In this document: positions 1 to 64,000 of the stretch, piece by piece
Layout of the letters: the number at the start of each line of letters is the position of its first letter
How positions within the stretch are numbered: position 1 is the stretch's first letter
Source: an uncultured Spirochaetota bacterium
GTDB taxonomy: Bacteria; Spirochaetota; Spirochaetia; SZUA-6; Fen-1364
Assembly (NCBI GenBank): GCA_963734545.1
Contig: CAVTHO010000003.1
Coordinates: 224,001 to 288,000, forward strand
DNA length: 64,000 nucleotides
Direction of reading: 5' to 3'
Made by a program: the position numbers and the translations under genes
Notes under the pieces: model-generated
Told to the model about the DNA's origin: nothing
What the model saw: only the letters and a program-made list of their open reading frames with translations
Database searches by the model: none

Positions 1-1162
1 TCCATGTGAGGATGCCGCGTCCCAGCAGGTTGGTCCCGATCCCCAGGGTGTACTTCAAGTCGGAACGGAGGAAGAGCGACACCCGAGGCAGATTCCATTC
101 CACCCAGAGGCTGGTGACATCCCAGAAAATGTCCGTGTACACGGAGGGTCCGGCCGCAGCCGCGGCGGTGAAGATTGTGCCGAATCCGGTTCCGATTCCG
201 AGACGGAAGGGAGAGTCAGGAGGGAAAATGAGATACTGACCGACCGAGACCTGCGTGTCGAAGTGGGCGACCGTCCCCGCGTTCGAGAGCACGGGAGGGT
301 CGAACGAGACATTGAGTCCTGCCGAGAGAAACAATGAGTCGGGGACGAGGTAGAGGCGCGCGGCGGCGCCGCCGCCAAGGAACTCGCCCGCGGTCCAGGA
401 GGCTTCCAGCGCCACAGTAGTCTTTCGCGCCAGCGGTGTGAGGGCGATCTCGGACCCGGCGCGCACGCTCTGCCACGAGGTGTGATAGCCCGTCATTCGC
501 TTCTCCACCAGGAGAGGAAAGCCGATCTTGAGCGCGCCGGAGGGCATGACGGCCTTGCCCTTTTCGATGGTGCCCACGCTGCGCTCACCGCCCAGGAGCA
601 CTTCCATGCCTTCCTGCCGGGAGGTGAAGGTGATTTCCGCTGCCCCGCCTGTTTCAGGCCTCGGCCCCCGTGCTACGGGAAGGCTCAGCCGCGCAAGCAT
701 GTCTTCGATTTCGGAGCGCAGGTTGTTGGAGAAGGTCAGGTTGTAGTGCCAGGACTTGAGGAATCCGGCTGCAAGGGCGCCTGTCTGCGCCTCGTAGCAG
801 GAGAGAACGACCACGATCTGGTCATTTTCAACGGTGAAGGAGCCGCTCACCGCCACGTCCGCCTGCGTGCTTCGTGCCACAGCCGCTGCCGCAGGCCCGT
901 CAAGGCGCTCCCGCTGTTCCGCGGGCCCGATTCCTCCCTCTCCGCCGGGGAGCAGGCGGAAACCCGCGGCCCGGAACTCGGCTTCCACTGCCGCGGACAG
1001 CCGGTCCTGCCGTTCAGTATCCGCACCTTTGGCGGAAAGATCGGTTATCGGGAAGATGACCGCCTTCTTGCCCGCGAATGCGGGATCTCCGCACCATCCG
1101 ATCGCAGCGGCGAAGAGCATAAGAGTGACGGGGAAAATGCGGCTCTCTTTTGAAATACTCAT
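1..1162 (-). CDS. Exported/outer-membrane-type protein, 3'-truncated at the window edge (N-terminal alpha/beta domain, PEGA-like segment, C-terminal amphipathic beta-strand region)
   Basis: Translated by hand; absent from the ORF track because it has no stop inside the window. ATG at 1162 gives MSISKESRIFPVTLMLFAAAIGWCG...ADVAVSGSFTVENDQIVVVLSCYEAQTG...DLKYTLGIGTNLLGRGILTW, open to base 2, with a hydrophobic N-terminal signal. Confidence 0.7.
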   Translation of the reverse strand, partial: MSISKESRIFPVTLMLFAAAIGWCGDPAFAGKKAVIFPITDLSAKGADTERQDRLSAAVEAEFRAAGFRLLPGGEGGIGPAEQRERLDGPAAAAVARSTQADVAVSGSFTVENDQIVVVLSCYEAQTGALAAGFLKSWHYNLTFSNNLRSEIEDMLARLSLPVARGPRPETGGAAEITFTSRQEGMEVLLGGERSVGTIEKGKAVMPSGALKIGFPLLVEKRMTGYHTSWQSVRAGSEIALTPLARKTTVALEASWTAGEFLGGGAAARLYLVPDSLFLSAGLNVSFDPPVLSNAGTVAHFDTQVSVGQYLIFPPDSPFRLGIGTGFGTIFTAAAAAGPSVYTDIFWDVTSLWVEWNLPRVSLFLRSDLKYTLGIGTNLLGRGILTW

Positions 1163-1235
1163 GGGGAAGGTGTCGCTATATAGTATAGCATGTATGGAGC
1201 TGGTTTTCGACCCGCCGCACGCTCGAAAATAATTG

Positions 1236-1264
1236 TTGACAGCACGGAAAAGGGGGTGTAGACT
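1236..1264 (+). promoter_or_regulatory. sigma70-type promoter for the LacI/alpha-glucan operon
   Basis: TTGACA (1236-1241), 17 bp spacer, TAGACT (1259-1264). Confidence 0.7.
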
Positions 1265-1269
1265 CCGTC

Positions 1270-1309
1270 TACGATATACGTATATCGTAATATTGATAAA
1301 CGTATATCG
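1270..1309. promoter_or_regulatory. Tandem LacI-family operator sites
   Basis: Perfect 20-bp palindrome TACGATATACGTATATCGTA (1270-1289) with central CG, plus a near copy GATAAACGTATATC(G) at ~1295-1309, between the promoter and the LacI start. Confidence 0.7.
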
Positions 1310-1317
1310 GAGACGTC

Positions 1318-2382
1318 ATGGACAGGAAGACCGTTACCGCCCAGGATGTGGCCGACAGGCTCAAGCTTTCGCTGCTCTCCGTCTACCGCGCTCTGAACAA
1401 TTCCGGCGGGGTCTCCGAAAAGACGGTGAAACGGGTTCGCGCCACTGCCAAGGAGATGGGGTACACGCCGAACCGGGCTGCCCGGCACCTCTCGAAAAAG
1501 ACGAAGTGCACGATAGGAATCTCGTACTACCTGCCGCCCTGGTTCGCCACGCAGATCCTGGAGGGGTGCGAGCAGGCCTTTGCGGAGCTGAAGAGCTACG
1601 GGCTGTCCATGCTCGTGCGCGGCGAATGCGAGTCCTACGAGGCACAGGTGGCGCAGATCAGGGCACTGGCAAAGAAATGCGACGCCCTGGCGCTTTCCGT
1701 CTACGAGCCCCAGTACTTCGAGGGCCTCATCGACGAGCTCGTGGACGGCGGGACCCCCGTGGCGACATTCAACGTCGATGTGCCCACGAGCAAGAGGCTT
1801 TTCTACATCGGCCCCAACTATCTCGAATCCGGCCAGCTCTGCGGGGAGCTGATGGCAAAGCTGGTCCGCGGCAGATCAGGCAAGGTGGCCGTCGTCACCA
1901 AGAAGCAGAGCATATCGATCCTGGAGCAGCGCATCATGGGATTCAGGAACGTCGTGGCGCGTGAATCGTCCGTGGACATCGTCGGGCCCTACAAGCTCGC
2001 CGAATCCCCTGCCGAGGACGAGGAACAGATCGCGGCGATCATCCGTGAGAACCCGAGGCTGGTCGGAATCTACGTGGTCAACCAGTCTCTGGCGGCTGCC
2101 GGCCGGGCGGTGAAGCAGACGGGCGGCGCGGGGTCACTGGTCCTGATCGGGCATGATCTGAATGACGAGCACGGCGCGCTGATCCAGGACAACACGATCA
2201 CCGCGGTCGTGTGTCAGGAGCCGTTCTATCAGGGCTATTACCCCGTGAAGATCCTTTTGGACTACACGATCGACTCGATCATGCCTCCCACGCGCGAAGT
2301 CTTTACCCGGCTGGAGGTGGTGATGCGGGAAAATCTCGGCTACTACTCCACCAGCCACCAGGCGTTCATGAAGGAGAAGTAA
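1318..2382 (+). CDS. LacI-family transcriptional regulator
   Basis: N-terminal VTAQDVADRLKLSLLSVYRALNN HTH and GYTPNRAARHL hinge; periplasmic-binding-protein-like effector domain. Confidence 0.93.
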   Translation: MDRKTVTAQDVADRLKLSLLSVYRALNNSGGVSEKTVKRVRATAKEMGYTPNRAARHLSKKTKCTIGISYYLPPWFATQILEGCEQAFAELKSYGLSMLVRGECESYEAQVAQIRALAKKCDALALSVYEPQYFEGLIDELVDGGTPVATFNVDVPTSKRLFYIGPNYLESGQLCGELMAKLVRGRSGKVAVVTKKQSISILEQRIMGFRNVVARESSVDIVGPYKLAESPAEDEEQIAAIIRENPRLVGIYVVNQSLAAAGRAVKQTGGAGSLVLIGHDLNDEHGALIQDNTITAVVCQEPFYQGYYPVKILLDYTIDSIMPPTREVFTRLEVVMRENLGYYSTSHQAFMKEK

Positions 2383-2386
2383 TACG

Positions 2387-4081
2387 TTGTATCGAGCGTC
2401 CGTCCTCGCCTTCTGCGCCGGCCTTGTCATCCTTCTGGGCGGCCGCGTGTCCGGCGATCCGCCGCCCGCCCCGGAAGGAAAGGCGGCCGAGCTCCAGAGG
2501 GCGCGGGCCGGCTTGCGCATCGCAGCGCCTGTCGCTCGCTCTTCGAAGCTGCCCCTGTTTCTTGCTCACTACATGCCATGGTTCCAGGCACCGCCCGTCT
2601 CCGACAATTTCGGCTGGCATTGGCACATGGGGTCCACCGACCCCTGGCAGAAGGACAGCCATGGTCTTTCGCGCATCGCGTCCCACTACTATCCCCTGAC
2701 CGGCCCCTACGACAGCGATGATCCCGACCTGCTCGAGTACCAGACCACGCTCATGAAGGTGAGCGGCGTCGACGGGGTGATCGTGGACTGGTACGGCACC
2801 AGCCCTTCATTCGACTACCCGCAGCTCCAGAAGAGCTCTCACGCCGTTTTCCTTGCGATGAAAAGGGCCGGCCTGAAGTTCGCCGTCTGCTATGAAGACC
2901 AGAGCGTGGCGAGACGGGTGGAGTCAGGCCAGATCGATCCCGCGGCCGCGGCAGACGCGGCAAAGGCGGACATGAGCTGGGCGGCCCGCACCTGGTTCAA
3001 GGATGAGGCGTACCTGAAATCAGGCGGCCGCCCGGTCGTCCTCTGCTTCGGTCCCCAGTACTTCAAGGACAGACGGCAGTGGGACGTGATCTTTTCGGGC
3101 ATGGAGCCTCGGCCGCTCCTGGTCACCCTGAATGAGGCCGGCGGGAGCGCGGCTGACGGCTCATATCCCTGGCCCCCCATGGAAGCATCCTCAGGAGGCA
3201 CGCTCTCTCCCGATCAGCTTGTACGGTATCTCAATGATTTCTATGCGAAGAACCTCGACAGCCCCTTTCTTGTTTCTTCGGCCTTTCCCGGGTTCCATGA
3301 CTTCTACTCCCAGGCCGGGGCGCGGCCGAGCTACGGCTATCTCGACGATTACCTCGGGGAAACGTTTGGCATGACCCTCGATGCGGCGGTGTCGGCGCGC
3401 GCCGACGTGGTGCAGCTCGTGACGTGGAACGACTACGGCGAGGGGACGATGATCGAGCCCACGGTTCAAAACGGCTACCGTGAGCTGGAGACCCTCCAGG
3501 AGCTCAGGCGCCGCCTGGATCCTTCTTTTGCCTCCACCCGGGAAGACCTTCGTGCGCCTCTTGCGGCATTCAATGCCCGGGTGGAGGCGCGGGCGGCGCG
3601 GAAAGCGCAGCCGGCCGCCGCAGGTTCGGCTGCGGCACGGGCAGCGGATCCGTTCGCATCGGCAGTCAACCTTGCGCTCCGCAGGCCCATCGCGTCCAAC
3701 AACCACATTTTCGCATTTACCGCCGACAAGGCGGTTGACGGAGACACGCGCACGTACTGGGAAGGTGCCGCCAATTCCTACCCGAACGAAGTGACGGTGG
3801 ACCTCGGCACGACGCGCGCCCTGGCGGCTGTCCGGGTCAGGTTGAATCCCCAGCGCATCTGGGGAGCGCGGACGCAGTTCTTCTCGGTCTGGGCAGGCGT
3901 CGAGGGAGAGCAGCTCGTCCTCGCGGCGGAATCCGCGGCCTGGAAATTCGATCCGGCAGCGGGAGACAACACGGTCACGATTCCGATCGCGGTCACGGCA
4001 CGATTCATCAAGCTGTCATTTACCGCGAATGACGGGGCCACGGCCGGACAGATCGCGGAGCTGGAGGTTTTTGCCAGATAA
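2387..4081 (+). CDS. Secreted GH71/GH99-like glycoside hydrolase (probable endo-alpha-1,3-glucanase) with C-terminal discoidin (F5/8 type C, CBM32) domain
   Basis: Signal peptide; AHYMPWF, YYPLTGPYDS, GVDGVIVDWYG and TWNDYGEGT motifs; C-terminal NLALRRPI...DGDTRTYWEG...VTVDLG...GQIAELEVF. Confidence 0.8.
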   Translation: MYRASVLAFCAGLVILLGGRVSGDPPPAPEGKAAELQRARAGLRIAAPVARSSKLPLFLAHYMPWFQAPPVSDNFGWHWHMGSTDPWQKDSHGLSRIASHYYPLTGPYDSDDPDLLEYQTTLMKVSGVDGVIVDWYGTSPSFDYPQLQKSSHAVFLAMKRAGLKFAVCYEDQSVARRVESGQIDPAAAADAAKADMSWAARTWFKDEAYLKSGGRPVVLCFGPQYFKDRRQWDVIFSGMEPRPLLVTLNEAGGSAADGSYPWPPMEASSGGTLSPDQLVRYLNDFYAKNLDSPFLVSSAFPGFHDFYSQAGARPSYGYLDDYLGETFGMTLDAAVSARADVVQLVTWNDYGEGTMIEPTVQNGYRELETLQELRRRLDPSFASTREDLRAPLAAFNARVEARAARKAQPAAAGSAAARAADPFASAVNLALRRPIASNNHIFAFTADKAVDGDTRTYWEGAANSYPNEVTVDLGTTRALAAVRVRLNPQRIWGARTQFFSVWAGVEGEQLVLAAESAAWKFDPAAGDNTVTIPIAVTARFIKLSFTANDGATAGQIAELEVFAR

Positions 4082-4163
4082 GCTGCGGAAAGGAGCCCCC
4101 GTCTCCGTTGGGGATCAAAAGGGGCTTGCGTTCCAGTGAAACGAGCAAAGGAGGGTAGCGAGT

Positions 4164-5528
4164 ATGAAGAGAGTGATGTGCATCATCATGGCCGCGTGCG
4201 TCGCCTGGGGCGTGTATGCGGCTCCGGTCGAGCTCAAGGTGCCGATTCCCCGGGATACGCCGGAAAACAAGTACCGCATCGACGCCAAGATGGATCAGAT
4301 CAACCGGTTCGAGGCGGCGAATCCCGACATCAAGGTCGTGCCCGTGAACTTCGAGTACGACAACACGGGGCAGTTCCTCGTCATGCAGGCCGCGCGGCAG
4401 GCCCCGGACGTGATGAGCGTGTGGGCCACAGAGGCGCAGATGCTCGTTGCGAAGAAGTGGATCGTTTCCCTGGAAAACTATATCAAGACCTGGGACAAGA
4501 CCGCCTGGTACAACAAGGACGCCTTCCTGCCTTTCATCGTGGGCGGAGTACGCTATGGCGTGCCCGACCAGAACTACATCAAGCATGTGATCTACAACAA
4601 GCAGATGTTCGCGGCAAAGGGAGTGCCCGCTCCGAAGCTCAACTGGACGTGGACAGATTTCACGACCGCGATGGTGAAGTGCACGGACAAGGCGCAGGGC
4701 ATCGCGGGGTTCGCGCCGATGGGCAAGGGCGCGGAGAGCGGCTGGGGTTTCACGGACTTCATCTACATGGCCGGTGGCGAGGTCGAGCAGATAAGAAACG
4801 GCAAAGCCTACGCGGTCTTCGATTCTCCCGAAGCCATTGCCGCCGCGCAATTCTTCAAGGACCTGAAATGGAAGTATGATGCGATTCCCGCCAACTGGGC
4901 CAACGGATGGGGAGACGTTTACAATGTATTCGGCTCCCTGCAGGCGGCCATGGTGCTGGATGCGGACAACGGCCGCGCAATCGCCATCAATTCCCTGAAG
5001 ATGGATCCTGCAAACATCGGGCTCGCCCTGATGCCCCGGGGCCCGGGCTCCAAGGGCCGGCAGGCCGGAGTCCTTGGCGGCACGTTCCTGGTCACCAACG
5101 GTCTTGCGAAGAGCAAGGAGGTCCGGGACGCCGCGTGGAAATGGATCATCTTCGAGCGCTGGGACGACGCGGGACTCGCGGACCTGCAGGCCCAGATCGA
5201 GGACGCGCGGGCGAACAAACAGCACCGCGCCCAGTTCCAGTACTCTCCGCTGCTTCCGACCGCCCCGTACGTGCAGAAGGAACGGGCGATCCTCGTTGAG
5301 AACCCCGACGCCGCGGTGGCCTGGGGAGACGCTGCCTTCCTCGCCGCCCTGCCGGCCACGGCGCACATCGAGCCGCCGGTTGCCGCCCAGGACGTCTACG
5401 GAAAGTATCTGAACAACGTCGTGCAGGTGCTGTTCTCCGAAAAGAACGCGGATCCTGCCGCGATCATGAAGGACGCGAACAAGAGGTTCCAGGCAGAGGT
5501 GCTGGACCCGCTCAACGCCGGCCAGTGA
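4164..5528 (+). CDS. Carbohydrate ABC transporter substrate-binding protein
   Basis: Signal peptide; FEAANPDIKV, APDV, YNKQMF and WTWTDF motifs typical of CUT1 binding proteins. Confidence 0.9.
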   Translation: MKRVMCIIMAACVAWGVYAAPVELKVPIPRDTPENKYRIDAKMDQINRFEAANPDIKVVPVNFEYDNTGQFLVMQAARQAPDVMSVWATEAQMLVAKKWIVSLENYIKTWDKTAWYNKDAFLPFIVGGVRYGVPDQNYIKHVIYNKQMFAAKGVPAPKLNWTWTDFTTAMVKCTDKAQGIAGFAPMGKGAESGWGFTDFIYMAGGEVEQIRNGKAYAVFDSPEAIAAAQFFKDLKWKYDAIPANWANGWGDVYNVFGSLQAAMVLDADNGRAIAINSLKMDPANIGLALMPRGPGSKGRQAGVLGGTFLVTNGLAKSKEVRDAAWKWIIFERWDDAGLADLQAQIEDARANKQHRAQFQYSPLLPTAPYVQKERAILVENPDAAVAWGDAAFLAALPATAHIEPPVAAQDVYGKYLNNVVQVLFSEKNADPAAIMKDANKRFQAEVLDPLNAGQ

Positions 5529-5545
5529 GAATCTGAATCACGGGT

Positions 5546-5585
5546 CGCCGCCGCAGGCGGATTATCGCGCCGCCGCAGGCGGATT
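5546..5585. repeat. Two direct copies of an 18-bp REP-like hairpin unit
   Basis: CGCCGCCGCAGGCGGATT at 5546-5563 and 5568-5585; each folds CCGCC-GCA-GGCGG. Confidence 0.7.
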
Positions 5586-5590
5586 TTCGA

Positions 5591-5623
5591 CGCCCCCCGT
5601 CTTCGGACGGGGAGCGCCTTTTT
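5591..5623 (+). terminator. Intra-operon intrinsic terminator or stabilising hairpin after the binding-protein gene
   Basis: CGCCCCCCGTC-TTCG-GACGGGGAGCG stem with C(UUCG)G loop, followed by CCTTTTT. Confidence 0.7.
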
Positions 5624-5635
5624 GAAGGGGAATGC

Positions 5636-6556
5636 ATGGAACTGGCGGTGGGGAAAAGGGGCGGCCTTCGGCCATGGAGCCGGACGGGGAGAGGGAGGTA
5701 TGGAATAGGGCTCCTGTTCCTGGTCCCCGCCCTGCTCGTGTTCGCCGTATTTCAGTGGTACCCGATCCTGCAGAATTTCCTCCTCGCGTTTCAAAGCTAC
5801 GTCCCGGGCTTTGACAAGGAGTGGGTGGGCCTGAAGAACATCACTTACATCCTGCACGATCCCCGGCTGCCGAGGGCGATCCTCAACACGCTGGAGTTTG
5901 TCGGCATCTGCCTCGCAATAGGCTTTCTCGTTCCCATTGTCGTGGCCATTGCCATCATGGAGATCCGGCGGGGGCGCGGATTCTTCCGTCTTGCCATCTA
6001 CATCCCGAACATGATTCCCGGCATCGCCCTCTACATCATATGGAGATGGGTCTTCAATCCTGATTTCGGTCTTCTCAACCAGGTCATCGGTCTCTTCGGG
6101 GCGCCGCCGCAGCAGTGGGTGCTTTCTTCCCGCCAGGTCCTTCTCTCGCTGAGCCTCATGGCCACCTGGGCCAACTTCGGGGGGACCGCGGTTCTCTACA
6201 TGGCGAGCCTCACCACGGTCAGCTCCGAGCTCTACGAGGCGGCCGAGCTGGAAGGGGCGGGTTTTTTCCAGCGCGTCCGGCACGTGACCCTTCCCGGCAT
6301 TTCCGGCACGATCAACCTGCTGCTGGTCCTGCAGCTCATCGCCACGTTCCAGGTCCTCCAGGAGCCCTTTGTGATGACGGCCGGCGGTCCGAACAACTCC
6401 AGCCTCACCGTGATGCTCCTCACCTTCAACTACGCCTTCGAGGATATCGAGTTCGGCAGGGCGGGGGCGCTCGGCTCGCTCGCCTTCCTGGCCCTTCTCG
6501 GCCTGTCGTACGTCTACGTGAGACGGAGCGGCCTGGCCGGCGCGAAGGGAGCATAG
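5636..6556 (+). CDS. Carbohydrate ABC transporter permease (MalF-like)
   Basis: Multiple TM helices; EAA loop ELYEAAELEGAGFFQRVRHVTLP; MTAGGP. Confidence 0.93.
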   Translation: MELAVGKRGGLRPWSRTGRGRYGIGLLFLVPALLVFAVFQWYPILQNFLLAFQSYVPGFDKEWVGLKNITYILHDPRLPRAILNTLEFVGICLAIGFLVPIVVAIAIMEIRRGRGFFRLAIYIPNMIPGIALYIIWRWVFNPDFGLLNQVIGLFGAPPQQWVLSSRQVLLSLSLMATWANFGGTAVLYMASLTTVSSELYEAAELEGAGFFQRVRHVTLPGISGTINLLLVLQLIATFQVLQEPFVMTAGGPNNSSLTVMLLTFNYAFEDIEFGRAGALGSLAFLALLGLSYVYVRRSGLAGAKGA

Positions 6557-6558
6557 CA

Positions 6559-7449
6559 GTGGAGGCGAGAACGCGCGGGATCCTCTCGGAGCATGACTAC
6601 CGGAGCCCCGGCTATGCGATCGCGTACGGGCTGTTCTTTCTGATCGCCCTCCTTCTGTCCGTCGTCATGGTGTACCCTTTTTTCTGGGTCTTCGTTTCGG
6701 CGGCCAAGGAATCAAGCGAGATCACCCGGATGCCTCCCACCTTTCTGCCCGCCACGTGGCGGTGGGAGAGCTTCCCGGAAGCGTGGAAGAGCTACCAGAT
6801 ACCCCGCATGTTCCTCAACACGGCCGTGGTGTATGTCGGCTACGTCGTGTCCCGGCTGCTCGTGATCACGCCGGCGGCCTACGCCCTGTCCCGGCTGCGG
6901 CTTCCGTTCCGGCGCGTCTTCTACATGCTCTTCCTGGCCACGTTGATCCTTCCCGAAGCCGCCTACCTCGTTCCCAAGTACCTGGTGATCCAGGAGCTTC
7001 CCCTCGTCAAGGTGAGCCTGTATGACACGTGGTGGGCGCTCTGGCTGCCGGCCGGTGCCAGCTCATTCCAGCTCCTGTTGATGAAGGGCTTTTTCGACGA
7101 GATCCCCCGGGAGATCTCGGAAGCGGGCAGGATCGACGGCGCATCGGAGCTGCGCATCCTCAGGAACCTGATCTTTCCCAACGCGAAGCCGATCATCGCG
7201 GTCGTGTGCATCTTCGCCTTCATGGAGGTGTGGAACAACTTCTTCTGGCAGAGGCTCATCCTCCCCACGCAGGCCCGCTGGACGACGGCCGTCATGCTCT
7301 GGTACAGGACTTTCGCAATCGGCGGGAATCCTCCCATGAACGTGCAGCTCGCCGGCATGTTCATCTGCATCATTCCCCCGCTCCTGCTGTTCCTGCTCTT
7401 CCAGAAGTACATCACGCAGGGAGTCACGATGACGGGCTTGAAAGGGTAG
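6559..7449 (+). CDS. Carbohydrate ABC transporter permease (MalG-like)
   Basis: GTG start 2 nt after the upstream stop; EISEAGRIDGAS EAA loop; C-terminal FQKYITQGVTMTGLKG. Confidence 0.92.
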   Translation: MEARTRGILSEHDYRSPGYAIAYGLFFLIALLLSVVMVYPFFWVFVSAAKESSEITRMPPTFLPATWRWESFPEAWKSYQIPRMFLNTAVVYVGYVVSRLLVITPAAYALSRLRLPFRRVFYMLFLATLILPEAAYLVPKYLVIQELPLVKVSLYDTWWALWLPAGASSFQLLLMKGFFDEIPREISEAGRIDGASELRILRNLIFPNAKPIIAVVCIFAFMEVWNNFFWQRLILPTQARWTTAVMLWYRTFAIGGNPPMNVQLAGMFICIIPPLLLFLLFQKYITQGVTMTGLKG

Positions 7450-7498
7450 CGGGACCCGCTCGCAAGCCTCGCATCGAATCACGATCCGGAGACACGGC

Positions 7499-9872
7499 AT
7501 GGCGAAGACCCCAGACAGATACCTCGTAACGCATCCATGGAAGATAGTGGAGGAGGGGTTCCATCCGGAGAGGAGCCGTGTCTCCGAATCGCTCTTCTCC
7601 CTGGCAAATGAATACCAGGGCGTGAGGGGATATTTCGAGGAGGGATTCACCGGAGACAGCCTTCGGGGCTGTTACCTGGGAGGCGTCTTCGAGGAGCACA
7701 CCCTCAAAGAGCCGCTGGGGTACAGGGGGATCTCCAATCGCATCCGATTCATGGTGAACACGGTGGACTGGCTGTCCATCCGTCTCGAGGTGGACGGCGA
7801 GACCCTGGACCTGGGCCGCAGCCGGTTCTCCGATTTCCGGAGGGAGCTGGATTTCTCGACCGGCCTGCTTCGCAGGGAGCTCGTGTGGCACACGCAATCG
7901 GGCGCTGACCTCCGGGTGGAGTTTCTTCGGCTGCTGAGCATGCGCACCAGGGAGCTGGGCGTGCAGCGTCTTTCCCTCACGTCCCTGAAGGGCCCGGCCG
8001 AGGTATCCGTGACCCCGGGCCTGGATTTCTCCATGGCGCACGAGAGCTACGGCGAGAGCTTCTGGGAGTGCCGCCGCCGATCGGCGGAAGACCGGGCCTG
8101 CGCCATGCTGGGAGCAAGCAGGAACCTGGGCCGGAAGCTCTTCGTCGGATTCATTCCGCCTTCTCCGGCACAGGGCAGGGTGCGATACCTGGAGGGGGAC
8201 CGTTTCATCGGGTGCCGCCTGGAGAGGAAGCTCGAGAAGGGACGGGAGTGGATCATCGACAGGGGCTGCGTCCTGGCGGCGGACAGGGAGCGAAAGGAGA
8301 GCGCGCAGGAGACCTGGGAGCGGGGGATGATGCTCCTGTCAGAAGCAGAGGGCTTCGACCAGGTCCATCGGGAGAACGTCGAATGCTGGAAGTCGATCTG
8401 GGATGCGTCGGACATCACGATCGACGGAGATCCCGAGGCACAGCAGGGAATCCGTTTCTGCATCTTCCAGCTCCACCAGACCTGTCGCGGGATCATGGAC
8501 GGCTCGAACGTCGGCGCCAAGGGCCTTACCGGGGAAGCCTACAACGGGCACGTATTCTGGGACACGGAGACCTACTGCCTTCCCTACTACCTGTTCAACA
8601 ACCCCCGCGCCGCGAAGGCCATGCTCGACTTCCGGCACAAGACGCTCCCCCAGGCCCGGGAGCGTGCGCAGGAGCTCGACTGCGCGGGCGCCTGTTTTCC
8701 AGTGGCCACGATAGACGGAAGCGAGAGCTGCACCCTGTGGCAGCACGCGAGCCTCCAGCTCCAGCCCACCACGGCCGTGGCGTATGCAATAAGCCACTAT
8801 GCCGCCGTCGTGGGCGATCTGGATTTTCTCCACGGCAGAGGAGTGGAGCTGCTGGTCCAGATATGCAGGTTCCTCGCGAGCCGTGCGCAAAGGGCACCGC
8901 GCGGCCGGGGGTATGGCTACTACGGAGTCATGGGCCCCGACGAGTTTCACATGATGGTGAACAACAACTGCTACACCAACTACATGGCGAAACGCGCGTT
9001 CCTCTTCACGCGGGAGGTCCTGGACGGCATGGCGCGCACGTGTCCGGAAAAGAGATCGGCGGTTCTGAGCGCCCTGGAGTGCGCGGAGGAGGAAGTGACG
9101 GCCTGGGGCGAGATCGCGGAGCGCATGATCATTCCCCGCGATCCGGATACGGGCCTCTACGAGCAGCACGACGGCTACTTCGATCTCCCCCACATGGAGG
9201 TCGATTCGATACCTCCCGACCAATTCCCGCTTTACGCGCACTGGTCCTACGACAGGCTGTTCCGCACCGACATGATCAAGCAGCCCGACGTGCTGATGCT
9301 TATGCTGCTCTGCAGCGGGTCCTTCAGCGCCCGGGAGAAGAGCGTGAATTACGACTACTACAATTCCCGCTGTATCCACGAGTCCTCTCTGTCCCCCTCG
9401 GTGCACTCGATTCTCGCATCGGAGCTGGGCCGGCAGGAGGATGCGTTCGATCTATTCAGGTTCGCCACCCGCATCGACCTGGACAACTACAACAGGAACA
9501 CCTCCGAGGGCCTGCACATGACCTCGATCGCCGCCGCGTGGATGAACATCGTCTATGGGTTCGGCGGTCTGCGCTCCGACGGCAAAGGGATCTCGCTGGA
9601 TCCGCGCATTCCCGCCCGGTGGAGGGCGTACCGTTTCCCGCTCGCCTACCGGGGCTCCGTGATCCGTGTCGAGGTGGACCAGGTGCGCGCCCGCATCTCC
9701 CTGGTGAGCGGGCCGCCTGTCGAGATGACAATTGGGCAGCGGGTCGAAATGATCACGGCGGAAGGCGCCGAGATCAGAATGCCGCCAGGAGCGGCCGGCA
9801 AAATGCCGCAGGAGCGCCGGGATGCCGCCAGGAGCGGCCGCAATGGGGGCGCCATGCAGCGCCTCGGAATGA
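7499..9872 (+). CDS. GH65 glycoside phosphorylase, module/gene 1 (fused in frame to module 2 as sequenced)
   Basis: ESLFSLANEYQGVRG, GAKGLTGEAYNGHVFWDTE, catalytic GPDEF, KQPD, HESSLS; probable true stop TGA at 9870-9872 overlapping the next ATG (see findings). Confidence 0.88.
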
Positions 9873-12181
9873 ACCGGGCAGCCCGCCGCGAGGGCTGGCG
9901 CATTACCGAATCGGAGTGTACCGGCGAGCGGATGATCGATCGACTCGGAGCCGCGTTCCTCATGGGAAACGGCTGGCTCGGATACCGCGGGACGCTCGAA
10001 GAGGACACCCGGGGGCGCATGACCGCGACGATCGTCTCGGGTGTGTACGACAAGGCAGGGGACGGCTGGCGCGAGCCTGTCAACCTGCCGAATGGGCTGC
10101 ACGTGCAGACCGTGTATCAGGGAAGGCTGCTCGATGCGCGGACAGGGAAGATCGAGAGCCACCGGCAGACACTCGATCTCTTTCATGCTGCCCACGAGAG
10201 GCGCACCGCCTTCAGGACGGAGGACGGCAATACCATCACGGTGAGCGCCTTGAGGTTCGCGAGTCTCGCTTCCCTGCACCTGATCTGCCTGCGCTACACC
10301 GTGGAAGCCGCGCACGACTGCACACTCGTGATCCGGGCCGGCATAGACGGAGACGTGTGGGACGTCAACGGCCCGCACCTCGCGGCGCGCGACGCATCTG
10401 ACGAGGACGGCATCGCCTCGCTTGCCTGCCGCACCGTGGAAGCGGGGCTGCCCGTCGCCGTCTCGCAGTGCGTGTCCGCCCCCTGGGGAAAAGGGCATTT
10501 CAGGAGGGATGACGGCCGCATTGTCCGGGAGATCGAGGCCGCGCTTTCAGCTCAGCCCCGGACGATCGAGGTATACGCGGCCCTGTTCACCGGTCTGGAC
10601 AGCCGGGACGCCCTTGCCGAAAGCAGGGACCTGTGCCGCACCGCCCTGCGCGCAGGGTTCGACTCGCTTTTCGAGGCACATCAGGCCCTCTGGGCGTCGC
10701 GCTGGAAAAGCTGCGACGTGAGGATAGCGGGAGATGCGGAGGCCGAGCGCGCCCTCCGGTTCAACATGTACCACCTCCTTGCCGTGTCGCCCGCGCATAC
10801 CGAGACCGTTTCCATCCCGGCCAGGGGGCTCTCGGGACAGATGTACAAGGGAGCGGTCTTCTGGGACACGGAGATCTTCATGCTTCCCTTTTTCACGCAC
10901 GCGTTTCCGCGGATTGCGAGGAACCTCCTGATGTACCGCCGCCGCACGCTGGACGGCGCCCGCCGCAAGGCGCGCGCCTACGGCTTTCGGGGCGCGTTCT
11001 ATGCCTGGGAGAGCCAGGACACCGGCGACGACGCCTGCACGCTGTTCAACGTGACCGACGTGTTCACCGGCCGACCGATACGTACCTACTTCCGTGACAA
11101 GCAGATTCACATCAGCGCCGACGTGGTGTACGCGGTCTGGCAGTACTTCTCCTCCACGGGAGACTATTCCCTCCTCCTGGACGGCGGGGCGGAGGTCGTC
11201 TTCGAGTGCTGCCGCTTCCTCCTGAGTTATCTCTATTTCAGCAGGGAAAAGGGCAGATTCGAAATCCTGGACGTGACCGGACCCGATGAGTACCACGAGA
11301 GGGTGCACAACAATGCCTACACGAACTGGATGACCGCCCGCGCCTTCGACGCCTGCCTGAAGGTGTCCGACCTGCTGGAGGAGAAGTTCCCCGTGAAGCA
11401 TGGCGCGCTCATGGAGGCGCTTGGCTTCCGCGCGGACCGGGACGCCATCCGGGAGGCGCGCCGCCTCATCTTTCTTCCTGCTCCCGACCCTCGTTCTTCG
11501 GTTGTTCCGCAGTTCGACGGGTACTTCGGCCTGGAGGACGCTTCCGTCGAGGAGGTTCTCGGGCGGAAGCTGCATCCCCACGAGTATCTGGGGGGCGCCA
11601 ACGGGCTTGCTTCATCCACGCAGGTCATCAAGCAGGCGGACGTGGTGCTCGGGCTCTCCCTCTGCGGGGAGGATCTTTCGCGCGAGGTGAAAGCCGCCAA
11701 CTGGGAATACTACGAGCCGCGCACCGAGCACGGATCGAGCCTCAGCGCCTCCGCGTATTCCCTGGCTGCGGCGGAGATCCGCAGGACCGGGGAGGCATAC
11801 CGATACTTCATGAAGGCCGCGACCGCGGACCTGAACGGCGGCACGAAGAACCACGTCGGCACCCTCTACATCGGCGGAACGCACCCGGCCGCGAGCGGGG
11901 GAGCCTGGATGGCCGCCGTCTTTGGTCTTTGCGGGATCCTTGTTTCGGGCCGCACGGTCTCGATCGATCCGCGCATGCCCGACCCCTGGACCCGGGTGAC
12001 CGTGCCGCTTGTGGTCCGCGGCACTGAGCTCCTGGTCACCATTTCCCGCGAACAGGTCCGGGTCCAGTCGCGCTCCCTCTCTGCAAATGAGATCGAGATC
12101 AGGGTCGGCGGACGGGTCTGCCTTCTCCCTGAGAACGGCGCGCTGTCGATGCCGCTTGCGGTCCCGGGGGACCGGGCGTGA
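9869..12181 (+). CDS. GH65 glycoside phosphorylase, module/gene 2 (nigerose/kojibiose-phosphorylase-like)
   Basis: GNGWLGYRG, ARGLSGQMYKGAVFWDTE, catalytic GPDEY, KQAD, HGSSLS, YIGGTHPAASGGAW. Confidence 0.88.
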   Translation: MNRAARREGWRITESECTGERMIDRLGAAFLMGNGWLGYRGTLEEDTRGRMTATIVSGVYDKAGDGWREPVNLPNGLHVQTVYQGRLLDARTGKIESHRQTLDLFHAAHERRTAFRTEDGNTITVSALRFASLASLHLICLRYTVEAAHDCTLVIRAGIDGDVWDVNGPHLAARDASDEDGIASLACRTVEAGLPVAVSQCVSAPWGKGHFRRDDGRIVREIEAALSAQPRTIEVYAALFTGLDSRDALAESRDLCRTALRAGFDSLFEAHQALWASRWKSCDVRIAGDAEAERALRFNMYHLLAVSPAHTETVSIPARGLSGQMYKGAVFWDTEIFMLPFFTHAFPRIARNLLMYRRRTLDGARRKARAYGFRGAFYAWESQDTGDDACTLFNVTDVFTGRPIRTYFRDKQIHISADVVYAVWQYFSSTGDYSLLLDGGAEVVFECCRFLLSYLYFSREKGRFEILDVTGPDEYHERVHNNAYTNWMTARAFDACLKVSDLLEEKFPVKHGALMEALGFRADRDAIREARRLIFLPAPDPRSSVVPQFDGYFGLEDASVEEVLGRKLHPHEYLGGANGLASSTQVIKQADVVLGLSLCGEDLSREVKAANWEYYEPRTEHGSSLSASAYSLAAAEIRRTGEAYRYFMKAATADLNGGTKNHVGTLYIGGTHPAASGGAWMAAVFGLCGILVSGRTVSIDPRMPDPWTRVTVPLVVRGTELLVTISREQVRVQSRSLSANEIEIRVGGRVCLLPENGALSMPLAVPGDRA

Positions 12182-12245
12182 GCAGGAGCGCGGATCGCAT
12201 TGCGGAAGGCGGGGAGCATGCAGACCAGGGCTTGCGCCTTTCGGC

Positions 12246-12953
12246 TCAGTCCGCGGGCCAGGCTTCCCGCATTTCCGTAACGGCCTCGGGAGCCACGACC
12301 GCCACGAAGCGCTGGATGTCCTCCAGGTGAGAATGAACGCGCTCGATCGCGATGCCGGCAGGGGCGTAGACCGTGAAAAGGAGGTCGTGCGTATCAGGGC
12401 TGATCGCCGTGCGGTTGTCCGGGCCGTAGATGATGCTCGAGATGATTCCCCCGGCCTCCGCGATCATCATGTCTCCCTCCTTGGCGACACGCTCCTCTCC
12501 GCCCATGCTGACGTAGCTTTCAGCGCCGGTTGCCGCGGCGATCCGTACGGGAAGGACGACCCGGGCAAGGTCGTGCCCGGCGGTCAGGAGCCCGTTCTTC
12601 AGCTCTGCCATGGTCATGGCCAGCACGAGCGCTCCGTGGGAGGGAATCCTGCGGTCTTTCCAAACCACTGATTCTATCTGGAGCTCGACGTGATAGGTTT
12701 TCCGAAAACCCTTGTAGTAGCTTCGGTAGGCAGCCATGACCGGCTCGGTTCTGAGAGCTTCCCTGCCTCCCGCGAAGAACCTCGCGCGCAGTTCCTGCTC
12801 GACTTTCTCTCTCAGTTCTTCAAGCCTCCCGTGCGTCGGGGGATTGCGCGCGCCCCTCATGACGAGGACTCCGACCGCTGCCCCGGGGAACCGCTTTCTC
12901 CAGCTTTCCGATATTTCGATCACCGGCGCGGTACTCCGCGCATTCTCTTCCAT
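12246..12953 (-). CDS. Stand-alone B3/B4 (PheRS beta editing-like) domain protein
   Basis: AYRSYYKGF, LLTAGHDL, GDMMIAEAGGIISSIIYGPDNRTAI and LFTVYAPAG motifs. Confidence 0.8.
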   Translation of the reverse strand: MEENARSTAPVIEISESWRKRFPGAAVGVLVMRGARNPPTHGRLEELREKVEQELRARFFAGGREALRTEPVMAAYRSYYKGFRKTYHVELQIESVVWKDRRIPSHGALVLAMTMAELKNGLLTAGHDLARVVLPVRIAAATGAESYVSMGGEERVAKEGDMMIAEAGGIISSIIYGPDNRTAISPDTHDLLFTVYAPAGIAIERVHSHLEDIQRFVAVVAPEAVTEMREAWPAD

Positions 12954-13903
12954 TTTTCTCCTCCTCCTGCGGCACGCGTTTCCCCCCTATCAGCATACCG
13001 GCAATCACGGCCGCGCAGCCCGCGAGGTGCGCAAGCCTCAGGGGCTCGCCCAGCACAAGGGCGGAGAGCGCGAGCGCGCTGACCGGGCAGCGCAGCGGTG
13101 GCGATCCCTGTCCTGCTCGCGGGGATGCGAAGCGCTCCGTCGCCCCAGAGTATATAAGCAATGACCGTGGCGAAGGCGCCGTAATAGATCACGGACAGCC
13201 AGCCCACGATCTCGATCCTCCCGATGTCGAAATGTTTCAGGTCGACGAGCGCAAGGGGAAGCATCATCACCGCGCTCATCGCCACCAGAATGGTCGTATT
13301 GGTCACCGAGCTGATGCGGCCTCCCGATGTCTTGCGAAAGATCGTCAGGAGGGCCTCGCACACCGTGGCGGCAAGGACGAGCAGGTTGCCCGCGACGTGA
13401 CCCGGCTCCGCCCCGCGCGCGGGCCCGAAGAGATTGATGAGGAGGAGCCCCGCCACCGCCAGGAAAACCCCGAAACTTCCCGCCCTGCCGATGCGCTCAC
13501 CGAGGATGACCCTGGCAAGCACCGCCATTACGGCGGGCGCGGCGCTCGTGATGACGCCCGCATTCAGCGCCGAGGTGAGTCGCAGACCTGAGAGGGTGAA
13601 AGCCCTGAAGAGAACGATGCCGAACAGGGCCTGGAGGAACATGAGAAAGAGCTCGCGGGCACCCAGGAGACGGATTTCCCGGCGCCGGGCGATCTGCGCC
13701 GGGAGGATTGCCGCGAGAGCCGCGCAGAGGCTCAGCTCCACGGAGAGAAACACGGGAATGCGGACGGAAAGGAGCTTCCCGACCACGACGCTGCTGCCGG
13801 CCAAAGCCATGGCGAGCACGACTTCCACCATGCCGCGTGCCTCGCCGCGGGAGTCCACCCGTGTCTCTGCCTGTGTCTCTGCCCGTGATCCATCCGCGCT
13901 CAT
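12920..13903 (-). CDS. EamA/DMT-family transporter (frameshift near 13085)
   Basis: Ten-TM pattern with two EamA repeats; the C-terminal VSALALSALVLGEPLRLAHLAG continues in another frame, so the true end is uncertain. Confidence 0.82.
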   Translation of the reverse strand: MSADGSRAETQAETRVDSRGEARGMVEVVLAMALAGSSVVVGKLLSVRIPVFLSVELSLCAALAAILPAQIARRREIRLLGARELFLMFLQALFGIVLFRAFTLSGLRLTSALNAGVITSAAPAVMAVLARVILGERIGRAGSFGVFLAVAGLLLINLFGPARGAEPGHVAGNLLVLAATVCEALLTIFRKTSGGRISSVTNTTILVAMSAVMMLPLALVDLKHFDIGRIEIVGWLSVIYYGAFATVIAYILWGDGALRIPASRTGIATAALPGQRARALRPCAGRAPEACAPRGLRGRDCRYADRGETRAAGGGEKWKRMRGVPRR

Positions 13904-13920
13904 GCCACGAATGTAGGGGC

Positions 13921-13951
13921 TGAAAGGTGGTTTACAAAAGAGCCACTTTCA
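13921..13951. promoter_or_regulatory. Probable MocR/PdxR-type operator
   Basis: Imperfect inverted repeat TGAAAGGTGG...CCACTTTCA in the short AT-richer spacer between the divergent EamA and MocR genes. Confidence 0.5.
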
Positions 13952-13984
13952 TGGATATTTTATGGTACCACTCTGGAGGAAGCC

Positions 13985-15397
13985 ATGTCCTTCATCACCG
14001 TCGACCGGGGGCTGCCGGCGCCTCTCACGCGCCAGATCTACGAGCGCCTGCGCGGCCTCGTCCTTTCCGGCGACCTCTCCACGGGGACCCGCATGATCTC
14101 CACGCGGCGACTTGCCGGAGAGCTGCGCGTGTCGCGCCACATCGTCCTGGACGCATTCGACCAGCTCCTGGCTGAAGGCTACATCGAGACGCGCGTCGGC
14201 GCAGGGACCTTCGTGGCATCGGGAGCGGTTTTCAGCCCCCGTGATCTGCCCGGCCTCTCAGCCATCCGCCGCGTGGGCTTCAGACCCTTCCACACGGAGC
14301 TGGTGGACTTTCGCTCGGGCCTGCCGGACCTCACGCGGTTTCCTACGGGGACCTGGCAGCGTCTCAGCCGCGAGGTATGGGGATCACTCACGCCGCTGGA
14401 TCTCGCCTACAGCCAGCCGGAGGGCAGGCCCGAGCTGCGCGCCGAGATCGCCCGCTATATCGCGGCCTATCGGGGCGTGCGCTGCCACCCCGAGCAGATC
14501 CTCGTCACGGGAGGCACCACGCAGGCGGTCGGCATTGTCAGCCGTCTCCTCCTGCGCGGGGCGCGACGCACCTGCGTCCTGGAGGATCCCGTCACCCTGG
14601 ACATCCAGCAGATCACGGCCGGTTTCGGCGGAAAGATCCTGCCGGTGCGCGTGGACGGCCACGGGCTGGATGTGGATGCGCTCCCCCCGCGCGCCCGGCC
14701 CGGCTTCATCTATGTCACCCCCTCGCACCAGTTCCCCCTCGGCGTGACGATGCCCATCCAGAGACGGGCGAGGCTGCTGGAGTACGCGCGGGCGCGCGGT
14801 GCCTTCGTGGTGGAGGACGACTATGACAGCGAGTTCCGCTACGACTCTCCGCCCATCAGCTCGATCCAGGGGCTCGACCCCGCGCGCGTCGTGTACGTCG
14901 GGACCTTCAGCAAGACACTCTGTCCCGCCCTGCGCGTGGGATACATCGTGTTCCCACCCGAGTTGGTCAACCGGGGCAGAGAGGCGAAGTGGTTCACGGA
15001 CCTGCACAACTCCTCCGTGGAGCAGCTCACCCTCGCGCGGTTCATGGCGGGAGGCTATTTCGTGCGCCACGTGCATGCATTGAAAAAGGCCCACCGCGCG
15101 CTGCGCGAGGCACTCGTGGAATCCCTCGAGCGGCATTTCGGCTCCCGGGCGGAGGTCCTGGGAAGCGCGGCGGGGCTGCACCTCTGCGCCCGTTTCCGCG
15201 GCCGGCGTTTCACCGCCCGGCTGCTGGCACGCATCGAGAAGGAGGGCGCGAAGGTCTACCCGGTGGAAGAGCACGCGATCCGCAAGGGGCGGTGGGAGGA
15301 TACCCTCATCCTGGGCTACGGGATGCAGAGCCCTCGTCGTCTGGAGGAAGGGATTCGCGCGCTCGCGCGCGTCATCTCGCGGGCCGCGCCCGGCTAG
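13985..15397 (+). CDS. MocR/GabR-family regulator (GntR wHTH plus PLP aminotransferase-like domain)
   Basis: STRRLAGELRVSR HTH; YVTPSHQFPLG, EDDYDSEFRY, GTFSKTLCPALRVGY. Confidence 0.95.
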   Translation: MSFITVDRGLPAPLTRQIYERLRGLVLSGDLSTGTRMISTRRLAGELRVSRHIVLDAFDQLLAEGYIETRVGAGTFVASGAVFSPRDLPGLSAIRRVGFRPFHTELVDFRSGLPDLTRFPTGTWQRLSREVWGSLTPLDLAYSQPEGRPELRAEIARYIAAYRGVRCHPEQILVTGGTTQAVGIVSRLLLRGARRTCVLEDPVTLDIQQITAGFGGKILPVRVDGHGLDVDALPPRARPGFIYVTPSHQFPLGVTMPIQRRARLLEYARARGAFVVEDDYDSEFRYDSPPISSIQGLDPARVVYVGTFSKTLCPALRVGYIVFPPELVNRGREAKWFTDLHNSSVEQLTLARFMAGGYFVRHVHALKKAHRALREALVESLERHFGSRAEVLGSAAGLHLCARFRGRRFTARLLARIEKEGAKVYPVEEHAIRKGRWEDTLILGYGMQSPRRLEEGIRALARVISRAAPG

Positions 15398-15486
15398 ACG
15401 GACAGCTCTTTCAGCTCCCGGGCCTTGTCGGCGAGCTTCCGCGGAGACGCCGTCCAGGAACACCTTTTTTCAGTAAATTCGGGCAC

Positions 15487-18162
15487 ATGACCGCAACCCA
15501 TGCTCACTCCCGGCAGATCCCTTCAAGAGTTGCCCTGGCCGTGTCGCTCTTCCTCCTGACCCTCGGCCCCGGAGCCAGCGCCCGCGTGGACGCCCAGGTC
15601 CGCCCCGTGTCCAGCACGGGCGCGGCCGGCGTGCTGCAGCGGATCATGAAGCTGCAGACAACCGCGAGCGTCCTCGAGGTCGGCGCCCACCCCGACGACG
15701 AGGATTCGGCCTTCATGGCGCGCGCGGCGCTGGGCGACCATGCGCGCGCCGCCTATCTTTCCCTCACCCGCGGCGAGGGCGGGCAGAACGCGATAGGTCC
15801 CGAGCTCTTCGATGCGCTCGGAGTCATTCGGACCGAGGAGCTGCTCCAGGCACGCACGCTCGACGGCGGAGAACAGTTCTTCGCTCGTGCGTACGACTAC
15901 GGGTTCTCCAAGACGCGGGAAGAGGCATCGCGGCTGTGGGGGGACCGCGAGGTGCTCCGCGACATGGTCCGCGTCATTCGCCTGTTCCGCCCGCTGGTCA
16001 TCTATTCGATCTTCAGCGGAACCCCGGCGGACGGCCATGGGCACCATCAGCTTTCCGGCAGTCTGACACCGGTGGCATTTCACGCGGCGGCGGACCCCGC
16101 TCAATTTCCCGAGCAGGTTGCCGAGGGCCTGCGGCCCTGGCAGGCGAGAAAGCTGTACAGGAGCACCGGGTTCAGCGCTTTCGGCTTCGGCCCCGGGACA
16201 ACGGCGCGCATCGAGGTCGGCCAGGTCGACCCATTGCTGGGCCGCAGCTACGCCGAGATTGCCGCCGAGGGCCGCAGTCAGCACAAGACGCAGGCGATGG
16301 GCACGCCGGAGATGCGCGGGCCCCTCGAATCCGGTCTGGGCCTGATCGAGGCTACTGTGCAACCCCCCGCCGGTGAAACGAGCGTTTTCGATGGCATCGA
16401 TACCTCGCTCACCGGCCTGGCAGCGCTTGCCGGCCTGCCTCCGGGCGCGCTGCAGGGCGAGCTTGCTGCTCTGGACCGGGCTGTCCGCAAGTCGTTGTCC
16501 GATTACCGCCCGCTGGAGCCGGGCAGGGCAGTCCCGGCCCTTGCAGACGCCCTGGCAGCCATTCGCACCGCGCGCGTGTCGGTGAAGGCGCTTGCCGGTG
16601 CCTCCGAAGATTCCCGGGAAGAAGCGGACTTCCTGCTGGCCGCAAAAGAGCGCGACGCGGCATCGGCCCTGCAAGGGGCAGCGGGCGTCGTGATCGACGC
16701 CGTCTCCGACGTGGAGACTGCCGCGCCGGGAGAATCGTTTGGATGCACGGTGCGCGTTTTTCTTGCCCGGCCCACGGCAGCAGCCATCACTTCGGTGACC
16801 GTGCGGGCGCCGGACGGCTGGCGCGTGGCGCCTGTGCCGGGGCCCGTTGTCGGGTCTCTCCCCGAGATTGCCGATCGCGCGGAAACTTTTGCGCTCGCGG
16901 TCGCGCCCGATGCACCACCGACGCAGCCGTACTGGTTGCGCGCCGCCCGGGAAGGACAGCTCAATTCGTGGCCATCGGACGCGCCCCGGGGGTCGGCCTT
17001 CGAAGGCCCGCTTGCCACGGCGGTGGTGGGGCTGGAGATAAGCGGGGTGCCTGTCGCGCTCACCCAGCCGGTGCAATATCGACTGATCGACCCGGTGCGG
17101 GGAGAATTGCGCCGCAACGTGGAGATCGTGCCGGCCGTCACCCTTCTGCTGGATTCCCCGCTCGAGATCGTGCCGCTCGAAATGCGCGGAAAATCCAGGC
17201 GGGTGTCCGTGGTGCTGCAGGACAACTCGCAGGCTGCCGTGACGGGAGTCCTGAAGCTCGACCTGCCGAAGGGGTGGAAAGTCTCCCCTGCCGAATCGCC
17301 GTTCAGCCTGCAGCGGAAAGGGGAGCGCGTCACGCGTGTCTGCAATGTGACGCCGCCCCGTGATGCCGCTCCCGGGCGCTACCCGCTCACGGCCGTGGCC
17401 GTCTCCGGTGACCGGATCTTCGATCTCTCCCTGCGCGTTGTTTCCTATCCCCACATTCAGACGCACCGCATCTACACGCGGGCCAGCGGGCAGATCTGCG
17501 TCCTGGACCTGAAGGTGGCGCCGGTCAAGGTGGGCTACATCATGGGAACCGGTGATCAGGTGCCCGAGGCACTCCGGCGCATGGGCCTCGAGGTCACCCT
17601 GCTCGGAGAGGACTCACTCGCCGCAGGCGACCTCAATCGGTTCGACACGATCGTCGTGGGCATCAACGCGTCCGCCGCCCGGCCTGATTTCGCCGCTGCA
17701 CAGGCCCGAATGGACGAATACGTACGAAACGGCGGTACCGTGATCGTTCAGTACCAGCATGATGACTACGTCCGGCGGAACCTTCCGCCTTTCCCGGCGC
17801 AGATGGCCTCCCGCGTGACCGACGAAACGGCGGAGGTGAAGATACTCGTGCCTGATCACCCCGTGTTCATGAGGCCCAACCGCATCACCGCGGGGGATTT
17901 TTCCGGCTGGGTCCAGGAGCGCAACCTCTACGCGTTCCGCACATTCGACCCCCGCTACACGGCGCTGCTGGAATCCCACGATCCGGGTGAACCTCCGCAG
18001 CCTGGCGGTGAGGTCTACGCACGGCTGGGCAAAGGGCAATATGTCTACACGGCGTATGCCTGGTTCCGACAGCTGCCGGCCGGCGTCCCCGGTGCATACA
18101 GGTTGTTCGCGAATCTCGTGAGCCTGGGTGCGACGAAGCAGCGGGAACCCGGGTCGCGCTGA
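15487..18162 (+). CDS. Exported PIG-L/LmbE-family deacetylase with NEW3-like and C-terminal GATase-like domains
   Basis: Signal peptide; AHPDDED, TRGEGGQN, DYGFSK, HGHH, SQHKTQ; C-terminal GWVQERNLY and RQLPAGVPGAYRLFANL. Confidence 0.88.
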   Translation: MTATHAHSRQIPSRVALAVSLFLLTLGPGASARVDAQVRPVSSTGAAGVLQRIMKLQTTASVLEVGAHPDDEDSAFMARAALGDHARAAYLSLTRGEGGQNAIGPELFDALGVIRTEELLQARTLDGGEQFFARAYDYGFSKTREEASRLWGDREVLRDMVRVIRLFRPLVIYSIFSGTPADGHGHHQLSGSLTPVAFHAAADPAQFPEQVAEGLRPWQARKLYRSTGFSAFGFGPGTTARIEVGQVDPLLGRSYAEIAAEGRSQHKTQAMGTPEMRGPLESGLGLIEATVQPPAGETSVFDGIDTSLTGLAALAGLPPGALQGELAALDRAVRKSLSDYRPLEPGRAVPALADALAAIRTARVSVKALAGASEDSREEADFLLAAKERDAASALQGAAGVVIDAVSDVETAAPGESFGCTVRVFLARPTAAAITSVTVRAPDGWRVAPVPGPVVGSLPEIADRAETFALAVAPDAPPTQPYWLRAAREGQLNSWPSDAPRGSAFEGPLATAVVGLEISGVPVALTQPVQYRLIDPVRGELRRNVEIVPAVTLLLDSPLEIVPLEMRGKSRRVSVVLQDNSQAAVTGVLKLDLPKGWKVSPAESPFSLQRKGERVTRVCNVTPPRDAAPGRYPLTAVAVSGDRIFDLSLRVVSYPHIQTHRIYTRASGQICVLDLKVAPVKVGYIMGTGDQVPEALRRMGLEVTLLGEDSLAAGDLNRFDTIVVGINASAARPDFAAAQARMDEYVRNGGTVIVQYQHDDYVRRNLPPFPAQMASRVTDETAEVKILVPDHPVFMRPNRITAGDFSGWVQERNLYAFRTFDPRYTALLESHDPGEPPQPGGEVYARLGKGQYVYTAYAWFRQLPAGVPGAYRLFANLVSLGATKQREPGSR

Positions 18163-18242
18163 TGAAAAACGGGCTCAAGGCCGGTCCAGGACCTCGCGCA
18201 CCTTCTGCAGCGAGGCGGGGCAACATCGATGCGCGCCCCGTT

Positions 18243-19376
18243 TCAGGGATCAGGCCGGCTCTGCGATGATTTCGACCTCCGTGACCACGCCCCCCCGGTC
18301 CGTGGATCGGCGAACGGCGTGAACCCGGGCGCCGCGTACCTGCGGAGTGTGCGGGTGTATGTCCAGCCCATTGTCCGCCGCAGGGCAGGCGCATGCTCGG
18401 CCCCGGTTGCCGCTGCGTCCATGAGGAAGAACAGCAAAAGGTAGATGCCTCCATAGAGAATCACCGCCCCGCAGCAGGCCAGGGCCGCCGAGAGACCGGC
18501 GGCAAAGCTCCCGGTCCCGGACAGAAGCGCGTTGAGCAGCCCCGCGAGGGGCGTGAACGAGGCGACTGCAGCAGGGAGGGGCGCCACCGTGGCCAGGAGA
18601 AGCATGAGCAGGCGCGGGATCGATATCTGGATTGCGCGTACGGGACACGTGTTGAAGCAGCCGAGGCAGCACATGCAGTGCACGCCCCAGCGCGGACGAC
18701 CGCGCGCCAGGCGGATGGACGAACCGGGGCATGCTTTGACGCACAATCCGCATGAGGTGCAACTGCCGTCGGCGATGTACAGCTTGCCGCACTGCCAGGA
18801 CGCCAATCCGTTGAAGAAGATGCGGCCGACGAGGGTGAGGAGGCGCGCGCCGATGGGGAGGCGCCGTGGCGGAGAAGCGGCCGGCGCCTCGAGGCTCCGC
18901 GCGATCCTTCGCATGACCGTGTCACCCGCATCGATGACCTCTTTCGAGATCTTTTCGGTCAGGGCGTCTGCAAATATGGTCAGGTTTTCGGGATATCCGA
19001 CTCCTGCGGTGAAAGCTATGCGATAGCCTTTCCGTCTCAGGATGGATGCCGCCTGTTCTGCGGAAGCGGCCCCATAGCCCGAATGAGCTCCTCCCCTCAT
19101 GGAAAGCATGCCGTGATTCTCGATCACGGCCGCCCTGCCCTCGGTCACGCGCGGCAGGCGGCGGAGGCGCGAAAGAAGCGTGCGGGGCGGAGCAAAGGCA
19201 TAGACGGGAAAAAGGACCACCAGGACATCCAGGGGGGGAAGGGGATGCGCATCCAGCCTCCGCACGCGCCTGAGGAAGACACGGCCGCCGTGCTGCCTGA
19301 TTTCCGAGGCGAGCACCTCTGCCGCATGCGCCGTGTTCCCCGTCCCCGTAAAATACAGGATAACGTATGTTGACAT
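18243..19376 (-). CDS. EFR1-family ferredoxin (flavodoxin-like plus 2x[4Fe-4S]) with C-terminal membrane helices
   Basis: YFTGTGNT, FPVYAF, CTSCGLCVKACP and CMCCLGCFNTCP motifs. Confidence 0.85.
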   Translation of the reverse strand: MSTYVILYFTGTGNTAHAAEVLASEIRQHGGRVFLRRVRRLDAHPLPPLDVLVVLFPVYAFAPPRTLLSRLRRLPRVTEGRAAVIENHGMLSMRGGAHSGYGAASAEQAASILRRKGYRIAFTAGVGYPENLTIFADALTEKISKEVIDAGDTVMRRIARSLEAPAASPPRRLPIGARLLTLVGRIFFNGLASWQCGKLYIADGSCTSCGLCVKACPGSSIRLARGRPRWGVHCMCCLGCFNTCPVRAIQISIPRLLMLLLATVAPLPAAVASFTPLAGLLNALLSGTGSFAAGLSAALACCGAVILYGGIYLLLFFLMDAAATGAEHAPALRRTMGWTYTRTLRRYAAPGFTPFADPRTGGAWSRRSKSSQSRPDP

Positions 19377-19384
19377 GTGACGTC

Positions 19385-19972
19385 CTAGGGCCCCATGCCG
19401 CGCCAGAATACGCCGAGGCAGTCTCCGACGATCCTGCGGGCATTCACCCCGGGGCAGAAGGCGAGTGTCATCCCCAGGCCCATGACGAGCTGGTAGAAAG
19501 CCATCGAGACACTCTCCGCGTTCTGGCGCTTCAGCTCTCCGCTCCTCATGCAATTCTGAAAGAAGCGGGTGAGACGTTTCACGAACTCCATTTCCACCTC
19601 CATGGTCTTCCGGGCGATCTCCTTCTTCATAAAGGCAGGGGGCATCGTGGAAACCCTGAACCAGAAGCTCATGGCGTCCGTGTTCGTGAAATAGCCCGCG
19701 TATGCAAGGAGGAGGGAAGCGAGACGGTCCTTCAGGGCAGCGGGCGGGCCGGCGGGATCCATGATCCGCGCAAGATGGCGCGTGTACTCGTCCAGAACGG
19801 ATTCGAAGACCTCGCGAAAGATCGCTTCCTTGCCGCGGAAGTGGGCATAGAGTGAAGCCTTCCGAATGCCGACCTGCCGGGCGATGTTCTCCATGCTGGC
19901 CGCATCGAACCCGTCTCGGGAAAAGAGAACGCGTGCCTTCTCGAGGATGCGTGCCCGTGTTGCCTTCGCCAT
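19385..19972 (-). CDS. TetR/AcrR-family regulator
   Basis: TRARILEKARVLFSRDGFDAASMENIARQVGIRKASLYAHFRGKE. Confidence 0.93.
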   Translation of the reverse strand: MAKATRARILEKARVLFSRDGFDAASMENIARQVGIRKASLYAHFRGKEAIFREVFESVLDEYTRHLARIMDPAGPPAALKDRLASLLLAYAGYFTNTDAMSFWFRVSTMPPAFMKKEIARKTMEVEMEFVKRLTRFFQNCMRSGELKRQNAESVSMAFYQLVMGLGMTLAFCPGVNARRIVGDCLGVFWRGMGP

Positions 19973-19985
19973 CGAGATCTTCCTA

Positions 19986-20001
19986 CCTACCGTTCGGTAG
20001 G
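19986..20001. promoter_or_regulatory. Probable TetR autoregulatory operator
   Basis: Palindrome CCTACCG-TT-CGGTAGG 14 nt upstream of the TetR ATG. Confidence 0.6.
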
Positions 20002-20089
20002 AACATATCACGGGGCGGTCCCCCTGTCAAGCTGCGCTTGCCGGAGGCGGCGCAATTGCCCATGATAAGGGGGAGGAGACAGGCCGAAG

Positions 20090-20470
20090 ATGATTGCCCA
20101 CGTCGCATTTCTGGTGAGAGACTACGATGAGGCCGTCACCTGGTTCACGGAGAAACTGGGCTTTACGCTTGTCGAGGACACGGTGACGGGCGCGGGCAAG
20201 CGCTGGGTTCTTGTCGCGCCGCCCGGCGCTTCCGGCACCTCGCTTCTCCTTGCCCGGGCAGCGACCGAAGAACAGGTGCGCCTCGTAGGAAATCAATCCG
20301 CCGGCCGCGTGTTCCTTTTCCTTCGCACGGAGGACTTCCCGCGTGAATACGCACGCATGCGCGCGCGGGGGGTCGTGTTTCTGGAGAACCCGCGTGCAGA
20401 AGCCTATGGCACCGTGGCGGTTTTTCAGGACCTCTACGGCAACAAGTGGGACCTGCTGGGCCCGAAATAG
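20090..20470 (+). CDS. VOC/glyoxalase-family protein
   Basis: IAHVAFLVRDYDEA, KRWVLVAPPG, YGTVAVFQDLYGNKWDL. Confidence 0.9.
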   Translation: MIAHVAFLVRDYDEAVTWFTEKLGFTLVEDTVTGAGKRWVLVAPPGASGTSLLLARAATEEQVRLVGNQSAGRVFLFLRTEDFPREYARMRARGVVFLENPRAEAYGTVAVFQDLYGNKWDLLGPK

Positions 20471-20549
20471 CGCAGGGCGCCGCGTGCAGCGCCTGTCGTG
20501 CGCGCCGGGCCGCGGCTGTCCCGACAAGGAACGCCGTGGCCCGCGCTGT

Positions 20550-22241
20550 TTACCTCAGACCCGCCGTCACCAGATCTATGGCCTGCCTCGGGAGGTAGAC
20601 CTTGTCCAGCTTCTCTGCAAGAACCACGATCCCCTCCAGGGGAATGGTTTTGTCATTCATGATGAGGAGGTTCTTGGACAGCGGAAGGGTGGCCCGCGCG
20701 GAGCCCTTCCGAACCACGAGAACCGGGTTCGCGGGGTCTGTCCGGTCGAGTGACGTCTCGAAACCCGCGGCCGAGAAACCCGCGGCCGCTTCCACGAACA
20801 GCCGCGCATTGAGATCATCGAAATTGAATCCCAGCGCCGCGGCCACGTGTCGTCCGACTTCAGTGTTCTGAACCAGCCCCGTGGGCCGCCCGGGTCCGTA
20901 CGCGAACAGGAATACATCGACACCGGTGTGCCCGCCCGTGGTCCACCCGATACGGGCCCGCTTCGAGAGTATCGGACCCACAACGCCGCTCATGGCACCC
21001 TTGGCCGCCGCGGCATCCTGGATGGCTTTGAGCTCCGGGGCGGACAGGTCTTCGATGCCGCACTCCTCGGCGATCACCGTCCTGATCCGCGGCTCGGAAG
21101 AGTCGCCCGCGAGGACCTTCTCAATTCCTTCGCCGGTCAATTTCACCCTGCGCATGGGTACCACGAGGGAGTCGTCGTCCGTCTGGGAATAGTTCTTGTC
21201 CTCTTTCGTGCCAACGGAAATGCCGCCCGTTCCATGGTCCGCCACCACGATGACGAGGGTATTCCTGTCCCTCCTTGCGAAATCGAGGGCGACACGTACC
21301 GCATCATCGAACGCCAGCAGATCGTACACCTCGCCTGCCGGGTCGTTCGCATGGGCGGCCCAGTCCACCTTGGATCCCTCCACGAAGAGGAAGAAGCCCC
21401 TGTCTTTTCCTTTTTCTCCCGCGGAGAGGAGCTCGATTGCCTTTGCGGTCATTTCGGAAAGAGACGGCTCCCGGGGGGCCAGCCGGGCCCGGTCCCGCTC
21501 GAAGGCCATTGCATCAGGCGCGAATCCCCCCCAGACGCGCCCGGAAGAGACAGATGTCAGCTCGTCCCGTGTGGTGATGTACGTGTAGCCGTTCGCCTTC
21601 AGCACGTCCAGCAGGTTCTCCCCGTCGGTCCTCTTCCCGCCGCTCACTTCTTTCGGAATGAGGTATTGAGACCCTCCCGACAGCACGACATCCATGCCTT
21701 GATAGACCTGCTGTTCTCCGAGCTCATTGTAATTGTTCCGATCCTGCCAATGGGAGGAGAATGCGGCCGGTGTTGCGTGCTGAACGTTGGAGGTGGCAAT
21801 CAGTCCGACCGCGCGTCCGGTGAGCTTCGCGCCTTCCAGCAGCGTCGCAAGAGGGACATATTTGTCTGTGAGGTCGGACCTTGCGGCGTCTATCGTCACG
21901 TTCCACGGCCCGACTGAAATCCCCTTGTCCGATCCCTTGTGCCCGGTTGCATAGGCAGTTGCGCCCGGGGCGGAGTCCGTGATGATCGAGTCCGCGCCAT
22001 AGGTCCTCACTGCCCCGGTGAGGATCGTGTCCACCGCCAGGGGGGCCCCTTTCACCCAGCGGACCGCTGCCCACGCTTCGGGCCCGGTCCCGTCGGTGAG
22101 AAGGAAGATGACATTCTTGACCTTTTGCGCGGCCGCCGGGCTGTCCCTGTCACTCCCCGCCTGAGGAGCAGTGGCACAGCTCCCCAGAAGAAGGGTCATG
22201 ACGACGAACAGCGCGATGAAACCGATATTCCGCTTCTTCAT
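20550..22241 (-). CDS. Alkaline phosphatase lipoprotein
   Basis: Lipobox LLGSC; NVIFLLTDG, catalytic TDSAPGATA, HATPAAF, EGSKVDWAAH, ADHGTGG, GHTGVD. Confidence 0.93.
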   Translation of the reverse strand: MKKRNIGFIALFVVMTLLLGSCATAPQAGSDRDSPAAAQKVKNVIFLLTDGTGPEAWAAVRWVKGAPLAVDTILTGAVRTYGADSIITDSAPGATAYATGHKGSDKGISVGPWNVTIDAARSDLTDKYVPLATLLEGAKLTGRAVGLIATSNVQHATPAAFSSHWQDRNNYNELGEQQVYQGMDVVLSGGSQYLIPKEVSGGKRTDGENLLDVLKANGYTYITTRDELTSVSSGRVWGGFAPDAMAFERDRARLAPREPSLSEMTAKAIELLSAGEKGKDRGFFLFVEGSKVDWAAHANDPAGEVYDLLAFDDAVRVALDFARRDRNTLVIVVADHGTGGISVGTKEDKNYSQTDDDSLVVPMRRVKLTGEGIEKVLAGDSSEPRIRTVIAEECGIEDLSAPELKAIQDAAAAKGAMSGVVGPILSKRARIGWTTGGHTGVDVFLFAYGPGRPTGLVQNTEVGRHVAAALGFNFDDLNARLFVEAAAGFSAAGFETSLDRTDPANPVLVVRKGSARATLPLSKNLLIMNDKTIPLEGIVVLAEKLDKVYLPRQAIDLVTAGLR

Positions 22242-22358
22242 GGATACCTCCTTCTCAATGAGACGTTATGAGGAAGATCGTATCATCCGCCGCGCGGGAC
22301 GTCAAACTTTTTCCATACCGGGCCGGGGAATCTCAGCGCGCATGAATTGCCGGCCGTC

Positions 22359-23078
22359 TCACGGGAGCGCCCGGCGCATGCGATAAGCGTTCATCGCCGT
22401 GGCGCCGAGCCTGTCCGTGAATCGGTAGTTCACGACGGCTCCCACGGCCGCGCCGATCCCCGGCACGAGCTGGAGGAGCTTGGCGACATCGATCGAGTCC
22501 CGGTACTCCTGCTGGAATGTGCGCCAGTCGAAATCGGCGATGGTGAAGCCGACGCGCTGTTTCCCGCTTTCCCGATCCGACAGGAGAGCGAACACCTCTC
22601 TCCGATGCGCCGGGTGGGAGAATGCGAGCTCGAATACGCGCAGGATGAAGATCCGCTCGCTCTGCTCATCCACGTCACAGCCGTAAAGCGATGCGATCTC
22701 GAACAGCATTTTGATCTTCAGCGTCAGCCACAGAGAGAAATCGGCAAGACCGAGGAGGATTCCGCCCCCTCCGGTCACGGCGCCTTCCGCGGCGGCCGCC
22801 GTCCGATAGAACTCGATCCTCCTGCGCACCCTGAGCTCCCGCTCCTCCAGGTCGGCACTCTCGAGCCGCTCGGCGGTGGTGATGCCGGCGCCCGTGAGCA
22901 CGGCGCGCGTCATTTCCCTGACAGCGGCCGTGATGACCTGGTGCACCTTGTCGGGAATTGCCCGGTTGATGCGAAGCTGCAGCCTCCTGATCAGCAGGCT
23001 TCCGAATGAGGGCGCGCGCTGCATCCGCCGCTTCCATGATTCGAGTTCTTCCCCGGCCGCCTGCTCATAGGACGTCAT
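22359..23078 (-). CDS. EcsC-family protein
   Basis: EGAVTGGGGILLGLADF, FDWRTFQQEYRDSIDVAKLLQLVPGIGA. Confidence 0.85.
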   Translation of the reverse strand: MTSYEQAAGEELESWKRRMQRAPSFGSLLIRRLQLRINRAIPDKVHQVITAAVREMTRAVLTGAGITTAERLESADLEERELRVRRRIEFYRTAAAAEGAVTGGGGILLGLADFSLWLTLKIKMLFEIASLYGCDVDEQSERIFILRVFELAFSHPAHRREVFALLSDRESGKQRVGFTIADFDWRTFQQEYRDSIDVAKLLQLVPGIGAAVGAVVNYRFTDRLGATAMNAYRMRRALP

Positions 23079-23144
23079 TTCATTGACGATTGTGCAACCG
23101 CGGCGGGCGCAAGGTGAAGCCGCGCCTGCAGGCTCCCCTTTCGC

Positions 23145-25427
23145 CTATTCGATTTCCAGAATGAAAAGAGCGTGGTGACCCTCTTTGTCGTCATTCCATT
23201 TCAATGGGTTTCGAAGGTATCGATTTCTGCTGTCCTGCCAGATCAGGGCATAATCCTCAACGCCACCGGCATTGTCAGGCTGATTCACATCCCAATAGGT
23301 AAAATCCGATTTCTCGCCCGTTACCCACTTCCACCCCCGATTCTCATCGGTAAATCCGATCCAGATGTCATCCAGAATGTTTTTCGGTTTTATCGCCTGC
23401 ATCAATGCCTTGTTTTCGGAATCCGAAGTGATGGTGACGAGATGCCCGCCGTTTTTTGCACAGAGGGAAAAGGCGTCTTTCCATGCGAGGCTGCTTTTCG
23501 AAAGGAAGTATTGATGCCCTTCGAAAGCGGCCAGAAAAACAAACTGATCTTCCGGCAATTTGATTTTCTGTATGGGTTCAACAAGCGGCGCACTGCCGGC
23601 CGCCGCGGCTGCCGGGGCTGGAGGTATGAGATCATTCTCCGCGAAGGTGAAAGAGCCAACTTCAGTTTTCCGCAGGTCATTGAAGATATTCGCGTTGCCC
23701 GTCGACTTCTCCCGCGAAGAAGAGCTTGTTGTCGTCCACCCGTATGCTCTCCAGAGCCTCGTGGGCCCCAGGTCGCCAAGACGGCTCTTGATCAAGGCGA
23801 ATGGAACGGCTATTTCAACGGAAGACCCTTTCATGACATATTGTTCCATAATTTCTATTGTCCGAAAGACTGTCTTCTCCCAGACACCAATGAGAACTTG
23901 CCACTTATAGGGGTGACGATCCCAATGCAGTATCCCCACGGAAACATTGTGTTGGCTCTCGCCGGTGTCTATGCTGATGCCGTAGAACGGATTGCCAGGG
24001 TTTTCACTGAAATTGTGAGCATGAAGAAAGGAGCTTGGAGTTTTGTCCGCAATATCAAGCTTGATGCAGAAGCTTTCTGCATCGACAGCCACGCATACCT
24101 TGCTGATGCTCATTTTGTCTGTCGCATCCTGAGAGCCGACTGCTACGGGAGGGACATTCCCCCAATCATCGAAATTCCCATCGATCTTGATCGACGCTTT
24201 GGGCAATGGGGCCCCATTCAGCAGGCTTGAGGGCGGCAGCGTGTTCTTCGCGGCCGCAACAGAAGGAGTCTGACCGGCTTCCGTAGGGAGGTTCTTCGAA
24301 ACCGCTTTTGCGGAACGGCTGAATTCCACGGCTGATGTTTTTCCCATCTTGATCGCGACGGTCTGAGCTGCTTTTTCGCCATCCTCATAGAGCATGACCA
24401 TTTCATGAGGCCCCGCAGCGAGGTTTTCTATTGTCGCGAAAGACCCCACGGGAACCTGCCCCTGCGAGATCCCATCCAGGAACAGCGTCCCGATTGCGTC
24501 GGTCTCCACGGTGGCCGTTCCATATGCCTTTGACACCTTCACTTTGGGGGAGAGCCCTTCTTCACCGGAGGGGTTCTTCGCCGCCAATGCGTGACCGCCA
24601 TCGCTCCTCAGAAACAAGAGGAAGCTCGATCCTTCCTGGTGACCTGAATCTTTCAGGTCCCCGAACAGAGGGGTGGTTTTTGTCACGCCCAGCCGAATCT
24701 GGTTGTAGAGCATGAGCGGGTCCAGATAGGGAGAAGTGTTCCCCTCGAGGGCAAGCTTGAGCTGGCGGATGAAGGGGGACTCGTCGGGAACGGACTCGGA
24801 GGATCCTGAAGTGAGCACCTGCCGCGAGATTCTGGCATATGCATTCTTGAAATACTCGTTTGTGATCGCAGGGGCCATCCCGCGAGTCGGATTCAGGAAA
24901 TCTCCCGAGAAACACGCATCAGCGATCAGCGCGACATGACGGGCCTTCATGTTGCCGATGAACCCTCGAATCTGTGCGTTGGGAAGCCAGTTCGCCTGCG
25001 CGTAGACGTCCGTGCCTCCATCGACAGGGATCCAGAAGCCGGTATTGGACGTTCTGTCCAGCTGCCCGTGTCCCGCGTAGAATATCAGGATGGAATCTTC
25101 AGGCCGCGTGTCTTTGATCAGCCTGTCAAAAAGCTTGATGATGCCGGCTTTTGTCGCCGCTCCGTCATAGAGTTCCATGAAGTCGCTGACGTAGTATCTT
25201 CGGAAAAGGATGTCCTTGATTTCTTTCGCATCCTTGACGGGATTCCGAAGGGCCATCCACGAATCATACTTGTCGATGGCGATCAGCACCGCATACTGCC
25301 TCCCCACAACCGCCGTTTCGCCTTCGAGCTGGCTCACCACGGTTTTCAGGCCGCGAAGATCCGTGTTTTGAGCGAAGAGGGGGAGAGCCAGGAGCGGAAG
25401 GAAGACAAGGGAAAACGATTTTTTCAT
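23145..25427 (-). CDS. Secreted caspase-family (C14) peptidase with PEGA-like, putative carbohydrate-binding and C-type lectin domains
   Basis: Signal peptide; YAGHG and DACFSG His-Cys dyad; IKIDGNFDDW; GGHLVTITS, WIGFTD, QPDN and WND lectin motifs. Confidence 0.85.
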   Translation of the reverse strand: MKKSFSLVFLPLLALPLFAQNTDLRGLKTVVSQLEGETAVVGRQYAVLIAIDKYDSWMALRNPVKDAKEIKDILFRRYYVSDFMELYDGAATKAGIIKLFDRLIKDTRPEDSILIFYAGHGQLDRTSNTGFWIPVDGGTDVYAQANWLPNAQIRGFIGNMKARHVALIADACFSGDFLNPTRGMAPAITNEYFKNAYARISRQVLTSGSSESVPDESPFIRQLKLALEGNTSPYLDPLMLYNQIRLGVTKTTPLFGDLKDSGHQEGSSFLLFLRSDGGHALAAKNPSGEEGLSPKVKVSKAYGTATVETDAIGTLFLDGISQGQVPVGSFATIENLAAGPHEMVMLYEDGEKAAQTVAIKMGKTSAVEFSRSAKAVSKNLPTEAGQTPSVAAAKNTLPPSSLLNGAPLPKASIKIDGNFDDWGNVPPVAVGSQDATDKMSISKVCVAVDAESFCIKLDIADKTPSSFLHAHNFSENPGNPFYGISIDTGESQHNVSVGILHWDRHPYKWQVLIGVWEKTVFRTIEIMEQYVMKGSSVEIAVPFALIKSRLGDLGPTRLWRAYGWTTTSSSSREKSTGNANIFNDLRKTEVGSFTFAENDLIPPAPAAAAAGSAPLVEPIQKIKLPEDQFVFLAAFEGHQYFLSKSSLAWKDAFSLCAKNGGHLVTITSDSENKALMQAIKPKNILDDIWIGFTDENRGWKWVTGEKSDFTYWDVNQPDNAGGVEDYALIWQDSRNRYLRNPLKWNDDKEGHHALFILEIE

Positions 25428-25604
25428 GGTCGAGCCCCTGCGGCACGAGAGGTGCCCTCAGAATTCCGTGCGGTCTGGTTTTATATTCCTGTTTCAGTTG
25501 CCATGCTATTGGCACAAACAACTATTGTCAATGGTTCGCGTGCCGATCGCACCCTTCATGGAATCGTGGACCGGCGCGCTCACCAGAGCACCGTCTCCGG
25601 GCGC

Positions 25605-26606
25605 CTAGAGGTCGGTCACGCCCTTCACGGCAGCCTCGATCTTTTCGATCACCGGGGGCGTCAGCCGGGGCAGCAGATCCATGGCTTTCATGTTCTCTTT
25701 CACCTGCTCGGGCCTGCTCGCGCCGGTGATGACGGTGCTCACATTCGGGTTGTGCGCGCACCAGGCGAGGGCGAGCTGCGCCGTTGTGGCCTTCAGCTCG
25801 TCCGCGATGGGCTGCAGCTTCTTGACGGCCTCGACCAGCGACGGGAGGTAGTCTTTGGCGCCCCCGCCCTTCTGGAGAGGGTCGGCGCGTAGTCCTTCGT
25901 ACCCGGGGAGGGCCAGGCGCGAGTCCTTCGGGACACCGGCGTTGTATTTGCCCGTCAACACGCCGGCGGCCAGCGGGCTCCAGATCGTGAGCCCCAGCCC
26001 GATGCCGGAGTAAAGCCGGGAGTACTGTCGTTCCACTTTGCGCCGCACGAACAGGTTGTACTGGGGCTGTTCCATCTGGGGCTTGTGCAGGTGGTGCTTT
26101 TCCGCGATGCCCCACGCCTCCATGATCTGATCCGCGTTCCACTCCGAGGTGCCCCAGTACAGCGCCTTTCCGGACTCCACCATCATGTGCATGGACCAGA
26201 CCGTCTCTTCGATGGGTGTCTCCGGGTCCGGCCGGTGGCAGAACACCAGGTCGATGTAATCGAGGCCGAACCTCTTGAGTGCGCCGTCGATTCCCTCGCG
26301 CAGCTTCTTGCGGTTGAGCGTGAAACGCTCATTCACCCCGTCGAACATCCCGAAGAAGATCTTGGTGGACACCACGTAGCTTGCGCGCCGCCATCCCAGC
26401 TTGCGCAGGGCGCCGCCCATGACCTCTTCCGACTTGCCCGCCTCGTACGCCTCCGCATTATCGAAAAAGTTCACCCCGGCGTCCCATGCCGCCTTCATGC
26501 AGGCGGCGGCCGCGTCCACGTCGATCTGCTTCCCGTAGGTGACCCACGAGCCGTAGGAAAGGACACTCACCTTGAGACCCGCGCTCCCCAGTCGGCGATA
26601 CTCCAT
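25605..26606 (-). CDS. Aldo/keto reductase (Kv-beta-like)
   Basis: [46 protein letters not shown]. Confidence 0.93.
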
Positions 26607-26712
26607 CTTATTTCCTCCTCACCTTCTCACCAGAATGTATTTCTCCCGTTCGGCATTGAAAAGGGAAAAATGGATGGGATGGACGATCACGCGCCGCGGC
26701 CCCTGCGGCCGG

Positions 26713-27714
26713 TCAGGCGCGGCCCACCGCCCTTTTGCGCTTCTGATAGCCGATTTCGAGGAGAACGCCCATGCCGCCGGGGATGAGCGTGAGCAGGATG
26801 CCTCCGAGGATCCCTTCGCCCGCGCCCTCTGGCGAGTCCGGAAATGCAAGACCGATGACAAGGAGGATCCAGAAACAGGCACACGCGGCAAGGAGAAGCC
26901 GGGAGACAACGGCCATCCATACGGGTGCCTTGCCTCGGACCGGGGCACCAGTATGAGGCGCCAGCCCGGAGGGCGGAGCAACGCGCGCTGCAGGGCCGGT
27001 CGTGTCCGCTCCGGTCCTGCCCGTCCAGCGCAGGAGCGAAGCTGCCCGGCCCTTCCTCAGCTCGACGATTCCGAAGCCGGAAACACCGACGATGAGGGGA
27101 AGCAGCAGGAGCGCGAGGGCATTGCCTGACTGCGCGAACGTGTCATAGAGGCCATGGAAGAACCAGACAAGGGCGAATCCCTTCAGGATGAGGAGCGCCC
27201 GTGTCCTGTCGTCAGCCGCGAATTTCGCCCGGCCGACATACATGCCGAGTATGATTCCCGCGAAGACGTGCAGCGGAATGGAGGTGAAAGCCCTGAGCAC
27301 ACCGGTGCCGATCCCGTTCTGCGCGACATACAGGATGTTCTCGAGCAATGCAAAGCCGATGGCGCTCGATCCGACGTAGACGATCCCGTCGTTCTCCTCG
27401 TTGAACTGGGCATTCTGCCAGACGAACAGAAGAACGACGCCGAGCTTGCAGAGCTCTTCCACCGGCGCGATCTGGATGAAAGACGACGCAGCGGCGCCGA
27501 GCAGCCCCGGGGCATGGAACAGGAATACGCCGTCCAGGGCCTTTTCGACGAGGGCAGCGACGATGCTGCCTGCCGCTCCGAGCGCGATGACGCGCAGCAC
27601 GAGCCCGAGTGGTTCAGGCTCCTGCCGGTCCATGCGCAGAATCACGAGCAGGAAGACGAGCGCGGGGGCTGCAGACACGGCGAAGACCGCGATCGGGTAT
27701 ATCACGGCGAGCAT
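26713..27714 (-). CDS. PrsW-family intramembrane glutamic protease
   Basis: DRQEPEP, APVEELCK, GFALLEN, PLH and HGLYD motifs. Confidence 0.88.
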   Translation of the reverse strand: MLAVIYPIAVFAVSAAPALVFLLVILRMDRQEPEPLGLVLRVIALGAAGSIVAALVEKALDGVFLFHAPGLLGAAASSFIQIAPVEELCKLGVVLLFVWQNAQFNEENDGIVYVGSSAIGFALLENILYVAQNGIGTGVLRAFTSIPLHVFAGIILGMYVGRAKFAADDRTRALLILKGFALVWFFHGLYDTFAQSGNALALLLLPLIVGVSGFGIVELRKGRAASLLRWTGRTGADTTGPAARVAPPSGLAPHTGAPVRGKAPVWMAVVSRLLLAACACFWILLVIGLAFPDSPEGAGEGILGGILLTLIPGGMGVLLEIGYQKRKRAVGRA

Positions 27715-27790
27715 TATAGCCGAGGCGATTCCCGGTGCAAGGCGTGTCGGAGGAGATTTCCGCCTGAGATGCGCGTTCCCGCCGCACGGC

Positions 27791-28102
27791 TCAGTCAGGC
27801 AGGGTCGGCGGCGGGGATGACTGACCGCGCGCGCCGGAGGTGAATCTCCGGATTGCTCTCTCACGGGCGCGGGCTGCTTCGATTTCGCGATTGTGAGGCA
27901 CGGCGCTGGTGGCGAGCGACATCAACAATATCCGGACGGCCGAGGCAACCGCGTCAACGGCGCGGTCAAAGGCTGGTTCATTGACTTTCGAAGGCGTGGT
28001 GAATCCCGAGATCTTTCTCACGAATTGCAGAGCGGCGCCCTGGATCTCCGGTTCCGTGGCGGGTGGATCGAAATTGTACAGGGTCTTGATGTTTCGGCAC
28101 AC
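27791..28102 (-). CDS. DUF2277-family protein
   Basis: CRNIKTLYNFDPPATEPEIQGAALQFVRKISG; GAGGAGG RBS before GTG. Confidence 0.85.
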   Translation of the reverse strand: MCRNIKTLYNFDPPATEPEIQGAALQFVRKISGFTTPSKVNEPAFDRAVDAVASAVRILLMSLATSAVPHNREIEAARARERAIRRFTSGARGQSSPPPTLPD

Positions 28103-28229
28103 GTGCAAAGCCCTCCTCGCATTCTGATATACCGCTCACGCGCGCAGTCGGCAATCGATGAATCCGGGAGGACCGGGCCTGGCAATTCCGCGCTTGATAG
28201 AAACGTCGAATAGTTATTCAAATAAAGCC

Positions 28230-29666
28230 ATGAAGACTCTTGGAATCGGACCCACCATCAGGAAACGTTCGACGCATCCCTACATCGGTCATGAGCCGGT
28301 TTCCACGCCTGAGCAGTCGCGCGAGGCGGTTGCGCTTCTGAACAAGGGGCGGGAGAACGGCCGGGCGGAGGCGGTGGAGGTCACGTACTGGTTCGAGGTG
28401 GTGCACGACGGAAAGCCGATGGCGGGCCTGGTGAACGCGGCCAGGATGGTGCTCGAGCACGGAACGCTCAAGCCGTGGCACCAGGAGGGGGATTCCGCCG
28501 TCCGCAAGCCGGATGGCTACGACGACTACATGAGCTGGGCCACCGACGTGCGCCTGCTGGGCTGGAACGGGACGGAGGGCATGGAGAGCGGGCTGGTGTC
28601 GATTGCCTATCCGTTGAGGTTTTTCGATACAAGGGACGACGGCGGGGTTCCCCTTGCGCCGCTGTTCATGGCCATGGCGAGCGAGCCGTTCTCGGCGTTC
28701 TCCTTCACGCAAGGGGCGCGCATCGTGGACGTCGCATTTCCGCCTGCCCTGCTCGCGCGCTTCCCCCGGCGGCCCTGGCCCCATTCACGAGTCCGCGAGT
28801 ACCTGGGGCTGCAGGCCGATGAGCCTGTCATCGGGACCATCGTGAAGCCCAAGACAGGGCTTACCCCCGAGCTGTTCTCCCGTTCGGTCGTGGAGGCCGC
28901 GCGCGCGGGTGCCCGTTTCACAAAGGCGGACGAGAACATGCATCTCACCCTCGCCGATGTTCCCCGGTTCGTCGGGCGCGTGGTGAAGGACCTCGAAGCG
29001 GCTGGATTCGACCTGGGAAAGTCCGCGTCCCACGGACGGCGGAGGTTCCTCTTCGCGCCTCACATCACGGCGGATGCCGACCGGATGCGCGACTATGCGC
29101 GGGCCGCGGTGGAAGCAGGGGCGAACGCGCTCATGTTCTCCCCCTACTACGGAGGCGGTTTCCCTCTCATGGCCGAAATCGTCGCGACGCACGACGTTCC
29201 CGTCTACGCGCACACGGCGGGCATGAACGTCGCCACGGGCTGCGCGACGTGGGGGCTGGACCCGCGCGTCACCTACTCCCTGGCCGCCCTGTACGGCGCC
29301 GCCTTCATGCAGCTCACCACAATGGGCGGCTACCTCAAGCCGGATGACACGGAGAAAGGGGTTGTTCTGGCCAAGCTGAAGGCTTTGGGGCTGGAGGGCG
29401 ATGCCGGAATGACGCTGGCCATTGCCGGAGGCCTGGGGCCGTCGAATATCGGGCGGAGCATGGAGCTCCTCGGCAGGGAGGGCCGGATGTTCCTGGCAGG
29501 CACGTCGGTCTACAGCCACCCGGACGGTCCTGCCGCAGGCGTGCGGGCGATCATCGCTGCCTATGCGGCATACACGAAAGAAGGGATCACCGACCCCGCG
29601 CAGCTCAGGCAATACGCGGCCGGGCGCGGGGCCGAGGGCAGGGATCTGATGCGGGCGCTGGGATGA
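28230..29666 (+). CDS. RuBisCO-like protein (form IV RLP), divergent
   Basis: GTIVKPKTGL, FTKADEN (K-x-D-E), VYAH, IAGGL, YSHPDGPAAGVRA; several carboxylase residues substituted. Confidence 0.88.
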   Translation: MKTLGIGPTIRKRSTHPYIGHEPVSTPEQSREAVALLNKGRENGRAEAVEVTYWFEVVHDGKPMAGLVNAARMVLEHGTLKPWHQEGDSAVRKPDGYDDYMSWATDVRLLGWNGTEGMESGLVSIAYPLRFFDTRDDGGVPLAPLFMAMASEPFSAFSFTQGARIVDVAFPPALLARFPRRPWPHSRVREYLGLQADEPVIGTIVKPKTGLTPELFSRSVVEAARAGARFTKADENMHLTLADVPRFVGRVVKDLEAAGFDLGKSASHGRRRFLFAPHITADADRMRDYARAAVEAGANALMFSPYYGGGFPLMAEIVATHDVPVYAHTAGMNVATGCATWGLDPRVTYSLAALYGAAFMQLTTMGGYLKPDDTEKGVVLAKLKALGLEGDAGMTLAIAGGLGPSNIGRSMELLGREGRMFLAGTSVYSHPDGPAAGVRAIIAAYAAYTKEGITDPAQLRQYAAGRGAEGRDLMRALG

Positions 29667-29704
29667 GCGGACGCCCGGGAACGCCTGAAAAGAGAGAAAG
29701 GCGC

Positions 29705-30655
29705 ATGCCGGACCCCATCGATATCCTGGGGCTCGGCGCCGTCGCGGTCGACGATATTCTCTTCCTGGAGGAGTTCCCGAAGCCTGACGGCAAGTATCGG
29801 GTGATCAGCCGGGAACGACATCCAGGCGGGCTCACGGGTACCGCGCTGGTGGCCGGTTCCCGGCTGGGCAGCCGCTGCGCGTACGCGGGCACGCTGGGCT
29901 CTGACGAGCTCTCGAATTTCGTCAGGGAGAGCCTGTCCGCGGAGGGAGTGTCCGTGGAGCACGTGGTCAGGCAGGAGGGGGCGCTGCCTTTCCGATCGAC
30001 GATAGTGGAAGACAGGGGAGGGAAGACGCGCACCATCCTCTGGGACGCATCCGATGCCATCGGCGCGCACGACTCGCTCCCTGATGAGCGGCTCATCCGA
30101 AGGGCCCGCGTGCTGTTCGTCGACCACGTGGGCGTTGCCGGAATGCTCCGCGCGGCCCGAATCGCCCGGGAGGCCGGAATCCCCGTCGTGGGAGACTTCG
30201 AAGTGCGGCATCCCGCGCCTTTCGACGAGCTCGTCGCCCTGGCAGACCATCTCATTCTTTCGCGGGAATTCGCGGCCGAGCTGACTGGTTCCGTGGACGC
30301 GCGGGCCGCGGCCGAGGCGCTCTGGGATGGCGCTTCTCGCGCGGCAGTGGTCGTGACCATGGGAGCCGAGGGCGCATGGTTCGTGTCGAAGGACCAGCCG
30401 GGAAAGACGCGCTTTCAGCCCGCTTTTGTCGTGGAAGTCGTCGACACGAACGGATGCGGCGACGTGTTTCATGGCGCCTACGCTTCGTGTCTTGTCCGGG
30501 GAATGCCCATGGCCGAGAGGGTGCGGTTTGCCGCGGCAACGGCGGCAATCAAGGCGACCTGCGTGGGCGGCCAGAAGGGCATCCCCACGAGGGGGGAGGT
30601 GGAGCGGTTCCTGCGGGCGCGCAGCAGCGAGGCCCGGAGCTCGGAGGAACCATAG
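29705..30655 (+). CDS. PfkB-family carbohydrate kinase (sulfofructose-kinase-like)
   Basis: GLGAVAVD, PGGLTGTA, VVTMGAEG and VVDTNGCGDVFHGAY; alternative ATG at 29663 overlaps the RLP stop. Confidence 0.9.
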   Translation: MPDPIDILGLGAVAVDDILFLEEFPKPDGKYRVISRERHPGGLTGTALVAGSRLGSRCAYAGTLGSDELSNFVRESLSAEGVSVEHVVRQEGALPFRSTIVEDRGGKTRTILWDASDAIGAHDSLPDERLIRRARVLFVDHVGVAGMLRAARIAREAGIPVVGDFEVRHPAPFDELVALADHLILSREFAAELTGSVDARAAAEALWDGASRAAVVVTMGAEGAWFVSKDQPGKTRFQPAFVVEVVDTNGCGDVFHGAYASCLVRGMPMAERVRFAAATAAIKATCVGGQKGIPTRGEVERFLRARSSEARSSEEP

Positions 30656-30746
30656 TCGAGGATCCTCCGCCCGGTTCAGCAGGGCAGCGCGGATCGTTCC
30701 GGCCCGCTGCTTGTTGCGCATTGAGAGTGCCGCTATAATTCGGCGC

Positions 30747-32904
30747 ATGCCGCCCATCATCCGGATGTCTCGCGCCGTGACTGCCCTTATCGTGCTCATG
30801 ACAGCGGCCGCGGGACACGCTGCCGGAGACGCACCCTCGCTTCAGGCCGGCACGATCCAGGTGAGCGACGCGGATCTGAGGAAGACAATCGATCTGGCGG
30901 GCGAATGGGAGCTGTACTGGGGAAGGCTCCTCGACCCGGGGGACTTCAGCGACGGGCTCCCGGCAGGCGGCGGCGCGCCCTGGATCATTCGCGTTCCGAC
31001 ATCCTGGAACGACGTGAGCAACGGCTTCCCGGGAACCGGCTCCGCTACCTATCGCCTTCTCGTGAAGCTGCCGGAGACGACCACGGAGCCCCTGGGACTC
31101 TATCTGAAGAACATCGCCACCGCCTATCGCCTCTTCTGCAACGGCATGCTGATCGCGGAAAACGGCACGGTGTCTTCCCGCATCGACCAGATCCGCGGCA
31201 CGTATGCCGCGCGGACGGTTTTTTTCACGGCACAGGGAAGGCTCGAGATCGTTCTGCAGGTCAGCAACGCGGAGGAAGTCAAGGCAGGCGTGAACACCCC
31301 GCCCCGTCTCGGCTACCAGTCGGCAATCGCGCCCGTGGGAGCATGGGAGATGATTCTCGACGCCATCATCTACGCATTCGTTCTCGCCATGGGCCTCTAC
31401 CACATCCTTCTCTCCATCATCCACCCCGAGGAGAAAGCGTCTCTCTACTTCGGCCTGCTCGCCGTGGACCTCGCGCTGCGCGGCGCGCTGACCGGCTCGC
31501 GGCTCCTCCACCAGTTCGCGGGAAGCTTTGGCTTCCACACCCTCATTGCCCGCGGAGTTCATCACCGTCTACGTGGCAGGGGCCCTCATCTTCCTCTGCT
31601 TCCACCACCTGTTTCCCCGGGAGAGCCCCCATGCGGCACGGATCCCCGTTCTCGCCGTCAGCGGCGCCTACAGCCTTTTCGCCATTCTCGCGCCCATCCG
31701 TGCCATCGTGGCGGTGCACCTCTACTACGAGCTGTTCCTGCTCGCCGAGGGCGTGCTTCTCCTGGTGTGGCTCATCCGGTCCCTCGTTGCGCACCGCGAG
31801 GGCTCGGTTCTCATGCTGGCGGGACTTGTCATCATGCTCGGCGGCGCAACCTACGACATCATCATCGACCAGCTCCACACCTTCGGCATTTTCGTTACCT
31901 CCTATGCCGTGGTGGTATTCATCTTCCTCCAGTCAGCCCTGATCGCGCGGCGGTACGCGCGGGCTTTCACCTCTGCCCGGGACAATCTGAAGATCTCCGA
32001 GGGGCTCGCCTCGGGCTACAGCCGGTTCGTGCCCCGCGAGTTCCTGAGCCTCCTGGGAAAGGAGTCGATCATGAACGTGGAGCTCGGCGATCAGATCGAG
32101 ATGAATCTCACGGTCCTGTTCGCCGACATCCGCGCGTTCACCGCCCTCTCCGAGAAGATGACCCCGAGGGAGAATTTCAACTTCCTCAACTCCTTTCTCA
32201 GCAGGATCTCTCCCGTCATCCGGCGCAACAATGGCTTCATCGACAAGTACATGGGAGACGGCATCATGGCGCTGTTCCCGCGCGCGCCTGACGACGCGCT
32301 CCACGCCGGGGTGGAGCTGCTGGAGACGGTGCGGCTGTTCAACCGGCATCGGGCCAACTCGGGCTACCAGCCCATCTTCATCGGGGTCGGGATCAATTGC
32401 GGCAGGCTCATGCTCGGCACGGTGGGCGAGGCGTCCCGAATGGAAGGCACCGTCATCTCCGACGTGGTGAACCTCACCTCGCGCCTGCAGGGCCTCACGA
32501 GATTGTACGGCCCCAACATCATCGTGAGCAATCATCTGATTGAATCCTGCCCGGAAACCGCCGGCTATCCGCGGCGCTATCTCGGCAGCGCTCCCGTCAG
32601 GGGGAAATCCGAGGTCGTGGCATTGTACGAGATCATCGACGTGGTGGACGAAAGCCGCGTCCGCACGAGCCGGCGCTTCGAGACGGCCGTCCTGAGCTTC
32701 GAGCAGGAGCGGTACCCCGAGGCAGCGGCGGGATTCCGGGCGGTCCTCGCGGAAGATCCCGCCGACGTGGCGGCCCGTCACTATATCGATCGCCTGCTGG
32801 ACATCGCCCGCGCAAGAAGCGGGCGCCCCCGGCGCGTGGGAGTTCAGGGCGGCCGGCTGATCCACCCTGTGCGGCCGCGCGGCCGGTCTCGATTGTCGGA
32901 TTGA
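30747..32904 (+). CDS. 7TM-DISM sensor class III adenylate/guanylate cyclase (frameshift near 31550)
   Basis: DLAGEWELYW and VPTSWN extracellular domain, 7TM region, TVLFADIRAFT, IDKYMGDGIMALF, TVISDVVNLTSRL. Confidence 0.88.
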
Positions 32905-32929
32905 TCCCCGGATGGCCTGCGCGGCGCGG

Positions 32930-34429
32930 CTATCTCCGATTTGCCCTGAAAAGGTCCGCGTACAACTGCTCATATGTGCCGAGGAGATCCCGGTAGAGCG
33001 CACTGCGCGCCTGGTCGGGTTCCTGCTTCCCTGCAAGATCGACAAGAGCGGTGGACTCTTCGAGGCTCCTGATGGCGCCGAGCGCGCGCAGGCCGAGGAG
33101 CACGCCGCCCCACGCGGCGGCTTCAGGCACGCGCGGCAGCCAGAGGGTTCTTCCGAAGAAGTCGGCCACGATCTGCAGCCAGGCAGGCGACTTCAGAATT
33201 CCACCGGTGACGACGAGATCGAGCTCCGAGTCCGGCACCAGCATTCGATAGACGGAGTAGAGATTATACGCGAGCCCTTCCATGAGAGCACGCACAAGGT
33301 GCGCGCGGGTGTGGCTGAAGGTGAGTCCGTACAGGGCGCCCCGGGCCTGCGGTCGATAGTGGGGGCACCTTTCGCCGCCCAAGAGGGGAATGAAACAGAG
33401 ACCCTCGGCTCCGACCGGGATCTCCGCGGAAAGGCTGTTCATCAGGCTGAAGACATCCTCGCCTTCTCCTGCCGGCGGCATCAGGGTGTCTGCGAACCAG
33501 CGAAGGGCGTTTCCCGCATCGTGGAGGACGCCGCCGAGAAGCCAGTTGCCCTCCGCGAGGTAGTAGCACCACGCCTCGGTCCCCGGCAGGATTCCGGGGG
33601 AGGGGAGACGCCTGCGCAGCGCGGCCCCGGTGCCGACTGTGAGGCTCATCCTTGTCTCTGCCAACCCGGCGCTTCCGAGGTGCGAGTGGGCCCCATCAGC
33701 GGCGCCAATGACGCACGGGGTGCCTTCGCGCAGCCCGAGCCGGGAAGCAGGCTCCCGCCTCAGCCCCGGGAGAACGAGGGTCGGCTCAACGCATTCGGAA
33801 AAACGGTCCGGCCCAAGGCCGACTTCGGAGAGCAGGCCGGCATCCCAATCCAGGGTGCTCATGTTCAACAGCCCGGTGCCTGACGCAATGGAAAGGTCCA
33901 CCTTGCGCGCGCCGAACAGGCGCTGAATGACATACTCCTTGATCGAGACAAACCTGTCGGCGCGCTTGAACACCTCGGGCGCTTCCTCGCGCATCCACGC
34001 AAGGCGGGAAGGGAAATACATCGGGTGCAGAGAGCAGCCTGTCCGCCGCTTGACGTCCTCCGTGTCGAGGCGCTCCCTGAGCCGCTCGTTCTGCGGGAGG
34101 GACCGGGTATCCGCCCAGATCGAGGCGCGCGAAAGAGCCACTCCGTCACGGTCAACCGGCACCATGCTCTGCCACACCCCGTCGAATACGATTGCATCGA
34201 TCTCACCCGGTGATATGCGGGAGCTCTCCACGAGGCGGCGGATTGCGCGCCCCACTGCCGCCAGGACCTCTTCCGGGTCCTGCTCGACGCAGCCGGGTCC
34301 GGGGTACACCGTGTCGTAGGGCTCGGTTTCCAGCCCGTCGACACCTGATTCCTGCCGATACAGGACTGCTTTCGTGCTCGTTGTACCGATGTCAACGGAA
34401 ATGAGCCGGATGCCTTTCTTGCTGCGCAT
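32930..34429 (-). CDS. gntK: FGGY-family sugar kinase, gluconokinase-like
   Basis: VDIGTTSTKA, VEQDPEE, IWADTRS, SIKEY, DLSIASGTGL, GERCPHY. Confidence 0.8.
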   Translation of the reverse strand: MRSKKGIRLISVDIGTTSTKAVLYRQESGVDGLETEPYDTVYPGPGCVEQDPEEVLAAVGRAIRRLVESSRISPGEIDAIVFDGVWQSMVPVDRDGVALSRASIWADTRSLPQNERLRERLDTEDVKRRTGCSLHPMYFPSRLAWMREEAPEVFKRADRFVSIKEYVIQRLFGARKVDLSIASGTGLLNMSTLDWDAGLLSEVGLGPDRFSECVEPTLVLPGLRREPASRLGLREGTPCVIGAADGAHSHLGSAGLAETRMSLTVGTGAALRRRLPSPGILPGTEAWCYYLAEGNWLLGGVLHDAGNALRWFADTLMPPAGEGEDVFSLMNSLSAEIPVGAEGLCFIPLLGGERCPHYRPQARGALYGLTFSHTRAHLVRALMEGLAYNLYSVYRMLVPDSELDLVVTGGILKSPAWLQIVADFFGRTLWLPRVPEAAAWGGVLLGLRALGAIRSLEESTALVDLAGKQEPDQARSALYRDLLGTYEQLYADLFRANRR

Positions 34430-34452
34430 AAGGTGGTTCCCGGGCTTCTCGC

Positions 34453-35484
34453 CTACGGCTCCAGGATGACCTTCATGAGACCGGGCTCCTCCCGGTAGAG
34501 CCTGTCGAACCAGGCTGCGCCCTCGGAGAGTGGGGCGCGGGCGCTGATGAATGACTCCACGTTCACGCGCCCGCGCGCGATCAGGTCGAGGCTGGCCGGG
34601 TATTCCCCCTGGGAGGCGCAGGAACCGAGAAGAGAGAGCTGGCGGGTAACGACCGTCTGGAGACCGAGCTCGATCCGGGGCGAGAGGTTGCCCACCAGGA
34701 CCACCCTTCCCCCCATGCGTACCGCGCTCAGGGCGCTGCCCACCGCCGCGCTGATCCCGACTGCTTCCAGGGCAAAGTCCGCGCCCCGGCCTTCCGTCCT
34801 CTGGAGCACCTGCTGCACCGATTCCGGTGAACGGGAGTCGAGACCCACATCCGCTCCGAGCTCGCGGGCCCGGCGCAGCTTGTCCGGGTCGATGTCGAAT
34901 GCCGCGATCGTGCCGCATCCCGATGCCCGCAGGACCTGGATGATGAGGAGACCGATCATCCCGGCCCCGACGACGACCGCGCACTCGCCCACCTCGGGAC
35001 GGGCCAGGCGCACCGCGTGGAAGGCGACGGCCAGCGGCTCGGTCATCGCCGCGTGAGCGAACGAGACTTCGGCCGGGATCCGGCAGAGGATGTGCGCGGG
35101 CACGGCAACGTACTGGGCAAAGGCCCCATTGCGCCGATAGTCTGCGCATGATACGCCGAGCACCCTGCGGCGCTCGCAGAGGTTGATCTCTCCCCTGCGG
35201 CAGCGCCAGCACTCACCGCACCAGATGGTGGAATCGAAGGTGACCCGGTCTCCGACGCTCCACCCCTTCACGCGCGCGCCGGTCTCTGCGATTGTCCCGG
35301 ACGCTTCGTGGCCCATGATGACAGGTGGGAGCCGGCGGCCTGTCGAGCCGTCCATTCCATGTACGTCGCTGCCGCAGATTCCGCACGCCTTGACCGCGAC
35401 CCGCACCTCGTTCTCCTCGATCTGCGGGTCAGGCACGTCACCATACACGAGCTTGCCGTACTCCTGCAGTGTCAACGCCTTCAT
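34453..35484 (-). CDS. Zn-dependent polyol/sugar-acid dehydrogenase (MDR; galactitol-1-P or L-idonate dehydrogenase-like)
   Basis: CGICGSD, GHEASG, CGECWRCRRGEINLC, GAGMIG; ATGA overlap with the upstream SDR. Confidence 0.9.
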   Translation of the reverse strand: MKALTLQEYGKLVYGDVPDPQIEENEVRVAVKACGICGSDVHGMDGSTGRRLPPVIMGHEASGTIAETGARVKGWSVGDRVTFDSTIWCGECWRCRRGEINLCERRRVLGVSCADYRRNGAFAQYVAVPAHILCRIPAEVSFAHAAMTEPLAVAFHAVRLARPEVGECAVVVGAGMIGLLIIQVLRASGCGTIAAFDIDPDKLRRARELGADVGLDSRSPESVQQVLQRTEGRGADFALEAVGISAAVGSALSAVRMGGRVVLVGNLSPRIELGLQTVVTRQLSLLGSCASQGEYPASLDLIARGRVNVESFISARAPLSEGAAWFDRLYREEPGLMKVILEP

Positions 35485-36275
35485 GTCGTTCCTTTTCGAG
35501 GGAGTGCCCTGATGGCGCCCACGGACAGCCCGCCGTCCACGAGGATGGTCTGTCCCGTCAGGTAGCGGCTTTCCTCCGAGGCAAGGAAGAGCGCCGCGCC
35601 GTCCAGGTCGTTCGGGGCGCCCGGCCGTCCGAGCGGGATCCTCTCGGAGAGGTACTCCACCCAGCCCGGATCCTCGTACAGGGCCGCGTTCTGCGCCGTC
35701 TTGAACCACCCGGGGGCGAGGCAGTTCACCGTGATTCCGTACTCGCCCCAGTCGTGCGCAAGGCTCATCGTGAGCTGTCGGATGCCCCCGCGGCTGGCCC
35801 CGTACGGGCCCAGACCCGCGTAGCCGGCCACGGATGTCTCGGAGCCGATGTTGATGATGCGGCCGTAGCGCGCTTCGATCATGAACCGGGCGATGGCCTG
35901 GGCCACGAAAAACGTCCCTCTCAGGTTCGTGTCCAGGATCAGGTTCCAGTCCTCCCACGTGACATCGACCGCCCGCTTTCGCACGTTGCACCCCGCGTTG
36001 TTGATCAGGATATCGATCTTTCCGAACGCCTTCTTCGCGGCAGCGGCCATGCGCTGAATGCTCTCGTAGTCACGCACGTCGAGCTCGACGGGAACTGCCC
36101 TGCGGCCGATCTCCTCGATCTCCCGGGCAAAGGCCGCCAGAGTGTCGATGTGCCGGCTCGTGATGATCAGGTCCGCACCGGCCCGGGCCAGCGCCCGGCC
36201 GAAGTACTGACCGAGCCCGCGGCTCGTCCCTGTCACCAGTGCAACTTTTCCTGAAAGATCGAACGGCCGGGCCAT
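35481..36275 (-). CDS. SDR oxidoreductase, gluconate 5-dehydrogenase/KduD-like
   Basis: TGTSRGLG, NNAG, NCLAPGWFKT, GQTILVDGG; catalytic motif reads YGASR. Confidence 0.88.
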   Translation of the reverse strand: MARPFDLSGKVALVTGTSRGLGQYFGRALARAGADLIITSRHIDTLAAFAREIEEIGRRAVPVELDVRDYESIQRMAAAAKKAFGKIDILINNAGCNVRKRAVDVTWEDWNLILDTNLRGTFFVAQAIARFMIEARYGRIINIGSETSVAGYAGLGPYGASRGGIRQLTMSLAHDWGEYGITVNCLAPGWFKTAQNAALYEDPGWVEYLSERIPLGRPGAPNDLDGAALFLASEESRYLTGQTILVDGGLSVGAIRALPRKGTT

Positions 36276-36376
36276 TTCGCGTGCCTCCCTCATGGTGCCG
36301 GGCATGATATGCCCAGTCAGGATATATCGCAAGACGACGGGCTGCCGAATGCCGGGCGGCGAGGCCGGGGCGGTCG

Positions 36377-37795
36377 TCAGACCACAAGGACAATCTGGAT
36401 GTCGCAGACGTTGGTCCCTGTCGGCCCCGTGATGAACAGGCCGTCAAGCCGTTTCAGAAGGGTATGGGAATCGTTTTGTCGGAGGGAGTCCTGGACGCTC
36501 AGACCCGCTGCCCGCGCAGCCTCGACAAACGACGCACGGGCAAACCCGCCCGCCGCATTTGTGGGCCCATCCTCGCCGTCCGTGGAGAAGGAGAGGACGT
36601 ACGTCCCGGAAAGCAGGGCGGGCTCCTTTTCCATCTCCTGGAGGAATGCGACGGCCAGCTCCTGGTTTCTTCCCCCCTTTCCATGGCCTCTCAGCGTGAC
36701 GGTCGTCTCTCCGCCGGCGAGTATGCAGGCCGGCCGCGCGCGGGGCAGGCCCGAGGCTGCCACGTCCGCCGCCACCGCGGCAAGCAGCCGGGCGGCTTCG
36801 CGCGCCTCGCCTGTCATGCGGGAGGTGAGGATGAGGGTGTTGTAGCCGAGCCGCCTGGCCTCGTCGTCGGCGCTTTTCAGCGCGAGGAGGTTCGTGCCGA
36901 CCAGGACGTGGGATGCCGTGGAGAGCTCCGGCGTCCCGGGCTTTGGCGTCTCCGGGATCCTTCCCGCGGCGCCGTCCCTGAGCACCTTCAGGACCGGCGT
37001 CGGGAGCGTGGAGTCGATCCCGTAGCGGGTGATGATCGACAGGGCGCGCTCGTAGGTGGTCGAGTCGGGAAAGGTCGGCCCCGAAGCGATTGTCTGCAGG
37101 TCATCGCCCACGACGTCGGACAGCACGAGGCTGACAGATGTGGCAGGAGCAATACGCCGCGCGAGCCTGCCCCCGGCAAGGAGAAGGAGATGCTTGCGGA
37201 TGCAGTTCATCTCGTCGATGGCCGCGCCGCAGGCCAGAAGCTGTCGGGTGGTCTCCTGGATGTCCGCCAGAGTGATGCCCGCGTTCCCCTGGCCCAGGGG
37301 CGCGGCAAGGAGGGAGGAGCCGCCGCCTGAGATGAGAACTATCACGAGGGTGGATTCGTCTGCCTCATCCGCAAGGGCGGCGATCTCGGCTGCCGCCCGC
37401 ACGCTGTTCTCATCCGGAACAGGATGCCCTCCCGGAACCGTGCGGATCCGCCGCAGCCCGCCGACGTACCCGACGGACGGGGTACTCCCCGAACGGGTAC
37501 TCCCGTACCCGGCGGATTGGCGCTGCTCATGTCCCGGTTTCACGACGATCAGGCCCCTGTCGATCCGTGTTCCGAGCGTCTCCTCGACGGCCCGGGCCAT
37601 GGGTCCGGCCGCCTTGCCGAAACCCATCACGAAGATCTTCCGGAACCGGGCAAGATCGAAATCCTGCCGCGCGTTTCCCGCCTGCACGCGCAGCGCCCCG
37701 TCGTCGATGCGGACGCTCCTGGCGACGATTGCGTACGGATCCGCCGCCTCCAGGGACGCCTGGGCGATCCGCCGCAGGTCTTTCACCGGATCCAT
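36377..37795 (-). CDS. Glycerate kinase type 2 (DUF4147/MOFRL)
   Basis: GFGKAA, GHPVPDENS, LISGGGSSL, SDVVGDDLQTIASGPT, GGETTV, GGRNQE, TGTNVCD. Confidence 0.92.
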   Translation of the reverse strand: MDPVKDLRRIAQASLEAADPYAIVARSVRIDDGALRVQAGNARQDFDLARFRKIFVMGFGKAAGPMARAVEETLGTRIDRGLIVVKPGHEQRQSAGYGSTRSGSTPSVGYVGGLRRIRTVPGGHPVPDENSVRAAAEIAALADEADESTLVIVLISGGGSSLLAAPLGQGNAGITLADIQETTRQLLACGAAIDEMNCIRKHLLLLAGGRLARRIAPATSVSLVLSDVVGDDLQTIASGPTFPDSTTYERALSIITRYGIDSTLPTPVLKVLRDGAAGRIPETPKPGTPELSTASHVLVGTNLLALKSADDEARRLGYNTLILTSRMTGEAREAARLLAAVAADVAASGLPRARPACILAGGETTVTLRGHGKGGRNQELAVAFLQEMEKEPALLSGTYVLSFSTDGEDGPTNAAGGFARASFVEAARAAGLSVQDSLRQNDSHTLLKRLDGLFITGPTGTNVCDIQIVLVV

Positions 37796-37831
37796 GACGT
37801 CAGCCCGGATGCAGAGAAGGCGCGGAGGGAG

Positions 37832-38806
37832 TCATGGCTCTCTTCTCCGGTAGCGCTCGGGATGGGCCCGGCACTCTTCGGCAAAATCCGCGATCATGCG
37901 CGGCAGGGAGTACTCGGGCTCCCACCCGAGCTCTCGACGGGCGCTCCCCTCGTCGAATGACAGCCCTTGAAGCTTCTCGTGAAACTCCATGGGGAAGGCC
38001 TCCGGCTTGAAGCCGATGGCGGCCCCGGGGAACTGCTCGCGAATGGCGGCAGCCAGCTCTCCGGCGGAAGGCGCCGGCGCGACGCCCGCGAGAATGTAGC
38101 AGACTGCCTTCACCGCTTCCCGGGGAGCTGCATCGAGAACGAGGAGGGACCGGGCCGCATCCTTGAAGTAGAGAACCGGGCACCGGATGTGCGGCTCCAC
38201 GAAGATGTCATAGGGCTCTCCGCGGACCGCCTTCTCTATGGCCCAGGAATTATAGATCGAGACGTGCGGAACAGAGGCGCCGGGACCGACGACCGAGGGG
38301 AAGCGCACTGCCCTGAAGTCGAGGCCGAAACGAGTGCCATAGAACCTGCCCATCAGCTCGCCGAATACCTTTGTCGTGCCGTACAACGTGCCGGGGCGCT
38401 GCAGGGTCCGGTCACCGATGGACTGCCCCTCGATGTCGAGGCCGTACGTGGCGGTGGTGCTCGTGAACCGCACGTGCTCCACCTCGAGCAGCCGGGCGGC
38501 CTCGAGGACGTGGAATGTACCCTCGACGTTGGCCGCAAATGCGGCCGGCGGGTCGGCGTTGGCGGGGATCGACAGCATTGCCCCGAGGTGGTAGATGACG
38601 CCTGGCCTCGACTGCTTCACCGCGTCCAGTACGTGAGAGAAGCGCTCCAGCTCCCCTCGGATCGTCCTGACCCTGTCTTCGATCCCGGAAAAACGCTGCG
38701 GCACGATGGCCTGGTCGAAAACCCAGACGAGCTCGCCGCGCGCTGCCAGCATCCGCGCAAGCGTGGACCCGATGAGCCCGGATCCCCCTGTGATGAGCAC
38801 CGACAT
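37832..38806 (-). CDS. NAD-dependent epimerase/dehydratase-family protein (L-threonine-dehydrogenase-like extended SDR)
   Basis: ITGGSGLIG, HLGAMLS, YGTTK, GLDFRAVRFP. Confidence 0.85.
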   Translation of the reverse strand: MSVLITGGSGLIGSTLARMLAARGELVWVFDQAIVPQRFSGIEDRVRTIRGELERFSHVLDAVKQSRPGVIYHLGAMLSIPANADPPAAFAANVEGTFHVLEAARLLEVEHVRFTSTTATYGLDIEGQSIGDRTLQRPGTLYGTTKVFGELMGRFYGTRFGLDFRAVRFPSVVGPGASVPHVSIYNSWAIEKAVRGEPYDIFVEPHIRCPVLYFKDAARSLLVLDAAPREAVKAVCYILAGVAPAPSAGELAAAIREQFPGAAIGFKPEAFPMEFHEKLQGLSFDEGSARRELGWEPEYSLPRMIADFAEECRAHPERYRRREP

Positions 38807-38817
38807 GGCCACCTCCC

Positions 38818-39243
38818 CTAGGAAGGCTGTTTCACGTCCTCAGCCGGTGACCGCATCCGGCGGGCGGACTCCGCCTTCCGCGCGCGCTCGGCGAGGAGAC
38901 GGTAGGCTTCCTCGGGGTCAGTGACCTCGCGCAGCAGGTTCTCCGTGCCGCAGTCGATTTCTTCCACGAGCACGTCCCACGTGCAGGCCACTCCCGCGCG
39001 GTCGAGGACCTCCTTTCCCAGGCGGCTCAACATTCCCGCGTGCGTCCTGCGCGCACCCAGCCTTGCGATCAGAAAGGCCGAGCCCCGGCCGACCACCTTG
39101 TCGCGAATCTCGCCTTGGGAGGCGTTGATCCCGCGAATCTTCAGGAACTGCTCCAGCTCGAACAATGGATGAAGCCATTTACCGGCGCTGGCAAAGAGCA
39201 CCTGGCCGTCCATGAGAAACTCGAGCGATGCGTCCGATGCCAT
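38818..39243 (-). CDS. DUF1893-like protein
   Basis: LHPLF, DKVVGRGSAFL and IDCGTE motifs. Confidence 0.7.
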   Translation of the reverse strand: MASDASLEFLMDGQVLFASAGKWLHPLFELEQFLKIRGINASQGEIRDKVVGRGSAFLIARLGARRTHAGMLSRLGKEVLDRAGVACTWDVLVEEIDCGTENLLREVTDPEEAYRLLAERARKAESARRMRSPAEDVKQPS

Positions 39244-39420
39244 AGTGTCCTTTCAGAGAGTGGACCGTGTGCTCCATCATACCCGACAGGGGGCTGTCCG
39301 TCACGGGCCTCGGGTCCTTTTCCTGTGATCATATTCCGGCATTACTATGGAGGATATCGATGCCGCCGCGGCGTGCCGTCCGGCCTTCCTTCGCGCGGCA
39401 GCTTCTGCTATCCTCTGCCC

Positions 39421-40434
39421 ATGAAAGCCCTCTTCATCGGCGGCACCGGCCTGATCAGCTCCGCAGTGTCCCGGCTCGTCGTCGAGCGGGGAATCGAGCT
39501 CACCCTGCTGAACCGCGGTCAGAAGGGGGAGTTTTTCCCCCGGGGCGCGCGGCAGATCATTGCAGACCACAGTGATCCGAACGCGGTGAAGGAGGCGCTT
39601 CGCGGACAATCCTTCGACGTCGTCGCGGACTGGATCGCCTTCACCCCCGCGCAGGCCGCCCGGGACATCGAGCTGTTCTCCGGGCGCGCGGGCCAGTTCT
39701 TCTTCATCAGCTCGGCCAGCGCCTACCAGAAGCCGGCGACCCACTACCTCATCACCGAGTCGACGCCCCTGGCAAACCCCTTCTGGCAGTACAGCCGGGA
39801 CAAGATCGCCTGCGAAGAGCTTTTCCTGCGCGAGTACCGGGAAAGGGCCTTTCCGGTGACGATTGTGCGGCCGAGCCTCACCTACGGCGTCACCCAGATC
39901 CCCGCCGCGTTCGGGAGCTGGAACCACCCGTGGACGCTCGTGGACCGCATGCGGAAGGGCCGCCCGATCGTCGTTCCCGGAGATGGTACCTCGCTGTGGA
40001 CAATGACGCACAACTCCGACCTCGCGAAGGGCTTTGTCGGGCTGATGGGAAACATCCGCGCCATCGGCCATGCCTTCCACATCACGTCCGACGAGGTGCT
40101 GACCTGGAACCAGATCTACGGGCTCATCGGGGCCGCGGCCGGCGCGCAGCCCGACATCGTGCACGTCACTTCGGATTTCATCGCGGCGTTCGACCCCGAG
40201 GAACGCGGCAACCTCACCGGCGACAAGGCGCAATGCGGCGTCTTCGACAACTCGAAAATCAGGGCCTTTGTGCCGGGCTACACGGCCACGGTGCCCTTTG
40301 CGCAGGGCGTGCGGGAGTCGGTCCAGTGGTTCGAGAGGCACCCCGAGCGCTGCACGATCGATGACAGGTTCAACGCCCTCTCGGACCGCATTCTCGGGGC
40401 GCATCAGGCCGCGCTCGCTTCGGCGCGATCCTGA
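39421..40434 (+). CDS. Atypical SDR/NAD-dependent epimerase-family protein
   Basis: MKALFIGGTGLIS, FISSASAYQKP, YSRDKIACE, VRPSLTY, GDGTSLW. Confidence 0.88.
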   Translation: MKALFIGGTGLISSAVSRLVVERGIELTLLNRGQKGEFFPRGARQIIADHSDPNAVKEALRGQSFDVVADWIAFTPAQAARDIELFSGRAGQFFFISSASAYQKPATHYLITESTPLANPFWQYSRDKIACEELFLREYRERAFPVTIVRPSLTYGVTQIPAAFGSWNHPWTLVDRMRKGRPIVVPGDGTSLWTMTHNSDLAKGFVGLMGNIRAIGHAFHITSDEVLTWNQIYGLIGAAAGAQPDIVHVTSDFIAAFDPEERGNLTGDKAQCGVFDNSKIRAFVPGYTATVPFAQGVRESVQWFERHPERCTIDDRFNALSDRILGAHQAALASARS

Positions 40435-40453
40435 CAGGGCCGGGAGGCGGGCT

Positions 40454-41314
40454 TTGGCTCCTGAAACCAGGAGGAACGCGCTGGTATTCCTTCTCATTTC
40501 CCTGATCCTGACCGTGCTGATCGGGGCAGGGTTGCCGCACCTGAAGTTCAAGCCCGGCATGCCGCTTCCCTCTTTTGAGAACGGCCAGGTGGCCCTGCCT
40601 GCAGAGGATGCCGCTCCGGTGGGCCTGCCGATGACTGCCTTTGCGGGAATCTTCTCCTTGATCATCCTGGCTGTACTCCTGGTTTTCCTGATCATCCAGG
40701 CGGTCAGGGGCGTCCAGTGGAAGAAGCTTTTATCGAGACTGTGGTCTTTCTTCTGGAAGCTCCTGCTCGTCATCCCCTTCCTTGTTCTGGTCCTGGCACT
40801 GCTGCCGAAGCCAGTGGGCGTTGCCCCCGCGGAACCACTGCCTCCCCCAAAACCTCTGGTAACCGCGCCGCTGGGCCGGGTGCCGACAGCTCTCATCTGG
40901 CTCGCGGGGCTCGGTCTGCTCGCCGTGATTCTCTACCTCGGCGCGCGGATGATCGCTGCAAAGCGCCGTCCCGGTCCCCGCTCCTGGGAGTGGGAAGCAG
41001 AAAAAGCCCGGCAGGCCCTCCTGGATGGCCAGGACCTCCGGGAGGTGATCATCCAATGCTACCGGCGCATGGGCCAGGCGCTCCAGGAGGAAAAGCAGAT
41101 CGAGAGGGAATCGTTCATGACCACCGGGGAGTTCGAGGTGCTGCTGTCCGCCCGGGGAGTCCCCCGTGACCCGGTCCACCAGCTGACACGGCTCTTCGAC
41201 GCCGTGAGATACGGTCGCGGCCAGCCGGCCCCCGGGGAGGAGCAGAGAGCCCTGCACTGCCTGGATGCCATCCTTGCGTACAGCCGCCAGTCGGGGCAAT
41301 CGAGGTGCAGGATG
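40454..41314 (+). CDS. DUF4129-domain membrane protein (stop apparently lost to an indel)
   Basis: TM helices, then IIQCYRRM...MTTGEF...LTRLFDAVRYG; RBS GAGGTG and ATGA at 41312 mark the next gene. Confidence 0.75.
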
Positions 41315-42014
41315 AAAAAGCGTCTGCGGTACCTGCTTCTCGCCTCCTTCATCGGTCTCCTGCTCGCGCTGACGCTCCTTTTCCCGCAATTCGTGCTGGA
41401 CGGCATTCTCCTGCCCGCCGCGACCGCCCTCTGGATTCTTCTGCGCATTTTCATCTTGAGCATTCACCAGCACGCTTTCTGGTGGGGCGTGATTTTCCTC
41501 CTGGTGATAGTGACATTCCGCGGCCTTTACCGGAGATCGGCGGTCGATTCCCGCGCTCCAGACCTGGATCACGGTCCCGGCGCGGGACCGTGTCACCGCC
41601 TGGCGGGATTCTCTCCTGCTCAACCTGCGCGCCGCCGTCGACGAGGATTCGTTCCGGCGTGATCTGATGTGGTTGTTTACATTGCTGTATTTTTCTCCTC
41701 ACCAGGGGAAAGCGAAGTACCAGATTCGGGAGGAGATCCTGGAACACCGAATCCCTGTTCCCCAATCCATCTACAGGTATCTGTTCTATTCTCCGCGGCC
41801 GGCCCTGAAGCGCTCCTTTGTGAGGCACCCTGTTGAACGATTGGAGCTGATGAGCGAATCTTTCGCGAGGGCTGTTCGAAAATGGGTCCGCAGACGGACG
41901 GGCCGCGAGATCGCGGAATGCATGCGTGCGATCGACGACGTACTGACGTTCATGGAAAACTCTCTCGAGATGAGGCAGGAACATGATGCAACCCAAGACC
42001 ATCGCGTGTCGTGA
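41312..42014 (+). CDS. Membrane protein of the MoxR operon (frameshift near 41575)
   Basis: MKKRLRYLLL... TM region continues in another frame as RDRVTAWRDSLLLNLRAAVDEDSFRRDLMWLF. Confidence 0.6.
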
Positions 42015-42969
42015 AACCGCCGACATATGCGCCCGGGTCATTCAGGAAGTCGAAAAGGCCGTTGTCGGCAAGCGGCCGGTGCTGGGCCTGATGATGGCGG
42101 CGCTGTTGTCCTCGGGCGGCCACATCCTTCTGGAGGACTTCCCCGGCCTGGCCAAGACACTGATCGCCAACAGCTTCGCCGCGGCCCTCGGGATGAGCTT
42201 CAAGAGGATACAATTCACTCCCGATCTTCTGCCCGGGGACATCACGGGCGGCTACGTATTCAACAGCAGCCAGAACCAGTTCATGCTTCGCAAGGGCCCG
42301 ATCTTCGCCAATATTCTCCTCGCAGACGAGATCAACCGGGCTTCCCCCAAGACCCAGTCCGCCCTGCTGGAAGCCATGCAGGAATACCAGGTGACCCTCG
42401 AAGGGGAAACCCAGGGGCTGCCGCTGCCGTTCATCGTCATCGCCACCCAGAACCCTATCGAGTACGAAGGCACTTTCCCCCTGCCCGAGGCCCAGCTGGA
42501 CCGTTTCTTTGTCAGGTTGTCGATCGGCTATCCCAATCCCGAAGAGGAAGACGAGATACTGAGGCAGCGCACGGAACGCAGGAAAGACAGCGTGGACCTG
42601 CAGGCAGTGGTCAGCCCGGAGGTCTTCATGGCAATGCGGGCGGCGGCGGAGGAGGTGTACGTGGATCCTGACGTCCGCCGCTACATCGTCGACCTGGTGG
42701 CAAAGACCCGGCAGCACCGCCAGGTCGTGGTCGGCGCCAGCCCGCGCGCGTCGATCGCGCTCCTGAAGCTGTCCAAGGCGTGGGCCGCCATCCAGGGAAG
42801 AGACTTCGTCCTGCCGGACGACATCAAGCCGTTCATCCAGCCGGTCCTTGCCCACCGCATCGTGCTGGACCCGACCCTGTGGGACGTCAAGACATCGGAC
42901 CGGGCAGTGATCGACGAGGTGATCCGCACCGTTCCCGTGCCGGTGCTCCCCCAGCGAAATGAACGATAA
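41983..42969 (+). CDS. moxR: MoxR-family AAA+ ATPase
   Basis: HILLEDFPGLAKT, RIQFTPDLLPGD, LADEINRASPKTQSALLEAM, TQNPIEYEGTFPLPEAQLDRF. Confidence 0.95.
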   Translation: MMQPKTIACRETADICARVIQEVEKAVVGKRPVLGLMMAALLSSGGHILLEDFPGLAKTLIANSFAAALGMSFKRIQFTPDLLPGDITGGYVFNSSQNQFMLRKGPIFANILLADEINRASPKTQSALLEAMQEYQVTLEGETQGLPLPFIVIATQNPIEYEGTFPLPEAQLDRFFVRLSIGYPNPEEEDEILRQRTERRKDSVDLQAVVSPEVFMAMRAAAEEVYVDPDVRRYIVDLVAKTRQHRQVVVGASPRASIALLKLSKAWAAIQGRDFVLPDDIKPFIQPVLAHRIVLDPTLWDVKTSDRAVIDEVIRTVPVPVLPQRNER

Positions 42970-44235
42970 AGTCCTCACCCTGGCCCTGCTCAGCGTCGGC
43001 CTTCTGGTGACCGCGCTGATGACCCAGAACGGCACGCTGGCCTTCATGACGCTGCCCGTCCTGGTGTACCTGGCAGTCGGGATACTGGAATCACCGCTCC
43101 CGGGGAAGATCCGGCTCACCGCGGAACGCTCTCTCGGGATCAGGCAGACCGAGGAGGGTGCGGCAGTCGAAGTGTGCGTCGCGGTCCGGAATACCGGATC
43201 CGCGCTCGGCCGGCTCAGGCTTTCCGACGAGCCTCTGCCCGCCATGGTCATCACGGAGGGCGCCCTCCGGCAGCTCGCCGATCTGAAATCCGGGGAAGAG
43301 ACGAAGCTCACCTACACGTTCCGGACCGCGCGCGGCGGCTTTCAATGGAATACGCTGCACGCGGCCGCGAGTGACCCGTTCGGCCTGTTCGAGATCGAGC
43401 TCCAGCTGCCCGCGGCCGCCGAGGTCCTGGTCCAGCCCCGGGTGAAGAGGTTTCGCTCTTTTCCGCTCCGGCCGGCAAGCACGCTGCATTCGCCGGGCTC
43501 GATCCCCGCCCGGATCGGGGGCAGCGGCACGGACTTCTGGGGCGTGCGGGAGTACCACGCGGGCGACCCGCTCCGCCGGCTGGACTGGCGCCGCACTGCC
43601 CGGCACCCGCGCCAGTTCTTTACAAAGGAGTTCGAGCAGGAGGAGATCGCCGATATCGGGCTGATCCTGGATGCGCGTCAAAGGAGCGATTTTCGCTGCG
43701 GTGAAGACTCTCTCTTCGAGCATACTCTCCAGGCAACAGCTTCCCTGGCTGAATTGTTCCTGCGGCACGGGAACCGCGTGAGCCTGGCCCTGCCGGGGAA
43801 CCAGATGACGATCGTGTACCCCGGATACGGCAAGGTCCAGTTGAACAGGATCCTGCACAACCTTGCGAAAGCGCGGCCCGCCGGGGCGCACGGGCAGCTC
43901 TCCCTGGACCAGGTACCCCTGCGCGTGTTTGGAAGCCGCGCCCTGATCGTGATCGTGAGCCCGCTCGCATTCGGCGATCTGCCCGTTTTCCCCCGACTGC
44001 GGGCGCGAGGCAACCAGGTCCTGCTCATTTCTCCTGATTGGATCACCTTCAGGAAAAGCAGTTCCCCCCCGGATCCGCCGGCCGGCTCGCCGTGCGCCTT
44101 GCCCGCATTGAACGCCGCCTGGAGCTGCGCGGCATTGCCCAGCTCGGCATTCACGTGATCGACTGGCAGGTTCACCGGCCGCTGCCGCCCCTGGTCCGGG
44201 ATGCGCTGGGCGCGGCGCGCGCGCGGCGCGGATGA
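42959..44235 (+). CDS. DUF58-domain protein (frameshift near 44050-44070)
   Basis: DPFGLF, DFWGVREYHAGDPLRRLDWRRTAR, KEFEQE; C-terminus continues in the 44038..44235 frame. Confidence 0.88.
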
Positions 44236-44249
44236 GAAGGAGCGGGCGC

Positions 44250-44741
44250 ATGTCGCTTCGAAAAATCCTGCTTCTGCTCTGCCTGGCCGGCTCGACGGCC
44301 TGCCTGGCGGCCGCATACATCCTGGCCGGGCACTGGTGGGGGGCCTGCGCGGTGATCCTCCCGGGCGCGCTCCCCTTGTTCCACGGAAAGATTCGCGGCC
44401 GCTGGCTGCCGCCGGCATACCTGGCGGGCATGTTCGGTGCCGCCGCAGCCGGTCTTTACTCAGGAGCCTCGCCGCATCTGATGCTCCTGGGCGCCGCCCT
44501 TGCGTTGGCCGGCTGGGACCTGATGAATCTGGACCGCGCGATGGCGGGCAGCGGATCCGCGCAAACCGCCGGGCGGCTCGAAACGAGGCATGCGCGGTCT
44601 CTCGCGCTGGCCCTCGGCCTCGGCCTGTTGTCGGCGGAGGGCGGCATGGCGTTGTCTCTCCCGCTGCCATTTCCGATCATGCTCCTGCTCGTGATCCTGG
44701 TCGTTTTCAGCCTGAGCCGGGTTTTCCGCGCGCTGAGTTGA
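44250..44741 (+). CDS. Hypothetical membrane protein (MoxR-operon associated)
   Basis: Very hydrophobic ORF with LAGWDL; AAGGAG RBS. Confidence 0.7.
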   Translation: MSLRKILLLLCLAGSTACLAAAYILAGHWWGACAVILPGALPLFHGKIRGRWLPPAYLAGMFGAAAAGLYSGASPHLMLLGAALALAGWDLMNLDRAMAGSGSAQTAGRLETRHARSLALALGLGLLSAEGGMALSLPLPFPIMLLLVILVVFSLSRVFRALS

Positions 44742-44764
44742 GGGCCGGAGCAGGGACGGCTGCC

Positions 44765-45475
44765 ATGCCGCGCTTTGACGTAATTGCATTCGACGCGGAC
44801 GATACGCTGTGGCATTCGGAGCGTCTCTATGTGGAGGCGCAATCCGAGTTCAGGAAGCTCCTGGCGCGCTACGATTGTCCGGTCGACGAGCGCCTCCACC
44901 AGGTGGAGATGCGCAACCTGCGGCATTTTGGATACGGCATCAAGGGATTCGCCCTCTCCATGATAGAAACCGCGGTGGAGCTGACGGGCGGCCGGATCTC
45001 CGGCCCGGACATACAGGCCATCATCGACCGGGCAAAGAGAATGCTCGCGGCTGACGTGGAGCTGCTCGCGCACGTGGACGAAACCCTCAGGAGCCTGGCG
45101 GACAGGTACCCCCTGATGGTGATCACCAAGGGCGATCTCTACGACCAGGAGGGAAAGATCGCCCGCTCGGGGCTGGCCGCCCGGTTCCGCCACGTGGAGA
45201 TCGTGAGCGACAAGACCCGGGAGAGCTATGAGGCGATCCTCCGTCGTCACGGCATGGCGCCGGAGCGTTTTCTGATGGTGGGCAATTCACTGCGCTCGGA
45301 CATCCTGCCGGTGCTCGCACTGGGGGCAGTGGCGGTGTACGTGCCGCACGAGCTCACGTGGGCGCACGAGATGTCGGAGCCGCCCCCGGTCGGCCAGCCG
45401 GGCTATCACGAGATCGCGCACATCGGCCTGCTGCCGGCCCTGCTCGAGGGGCTGGAACGCCGCCGGGCGGCGTAG
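44765..45475 (+). CDS. HAD-superfamily hydrolase
   Basis: FDADDTLW, ITKGD, MVGNSLRSDILP, TWAHE. Confidence 0.92.
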   Translation: MPRFDVIAFDADDTLWHSERLYVEAQSEFRKLLARYDCPVDERLHQVEMRNLRHFGYGIKGFALSMIETAVELTGGRISGPDIQAIIDRAKRMLAADVELLAHVDETLRSLADRYPLMVITKGDLYDQEGKIARSGLAARFRHVEIVSDKTRESYEAILRRHGMAPERFLMVGNSLRSDILPVLALGAVAVYVPHELTWAHEMSEPPPVGQPGYHEIAHIGLLPALLEGLERRRAA

Positions 45476-45506
45476 CTGTCCGCCTCGCGTAGCCGTCCGC
45501 CTCCCG

Positions 45507-46544
45507 TCAGCCCGGTGACTTTCCCTGCCGGGAAAAGATCATGAGCGCCACCGGGAGATAGAGCACCAGAAGGATCACGAGAGGAGCGATCATCTGCCCC
45601 GGCGGGCGCTGGCCGATGAGCCCTCTGACCACGTAGGCGGCAATCAACAGGATGCCCATCAGGTTGTGCGCGCGGATCGTGAGCATGTTCGCCGGTGCCA
45701 TGGCAGCGGGGTTCATGTAGTTCCTGCGCAGCACGACGTATGCCTTTGCGAACAGCGGAAACGTGAGAAGGCTGACGTACGTCCAGAAGGTGGTCAGGCC
45801 GAGAATCGGGGAGACGAGGATGACGAGATACGCAATTGCCCCCGAGGCCCCATAGAGCCACACCCCCGCCTCGCGCCCGAACAGGACGACGAGGGTCCGC
45901 TTTCCTCCTGTCCCGTCGCTTTCCGAGTCGGGAATCTCGTTGATCGTGATCATGGCGAACATCATCAGGCCGAGAGGCAGAACGGCGAACACCGCTTCCC
46001 AGGAAAGCGCCCGGGTCTGAACGAAATACGATCCCAGGCCGATCACCACGCTGAAGTTGAGGAGCTGGGATACCTCGCCGAAGCCGCGATACGCGTAGCG
46101 AACCGGCGGTGCCGTGTAGAAATACGCGGACAGCACGCCGATGAGCCCGAACACGAGGACCGGCCAGCCGCGCGCCACGGTGAGGAACACCCCTGCCGCG
46201 ATGGTGAGAAAATACAGGGACAGGAACACGCCACGCATGTGCGCGGGCTTGATCGCACCCGATGTGAGAAGACCGCTGCCGCCCGAGTAGGGATTCTCGA
46301 TGTGACCCGCCGCGCGGTCCACGGACTGCTTGTAGTCGTAGTAGTCGTCGGTCATGTTGAGCGCCATGTGGTTCAGCGTGACGGCAAGGGTTACCACGAC
46401 GAAGTATCCAAGTGAAAACTCGCCGAGAATCGACCAGGCCACCACCGCTCCGAGAATGGCCGGCAGAGAGCTGGGGGGAACGAAATGGTATCGACAGGCA
46501 CGCCACCAGATCGCAAGCCTTTGGAAGGCCGTGTATGAGCCCAT
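45507..46544 (-). CDS. UbiA-family prenyltransferase, MenA/UBIAD1-like
   Basis: Asp-rich motifs NMTDDYYDYKQSVD and NEIPDSESDGTGGKRTL; SGGSG; YTAPP...YRGFGE; multiple TM helices. Confidence 0.88.
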   Translation of the reverse strand: MGSYTAFQRLAIWWRACRYHFVPPSSLPAILGAVVAWSILGEFSLGYFVVVTLAVTLNHMALNMTDDYYDYKQSVDRAAGHIENPYSGGSGLLTSGAIKPAHMRGVFLSLYFLTIAAGVFLTVARGWPVLVFGLIGVLSAYFYTAPPVRYAYRGFGEVSQLLNFSVVIGLGSYFVQTRALSWEAVFAVLPLGLMMFAMITINEIPDSESDGTGGKRTLVVLFGREAGVWLYGASGAIAYLVILVSPILGLTTFWTYVSLLTFPLFAKAYVVLRRNYMNPAAMAPANMLTIRAHNLMGILLIAAYVVRGLIGQRPPGQMIAPLVILLVLYLPVALMIFSRQGKSPG

Positions 46545-46717
46545 TTGAGAACCTCCCTTTGAAAGAAATGATAATACACGCCGAATCGGGTTAGAAGAAC
46601 GGCCCCGGGTTCCTTCCGGAGCTTTTCCACTTGACCCGGTCCCATGATGCTCATAGAATACATAGACTGTCTATGCAAAGACAGGCTACGCCAAGCGGTA
46701 CCCCGCATGGAGGTGGT

Positions 46718-48007
46718 ATGTACGATGTCGTCGTGGTGGGAGCAGGCTGCGCGGGCCCTGCAGCCGCCCGCAAGGCAGCGGGCCTGGGACTGCGAACCCT
46801 CCTGATAGAGAAAGCGCTGCACCCGGGTGCCAAGAACGTCTCCGGCACCTGTCTGAACACTGCCGCGCTCGCCGATCCGGACCTGCACTATCTCCTCGAG
46901 GGCCCTGTCGAGCGGGAGATCCGCTCCATGCGCACATACCACGTGAGCGCGGGGCGTACCACCGTGTTTCACGAGATACCTGCCCGCGGAATCCTCCTTC
47001 TCTCGATCCGCAGGGACCATTTCGACGCGTGGCACACCGAGCAGGCGCGCAAGGCAGGGGCCGAGGTGAAGCTGGGGTCCGCCGTGGTGGACCTCGTCGA
47101 GGAGCACGGCGCCGTGTGCGGCGTGGTGACCGACAACGGCGAACGCCACATGGCGCGGGTCGTCATTGACGCGGGCGGCGTGAACTCGCTGGTCGGCCGC
47201 AAGGCGGGGCTGATCGGACGGAGAAGCGGGACGGACATGATCCTGTATGTCAGCGTCGCGGTGCACCTGGGAAAGAGGCGCGTGGACGAACGGTTCGGCG
47301 ACACCATCGAGTACTACCTGGCCCCCGGATGCCAGCACAAGACGTGGCCGTGGATCTTCCCCAAGCGCGAGGTGATCACCCTCGGCACGGGCGGCTACAT
47401 GACGGCGGAGCTCATCAACAAGGACTTCCCGTCGGTCAATACGTACATGCAGAACTTCATGGACCTGCCGCCGGTCCGCGCGCGCCTGGAAGGGGGAAGA
47501 ATCGTCAACTGGGGGGTACACCTCGAATACGACGAGCCGGCGGCCGTGAGGGTACGCGACGGGTTGATCCTTTCCGGAGAGGCGGGAGGCTTTGTGACGC
47601 CTTTCCTCGGGGAGGGCATGCCGGAAGCTTTTTTCACCGGCATTTACGCGGCGGAAGCGGCCGCGAAGGCTGTCGAGGCGAACGACACGTCCGCCGCGCG
47701 CCTGCAGGGCGCGTACGAGGAGCGGCTCGATGGCAACCTCTTCATGAAGTCCTTCATGTACGTCGCGGCATGCAACAAGGCGTCGATCCTTTCCCGGTCG
47801 GACGTCGAGACCTCGACCATGATGCAGAGCGTGGCAATGGGGGGAGGATTCATCACGAGCGCCGTGCACGGCGGATGGATGGCCGCTGCGGAAGACGGGG
47901 ACATCGAAAAGGTGAGGCAGGCACGGGACTTCCTCGAGCTCCTGCAGCCCTACCGCACCATCGGGGCGGACTTCGAAGAGATCTATGAGGCGAGGAAAAG
48001 AAAATGA
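46718..48007 (+). CDS. FAD-dependent oxidoreductase, FixC/geranylgeranyl-reductase family
   Basis: YDVVVVGAGCAG, EKALHPGAKNVSG, RRDHFDAW, WIFPK, GEAGGFVTPFLGEG. Confidence 0.85.
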   Translation: MYDVVVVGAGCAGPAAARKAAGLGLRTLLIEKALHPGAKNVSGTCLNTAALADPDLHYLLEGPVEREIRSMRTYHVSAGRTTVFHEIPARGILLLSIRRDHFDAWHTEQARKAGAEVKLGSAVVDLVEEHGAVCGVVTDNGERHMARVVIDAGGVNSLVGRKAGLIGRRSGTDMILYVSVAVHLGKRRVDERFGDTIEYYLAPGCQHKTWPWIFPKREVITLGTGGYMTAELINKDFPSVNTYMQNFMDLPPVRARLEGGRIVNWGVHLEYDEPAAVRVRDGLILSGEAGGFVTPFLGEGMPEAFFTGIYAAEAAAKAVEANDTSAARLQGAYEERLDGNLFMKSFMYVAACNKASILSRSDVETSTMMQSVAMGGGFITSAVHGGWMAAAEDGDIEKVRQARDFLELLQPYRTIGADFEEIYEARKRK

Positions 48008-48265
48008 AGCTGGAAATGCGGGTTCGTTCCTACCCGGGGGAGACGGGAGAGTTCCTCGAGGTCGATGAGGCGCGGTGCAGCGGGTGCGGCGAATGCGCCC
48101 GGTTCTGCGTCCGCGGCGTCTGGCAGAGGGACGGGGCGGTGTATCGTCCCAGTCGTCTCTCCCTCTGCGCCGAATGCGGCGCGTGCTGGAACATCTGCCC
48201 CGCGGATGCCGTGCATTTTCGGCGAGCCTCGCGGCGGCACGGGGATCCGCTTCACGCACGGTTGA
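48004..48265 (+). CDS. FixX-like 2x[4Fe-4S] ferredoxin (frameshift near 48220)
   Basis: CSGCGECARFC and CAECGACWNICP; C-terminus FGEPRGGTGIRFTHG in the alternate frame; ATGA coupling to the reductase. Confidence 0.85.
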
Positions 48266-48278
48266 GAGGAGGCAGCAG

Positions 48279-48620
48279 ATGGCAACTCGACAGGAAGTGC
48301 TCGATACCCTGAAGGCGCAGGGTGAAAGGTTCCATCACGAAAAAATCGTTTCCTCGTTCAAGGGATGGAGCAGGGTCATGCAGTACCGTTTCCCCGACCT
48401 CGACCTCTCCCTTGCTCTTCCCGTCACGGAGGGCATGGCCGGCGCCGTGGTGGAAGGAACGGTCGAGGGGGCGCAGATCGTGTACGAGATGTCCAGCGAC
48501 ACGTTCCTTGCCATCGCCCGCAAGGAGCTGAGCGGGATGAAGGCATTCACGCAGAAGCTCGTCAAGGTGAAGGCATCCATGCCGGACCTCATGAAGCTGC
48601 AGAAGCTGGATTCGGTCTGA
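48279..48620 (+). CDS. SCP2 sterol/lipid-binding domain protein
   Basis: MSSDTFLAIARKELSGMKAFTQKLVKVKASMPDLMKL matches the SCP2 C-terminal pattern; GAGGAGG RBS. Confidence 0.75.
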   Translation: MATRQEVLDTLKAQGERFHHEKIVSSFKGWSRVMQYRFPDLDLSLALPVTEGMAGAVVEGTVEGAQIVYEMSSDTFLAIARKELSGMKAFTQKLVKVKASMPDLMKLQKLDSV

Positions 48621-48673
48621 GCCCGCCCCGGGGTGCCGCCGCGCGGAGCGCGGCAGCTGCGGCGAGGCCTGTC

Positions 48674-51600
48674 TCACTCCTGGGTGTGAATGGGCCCCCG
48701 CCACGCGGCCAGGTCCTCGACGTACTGACGGTAGTCCTCGAATCCCGCATCGAGACCGTACTGATAGACGAAACTGCTCGCAATGCTGCGGGCGAGGATG
48801 GCCCTCTGGTAGCTCTCCGGGAGCCGGTTCATGAGCCCTTCCAGGCCGACCTTGTCCACGAGGGCGGCGGGCACGTGCATGCGGAGGGAGTTCCTGCGCA
48901 CGGCGTCATTGGCAAAGAGAGTCGAACGCTCTATGGCGATCGTGATCTCATTGATCTTTCTGCTGACCGTCTCGGACAGCTCGGAGAGGGGCGCGCCGGT
49001 CGCGGCGCGGGTCTTCCACAGGAGGTCGAACTCCAGGTCCGCTTTCCGCCGTATGGCCTCGAGGACCTCCTCGATGTACCGCTCGCGGAATGCCGGCGCC
49101 GCTGATCCCGGGCGCACGGTCATGAGCTGATCGTGCTCATCGTCCGCGAGGCCCAGGCCGGCGAGAACCTCGAAAGAGGAGGAGATGACGCCGCCCTTGT
49201 TCGTGGAGCTGTCCTTGAAGAGAACGACTCCCTTCTCCTCGAGCTTCAGCCGTGCCTCCTGGGTGATGAAAAGGTTTGCGCCTTCCACGATCCAGCGGAA
49301 GAGGGGCCGGCCCTCCGCATCGATCAGCGAGCGCCAGTTCGAGAGATTGATCGACTTCGGTCTCCCGCCGCAGGGCACGAAGAGATCGGCCTTCATGCGA
49401 GGGTCCAGGTGGAACGTGTTGCGGAACCCCAGGCCGGATGCCACGCGCGTCCCGTCGGGCAGCGTCACGTCATGGTCCTTCACGCCGACCAGGAAACCCC
49501 TCGGTCCGAGCCGCGCGCGGTCGAAATGCGAGCTGTCACTGCCGGTGCGCGCCAGGCGCGCGAGCTCGTCCCGGGGCAGGCCGTCAGGATCATAGAGGAC
49601 GCCTCCCCCGTCCACGAGGGCGATGGTCTTGTCCTTCGAGATGAGGATCTCGTTGGAGCCGAGGTCCCCGTCAGGCCCGCCCGTCTGCGCCTTCCTGATC
49701 GTCTCCTCGGAGATCCCCAGCTCGCGGAGGATTCCCAGGACGTAGCGGTGAATGCCCTGGGTTGTCATGCCGTATTCCTTGTGCGAGATTCCTCCGAGAT
49801 TCGCTTCCTTGCCCGTCGTCACGGCCTTCCAATAGCGGTACCCCCGCTCGCGGGCGCGCAGGCACGCCCAGTCCATGAAGTCCGCCGTGCCTTCGTCCGG
49901 GCCGAAAAAGAGGATTTCCTCCTCCCAGCCGACTATGGTCTTGCTGTCCCCGGGGACGAGCAGGTCGAGCAGGGCATCGATGTAGCAGCGGAACGCCTGG
50001 CGGGCGTCCTCGCGGCTGGTGCCGAAAGCCGGCAGGATGATCCCCTTCGAGCCCCCCTCCGGGATGTCCTTGTTCTTCTTGTTCTGGGTGAAGGCGAGGT
50101 TGTAGCACTCCTCGAACAGCGAGTCCGCATTGTGGTGGTACTCGTCGTACGTGGCCGCGTGCAGGAGACGGATGCCTCCGCGCGCGATGTCCTTGAAGCG
50201 CACGTGGAATCCGTGGAAATCGCGGCCGACAACGAAGAACACGCCGAAGGGCACGCTCTCCATTGCGGCGCGGGAGAAGAAGCCGCTTGCCAGGCGGAAC
50301 GAGAGGGCTGATTTCACCGGCAGGAAGAAATTCGTCCGTACGATGGCATCCACGAAGCGCACCGAGCAGCGGATCACTTCCGCCTCCTCGGAGGTGAGGG
50401 TGGAGGAGGCCAGGACCGCGTCCAGTCGGGCGCGGGCGCTCCTCTCCGCCTCCGGATCCTGGTCCCCCGGGGTGAATCGGGCCGTGAACAGGCCGAAAAG
50501 GTCGTGGACGATATCCGGTCTCTCCCTGTACACCTGTTCGATGACCGCCAGTGGATACATGTCGCGGTCGATGCGCGCCTGGATCGAGGCCAGGATTCCC
50601 GAGAGCTCCCTGTCAGAATGGAAACGCTCGGAGAGGAGGCCGATGTCGGGATCCGGCACCGTGATGAACTGGTGGATGAAGGGAACCGCCGCATTCACGA
50701 AGTTCGCCTCGGCCGGCGAGTAGGTCCCCTTTTCCACGAGCGCGCCGATCTGCCCCGGCGGGTACAGGCTGACCTCCACGAGCTGGCGAAGAAGGTCCGC
50801 CGGGAAATCCGTCCGCGCATAGAGGGTCGCGACGATCACGGGCCGGGCTCCCCCGAAGGTCACCGTGTACTTCCGCGTGAGCTCGATCCCGTTCCTCGCC
50901 ATGACCCGGGTGATGTTCGCCTGGAAATGATTGATCCTTCCGCGGGGGAACCCGATCATGACCCTGTTCTCCCGGGTCTCCGCCTTGAGGGAATGCGCGA
51001 TCACAATGCTCCCTGTCGAGAGCACGGCGTCGCGCACCGCGACATAGCGCTCCCGCGCGGCGGAGTCGGTGAGACTGAGGAAGCTGGCAGGGGCGATTTC
51101 ACCGATCGTCTCGCCCTGCTGCGGATCGGAGCCGCGGTACACCACGTACAGGAGCAGGTTCGCCAGCGGCGAATAGACGGCGACGTTCAGAAGGCGCCCG
51201 CCGGCGTAGTATTCCCGCTCGATCTCCTCCTCCACCTCGAGGCCCCGGCGGCGGTGCACCCAGTGGACGGACGTGCCGTCGGGCGAGGTCGAGGATACCT
51301 TCATCTGCGCATAGGTCTCGGAGTCGAGACCGGAAAGCTCATAGGAGCGGTTCAACATGATCTGGCGCGCCATGAGCGGGGCGGGGGTGTTCCGAAGATA
51401 GTACTCGGGGAATTTCAGATCCGTCAGCCACCACTTCATCTCCTGAAGGATGCGCTCTTCGGTGAGATCGGCGATCTGGGTGTAATCCTCGGTGCTCCCT
51501 TTGCAGGAGATTTCGTCGTAGACCTGCGAGAGGAAATCCGGGTCGAGCCCCGTCCGCGCCTGAATGACGTCGAGAACGACTCTCCGCGGATACAGGACCG

Positions 51601-51865
51601 CGCGGGACAGCTCTTCCTCCGTGAGGGAAGGCTTGTGCGTGAAGAGGCGGATCCCCTCCGCTTCAGGTCTCGTCGTATCCACCAGCCACAGGAAGCGGGA
51701 AATGATGACTCGGAGGTCCAGGCACGAGCACAGCCAGGCCTTCTTCAAAGCCCGCGCGCAATGCTCACGGCTGAGGGGAAGGGGATCGGGGAGGCGGTTG
51801 AGCCATCCTTCGAGCAGGTTCTGCTGCTCCTTTGAAAATGTCCGCTTCTCTTGCGACACAGGCAT
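48674..51865 (-). CDS. Large NAD-specific glutamate dehydrogenase (~1060 aa, fungal/protist GDH2-like type)
   Basis: GFHVRFKDIARGGIR, KNKDIPEGGSKG, FFGPDEGTA, GGPDGDLGSNE, VPCGGRP, IVEGANLF, KDSSTNKGGVISSS. Confidence 0.9.
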   Translation of the reverse strand: MPVSQEKRTFSKEQQNLLEGWLNRLPDPLPLSREHCARALKKAWLCSCLDLRVIISRFLWLVDTTRPEAEGIRLFTHKPSLTEEELSRAVLYPRRVVLDVIQARTGLDPDFLSQVYDEISCKGSTEDYTQIADLTEERILQEMKWWLTDLKFPEYYLRNTPAPLMARQIMLNRSYELSGLDSETYAQMKVSSTSPDGTSVHWVHRRRGLEVEEEIEREYYAGGRLLNVAVYSPLANLLLYVVYRGSDPQQGETIGEIAPASFLSLTDSAARERYVAVRDAVLSTGSIVIAHSLKAETRENRVMIGFPRGRINHFQANITRVMARNGIELTRKYTVTFGGARPVIVATLYARTDFPADLLRQLVEVSLYPPGQIGALVEKGTYSPAEANFVNAAVPFIHQFITVPDPDIGLLSERFHSDRELSGILASIQARIDRDMYPLAVIEQVYRERPDIVHDLFGLFTARFTPGDQDPEAERSARARLDAVLASSTLTSEEAEVIRCSVRFVDAIVRTNFFLPVKSALSFRLASGFFSRAAMESVPFGVFFVVGRDFHGFHVRFKDIARGGIRLLHAATYDEYHHNADSLFEECYNLAFTQNKKNKDIPEGGSKGIILPAFGTSREDARQAFRCYIDALLDLLVPGDSKTIVGWEEEILFFGPDEGTADFMDWACLRARERGYRYWKAVTTGKEANLGGISHKEYGMTTQGIHRYVLGILRELGISEETIRKAQTGGPDGDLGSNEILISKDKTIALVDGGGVLYDPDGLPRDELARLARTGSDSSHFDRARLGPRGFLVGVKDHDVTLPDGTRVASGLGFRNTFHLDPRMKADLFVPCGGRPKSINLSNWRSLIDAEGRPLFRWIVEGANLFITQEARLKLEEKGVVLFKDSSTNKGGVISSSFEVLAGLGLADDEHDQLMTVRPGSAAPAFRERYIEEVLEAIRRKADLEFDLLWKTRAATGAPLSELSETVSRKINEITIAIERSTLFANDAVRRNSLRMHVPAALVDKVGLEGLMNRLPESYQRAILARSIASSFVYQYGLDAGFEDYRQYVEDLAAWRGPIHTQE

Positions 51866-51936
51866 CTCCTCCCCCAAGTATGCCCCAATGCTTCCTCGAT
51901 CAGAAGAGGCCGGTCGCGACCGCTGGAACAGTCGGC

Positions 51937-52233
51937 TCACCGGAACTCCTCGCACGACCAGACTCCGCCCGGAGGCTTGGGGAATGTGCAGGTTGGCCTG
52001 TTGTCACACAGGGGGCAGAGCCCCGGCTCGTGCTCAGGTGGAGCCGCGTCATCCCTCTTCAGGTGGGTAAAGGCCCCTGCCCGGACTTCCTCGTGCAGAC
52101 TCTCACCCTCGAACTCCATGCACTGCACGACGGGCACTCCCGGCTTCCGCGGGAATGTGCACAGCGGATCACTGCTGCACGTTGAGCACAAACCGACGTA
52201 GTCCATTCTGGCGCGTTTGACGCTTTTTGGCAT
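51937..52233 (-). CDS. Small protein with two copies of a GLC-x2-C-x5-C-TFP-x8/9-C-x-EF motif (putative metal-binding)
   Basis: GLCSTCSSDPLCTFPRKPGVPVVQCMEF and GLCPLCDNRPTCTFPKPPGGVWSCEEF; GAGGAG RBS; directly after a sigma54 promoter. Confidence 0.75.
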   Translation of the reverse strand: MPKSVKRARMDYVGLCSTCSSDPLCTFPRKPGVPVVQCMEFEGESLHEEVRAGAFTHLKRDDAAPPEHEPGLCPLCDNRPTCTFPKPPGGVWSCEEFR

Positions 52234-52282
52234 GACGATCCTCCTCGGGCTCGACAGATCTCTGCCCAGCCTGAAGATAGGA

Positions 52283-52298
52283 AGCAATTGGCGTGCCA
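52283..52298 (-). promoter_or_regulatory. sigma54 (-24/-12) promoter
   Basis: Minus strand TGGCAC-GCCAA-TTGCT, an exact match to TGGCAC-N5-TTGCW. Confidence 0.88.
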
Positions 52299-52381
52299 AC
52301 GCCTGCCAGCGCAAAAGCGCCGGTTTTCCCTTGTTTTCAGGGCTGTTTCTGAAGTGCGAGGCCTGCCGGAGAGAATCAGGA

Positions 52382-52416
52382 TGAGGCGAAAACACCCAGT
52401 GAGGAGAAATTCCCCA
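52382..52416. promoter_or_regulatory. Tandem enhancer (UAS) sites for the adjacent sigma54 activator
   Basis: Two related 17-bp imperfect palindromes, TGAGGCGAAAACACCCA and TGAGGAGAAATTCCCCA, about 85-120 bp upstream of the -24 element. Confidence 0.65.
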
Positions 52417-53757
52417 TCAGGGAAGGCGGGAGATCTTCGCAGCAAGGGTCTTGCGATCGATACCCATAATCTTGGCAGCCCGGGAGCGATTGCCCCCCAC
52501 CGAGGCAAGGACAGCCGCGACGTGCTCGAGCTCGACCTCGGCGAGGGAACGGTCCAATCGGCGGCCCGGTGAAGCGGTGAAACGCATGAGCTCGGGAAGG
52601 TCGGCGGCCTCGATTGACCCGCCTTCGCTCAGAAGCACTATTCTCTGGATGGTGTTTTCCAGCTCGCGGACGTTGCCCGGCCAGTTGTAGCGCCGCAGGG
52701 CATTGAGGGCGGCATCGCTGAACCGCGATTCCTCTTTTCCGTACTCGCGGGCGTAGCGCGTGGCGAAATGTCTCGCGAGCAGCAGCAGGTCTTCACCCCT
52801 GTCGCGCAGCGGCGGAAGCGCAATGCCCACCACATTCAGGCGGTAGTAGAGGTCCTCGCGAAAGAGCCCGCGCTGGATGAGCCCGGCAAGGTCCTTGTTC
52901 GTCGCCGCGATGATCCGGACGTCCACCTTGATGGCCTTTCGCGAGCCGATCATGGCGATCTCCCCGTCCTGCACGACGCGCAGGAGCTTCACCTGCATGG
53001 CCGGGCTGGTTTCCGAGACCTCGTCGAGAAAAATGGTTCCCCGTTCCGCCGTCTGAAAATAGCCGGCCCGCGTCTGATCCGCGCCGGTGAAGGAACCCTT
53101 CACGTACCCGAAGAGCTCGCTCTCGATGAGGGTCTCGGGAATGGCCCCGCAGTTCACCGCCACGAACGGCGCGGACGCGCGGGGTCCCGAGTAGTGGATG
53201 GCCCGGGCGACCATCTCCTTTCCCGTCCCGCTCTCTCCGCTGACAATCACGGGCGCCGAGACCGGTGCGGCCTTTTCAATCAGGCGGAACACGGTCTTCA
53301 TTGCCTCGGACTGCCCGATCAGGCCCTGGGGCGCGCGCGGGACCGAAGGGCCGCGCCCGTGGCCGAGTCGACGGAGCGCCAGCTTCTCCAGCGCCCTGCG
53401 CACGGCGGTGGTAAGCTCCTCTTCGGTGAACGGCTTGGCGAGGTATTCGGCTGCCCCCGACTTCATCGCGCTCACCGCGTTGTCGATGGATCCGTAGCCG
53501 GTGATCATGACGACCTCGGTGTCGCGCTGGTTCTCCCGCACGTGGCGGGTGAGCTCCATGCCGTCGATGCCCGGCATCCTGAAGTCGGTGACCACGAGGT
53601 CCACCGGGCTCGACCCGAGGATCGTCAGGGCCTCCGCCGCGCTCCCCGCCGTCAGGATGGTGTAGCCCTGGCCGGCGAGCGTTCTGCCGAGCACTTCCAG
53701 CGTATCCGGGGAGTCGTCGACCACGAGGATCCGTTCCATGCGGTGAAGGGCGCTCAC
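52417..53757 (-). CDS. sigma54-dependent response regulator (NtrC/AtoC family)
   Basis: Receiver ILVVDD...TDFRMPG; GESGTGKE, ESELFGYVKGSFTGA, WPGNVRELEN; Fis-type HTH; GTGA coupling to the kinase stop. Confidence 0.93.
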   Translation of the reverse strand: MSALHRMERILVVDDSPDTLEVLGRTLAGQGYTILTAGSAAEALTILGSSPVDLVVTDFRMPGIDGMELTRHVRENQRDTEVVMITGYGSIDNAVSAMKSGAAEYLAKPFTEEELTTAVRRALEKLALRRLGHGRGPSVPRAPQGLIGQSEAMKTVFRLIEKAAPVSAPVIVSGESGTGKEMVARAIHYSGPRASAPFVAVNCGAIPETLIESELFGYVKGSFTGADQTRAGYFQTAERGTIFLDEVSETSPAMQVKLLRVVQDGEIAMIGSRKAIKVDVRIIAATNKDLAGLIQRGLFREDLYYRLNVVGIALPPLRDRGEDLLLLARHFATRYAREYGKEESRFSDAALNALRRYNWPGNVRELENTIQRIVLLSEGGSIEAADLPELMRFTASPGRRLDRSLAEVELEHVAAVLASVGGNRSRAAKIMGIDRKTLAAKISRLP

Positions 53758-54912
53758 GGGGAAGCCTCCTCCGGCGGGGCCGGGCTCAGGGGGAGCCGCA
53801 CGGTAAAGCGCGAGCCCGCGCCGACCTTGCTGTGTACCGTGATGGTGCCCCCGCGGGACGTGAGGATCCCATGCACCACGGGAAGTCCCAGGCCGGTCCC
53901 CCTGCCCTCGTCTTTCGTCGTGAAGAAGGGTATGAAGATCCTGTCGAGGACCTCCGGGGTCATCCCGATCCCCGTGTCCTCCACGGTGAGAATACAGGCT
54001 TCCTCCACCTCCTCGATGCGCAGCGTGAGCCTTCCGCCTCCCGGGCATTGCCTGGAGCGCGTTCACGGCGAGGTTGACAATCACCTGGCGCAGCTCCGTC
54101 GGCTCCGCCCTGATCGTGAGCTTCTTCCGCGCAAGCTCCCTCCGTACCTCGATGCCGGCTGACCGGCAGCGGGGCTCGAGGAAATCCAGGACGCCGGCGG
54201 CGATGGCGCTCACGTCGCAGTATTCCACCCGGGCGGGAGCCACGTGGCCGAAGCCGAGGAGCTTCTGCACGATCTCGCGCGCGTGCAGTGAGGCCTCCAC
54301 GATTCGGGAGAGATCGCGCTGAGCGCCGGGAGAGAGCCCGGAGTCCTTCTGCACGAGCTGGGCGAACCCGAGGATCCTGGAGAGGGGGTCGTTCAGCTCG
54401 TGGGCGATGCCTGCCGCGAGCACACCGATGGTTGCCAGCCGGTCCGCGTGCCGAAGCTGGCTCTCGAGCAGCGAGTTGTCCTGGGCCGCCCGCACCCTTC
54501 CGGCAGCCAGGGAGATCTCGCCGGCGATCTTCTCGATCAGCTGCTCCTCTTCCGGCAGGAAGGGCGCAGCGTCCGTGCCCTCGATCGAAGACGGGTAGGA
54601 AACCTCGATAAGGCCTGCCGGATTTCCCGCCCCGCCGATCGATGCGGCCAGGTGGAAGCGGCTTTCCTGGAAGCTCCTTGTCTGCTGGCAGATGCTGCCG
54701 ACCCGGATGCGCGCCCCGGCGAGCTCGGAGTACTGGAACCCGCGGGGGAGGATTTCCACGATCGTGGCCATGGTCTTTTCGATGCTCGTGTCCGCGTGAC
54801 GCAGGACGCGCGAAATCTCGTAGAGGCACTCCAGCTCCTTGACCCTCTTCCGGAGGTCCTTCTCGATGGTGTCCTCTCTGTTCCCGTTGTTTTCCGGCTT
54901 TTCCGCCCTCAT
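53754..54912 (-). CDS. Cytoplasmic sensor histidine kinase with N-terminal GAF-like domain (frameshift near 54045)
   Basis: RVKELECLYEIS...PFLPEEEQLI input domain; AGIAHELNDPL H-box; NLAVNALQAM; DTGIGM, FFTTK and GTGLGL in the alternate frame; no TM helix. Confidence 0.88.
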
Positions 54913-55044
54913 GCTTTCCGGTCTGCTCCGCGGCAAGTATACCCGCAACCGACCGGCGCCGCCACATGATGGCCCCAGGCTTTCCCGGGCGCGTGGACTT
55001 GTTCGCCATGGAGCAATCCGCTACCTTTGCTCCTGGATGGCACA

Positions 55045-56775
55045 ATGAACAACCGTGAGCTGGCCGAGGTCTTCACCCTGATCGCCGACCTCTCCGAAAT
55101 CAAGGGCGAGATCGTCTACAAGACGCTGGCCTATCGAAGGGCTGCCGAGACCCTGTCCACCCTGGGCCGGGACGTCAACGAGCACTGGAAGGAAGGAACG
55201 CTGCGCGAGATCCCGGGCGTCGGCCAGGCCATCGCGGAGAAGATCGACGAGCTGCTGCGTACAGGCAGGCTGAAAGCCCTCGAGAAGCTCGAGCAGGAAG
55301 TTCCGGCAGCGCTGGCCGAATGGCTGAAGGTTCCCGGCCTGGGTCCCAAGAAGGTGGCTCTCATTCACAAGACACTGGAGATCACCACCCTGGCTGAGCT
55401 GGAGAAGGCCGCGCGCGCCGGCGGGCTGCGCGAGCTTCCGGGCATGGGCGCGAAGTCCGAGGCCCAGATCATCGCCGGGATCGAGTCGCTTTCCCGTCGT
55501 TCCTCGCGCATCCCGCTCGGCCGGGCGTACCCCCTTGCGCAGCAGATCGTCGCGACTCTGAAGAAGGTTCCCGGCGTGGTTGCCGCGGAACCGGCGGGTT
55601 CGCTGCGGCGCATGCGCGCGACGGTCGGAGACCTGGACATCCTGGTTGCGGCAGCCGACGCCGCTCCGGTCATGGAGGTCTTCACCACGCTTCCCGGGGT
55701 GGTGCGCGTCCTGGGCAAGGGTGAGACAAAGTCTTCGATAGAGTTCGGCGATGGTGTGCGCGCGCAGGTGTGGGTCCATCCGCCGGAGAAATTCGGAACC
55801 GCGCTCCAGTACGCAACAGGATCCAAGGAGCACAACATCCGCCTGCGCGAGATCGCGCTGGACAAGGGCCTGTCGCTCTCCGAGCACGCCCTGACCAGGA
55901 CGGACGGCTCCGGCGAGATCCTTTGCGCAACCGAGGAAAAGGTCTATGAGACTCTCGGCCTGGTCTGGGTCCCGCCCGAGCTGCGCGAAGACCGCGGCGA
56001 GGTGCAGGCCGCCAGGAAGGGTCAGATGCCGAGGCTTGTCGAGCTCAGGGACATACGCGCGGACCTGCAGACGCACTCCACGTGGTCCGACGGCAAGCTC
56101 TCGATGCTCGAGATGGCGCGGGCGGCAGCCCGGCGCGGCATCAAGGTCATTGCCTTCACGGATCACTCGGCAAGTCTCGGTATGGTCGGCGGCCTGACCA
56201 TGGAAGATCACGCGCGGCAGCAGAAGGAGATCGAGCAGGCGCAGGCCGAAGCTGGGGGACACGATCCGCATCCTGCACGCCTCGGAGGTCGAGATCAAGG
56301 CCGACGGGACTCTCGACTATCCGGACGATTTCCTTGCCACGCTGGACCTGGTCGTGGCGTCACTGCACACCTCGCTGCGCCAGCCGCGGGATCGCGTCAC
56401 CGAGCGGGTGATCAAGGCAATCCGCAACCGGCACGTGGACATCATCGGCCACCCGACCGGGCGGTTGATCCCGGACCGCGAGGGCGCGGACCTGGACATG
56501 GAGGCCGTGCTGGCCGCTGCCGCCGAGAGTCCGGCGTGGCTCTCGAGATCAATGCCCATCCCGCGCGGCTGGACCTGGAAGACGTGTACGCTGAGCGCGC
56601 GAAGAAGCTGGGCATTCTGCTCAGCATCAACACGGATGCGCACAGCGAAGCGGACCTCGACATGCTGCACTTCGGCGTGGCCATGGCGCGCCGCGCGTGG
56701 CTGGAGCCTCAGGACGTCATCAACACCTGGCCGACGGAGAAGCTGCTCGACTGGCTCTCGAAGCGCGGCGGCTGA
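55045..56775 (+). CDS. polX: DNA polymerase X / PHP exonuclease (compensating frameshifts near 56255 and 56525)
   Basis: AYRRAA, IPGVGQAIAEKI, AGSLRR, GDLD, TGSKEHN, PPELRED; PHP motifs TDHS, GHPTGR, EINAHP, NTDAH. Confidence 0.9.
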   Translation: MNNRELAEVFTLIADLSEIKGEIVYKTLAYRRAAETLSTLGRDVNEHWKEGTLREIPGVGQAIAEKIDELLRTGRLKALEKLEQEVPAALAEWLKVPGLGPKKVALIHKTLEITTLAELEKAARAGGLRELPGMGAKSEAQIIAGIESLSRRSSRIPLGRAYPLAQQIVATLKKVPGVVAAEPAGSLRRMRATVGDLDILVAAADAAPVMEVFTTLPGVVRVLGKGETKSSIEFGDGVRAQVWVHPPEKFGTALQYATGSKEHNIRLREIALDKGLSLSEHALTRTDGSGEILCATEEKVYETLGLVWVPPELREDRGEVQAARKGQMPRLVELRDIRADLQTHSTWSDGKLSMLEMARAAARRGIKVIAFTDHSASLGMVGGLTMEDHARQQKEIEQAQAEAGGHDPHPARLGGRDQGRRDSRLSGRFPCHAGPGRGVTAHLAAPAAGSRHRAGDQGNPQPARGHHRPPDRAVDPGPRGRGPGHGGRAGRCRRESGVALEINAHPARLDLEDVYAERAKKLGILLSINTDAHSEADLDMLHFGVAMARRAWLEPQDVINTWPTEKLLDWLSKRGG

Positions 56776-56849
56776 AGTCCCGACCCCCCCCTCGCCGCAA
56801 GCCCCGGCGGCCCTTGATTCGTTATATTCTCCGTCAGGGAGGCATTCTC

Positions 56850-57668
56850 ATGGCGGAGCGAGGTATTGAGTTCAGCGACGATGACCTGCAGTACCTCGTG
56901 CGGGTGCTCATGCCGGAGTCGGATGACAGGCAGCGGATGGTGCGCGTGCTTCGTGAGGACGCGGAGATCCGCGAGGCAATGCTCGCCGATGAAAGGGTGT
57001 TCCGCCGGATGCTCACGGATCCACTGTCCGTCCTGAGGGTGTCTCCCGCGCTCTTCTTTGCCATCCTGCTTGCCCGTGTGCGCGCCGACCTGGAGCATGA
57101 GCCCTACACGCTGGAGCGGAGCAGGACACTCTCCATGGTGCTCTTCGACGTGCCCCGGATCGTCGAGCTGCTCGACGACCGGCAGCTTCGCAGCTATCTC
57201 ACGGAGCTTCTCGTTTCATTCGTGCGCATCAACAGCTTTTCCTTCAGCGTCAGGGTGAGGCCGGGATTGTGGCGCCGCGTGCGCTTCAGCGACTTCGATA
57301 TCGACAGCCTCGTGAGGTATGGCAGCGCCATCGACGAGTCGGAGCGTTTTCCCGTCTACAAGCGGATTGCGGACATCTGCCTCTTCACGCTGGGTATCCT
57401 CTCCGCCCCCGCGCCCGCGGATGCGCCGCAGGACACTCTGAAAATCGAGGGCATGAGGATCCGGGCGAATCGCACGCGGGATGACTACGTGCAGGAGGGC
57501 GTCACGTTCTACCGGCTGGCCGCCCGGCACAGTGACGTCAGGGCGAAGGGACGAAGCGAGGTGCTTGCGACGCTCGCGGACAAGTTCACCCTTGCCGTCA
57601 AGCCGCTCGCCGTCATGTCCGCCCGCTATCTCCACCCGTTCAAGGACAACGTCTTTCTGCAGGCGTGA
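56850..57668 (+). CDS. Conserved-looking hypothetical protein
   Basis: GGGAGG RBS; globular ORF with YKRIADICLFTLG and YVQEGVTFYRLAA. Confidence 0.7.
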   Translation: MAERGIEFSDDDLQYLVRVLMPESDDRQRMVRVLREDAEIREAMLADERVFRRMLTDPLSVLRVSPALFFAILLARVRADLEHEPYTLERSRTLSMVLFDVPRIVELLDDRQLRSYLTELLVSFVRINSFSFSVRVRPGLWRRVRFSDFDIDSLVRYGSAIDESERFPVYKRIADICLFTLGILSAPAPADAPQDTLKIEGMRIRANRTRDDYVQEGVTFYRLAARHSDVRAKGRSEVLATLADKFTLAVKPLAVMSARYLHPFKDNVFLQA

Positions 57669-57785
57669 AAGCCGCGCGATCTGCAGGTCTGCCTGTCCTG
57701 TCAGTTGCTCTGCGCAGACGGTGCCTTCATAATGTCTCCCACTAAGGACGAGGGTCAGTCGATTCATCCCGGCGTCGGGTAATCC

Positions 57786-58143
57786 CTACGCCCCCCTGCC
57801 TTCAAGGAACTCTTTCAGGGCCCGGGCGTTGGAAAGCTGCGGTTCTCTGGCCGCAAACACCAGGGTAACCACTCCCTTTCGCGCTGCCTCCCGAATGGGA
57901 GCAAGGGCGTCCGGGACCCGCCGTCAGCTCCGCGAAATAGCGGCGGCGAAACTCGGTCCACTTTGCCGCATCATGGCCGTACCATTTACGAAGCCCATCG
58001 CTCGGCGCCGCTTCTTTCAGCCACCCGTCCAGCCTGGCCTTCTCTTTGGTGATCCCCCGGGGCCAGAGCCTCTCGACGAGAAACCGCGTCCCATCTGTCT
58101 CGTCCGGCGGCTCGTAGACGCGCTTCAGCTTCAGCTGAATCAG
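57786..58143 (-). CDS. DUF488 (YeaO-like) protein; frameshift near 57912 and no standard start codon
   Basis: Hand translation: [55 protein letters not shown]..., then [23 protein letters not shown]; not in the ORF track. Confidence 0.8.
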
Positions 58144-58188
58144 ACGAAGTCTAGTGGACAGCTCGCACGGTGAGCCGAGCGGAAGATC

Positions 58189-58821
58189 TCACGCTTTCAC
58201 GCTGGTCTCGAACCGGCAGCTTGGACATTCCCCGTGGCTGCATCGCTCGGTTATCTGCAGTCCCGTGATACGGCCCAGGAGCGCTTCCATGGCCGCGCAC
58301 GAACGCTCATCTGCGCTCACCGCCTTGCTGATGAGACAGCCGTGCCCCTGTATGACGAGCTTGCCATCCTCCTCGCTCACCTCGGCGAGGGAGCCGAGGG
58401 ACTGGAGGAAGCCCACGGCGCCGATCATGCGTTCCCGCGGAGATCCGGTGAGCCGGGGAATCGAATCGGCGATATCCCGCCCGGCTGCCTTCATGATGCC
58501 GCGGAACTCACTGGAGGGAACCTTGCGGGCCAGGACATTCACGAGGTGGGCCAGGAAGAGAGGATATGCCTTCGAAAAAAGCACGTCCGCGCCGGGGCGC
58601 ACGCGATAGAGCGCGGCCGGCCTGCGGCTCCCCCTGACCTCTCCCTGGATATCGACGAGCCCCTCCCTCTGGAGGAGCGCTATTTGCGACCGCACCGCAT
58701 TCTTCGTGATCATGAGCTCCTTCGAAAGATGCTCGATGGTCTGCCCGCCCTTCATCAGGAGCTGGATGATACGCTCCCGCGTGCCGAAGCGCTTTTCAAC
58801 AGTCGTGTCCGATGGCCTCAT
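58189..58821 (-). CDS. Winged-HTH regulator with C-terminal Cys-containing sensor domain (SufR/ArsR-like)
   Basis: TRERIIQLL...ITKNAVRSQIALLQREGLV...RRPAALY; GHGCLI, SCAAM, ERCSHGECPSCRF. Confidence 0.8.
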   Translation of the reverse strand: MRPSDTTVEKRFGTRERIIQLLMKGGQTIEHLSKELMITKNAVRSQIALLQREGLVDIQGEVRGSRRPAALYRVRPGADVLFSKAYPLFLAHLVNVLARKVPSSEFRGIMKAAGRDIADSIPRLTGSPRERMIGAVGFLQSLGSLAEVSEEDGKLVIQGHGCLISKAVSADERSCAAMEALLGRITGLQITERCSHGECPSCRFETSVKA

Positions 58822-58852
58822 GGTTGTCCTCTTTCTTTCTGCTCACGGTAGG

Positions 58853-58936
58853 ACAATAACGGATAAAGCCAATAAAATCAATAAATATAAATAATTACAA
58901 TTTTTATTTGACTTATTATGTTAACTTCAGTACGCT
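58853..58936. promoter_or_regulatory. Back-to-back sigma70-type promoters in a very AT-rich spacer
   Basis: Plus: TTGACT (58908-58913)-17 bp-TACGCT. Minus: TTGATT (58881-58876)-17 bp-TATTGT. Confidence 0.55.
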
Positions 58937-58981
58937 TGTCCTGACCGAAAGACAAGACAGACCAAGCAGGAGGAACGAGAC

Positions 58982-59638
58982 GTGAAGAGATTGGTTTTGA
59001 TTCTGGCCATTGCGGCCGCGGCGGTCGTGGTCCCTTTTGAAGCGACTGCTGCAGGGAATGAAGCGCAGAAGATGGCGATGAAACCGGTGGTCTACACCCA
59101 GGCGGTTGTGGATCTGCGGAACGCCATGCGGATGCTCTGGGAAGAGCATATCGTCTACACGAGGACCTTTATCATCAGCGCCCTCGCCGGACTCGATGAC
59201 ACGAGCAAGGTGGCGGAGCGGCTTCTGAGAAACCAGGATGATATCGGAAACGCCATCAAACCGTACTACGGTGATGCGGCGGGGACCGCCCTCGCAGGCC
59301 TTTTGAGGACCCATATCCTGATAGCGGCCGACATTGTCAGCGCTGCAAAATCGGGAGATAATGATGGCGTGGCAAATGGCGAGAAAAAGTGGTCCGCAAA
59401 TGCCGAAGACCTTGCGACATTCCTGAGCAGCGCAAACTCCAACTGGCCCAAGTCATCCCTGAGGGACATGCTGGACATTCACCTGGCGTATACCACGACC
59501 GAGGTCGTCTCACGCCTTGGCAAGAATTGGGCAGCGGACATGGAGGCCTACGACAAGGGACACGCGCACATGCTCATGTTCGCGGACATGCTTTCTGACG
59601 GAATTGTGAAGCAGTTCCCGGCGAAGTTCACCAAATAG
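58982..59638 (+). CDS. Exported all-helical His-rich protein of unknown function
   Basis: Signal peptide; LRNAMRMLWEEH, RLLRNQDDIG, LLRTHILIA, MLDIHL, HAHMLMFAD; GGAGG RBS. Confidence 0.75.
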   Translation: MKRLVLILAIAAAAVVVPFEATAAGNEAQKMAMKPVVYTQAVVDLRNAMRMLWEEHIVYTRTFIISALAGLDDTSKVAERLLRNQDDIGNAIKPYYGDAAGTALAGLLRTHILIAADIVSAAKSGDNDGVANGEKKWSANAEDLATFLSSANSNWPKSSLRDMLDIHLAYTTTEVVSRLGKNWAADMEAYDKGHAHMLMFADMLSDGIVKQFPAKFTK

Positions 59639-59719
59639 CCGGGACAGTCTGCCGTCGAGGACCGGGTTCCGAGCGAGGCCTACCGACCTCGGAACCCCTG
59701 CAGGAACGCAACCATGAAA

Positions 59720-59749
59720 GAGCGGAGGGTGCGGAAGCATCCTCCGCTC
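59720..59749. terminator. Strong hairpin, probable terminator
   Basis: GAGCGGAGGGTGC-GGAA-GCATCCTCCGCTC, 13-bp stem with a GNRA loop. Confidence 0.55.
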
Positions 59750-59919
59750 CTCTTGCGGGCGGTTCAATTCGTTGTGAACGCTCCACGGTGAAGGGTGGGC
59801 GGGCAGGGAAGCCACGGACTACTGCGTCGAGATCACCTGATTGCCTGATGCGCCGCGCCGGCGCCCGCGCGCTCGGCCGGAAATTTGCTTTTTCCCAGCC
59901 GGTCGCGCACCTTATATCC

Positions 59920-61159
59920 ATGAAGTACAATGTAGATGCAGGTGTTTCCACTCTCGTTCACGACTTCATCCTAGAGAAATCTGCCGCGAAGGAAGAGACA
60001 CGAGTGTTTCCCGCCGACCCGTTCTGGAAGGGCCTGAGGGACACGGGCACGGGGCTGTGGCTGGACACGGGGGACATGGAGGCGGCGGCGCGGCAATGGA
60101 CGGACGAGTTCAGCGCCCTTACCACGAACAACACCCTGCTGAACAAGGAAGTGCAGAAAGGCATCTACGACGAGGTCATCAGGGAAGCCGGGAGGCTGCT
60201 GGGACCTGGACACGGAGACCAGCGCGTCATGGAGGTTGCCTTCATCCTCAACGCCCTGCACGGCCTTCGGCTCGTGAAGGTGTTCAATGCTCAGGTGAGC
60301 GTGGAGCTGCACACGGCCACGGCGGATGACGTGGAGGCCGCCGTCGCCTACGGACGGCGATTCGCGCGCATTTCACCTTCGCATTTCATCGTCAAGGTGC
60401 CGCTGACGGCCGCCGGGTTCATCGCCACCCGCATTCTTCGGGCGGAGGGAATTCCCGTCAACTTCACGCTCGGATTCAGCGCGCGACAGAATTATCTCGT
60501 CGGCCGCTTTCGCCTGCCCCAGCTACGTCAACGTGTTCCTCGGGCGGCTGAACGCGTACGTTGCGACAACGCCCTCGGCGACGGTCTCCTGGTCGGAGAG
60601 AAGGCCACGCTGGCGAGCCAGGCGGCCGTGTCTCGGCTCGCAGGGGAAGGAAGACGCTGCAGATCGCCGCGAGCATGCGCGGCGGCACGCAGGTGCGGGA
60701 CCTCGCCGGAGTGGACGTGATGACCATGCCCCTTGCCACGGCCGCCGAGGCGCGCTCCAAGCTCGACGGGAGGTGGGAGTCAAAGGTCCGCGAAGTCTAC
60801 CGCGTGAGCCTTGCCACAGGGGTAGAGGAAAGCCAGTGCGCCTCGCGGCGCTGTGGGACGTCACCGACCGCGAGGAGAGGCTCGCCAAGCTCCCTGATTG
60901 ACCGATGTGCCCGGCTCGGCCGAGGAGCTCGTCGACCGGGCCCACCAGCTTGGCGCGGGAGACCTGTTCCCCCGGCTCGGCAAAGACGGACCTCGCCGCC
61001 CTCGCGGCCGATGGAAAGATCCCGAAACATTCACGGTGGAGCGAGCGAATCGCGCGGGGCGAGCTCGCCGTAGATACCCTGTGCACGATGGCAGGCTTGC
61101 AGTCCTTCAGCGCAGATCAGGAGGCCCTGGACGAAAGGATCCGCCGGCTCATCGGCTGA
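59920..61159 (+). CDS. Transaldolase-family protein (several frameshifts in 60500-60900)
   Basis: LWLDTGD, LTTNNTLLN, VSVELH, Schiff-base VKVPLT, NFTLGFS, NVFLGRL, IAASMR. Confidence 0.8.
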
Positions 61160-61209
61160 GGCATTCACATCCGCCGGACCCCGCGCGCTTGGGGGAGACC
61201 GAGCAGCGT

Positions 61210-61297
61210 CTGTACGGACTGGATGCATGGCGGGAGGCTCCGTGCCACACTTCTCCTCCGGCCGTTGCAGCTCGTAGACCCGCTTCAGCCTCATCAT
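61210..61297 (-). pseudogene. Possible degraded DUF488 remnant
   Basis: Starts MMRLKRVYE; DNA AGGCTGAAGCGGGTCTACGAGC resembles AAGCTGAAGCGCGTCTACGAGC of the 58.1-kb DUF488 gene, then diverges. Confidence 0.35.
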
Positions 61298-61451
61298 AAT
61301 TCAATGATACTTGCCCATCCACGGCCGCAAAGCCCTGATCCGACGCGCTTCGCGGATATGTGCCGGAATGCGCGAAAATGGAAAGAAGGCTGTTTTTTTC
61401 GGCCGCGGTGTATATATTTACCACTATGTTGGAGTCTCGGGAGGACCACGT

Positions 61452-63232
61452 TTGAAGCTCTCATTCCGGAAACACCTCCTGCCTGTCGTCGCCTTGACGG
61501 CAGCGGTGATGATGGCGGGCTGTCCGCTCCCCTTCGAGTACAATGGCCCAGGCACAGGCACCTCCCACACCACAGATCCGAGCAGCCCCAACATTACGGC
61601 CCCCGTGACGGTGTCCTATTCCGTGCAGGGCGGGCCATCAGGGACCGTCGGGGACGGCGGCTCCTTCTATGCGGGCCAGACGATGACCGTGACCCTGTCC
61701 ACTGCCACCGTGAGTGCTCTCATCTTCTATACCGACGACGGGACTCCGCTCTCGCTCTCCAGCCTGGGCTCGGTCAAAAAGATAAGCGCGTCGAGCGGTG
61801 AGATCACGATCACCCGGGCCACCTCTCTCCAGTCCCTGGACATTCGCGCCATCGCGATCGGCCCCAATATGCTGCCCAGTGCGGCCGTCCACGCGACTGT
61901 GGGCGTCAGCCCCTACCCGATCCTTTCGATCACCCGGGACAAGGCCTCCGTGAGCGAGGATGGGGGAACGGCGACATTCACGATTACCTCCTCCAGCGCT
62001 CCGGCCAGCGACATCACCGTGCACCTCTCGACCAGCGGTGACCCCGCGGCGAACTACGTGACGACCGGCGGGACACCCTTCCCCTCGTCCTTTACCGCGA
62101 CGCTCCTCGCAGGCGCGACCACGATCAGCCTCCCCATCACCGGGCAGCCTGATGCCGACGGCGTCAACGAGACTGTCACCCTGACGATCCAACCGGACCC
62201 CAGCAACCCCCCTGCCTACACGGTCGGCGCGCCCGCGAGCGCGAGCGTGGTTATCCAGGACAACCGGGCGCCCGTGCTCACGTTGAGCGGGTCCCCCACC
62301 AGCCTTGTGGACGGACAGATTTCGGTTTTTACGGTTCATGCCAGCTTTGCACCGGACGCAGACCACACGGTGAATATCTCGTCGAGCGGCTACACCGCCG
62401 GCAAGGTGTCTGTTCCCACGAGCGTGACAATACCGGCCGGAGCCACCAGCGCGCAATTCCAGGTGGTCGGGCCGTCCGAGGTCGGCTACGAGGTGCAGAA
62501 CCCGACTGTGTCTCTTGTTCCAGGGATCGGGCATACCATCGGCTCCCCCGGCGCGGTGACCCTTCAGATACGTGACGACACGATGGGCGTCTTCGAGTAC
62601 GACGGCGTCTGGGGCTTCACTACGGGCACCGGAAGCAACGTCGGCACGGGCGCCAGTTGGAACTTGACGGGCAACGTTACCCTCGGGAGCGGGGGCCTGA
62701 CCTTCGGCGGGGTGTATGGCAGCGACGATGCCACGGTCGCCGTCTCCAATGGGTCCGCGGACTTCGACAAGAACCGTTTCACGCTGGCGGTGAAATTCAC
62801 CATGGCCGATCTGAGCCAGGCTCGCCCCATCATAGCCGGGGGGCCGGCGACCGCTGGATAATAGCGCAGAGCGACACCGCGGGCGCCCTGTCGGTGGACT
62901 TCAACAACCACGGGCTTATCGGCGGCAATCCCGTCGATCCCGCCTACAATCTGGACCTCGGGATGACGATTGCGGCCGGCACGACCTATACCCTTGTGCT
63001 CAACGTAGACGTCGCCGCGCACACACTCACGGCGTGGCTGAACGGGGTGAGCGTCACCAGGTCGCTGCCCTCGTACTTCGCGTGGGAGAACCCGACGGGA
63101 GACGAGGTCCTTACGGCCAATGACTACTCGCGCGGCCGCGCCTTCAAGGGCACATGGGACTGGGTCTTTGCGGCGAACGGTCTTCTGGACAACACCGAGG
63201 TCAATCAGATCGCGGCGGCCTCCGGCCTGTAG
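61452..63232 (+). CDS. Surface lipoprotein with FN3/chitobiase-like, Calx-beta-like and LamG/ConA-like domains (frameshift near 62845)
   Basis: Lipobox MAGC; IFYTDDGT, SVSEDGGTATFTIT, DGVNETVTLTI, ASVVIQDN; FTLAVKF, LTAWLNG, FKGTWD. Confidence 0.75.
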
Positions 63233-63446
63233 GCGCCCGGGGCCGACGGGAAGACGAAGCGCATCAAGGAGCCCACGGCGGCCCCCGCCGCGCTCGGGCC
63301 GTTGTGCATAATCCCTTCCTCGGAAGAGAGCAATCCGGTTCTTGCTGCATTGGTGAGCCGCCTTGTCTCAGGGGATCTTCCCGCCTACAATAGAGGACCT
63401 TCCGCGGGAAAATGGAGGGATGGGAACCTCCGGAAGGACGGGAACC

Positions 63447-64000
63447 ATGCAGTGGCAGGGAAGACGGAAGAGCGACAATGTCGTTGACAAGCGGCGCATC
63501 GGCGGCCGAGGTCTGGCGGTCGGAGGGGGTCTCGGCGGCGTCGTGATCCTCGTCGTGTATCTCCTTCTCGGTGGTGACCCGGGCAAAGATCACGCAGAGC
63601 CTTCAGGCAGAAAACCCGGCGTCGCCTGCCGAAGTCGGCCAGCCGCTCAGCGAGAAGGACAAGGAGCTTGGCGATTTCGTCTCCGTTGTCCTTGCCGACA
63701 CCGAGGACGTCTGGGGTGGGCAGTTCAGGCAGCTGGGAGAGGAGTATCGAAATCCGCGCCTGGTCCTGTTCACGGGCGAGGTTGATTCGGCCTGCGGCTT
63801 CGCCGGTGCCGCCGTCGGCCCCTTCTATTGTCCCGGTGACGAGAATGTCTACATCGACCTCGCATTCTTCGAGGACATGCAGCGCGAGCTCGGCGCGCCG
63901 GGCGATTTTGCCCTTGCCTATGTCATTGCCCACGAGGTCGGCCACCACGTCCAGAAACTGCTCGGGATCAACGAGGAGGTCGCGGCGCAGCGGAGCCGCA
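63447..64000 (+). CDS. Neutral zinc metallopeptidase (YpfJ-like), partial, frameshift near 63585
   Basis: [16 protein letters not shown]; [33 protein letters not shown]. Confidence 0.88.

Follow-up and report, generated by a model that had tools for sequence, protein, structure and literature searches.

Two ORFs on the + strand occupy positions 28230–30655 of the window, as the initial annotation placed them (the window is the whole 64,000-nucleotide stretch of Spirochaetota DNA that was analyzed). The first (28230–29666, +) encodes a 478-aa RuBisCO-like protein (RLP) that scores 79.1 bits against PF00016 (cut-off 30.1). The second (29663–30655, +) encodes a 330-aa PfkB-family sugar kinase, which we call PfkB and which scores 147.3 bits against PF00294 (cut-off 25.8). 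The RLP start at 28230 (MKTLGIG...) matches many 478-aa homologs, a support that a longer ORF from 28158 does not have; an alternative PfkB start is the ATG at 29705. The RLP stop does overlap the ATG of the kinase gene, as had been claimed: the TGA (29664–29666) lies inside an ATGA read from the sequence (29663–29666, +), and the identical stop/start overlap is found in locus L001.

By gene positions only, the stretch upstream of the RLP (28109–28229, no strand assigned) is intergenic and shared with a divergent DUF2277 gene; it is presumed to hold the operon promoter. No sigma-70 consensus site was found in this intergenic region, and a promoter/terminator scan returned no promoter-like and two terminator-like sites, both within coding sequence (shuffled sequences, mean 2.0). 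The genes around the pair are DUF2277, a PrsW protease, an aldo-keto reductase, and an adenylate cyclase. No mtn gene was found near the RLP among these neighbors within the window, in agreement with the initial annotation. Both genes are constrained, with a dN/dS of 0.12 for the RLP (versus L001 and L094) and 0.20 for PfkB. The region 28230–30655 is a two-gene operon under purifying selection.

An isolated clade of the RuBisCO superfamily

The RLP is enzyme-like and belongs to a rare, isolated clade within the RuBisCO superfamily. Its place in the large-subunit superfamily is given by the PF00016 score together with the N-domain/TIM-barrel fold of an AlphaFold2 model (pLDDT 87.2), which has the RuBisCO large-subunit fold and matches RuBisCO and RLP structures at a TM of 0.70–0.74. 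The fold search returned RLP types and form III alike (TM 0.65–0.74), and an ESM Atlas search with the RLP found generic RuBisCO clusters only. By analogy with the family, the protein is expected to form a homodimer.

Curated models assign it to none of the better-known groups. Its highest NCBIfam scores come from RuBisCO models; TIGR03326, NF003252, and NF010002 give 89, 89, and 68.4 bits (cut-offs 497, 438, and 489). The MtnW models TIGR03332 and NF007095 give 36 and 61.8 bits (cut-offs 513.6 and 409), and the OiaX model NF042437 gives 79.4 bits (cut-off 700). Family hits numbered 343 in metagenomes and 33 in genomes. Among the matches listed there were 120 homologs at 58%–92% identity. Identity within the clade is 44%–92% and to anything else aligned at most ∼29%; profile scores show the same gap, with family representatives at 816, 510, and 503 bits and the next best sequence at no more than 179 bits. 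The hosts are known only from uncultured-genome assemblies and include Spirochaetota, Kiritimatiellota, Lentisphaerota, Omnitrophota, and Clostridia, among others.

Classical RLPs fall into six clades. In a tree inferred by a quick method, and with the clade standing on a long branch, the family was monophyletic with 100% support and, on its long stem, stood clear of MtnW, OiaX-type RLPs, and archaeal form III. The view that this is a divergent RLP of an uncharacterized clade was borne out by these wide shortfalls, by the separate placement, and by an active-site pattern that matches none of the known groups; clustering with MtnW or the OiaX-type RLPs, part of the placement test set beforehand, was not seen, and the active-site residues differ from theirs. 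Neither the clade nor the RLP–PfkB pair was described in the titles and abstract openings that made up our literature search; RLP networks in published supplements may already show the cluster. A search pairing "rubisco-like" with pfkB gave, in the text accessible to it, only Acidithiobacillus genome papers, and a 2026 rubisco survey, in its accessible part, collapsed RLPs as an outgroup (PMC13454268).

We mapped active-site residues in two ways, by a HMMER alignment to CABP-bound Thermococcus kodakarensis RuBisCO and by a MAFFT alignment with 13 archaeal form III sequences, all with the full catalytic set, and counted conservation over 20 family rows. We also give the spinach RuBisCO numbers to which we take the positions to correspond; all motifs lie on the + strand. 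The residues that had been aligned by eye as kept are present in 20/20 rows: K206-P-K208 (K175/K177; 28845–28853), which aligns with the T. kodakarensis KPK motif; K232-A-D234-E235 ("KADE," K201/D203/E204; 28923–28934); and H328 (H294), which stands next to T329 (29211–29216). K232, D234, and E235 are the predicted carbamate lysine and Mg2+ ligands.

The proposed substitutions were likewise reproduced in both alignments. R295T is T329 (Thr in 19 rows, Cys in one), H327Q is Q361 (Gln in 20/20), and S379A is A399 (Ala in 20/20). K334Y is Y368 in the G-G-Y368-L loop 6 (29325–29336), where Tyr (19/20; Phe in 1/20) replaces the carboxylation lysine. To this list we add N123E, seen as E152 (Glu in 19/20 rows, Asp in one). 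The GGG motif is altered as stated, but its exact reading is AGT(S) and not GTS: A423-G424-T425 align with GGG and S426 is extra. The protein has lost both the distal-phosphate binding residues for RuBP (R295T, H327Q, S379A) and the one serving CO2 addition (K334Y).

The N-domain motif E76-H-G-T-L-K81-P-W83 (28455–28478) stands in place of RuBisCO E60...W66 and aligns with the form III E..GTW, with K81 present in 18 and W83 in 19 of the 20 family rows. The insertion that had been reported after it was found too: the stretch from this Trp to the AYP proline is 40–44 residues long in the family versus 26–32 in 11/13 archaeal form III rows. Since the stretch is equally long or longer in MtnW (41–47 residues) and in the DUF1537-linked RLPs (49–56), the insertion is not unique to this family.

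The kinase, its linkage to the RLP, and a wider module

The second gene is, by its sequence, a ribokinase/YihV-type PfkB kinase of free sugars. Its best solved matches are YihV, ribokinases, and ketohexokinases, led by Escherichia coli YihV (7ag6, E 1.2e-38, nearly full length), and the catalytic GxGD Asp is kept (G-C-G-D267, aligned with YihV D244). Scores on the ribokinase models NF008353 and TIGR02152 (128 and 121.3 bits) lie below the cut-offs (341 and 299.65). The description of the kinase as sulfofructose-kinase-like holds for overall similarity and fails for sulfonate recognition. The YihV sulfonate triad K27-R138-N109 (accessible part of PMC8006165) reads K44-V156-L126 when mapped by hand on the alignment; only one of three residues is kept, and we therefore rejected a sulfofructose kinase. 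The triad positions also vary among PfkBs partnering other RLPs. A phosphosugar kinase of the 1-PFK or tagatose-6-phosphate kinase type is unlikely as well (TIGR03168, 47.8 bits versus a cut-off of 216); none of the 53 solved PfkB matches at E ≤ 1e-5 was named 6-phosphofructokinase-2 or tagatose-6-phosphate kinase.

We compared the surroundings of 112 RLP loci, with flanking genes called by conservation-weighted ORF calling because the DNA is GC-rich. PfkB is the commonest gene directly adjoining the RLP, although it is not universal. A same-strand PfkB lies no more than 200 bp from the RLP in 17/112 loci and in seven of the 22 loci whose flanks reach 5 kb or more on each side, counts in which genome and metagenome loci are partly non-independent (at least L012/L114, L018/L129, L020/L132, and L004/L102 have identical layouts). 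Within 6 kb, PfkB was present in 12 of the 22 long-flank loci and was not near the RLP in the other 10/22. Adjacency occurs in subclades 44%–47% and 92% identical to the window's RLP and in several phyla; the PfkB subtype is seemingly different in the partner kinases of L015, L019, and L128. The coupling that the initial annotation proposed is thus upheld in part: it recurs in distant subclades and phyla, but it holds for a minority of loci, and PfkB orthologs were also found in 13 related genomes in which no RLP was found, so that the kinase has a use of its own.

The ancestral PfkB locus is flanked by an isoamylase-like and an HD-domain gene, and in RLP-free genomes PfkB stands alone at this conserved locus. 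In the window's genome the locus is empty, and the only PfkB ortholog is the one overlapping the RLP stop. The move from the ancestral locus to the RLP stop, together with the purifying selection on both genes, argues for a real functional link here.

In other organisms the RLP belongs to a conserved module with a uronate-isomerase-like protein, PfkB, a mannitol-1-phosphate-dehydrogenase-like enzyme, and a class I phosphomannose isomerase (PMI). The uronate-isomerase-like protein also occurs fused to the RLP in an 896-aa natural fusion (two sequences, on four and three contigs), which suggests consecutive steps and fits poorly with a kinase step in between. The isomerase-like gene of sister genomes shows translational coupling to this same PfkB. 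The model of this partner is closest to 4i6v (TM 0.80), with uronate isomerases at TM 0.75–0.76. An Amidohydrolase_2-type lactonase was set aside as an identity for the 443-aa partner: uronate isomerases match over the full length, and the COG3618 amidohydrolase 4dlf reaches a TM of only 0.32. The dehydrogenase-like gene was present in 8/60 genomes of relatives, all eight of which also carry the RLP and the isomerase-like gene, and was found in 0/50 genomes where the RLP was not found.

The wider module (isomerase-like, dehydrogenase-like, and PMI genes) is not visible from the window sequence alone. Neither the window's genome (completeness 89%) nor that of its nearest relative (74%) yielded any of these three partners, and the pathway there may accordingly be incomplete. 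The window's lineage has reduced the module to PfkB and RLP, with PfkB moved beside the RLP.

Proposed reaction and alternatives

Our best reading, to which we give a probability of roughly one half, is that the operon's kinase makes a ketose or keto-acid monophosphate and that the RLP converts it by Mg-dependent enolization and reprotonation to an isomer or epimer. PfkB would phosphorylate a ketose or keto-sugar acid at the primary hydroxyl next to the carbonyl, as YihV and ketohexokinase, the closest of its solved relatives, do on C1. The P1 pocket retained by the RLP (A399-G-G, A423-G) would hold the single phosphate, and the enzyme would take off the C3 proton to give a Mg2+-bound enediolate; enediolate formation is common to all characterized RLPs, as far as the accessible part of PMC10176493 goes. 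Reprotonation would then yield an isomer or epimer, by carbonyl shift or by C3 inversion, and this product would enter the ordinary sugar-phosphate pool. In organisms with the wider module, the uronate-isomerase-fold protein would probably make the ketose.

The RLP almost certainly cannot fix CO2 and probably acts by rearranging a phosphorylated keto-sugar; the operon is therefore likely to point to an as yet undescribed enzyme reaction. More tentatively, the clade may perform a reaction new to the RuBisCO superfamily, in which the carbonyl of a PfkB-made ketose or keto-uronate 1-phosphate is moved stepwise down the carbon chain, whether or not CO2 is lost, directly to a central pentulose or hexulose phosphate. 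If true, this would, with the uronate-isomerase-fold partner, amount to an undescribed short route by which anaerobic Spirochaetota, PVC bacteria, Omnitrophota, and Clostridia break down sugars or uronates.

Several partners would also suit an OiaX-like beta-keto-acid decarboxylase. The kinase would phosphorylate a keto-uronate or keto-aldonate (fructuronate or tagaturonate made by UxaC, for instance), and the RLP would shift the carbonyl to the position beta to the carboxylate and release CO2, giving a pentulose 5-phosphate. Decarboxylation is a known RLP reaction (PMC10176493, accessible part), the partner that is fused to or adjoins the RLP folds like a uronate isomerase, and the other recurrent partners (the mannitol-dehydrogenase-family enzyme and the PfkB kinase) are of hexuronate-pathway families. 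YihV, the best solved kinase match, acts on a fructose with an anionic C6 group; some RLP loci carry GH4, GH30, and esterase genes; and the window's genome encodes a canonical UxaC (612 bits), so that the kinase and the RLP would be enough to lead into the pentose-phosphate pool. However, two of the YihV residues for the anionic group are V156 and L126 in PfkB, and OiaX retains R295 and K334, both of which the window's RLP family has replaced. The dehydrogenase-like and PMI partners would be left without an obvious role, and no dehydratase-free hexuronate route of this kind was found in the literature searched. We consider a decarboxylase unlikely.

The two genes might also have become neighbors by rearrangement and share no substrate, with PfkB as the general sugar kinase of the genus and the RLP either working with other enzymes or left over from a former pathway. 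PfkB orthologs are indeed present in 16/20 other genomes of the genus and the RLP in 8/20, PfkB stands alone in RLP-free genomes, and the window's genome yielded none of the other module genes, three in number. Against this, the stop/start overlap is present in both the window and L001, this adjacency has arisen across distant subclades and phyla, both genes have been under purifying selection since the rearrangement, and the sister-genome PfkB is translationally coupled to a gene that is itself found fused to the RLP. A chance pairing seems to us quite improbable.

There is still less to recommend a role in 5-methylthioribose or 5-deoxyribose salvage, in which the RLP would isomerize 5-methylthio- or 5-deoxy-ribulose 1-phosphate. 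Such a carbonyl-shift isomerization is known for RLPs, and the Rhodospirillum rubrum RLP is a 5-methylthio-D-ribulose-1-phosphate isomerase (both from the accessible part of PMC10176493). The PfkB pocket is hydrophobic where YihV binds sulfonate, and the window's genome encodes an isolated MtnA isomerase (388 bits, cut-off 279) next to which no salvage gene lies. The lack of an mtn gene near the RLP in the window, the carbohydrate enzymes that are the recurrent neighbors over the 112 loci, and the patchy occurrence of the RLP in the genus make salvage very improbable. Finally, a true CO2-fixing RuBisCO with PfkB as a ribose-1-phosphate kinase, as in the archaeal pentose-bisphosphate pathway, would draw on the kept K175, K177, K201, D203, E204, and H294, the top-scoring RuBisCO models, and a kinase score of 91.8 bits on the ATP-dependent ribose-1-phosphate kinase model, but it is close to refuted by the family-wide replacement of R295, H327, K334, S379, and N123, by scores of 89 bits against cut-offs of 438 and 497, and by there being no ribose-1,5-bisphosphate isomerase gene beside the RLP.

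Returning to enolization and reprotonation of a kinase-made monophosphate, the clade is of interest because only a handful of RLP reactions are known, namely enolase, isomerase, decarboxylase/transcarboxylase, and oxygenase (PMC10176493, accessible part). Each newly solved RLP gave a new pathway and a new use of enediolate chemistry, which is thought to be the origin of CO2 fixation. This clade is sharply separate, unusually keeps K177 yet loses K334 and the distal phosphate site, and has an acidic residue at the N123 position. Its partner genes are few and well defined, and a natural fusion is among them; two or three recombinant proteins would thus be enough to test a biochemical assignment directly. 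Because the clade is known from uncultured organisms only, surveys of cultured genomes have probably missed it.

Comparison with known systems

The layout of an RLP followed directly by a kinase has a precedent in the OiaX/OiaT RLPs with the DUF1537 kinase OiaK, which act on D-apionate and related sugar acids. In 8/8 plasmid-borne loci examined, a DUF1537 sugar-acid kinase directly follows the RLP, often with overlapping stop and start, so that RLP-then-kinase is an established layout. The OiaX-type and window RLPs are also alike in their carbohydrate-catabolic context and in keeping the Mg2+/carbamate site. They differ in the kinase, which is PfkB here; no DUF1537 family was found among the annotated neighbor representatives of our RLP loci. 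The two RLPs are only 22%–23% identical and form separate clades (the eight DUF1537-linked RLPs make up a clade with 98% support), and whereas OiaX-type rows keep R295 and K334 and lose K177, the window's family shows the opposite.

MtnW, the 2,3-diketo-5-methylthiopentyl-1-phosphate enolase, resembles the window RLP in its RuBisCO fold, its Mg2+/carbamate site, and, on our reading of the RLP, a single-phosphate substrate. Its identity to the RLP is 20%–22%, and the four MtnW sequences passing the TIGR03332 cut-off form a separate clade. MtnW has M/V at K177, P at R295, L at H327, and S at K334. At the N123 position a lysine stands in 4/4 MtnW rows, in contrast to E152 in the window RLP; in MtnW this lysine is the general base.

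Archaeal form III RuBisCO gives the best sequence and fold matches to the window RLP, and K177 is kept in both. Identity is 22%–27%, however, and five catalytic or binding residues are replaced in the RLP. The RLP family also has an N-terminal extension (63–103 residues before the E60 column versus 23–53 in form III) and a longer N-domain loop. On the kinase side, E. coli YihV shares the catalytic GxGD Asp with PfkB and differs in the sulfonate triad.

The closest parallel to the proposed reaction is the R. rubrum RLP ("DeepYkr" type), in which a ketose 1-phosphate with a single phosphate is reportedly enolized and then reprotonated with a shift of the carbonyl. It is set apart from the window RLP by gene context alone, the latter having sugar-enzyme partners and no methionine-salvage genes nearby, and it serves as our working model for the window RLP.

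A divergent clade of RuBisCO-like proteins

The RuBisCO-like protein (RLP) and the PfkB sugar kinase are encoded in tandem on the plus strand, in a window with a GC content of 58%–69% (2-kb steps). The RLP ORF spans 28158–29666, and we place the gene itself at 28230–29666 because many 478-aa homologs start at the position of the ATG at 28230 (MKTLGIG...). The kinase ORF (29663–30655; PF00294, 147.3 bits) begins at an ATG overlapping the RLP stop, as the initial annotation had it, with the TGA inside the ATGA; an alternative in-frame ATG is possible at 29705. The RLP matches PF00016 with 79.1 bits (residues 189–462), and its gene is the only PF00016 gene in the assembly (5.14 Mb, 10 contigs, 89% complete, the window being C3:224001–288000). 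Upstream, on the opposite strand, lie genes for DUF2277, a PrsW protease, and an aldo-keto reductase. Downstream of PfkB is a 7TMR-DISM adenylate cyclase and, farther on the minus strand, an FGGY kinase, a Zn-dependent dehydrogenase, and a DUF4147/MOFRL protein.

These last three belong to a convergent block of sugar-acid-type genes (32930–37795). The best matches of the FGGY kinase (gluconokinase, 353 bits) and of the dehydrogenase (scyllo-inosose 3-dehydrogenase IolM) are both under their cut-offs, and DUF4147/MOFRL proteins form the family to which glycerate 2-kinase belongs. A 760-aa ORF (23145–25427, minus strand) has a C-terminal C-type lectin domain (PF00059, 47.6 bits), which is unusual in bacteria. 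The adenylate/guanylate cyclase gene (30749–32904, plus strand), directly preceded by a TTGCGC-N17-TATAAT stretch (∼30714–30742), is spread over three frames compared with an intact 650-aa homolog in the nearest relative of the window's genome (L001, from G269 of the same genus), with shifts near 31030 and 31500–31550; these breaks may be genuine or assembly indels. Elsewhere in the genome, an isoamylase-like gene (C5:518375–520512) falls into six consecutive pieces, each 80%–85% identical to its sister-genome homolog, a pattern that points to several frameshifts; indel errors may thus be frequent in the assembly. Neither the RLP nor the PfkB gene is disrupted.

A word-index search with the RLP returned 256 proteins; the 120 listed were 58%–92% identical and, where the source was named, came from MAGs of Kiritimatiellae, Verrucomicrobia, Lentisphaerae, Omnitrophota, Clostridia, and Spirochaetia. 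Among 185,579 species (one genome each) we found 33 family loci at 45%–92% identity, all in MAGs, and the next matches were archaeal proteins at 24%–31%. Searching 1.84 billion representatives with a profile recovered full-length family clusters at 816, 510, and 503 bits and thereafter at most 179 bits; ten of these closest outsiders likewise passed no NCBIfam cut-off. The RLP itself fails the models for type III RuBisCO (89 bits vs. a cut-off of 497), OiaX (79 vs. 700), PRK09549 (62 vs. 409), and TIGR03332 (36 vs. 513.6), and the solved RLPs of Chlorobium tepidum and Rhodopseudomonas palustris match it only at E-values of 1e-11 to 1e-12.

In a quick maximum-likelihood tree of 86 rows, which takes in no R. 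rubrum-, C. tepidum-, or hamamelose-type reference and from which two truncated archaeal rows were removed beforehand, the 20 family rows form one clade (100% support; stem of 1.38 changes per column). This clade is separate from four MtnW sequences passing the equivalog cut-off, from eight DUF1537-linked plasmid RLPs (one annotated OiaX), and from the archaeal form III group, bearing out the proposed divergence. Its sister (95% support) comprises five unnamed proteins of 467–476 aa, a pairing that is unsure because both branches are long. The five (P0155, P0156, P0168, P0171, P0192) carry R295N, H327Q, and S379A, and one of their clusters contains a Sedimentisphaerales MAG protein.

Active site, kinase, and proposed reaction

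Residues were checked in a HMMER alignment to CABP-bound T. kodakarensis RuBisCO and in a MAFFT alignment of 86 sequences, including 13 archaeal form III proteins in which that set of catalytic residues is complete; positions are given in what we take to be spinach numbering. Both alignments agree with the residues first read by eye. K175/K177 (K206/K208), K201/D203/E204 (K232/D234/E235), and H294 (H328) are kept in 20/20 family rows. Replaced are R295 (T329; T in 19/20, C in one), H327 (Q361; Q in 20/20), K334 (Y368; Y in 19/20, F in one), and S379 (A399; A in 20/20), to which we add N123 (E152; E in 19/20, D in one). The GGG motif is indeed altered, although it reads A423-G424-T425 plus an extra S426, not GTS. 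EHGTLKPW does replace the form III E..GTW. The loop after it, site of the insertion first reported, has 40–44 residues in the family vs. 26–32 in 11 of 13 form III rows; in MtnW and OiaX-type RLPs this loop is at least as long. An N-terminal extension bearing an invariant H-P-Y motif is a further feature of the family. An AlphaFold2 model (pLDDT 87.2, pTM 0.87) shows a complete large-subunit fold that is about as similar to form III RuBisCOs as to solved RLPs (TM 0.65–0.74, 19%–23% identity). Judged from these residues, the RLP is predicted to retain all that metal binding and proton abstraction need, as well as the P1 phosphate pocket formed by the backbone. Missing are the site for the distal phosphate and the lysine serving CO2 addition.

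Among solved structures, the kinase best matches that of the E. coli sulfofructose kinase YihV (7ag6, E 1.2e-38), followed by ribokinases and by ketohexokinases, whose product is fructose 1-phosphate; none of the 53 solved hits at E ≤ 1e-5 is by name a 6-phosphofructokinase-2 or tagatose-6-phosphate kinase. The catalytic aspartate is kept (D267, aligned with YihV D244). YihV binds the sulfonate through a triad, K27-R138-N109, and its product is sulfofructose 1-phosphate (PMC8006165). Because the triad positions read K44-V156-L126 in our kinase, sulfofructose kinase activity is rejected on this criterion, and the earlier sulfofructose-kinase-like label holds for the nearest structure only. YihV and ketohexokinase thus both make ketose 1-phosphates, the kind of substrate that RLPs use, in which the only phosphate lies beside the carbonyl.

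All characterized RLPs form an enediolate first and differ in the next step (PMC10176493). We propose, with a probability of about 0.5, that PfkB would supply a monophosphorylated keto-sugar that the RLP would enolize and then reprotonate, thus acting as an isomerase or epimerase.

Genomic partners and lineage history

We examined 114 loci (33 genome, 80 metagenome, and the window; some pairs clearly one sequence sampled twice), of which 112 had an RLP match. Recurrent neighbors within 6 kb, from conservation-weighted gene calling and clustering, were a mannitol-1-phosphate-5-dehydrogenase-like protein (25/112; best solved match MtlD 3h2z), URO-D/MtaA-like proteins (25/112), PfkB (23/112), TPP-dependent E1 alpha and beta subunits (14/112 and 17/112), a GmhA-like SIS protein (15/112), class II ketose-bisphosphate aldolase (13/112), class I phosphomannose isomerase (PMI; 12/112; TIGR00218, 133 bits, cut-off 116), Gfo/Idh/MocA oxidoreductase and a GatZ-like protein (11/112 each), a 443-aa protein without a Pfam family (9/112), and FGGY kinase (6/112). 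The URO-D/MtaA-like proteins are often multicopy (L015, L019, L010, L018, L145–L161, and other loci); one idea is demethylation of methylated sugars. At Omnitrophota, Ratteibacteria, and related loci (L011, L018, L020, L026, L095, L127, L150, L170, and others), the SIS protein and E1 alpha/beta precede or follow the RLP, with no E2 or E3 seen near it, a partner set unlike that of Spirochaetota.

Near its N terminus the 443-aa protein carries an HxH motif, and its model (pLDDT 85.6) is closest to an uncharacterized amidohydrolase (4i6v, TM 0.80), with uronate isomerases at TM 0.75–0.76. It also occurs naturally fused to the N terminus of the RLP in an 896-aa protein, found as two sequences (P0272 and P0273, on four and three contigs of up to 48 kb); the isomerase-like part is 46%–51% identical to three stand-alone representatives, and the RLP part 58% identical to the window RLP. 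This uronate-isomerase-fold partner suggests the main rival to isomerization or epimerization, a reading in which the RLP would decarboxylate a phosphorylated keto-uronate much as OiaX does; we consider it rather unlikely.

With an HMM from ten partner PfkBs, 26/112 loci had PfkB within 6 kb of the RLP and 17/112 on the same strand within 200 bp; for the 22 loci with at least 5 kb on each side, the counts were 12 and 7. PfkB is the commonest gene directly adjoining the RLP. The two are adjacent both in the window's subclade (window, L001, L094) and in a deep subclade of 44%–47% identity (L145, L147, L151, L152, L154–L157, L159), as well as in Spirochaetales, Aerophobetes, and Clostridia loci. 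Given these counts and this spread, the coupling first read from a single locus is real, recurring in distant subclades, but partial (adjacent in 7/22 long-flank loci).

Among 60 related genomes, the RLP was found in 10: 8/20 others of the genus and 2/2 of a second genus, with 0/36 in seven other families of the order. The isomerase-like gene was likewise in 10/60 (eight with the RLP), and the dehydrogenase-like gene in 8/60, all with both. A PfkB orthologue (51%–86% identical) was in 21/60, in 13 of which the RLP was not found. Sister genomes have two operons, one of dehydrogenase-like, PMI, and RLP genes and the other of overlapping isomerase-like and PfkB genes, between an isoamylase-like and an HD-domain gene. 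RLP-free genomes have PfkB alone at that site; in the window's genome the two flanking genes abut with nothing between, and its sole PfkB orthologue is the one overlapping the RLP stop. Searches of the window's genome and of G269 yielded neither the isomerase-like gene nor an orthologue of the dehydrogenase-like gene, and the module's PMI-like gene was not found in the former. dN/dS against L001 and L094 is 0.12 for the RLP and 0.20–0.21 for PfkB, which argues that the reduced pair is maintained by selection; that the two are neighbors by chance is unlikely.

Elsewhere the window's genome encodes a canonical UxaC, a ManA-type isomerase, and a stand-alone MtnA. Around the latter (S-methyl-5-thioribose-1-phosphate isomerase, 388 bits; C9:172017–173024) lie glycine C-acetyltransferase, acyl-CoA ligase, and bacillithiol genes. 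That the RLP serves in salvage, as the R. rubrum enzyme does, is very improbable; as noted early on, no mtn gene is adjacent, and the RLP's neighbors hold no methionine-salvage gene. True carboxylation, for which the RLP appears to have lost the key lysine, is extremely unlikely.

Comparison with known systems

We found no description of the clade in the literature searched, whose reach stopped short of the main RLP papers and all supplements. Among the DUF1537-linked sugar-acid RLPs, too, the kinase acting on the RLP substrate is encoded directly after the RLP (8/8 fetched). This layout is therefore already known; new are the clade, the residue pattern, the kinase family, and the partner set.

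Follow-up and report, generated by a model that had tools for sequence, protein, structure and literature searches.

A conserved reductase-ferredoxin-SCP2 gene cassette of Spirochaetota and Asgard archaea encodes a candidate ferredoxin-driven lipid reductase

A 64-kb stretch of DNA from a wetland-sediment spirochaete (the window) carries at 45507..48620 a gene for a MenA-like prenyltransferase and, divergent from it, genes for a GGR/FixC-superfamily reductase (RED), a ferredoxin and an SCP2-fold protein. This arrangement raises the question of which of these genes work together and on what substrate they act. An earlier note on this DNA proposed that the four genes together make and reduce a prenylated molecule. 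All four genes that it described are found (Table 1).

Table 1. Features of the locus, with positions in the window
Feature	Positions	Strand	Remarks
MenA-like UbiA prenyltransferase	45507..46544	-	345 aa; Pfam UbiA
Divergent spacer with promoter-like sites	46545..46717		173 bp
GGR/FixC-superfamily FAD reductase (RED)	46718..48007	+	429 aa; core of the conserved cassette
FixX-type 2x[4Fe-4S] ferredoxin	48004..48265	+	86 aa in relatives; window copy frameshifted
SCP2-fold lipid-carrier protein	48279..48620	+	113 aa; PF02036

The open reading frame of the reductase spans 46631-48007, and its true start is placed at the ATG at 46718, because GGAGGTGG stands just before this codon and the start position is common to all homologues. 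The stop codon of the reductase gene and the start codon of the ferredoxin gene overlap in ATGA (48004-48007), which indicates translational coupling, and the SCP2 gene starts at the ATG at 48279, preceded by GAGAGGAGG. This overlap and the conserved linkage in relatives described below bear out the suggestion that the three genes form one coupled unit. The spacer, previously estimated at about 170 bp, contains TTGACC-17-TAGAAT at 46631-46659 on the + strand (10/12 matches). All three sigma-70-like sites found within 45300-48900 (3.6 kb) fall in the spacer, where 0.5 is expected from shuffling. The junction between the prenyltransferase and reductase genes is spanned by contigs of other runs, X2 (46331-46860) and X4 (46321-46962). 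The juxtaposition, which recurs in these contigs of related wetland populations, is therefore not an assembly chimera.

The ferredoxin matches the Pfam Fer4 families and aligns with E. coli FixX, including the C-terminal PRGxxGVxFxxG, and its sole end-to-end match in the PDB is 7KOE_D. As assembled, its frame runs from 48004 to 48312, and an additional base at ~48215 throws the final 17 codons into the wrong frame. This base is missing from five relatives and from contigs of the wetland runs X1 and X4 (~98% identical), and in the relatives the N-terminal and C-terminal parts are contiguous in one frame. The predicted product of the real gene is an 86-residue protein ending at 48265. The frameshift could alternatively mean that the cassette in the present genome is a decaying, non-functional acquisition. 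Broken copies do occur among relatives: the reductase gene is interrupted in two genomes (G447 and G490), the latter also being without the ferredoxin gene, and the SCP2 gene of locus L036 has an in-frame TAA at two positions where Gln is conserved. These copies and the frameshift also count against the functional reading preferred below. However, the X1 and X4 contigs do not have the extra base, all eight cysteines are kept in the window ferredoxin, and the reductase and SCP2 genes are intact. Another gene of the same assembly, encoding a cytochrome bd subunit on contig C8, is likewise split, which suggests indel errors of the assembly. Decay of the cassette is quite unlikely.

The composition of the functional unit is indicated by the neighbourhoods of the reductase gene in other genomes. 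In the species-genome collection, the ferredoxin gene adjoins the reductase gene in 24 of 25 loci, and the SCP2 gene directly follows the ferredoxin gene in 23 of them. At ten loci from the same order, the ferredoxin gene adjoins in eight and the SCP2 gene directly follows it in seven. Three loci are common to both sets, giving 32 other distinct loci, in which the three genes form a tight cassette: the ferredoxin gene adjoins in 29 and the SCP2 gene in 27, and the misses are mostly at contig ends. The prenyltransferase gene is not beside the cassette in any locus of either set (0/25 and 0/10). Orthologues of the prenyltransferase (62-87% identical) are present in seven other genomes of the order, just one of which (G429) also has the cassette, on a different contig. 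Of five cassette-bearing Asgard genomes, only two have a homologue, at 26-30% identity. The orthologues are distributed independently of the cassette, and among the loci surveyed the prenyltransferase is its neighbour in the present species only, where the cassette may have been inserted beside a MenA-like prenyltransferase gene that was already in place. In the best reading, the three genes for reductase, ferredoxin and SCP2 protein act as the functional unit, and the prenyltransferase gene is no part of it. The earlier note held that its four-gene system would fall if a neighbourhood survey revealed no conserved linkage of the prenyltransferase to the three-gene operon; because the prenyltransferase adjoins the cassette in 0/32 loci, this part of the proposal is not supported. 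In the neighbours sampled in relatives, no other neighbour family common across lineages is seen around the cassette, and no conserved substrate-pathway or biosynthetic gene is found beside it. The genes flanking the locus in the window (HAD hydrolase, large glutamate dehydrogenase, MoxR and DUF58) show no synteny around the cassette or the prenyltransferase orthologues in relatives, as judged with an ORF caller that is weak on high-GC DNA.

The original reading could still apply if it is restricted to the present lineage, in which the prenyltransferase would make a prenylated quinone or lipid and the cassette would saturate its tail to give a modified menaquinone-type carrier. Mycobacterial MenJ and Archaeoglobus AF_0648 are GGR-family menaquinone prenyl reductases that saturate the quinone tail in this manner. 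The prenyltransferase scores 87.4 bits on Pfam UbiA (cut-off 34.2), and its best NCBIfam models are of the MenA types, all scoring below their cut-offs (NF004749, 154.1 vs 277; TIGR00751, 89.5 vs 102.15). The common spacer of the divergent genes, with its promoter-like sites, and the recurrence of the junction in related wetland populations are consistent with this reading. The present genome (G000) also has cytochrome bd oxidase genes and a MenG/UbiE-like methyltransferase that scores just below the cut-off (156.1 vs 158.35), which suggests that the cell probably uses quinol. However, the reductase differs from MenJ in scoring 51.4 bits on the MenJ equivalog NF045655 (cut-off 700) and in being encoded without conserved linkage to a quinone prenyltransferase. 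G000 (89% complete) is without an MqnA match and without a MenB match above the cut-off, and the independent distribution of the prenyltransferase orthologues also argues against a joint pathway. This lineage-restricted reading is therefore improbable; a quinone could conceivably still be the substrate in this one genome.

The reductase family forms one cluster at 50% identity, homologues from Spirochaetota and Asgard MAGs being 59-89% identical. Two sisters (P0124 and P0125) stand at 43% and 37%, and all other proteins at 36% or less. The reductase scores 142.3 bits on the GG-red-SF model TIGR02032, below its cut-off of 158.8 (Asgard member P0117, 152.8), and far below the cut-offs of the FixC models (NF007542, 101.6 vs 610; a second NCBIfam FixC model, 94.9 vs 466). 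In a quick tree with SH-aLRT supports and no bootstrap, the reductase and its sisters group together with a support of 100 and lie outside the FixC clade that includes E. coli FixC (SH-aLRT 100). They adjoin the canonical GGR group with a weak support of 88. The phylogenetic check that the earlier note had proposed thus sets the reductase apart from bona fide FixC. In the PDB, its sequence matches 3OZ2 (Thermoplasma GGR) with 135.8 bits and 7KOE_C (FixC) with 99.2 bits. The reductase model (pLDDT 82.6) has the three-domain fold of GGR. Its top Foldseek match is 3OZ2 (TM 0.76/0.81, rmsd 4.4 over 413 columns), and its TM to 7KOE_C is 0.71. A look-up in the ESM Atlas returns only generic FixC, GGR and FAD-oxidoreductase clusters.

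The motifs of the reductase are in part those of GGR. GAGCAG, RRDxFD, WPWIFPK and LxGE are family-wide, and so are VIDAGGVNS and SGEAGGF, which contain the non-canonical DAGG and GEAGG noticed earlier. The GGR motifs, including PxxYxWxFP (PxxxWxFP), are taken as defined in the accessible text of PMC10821996. The corresponding cavity region of the reductase family reads (H/Y)K(T)WPWIFPK; it always has W-x-F-P and, where the motif has Y, an aromatic residue, but not the first P. Because RRDxFD is invariant, RxxFD is present. Of 16 aligned sequences, 15 have LxGE in place of LxGD, and the family also shows a rearranged ADG motif. The invariant Cys45 (SGTCLN) is located two residues off the HMMER-aligned position of Thermoplasma Cys47, and both sisters have Ala there. 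The GGR score below the cut-off, LxGE in place of LxGD, the rearranged ADG and the inexact alignment of Cys47 count against assignment to GGR, as do the FixX-like ferredoxin partner and a FixC-like GxKNVSG stretch.

These last two features raise the alternative that the cassette is a FixCX-type module, in which electrons from an ETF encoded elsewhere would pass to quinone and the SCP2 protein would present the quinone as UbiJ/UbiT might. The cassette resembles E. coli fixCX and the Thermotoga complex 7KOE (chains C and D) in that a flavoprotein gene is coupled to a gene for a small 2x[4Fe-4S] ferredoxin, as expected for FixC, and in the length and C-terminal motif of the ferredoxin. The reductase and E. 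coli FixC are 29% identical and have GAKNVxG and RxxFD in common, and JGI labels many family members as ETF-quinone oxidoreductase. The reductase differs from FixC in its position outside the FixC clade, in the SCP2 partner and in the GGR-type cavity motif: WxWxFP is kept in the reductase, whereas E. coli FixC has GGGFLYTN there. FixC is also expected to be encoded with fixA and fixB (FixABCX/EtfABCX), and the cassette has no such genes. The earlier observation that FixAB is not encoded near the reductase holds for the window, in which no ETF genes are found, and for relatives, in which none are found among the Pfam-sampled neighbours of the cassette. The single ETF pair of G000 is located on contig C8 in an acyl-CoA dehydrogenase operon. 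In two Asgard genomes (G492 and G496), ETF pairs adjoin other GGR/FixC paralogues and not RED. Many Asgard lineages are not known to contain quinones. ETF genes are nevertheless present somewhere in each of the 11 genomes with the cassette that were checked (G000 and ten others), and therefore genome-level absence of ETF gives no support for ETF independence. An ETF could conceivably be the electron donor of the cassette. A FixCX-type module is unlikely on this evidence, and the automatic label ETF-quinone oxidoreductase/FixC on the cassette reductases is probably misleading.

GGR-like saturation of a prenyl or other lipid chain is the most plausible chemistry of the reductase, as far as it can be judged from sequence and family placement. 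This part of the earlier proposal survives, but not the four-gene system in which it was embedded. On balance, it is somewhat probable that the cassette encodes a self-contained system, in which a reductase supplied with electrons by its ferredoxin would saturate C=C bonds of a lipid (probably an isoprenoid) and would be served by an SCP2 carrier of its own. This reading is suggested by the conserved triad, its strong constraint, the family placement, the GGR features, the apparent independence of ETF and the relatives of the SCP2 protein. The 86-residue ferredoxin, with two predicted [4Fe-4S] clusters, would take low-potential electrons from the fermentative ferredoxin pool or another donor and hand them singly to a predicted FAD of the reductase. 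The substrate, a hydrophobic molecule and most likely an isoprenoid chain, would sit in the GGR-type aromatic cavity (WxWxFP), where the reduced flavin would saturate a C=C bond, and the small SCP2 protein may solubilise and pass on the greasy substrate or product. Because no conserved substrate-pathway gene lies beside the cassette, family resemblance is what suggests an isoprenoid as the substrate.

A precedent for a ferredoxin-driven reductase cassette is provided by the GGR of Methanosarcina acetivorans, which requires a ferredoxin encoded in its own locus according to the accessible text of PMC10821996. RED resembles the archaeal GGRs (structures from Thermoplasma, 3OZ2, and Sulfolobus, 3ATQ) in the FAD fold, in having its best sequence and structure match among them, in retaining GxGxxG, RxxFD and the WxFP part of the aromatic cavity motif, and in the small ferredoxin encoded alongside. 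It differs from them in forming an isolated clade below the GG-red-SF cut-off, in LxGE for LxGD and W for the Y of the motif, in the FixX type of its ferredoxin and in the SCP2 protein as a third partner. The likeness to the methanogen lipid GGR, in superfamily and ferredoxin partner, could also mean that RED serves Asgard archaea as their housekeeping GGR for membrane lipids and was copied from them into spirochaetes. This is very unlikely, because no more than 36 of the 301 Asgard MAGs sampled have RED (of unstated completeness, with five candidates scored per genome), and because five Asgard genomes checked have 6-10 GGR-family paralogues each, several of which reach up to 213.8 bits on the GGR model, as against ~160 for RED.

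The SCP2 protein scores 26.6 bits on PF02036 (cut-off 21.3). In ubiquinone biosynthesis, the small SCP2-fold proteins UbiJ and UbiT probably bind prenylated intermediates on behalf of soluble enzymes. Unlike these, the cassette protein has no match among the NCBIfam models at E <= 0.01, and the best PDB matches of its family profile are eukaryotic SCP2/nonspecific lipid-transfer proteins (E 3e-7). A complex prediction for reductase, ferredoxin and SCP2 protein, with the SCP2 protein as partner, gives a score of 0.01 against a mark of 0.32, which counts neither for nor against binding. Ferredoxin-dependent GGR-family reductases are already known. In open-access PMC and bioRxiv, no description was found of an SCP2 partner for any GGR, nor of a GGR/FixC-like enzyme that has both a FixX-type ferredoxin and an SCP2 lipid carrier dedicated to it. 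Bsr, a GGR-family sterol C-24 reductase of Myxococcota encoded inside sterol gene clusters, indicates that substrates of the family can include lipids that are non-phosphorylated and largely cyclic, with short isoprenoid side chains as the site of action, and the accessible text of PMC12004948 mentions no ferredoxin or SCP2 partner for it.

The reductase family is patchy, being present in 11 of 92 genomes of the spirochaete order and in a similar fraction of the Asgard genomes (~12% in both groups). Mean column identity across the two domains of life is 69% for the reductase, 81% for the ferredoxin and 64% for the SCP2 protein. The cassette is probably an accessory trait, spread by horizontal transfer between Asgard archaea and a small number of Spirochaetota from sediments. 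The unusual constraint, the isolation of the family and its sharing between these groups point to a specific, transferable lipid transformation in anoxic sediments. A bolder and rather doubtful extension is that the cassette is a portable device for lipid biohydrogenation, by which fermenters would dump surplus low-potential ferredoxin electrons onto the double bonds of sedimentary isoprenoids as an electron sink. The substrates would be exogenous, e.g., phytol, polyprenols or sterol side chains, which the SCP2 protein would extract and solubilise, and Asgard archaea and sediment spirochaetes would be the beneficiaries. Such a device would account for the patchiness, for the transfer across domains at very high sequence conservation, for the eukaryote-like character of the SCP2 protein and for the lack of any biosynthetic gene linked to the cassette. 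Identification of the substrate would show what one of the numerous unassigned Asgard GGR paralogues does, and could reveal an enzyme of anaerobic lipid hydrogenation.

A metagenome scan with the two sisters of the reductase yields a single full-length relative (L133), which is 39% identical. A gene for an 88-residue 2x[4Fe-4S] ferredoxin is located directly downstream of it, no SCP2 gene is present, and genes for UbiE-like and PEMT-like methyltransferases lie alongside.

The earlier note had read a prenyltransferase gene and a coupled reductase-ferredoxin-SCP2 operon as a four-gene system for a prenylated quinone or lipid. Table-11 ORFs and family scans of the window bear out all four genes at their places (see the table), but the MenA equivalog models all score the prenyltransferase below their cut-offs. 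The start codon of the reductase is located at the same position in all homologues. The prenyltransferase and reductase genes are separated by a divergent spacer of 173 bp, and the three sigma-70-like sites identified in 45300-48900 all fall inside this spacer. The AT skew of the bin 46001-48000 is 0.145, the highest of all 2-kb bins of the window, and may reflect a foreign origin of the reductase-ferredoxin-SCP2 cassette.

Coordinates of the window genes and of the other genes and loci discussed (G000, source genome; C, contig of the genome named; L, surveyed locus)
Feature	Location	Strand	Remark
UbiA-family prenyltransferase, MenA-like	window 45507-46544	minus	family scans
Reductase, GGR/FixC-superfamily flavoprotein	window 46718-48007	plus	429 aa; ATG at 46718, preceded by ribosome-binding site GGAGGTGG
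2x[4Fe-4S] ferredoxin	window, from 48004	plus	ATG overlaps reductase stop as ATGA, 48004-48007
SCP2 protein	window 48279-48620	plus	113 aa
Other UbiA-family genes	G000 C3:13514-14404; C5:433583-434674; C7:709894-711057; C8:844170-845189
Cytochrome bd subunit I	G000 C8:809812-811090		split gene
Sister-type reductase and ferredoxin	L133:5001-7847		metagenome contig
Insertion between ferredoxin and SCP2	L039:8547-11035
Tandem duplication in ferredoxin	L063:6656-6788
Insertion within ferredoxin	L058:6699-7001
Interrupted reductases	G447 C33:16449-17727; G490 C137:4787-5919		L053-L055, L064, L065
SCP2 with in-frame TAA	L036:8544-8897		Heimdallarchaeota MAG
DUF1295 and oxygenase genes	L035:1808-3792; also L040		Promethearchaeati MAGs

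The linkage of these genes was surveyed by a family-alignment scan of one genome per species in the GTDB collection, which gives at least 25 loci. By their record titles, the 25 loci listed consist of 4 from Spirochaetota and 21 from archaea, 19 of which belong to named Asgard lineages (Heimdallarchaeota, 11; Promethearchaeota/-ati, 4; Hod-, Hermod-, Thor- and Odinarchaeota, 1 each), and the cassette may have further hosts. The ferredoxin gene lies directly 3' of the reductase gene in 24 of the listed loci, the exception (L021) being a locus that stops at the contig end. The SCP2 gene directly follows the ferredoxin gene in 23; the two loci without it are L019 and the truncated L021. The window prenyltransferase, HAD hydrolase and glutamate dehydrogenase are found near the cassette in none of the 25. 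When the neighbours in these loci were clustered and 40 representatives were scanned with Pfam, those common to several loci beyond the three genes represent lineage-level synteny only. One Heimdall group shares genes for an M20 peptidase, a glycosyltransferase and a P-type ATPase, and a second one shares those for NifU and a metallo-beta-lactamase-fold protein. Neither UbiA nor ETF genes were found among the 40 representatives.

Within the order of the source genome, the reductase is encoded in 11 of 92 genomes, the source genome counted; of the 20 further genomes in its genus, 2 are positive. It is found in none of 400 other genomes sampled evenly across the phylum. Flanks were compared for the other 10 genomes of the order that encode the reductase, with three loci that coincide with those of the first survey. 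The ferredoxin gene adjoins the reductase gene in 8, one of the remaining loci being cut by a contig end and the other (G490) having lost the gene. The SCP2 gene is adjacent in 7 and the prenyltransferase gene in none. Orthologues of the prenyltransferase (62-87% identity) are present in 7 further genomes of this order; G429 alone among these also contains the cassette, on a different contig. The flanks of the orthologues have nothing in common with the window. A stop-to-stop ORF comparison of 11 spirochaete loci leaves the reductase, ferredoxin and SCP2 genes as the only shared ones. The junction between the prenyltransferase and reductase genes is confirmed by contigs from other runs. The lack of adjacency in both surveys and the independent distribution of the orthologues therefore indicate that the four-gene linkage is confined to the species-level population of the window. 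Thus, the proposed four-gene system is not supported, whereas its reductase-ferredoxin-SCP2 part is a real and conserved unit.

A HMMER search, run exhaustively against 1.84 billion cluster representatives, places the reductase in an isolated family, which comprises a single full-length cluster at the 50% level; its identity to the query is 62%. The two sister clusters reach 43% and 37%, and all others are at 36% or less. Family members occur in both domains of life and share 59-89% identity with the window protein. The reductase does not reach the curated cut-off of either the GGR or the FixC family. Of the solved structures, the Thermoplasma DGGGPL reductase (3OZ2) is ranked first by the family profile with 135.8 bits, followed by Thermotoga FixC (7KOE_C, 99.2 bits) and Sulfolobus GGR (about 52 bits). 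The AlphaFold model (pLDDT 82.6) ranks the structures in agreement with the sequence, with TM scores of 0.76/0.81 to 3OZ2 and 0.71 to 7KOE_C, so that the Thermoplasma enzyme is nearest by both measures. In a quick maximum-likelihood tree of 59 sequences, the family groups with its two sisters (SH-aLRT 100). The resulting clade is outside that holding E. coli FixC (SH-aLRT 100) and is attached weakly (88) to a group with canonical Asgard GGR paralogues.

With the motifs as defined in excerpts of PMC10821996, GxGxxG and RxxFD are kept in the family, LxGD is represented by LxGE, and an invariant cysteine is located two residues off the Cys47 position. The cavity motif PxxYxWxFP is represented by WPWIFP, unlike in E. 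coli FixC, in which GGGFLYTN occupies the same place. The unusual IDAGG and GEAGG motifs pointed out earlier are present in the window protein and are invariant or nearly so across the family alignment. The reductase looks like a GGR-type alkene reductase with some FixC-like stretches, because of the order of profile and fold matches, its placement in the tree and the motifs kept. A sister-type reductase on a metagenome contig (L133), 39% identical to the sister protein P0124, is followed by a gene for an 88-aa 2x[4Fe-4S] ferredoxin. Genes for a UbiE/COQ5-like and a PEMT-like membrane methyltransferase are located on the opposite strand, and no SCP2 gene was found at this locus.

The ferredoxin is conserved column-wise at 81%, with both four-cysteine motifs kept. 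Its alignment with E. coli FixX takes in the characteristic PRGxxGVxFxxG at the C terminus, and the EtfX chain 7KOE_D is its sole end-to-end match in the PDB. Conservation is lower in the SCP2 protein (64%; about 40% between domains), which has an invariant C-terminal KLQKL and is closest, among solved structures, to eukaryotic SCP2 and nonspecific lipid-transfer proteins. As assembled, the window copy of the ferredoxin gene is frameshifted: its frame continues to 48312, and the ending GEPRGGTGIRFTHG is in the +1 frame, whereas all relatives encode both parts in one uninterrupted frame, as an 86-aa protein. Alignment with DNA of five relatives reveals one extra base in the window. The base at 48215 is left out in contigs of about 98% identity from two wetland metagenome runs (X1 record 8, X4 record 30). 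An assembly indel is the simplest explanation, because the source genome has another split gene, that for cytochrome bd subunit I, in which two successive segments match the Pfam model (positions 1-307 and 298-416) and which looks like another frameshift of the assembly. A real, strain-specific frameshift is less likely.

The source genome encodes one ETF pair, on a contig other than that of the window, where it shares an operon with an acyl-CoA dehydrogenase gene; its EtfA has an N-terminal ferredoxin domain. Five Asgard genomes examined encode 6-10 GGR-family paralogues each, and in two of them (G492, G496) an ETF pair adjoins a paralogue different from the cassette reductase. An ETF encoded elsewhere may nevertheless serve the cassette as a distant electron donor, because ETF genes are present in all 10 other cassette-bearing genomes tested. 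The source cell probably uses a quinone. Its genome contains genes for cytochrome bd, a MenG/UbiE protein near the cut-off and five UbiA-family proteins, namely heme o synthase (above the cut-off), three MenA-like paralogues (all below it, the window protein among them) and one DGGGP-synthase- or chlorophyll-synthase-like protein. In the assembly (5.1 Mb, 10 contigs, 89% complete), MqnA has no match and MenB none above the cut-off.

The spirochaete reductases form one subclade (98-100) within a polytomy of Asgard sequences, which suggests a single transfer between Asgard archaea and Spirochaetota. Its direction may be from the former to the latter, given the wider diversity of the Asgard sequences. 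Among the 301 Asgard genomes sampled, the cassette was found in 36 (completeness unstated; five candidates per genome scored). It is thus accessory in both Asgard archaea and the spirochaete order, and this patchiness argues against a housekeeping role in membrane lipids. Very high conservation, patchy spread across domains and the lack of linked biosynthetic genes point to a self-sufficient trait with a substrate available to both groups alike. We lean slightly towards a variant on the theme of ferredoxin-dependent GGR, in which the ferredoxin would drive the reductase and SCP2 would assist in the saturation of a C=C bond of a lipid, most likely an isoprenoid. The boldest reading, in which exogenous isoprenoids of the sediment would be hydrogenated to dispose of electrons, seems rather improbable. 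The three-gene core is apparently undescribed: open-access PMC and bioRxiv full texts yielded no description of GGR, SCP2 and ferredoxin together, no mention of SCP2 among the FixC/FixX papers listed, and no account of the three genes in Asgard-oriented literature. In excerpts of PMC10821996, which reviews the GGR paralogues of archaea, neither 'Asgard' nor 'SCP' appears.

Several loci deviate in structure. L039 has an insertion of about 2.4 kb between the ferredoxin and SCP2 genes, with a second ferredoxin C-terminal segment just before the latter. This segment is duplicated in tandem in L063, and the ferredoxin of L058 contains a 14-residue repeat-like insertion. Two spirochaete MAGs (G447, G490) have reductase genes interrupted by stops or shifts of frame, and G490 has no ferredoxin gene between the reductase and SCP2 genes. 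The SCP2 gene of L036 ends with TAG TAA and contains two in-frame TAA codons at positions of conserved glutamines, which are CAA in the protein context of the sister locus, while its reductase and ferredoxin genes are intact. Possible causes of these codons are damage or error of the C-to-T type, decay of the gene, and local recoding. In the related loci L035 and L040, genes for a DUF1295 membrane protein (steroid-reductase-like) and a Rieske/VanA-type oxygenase are located just upstream of the cassette.
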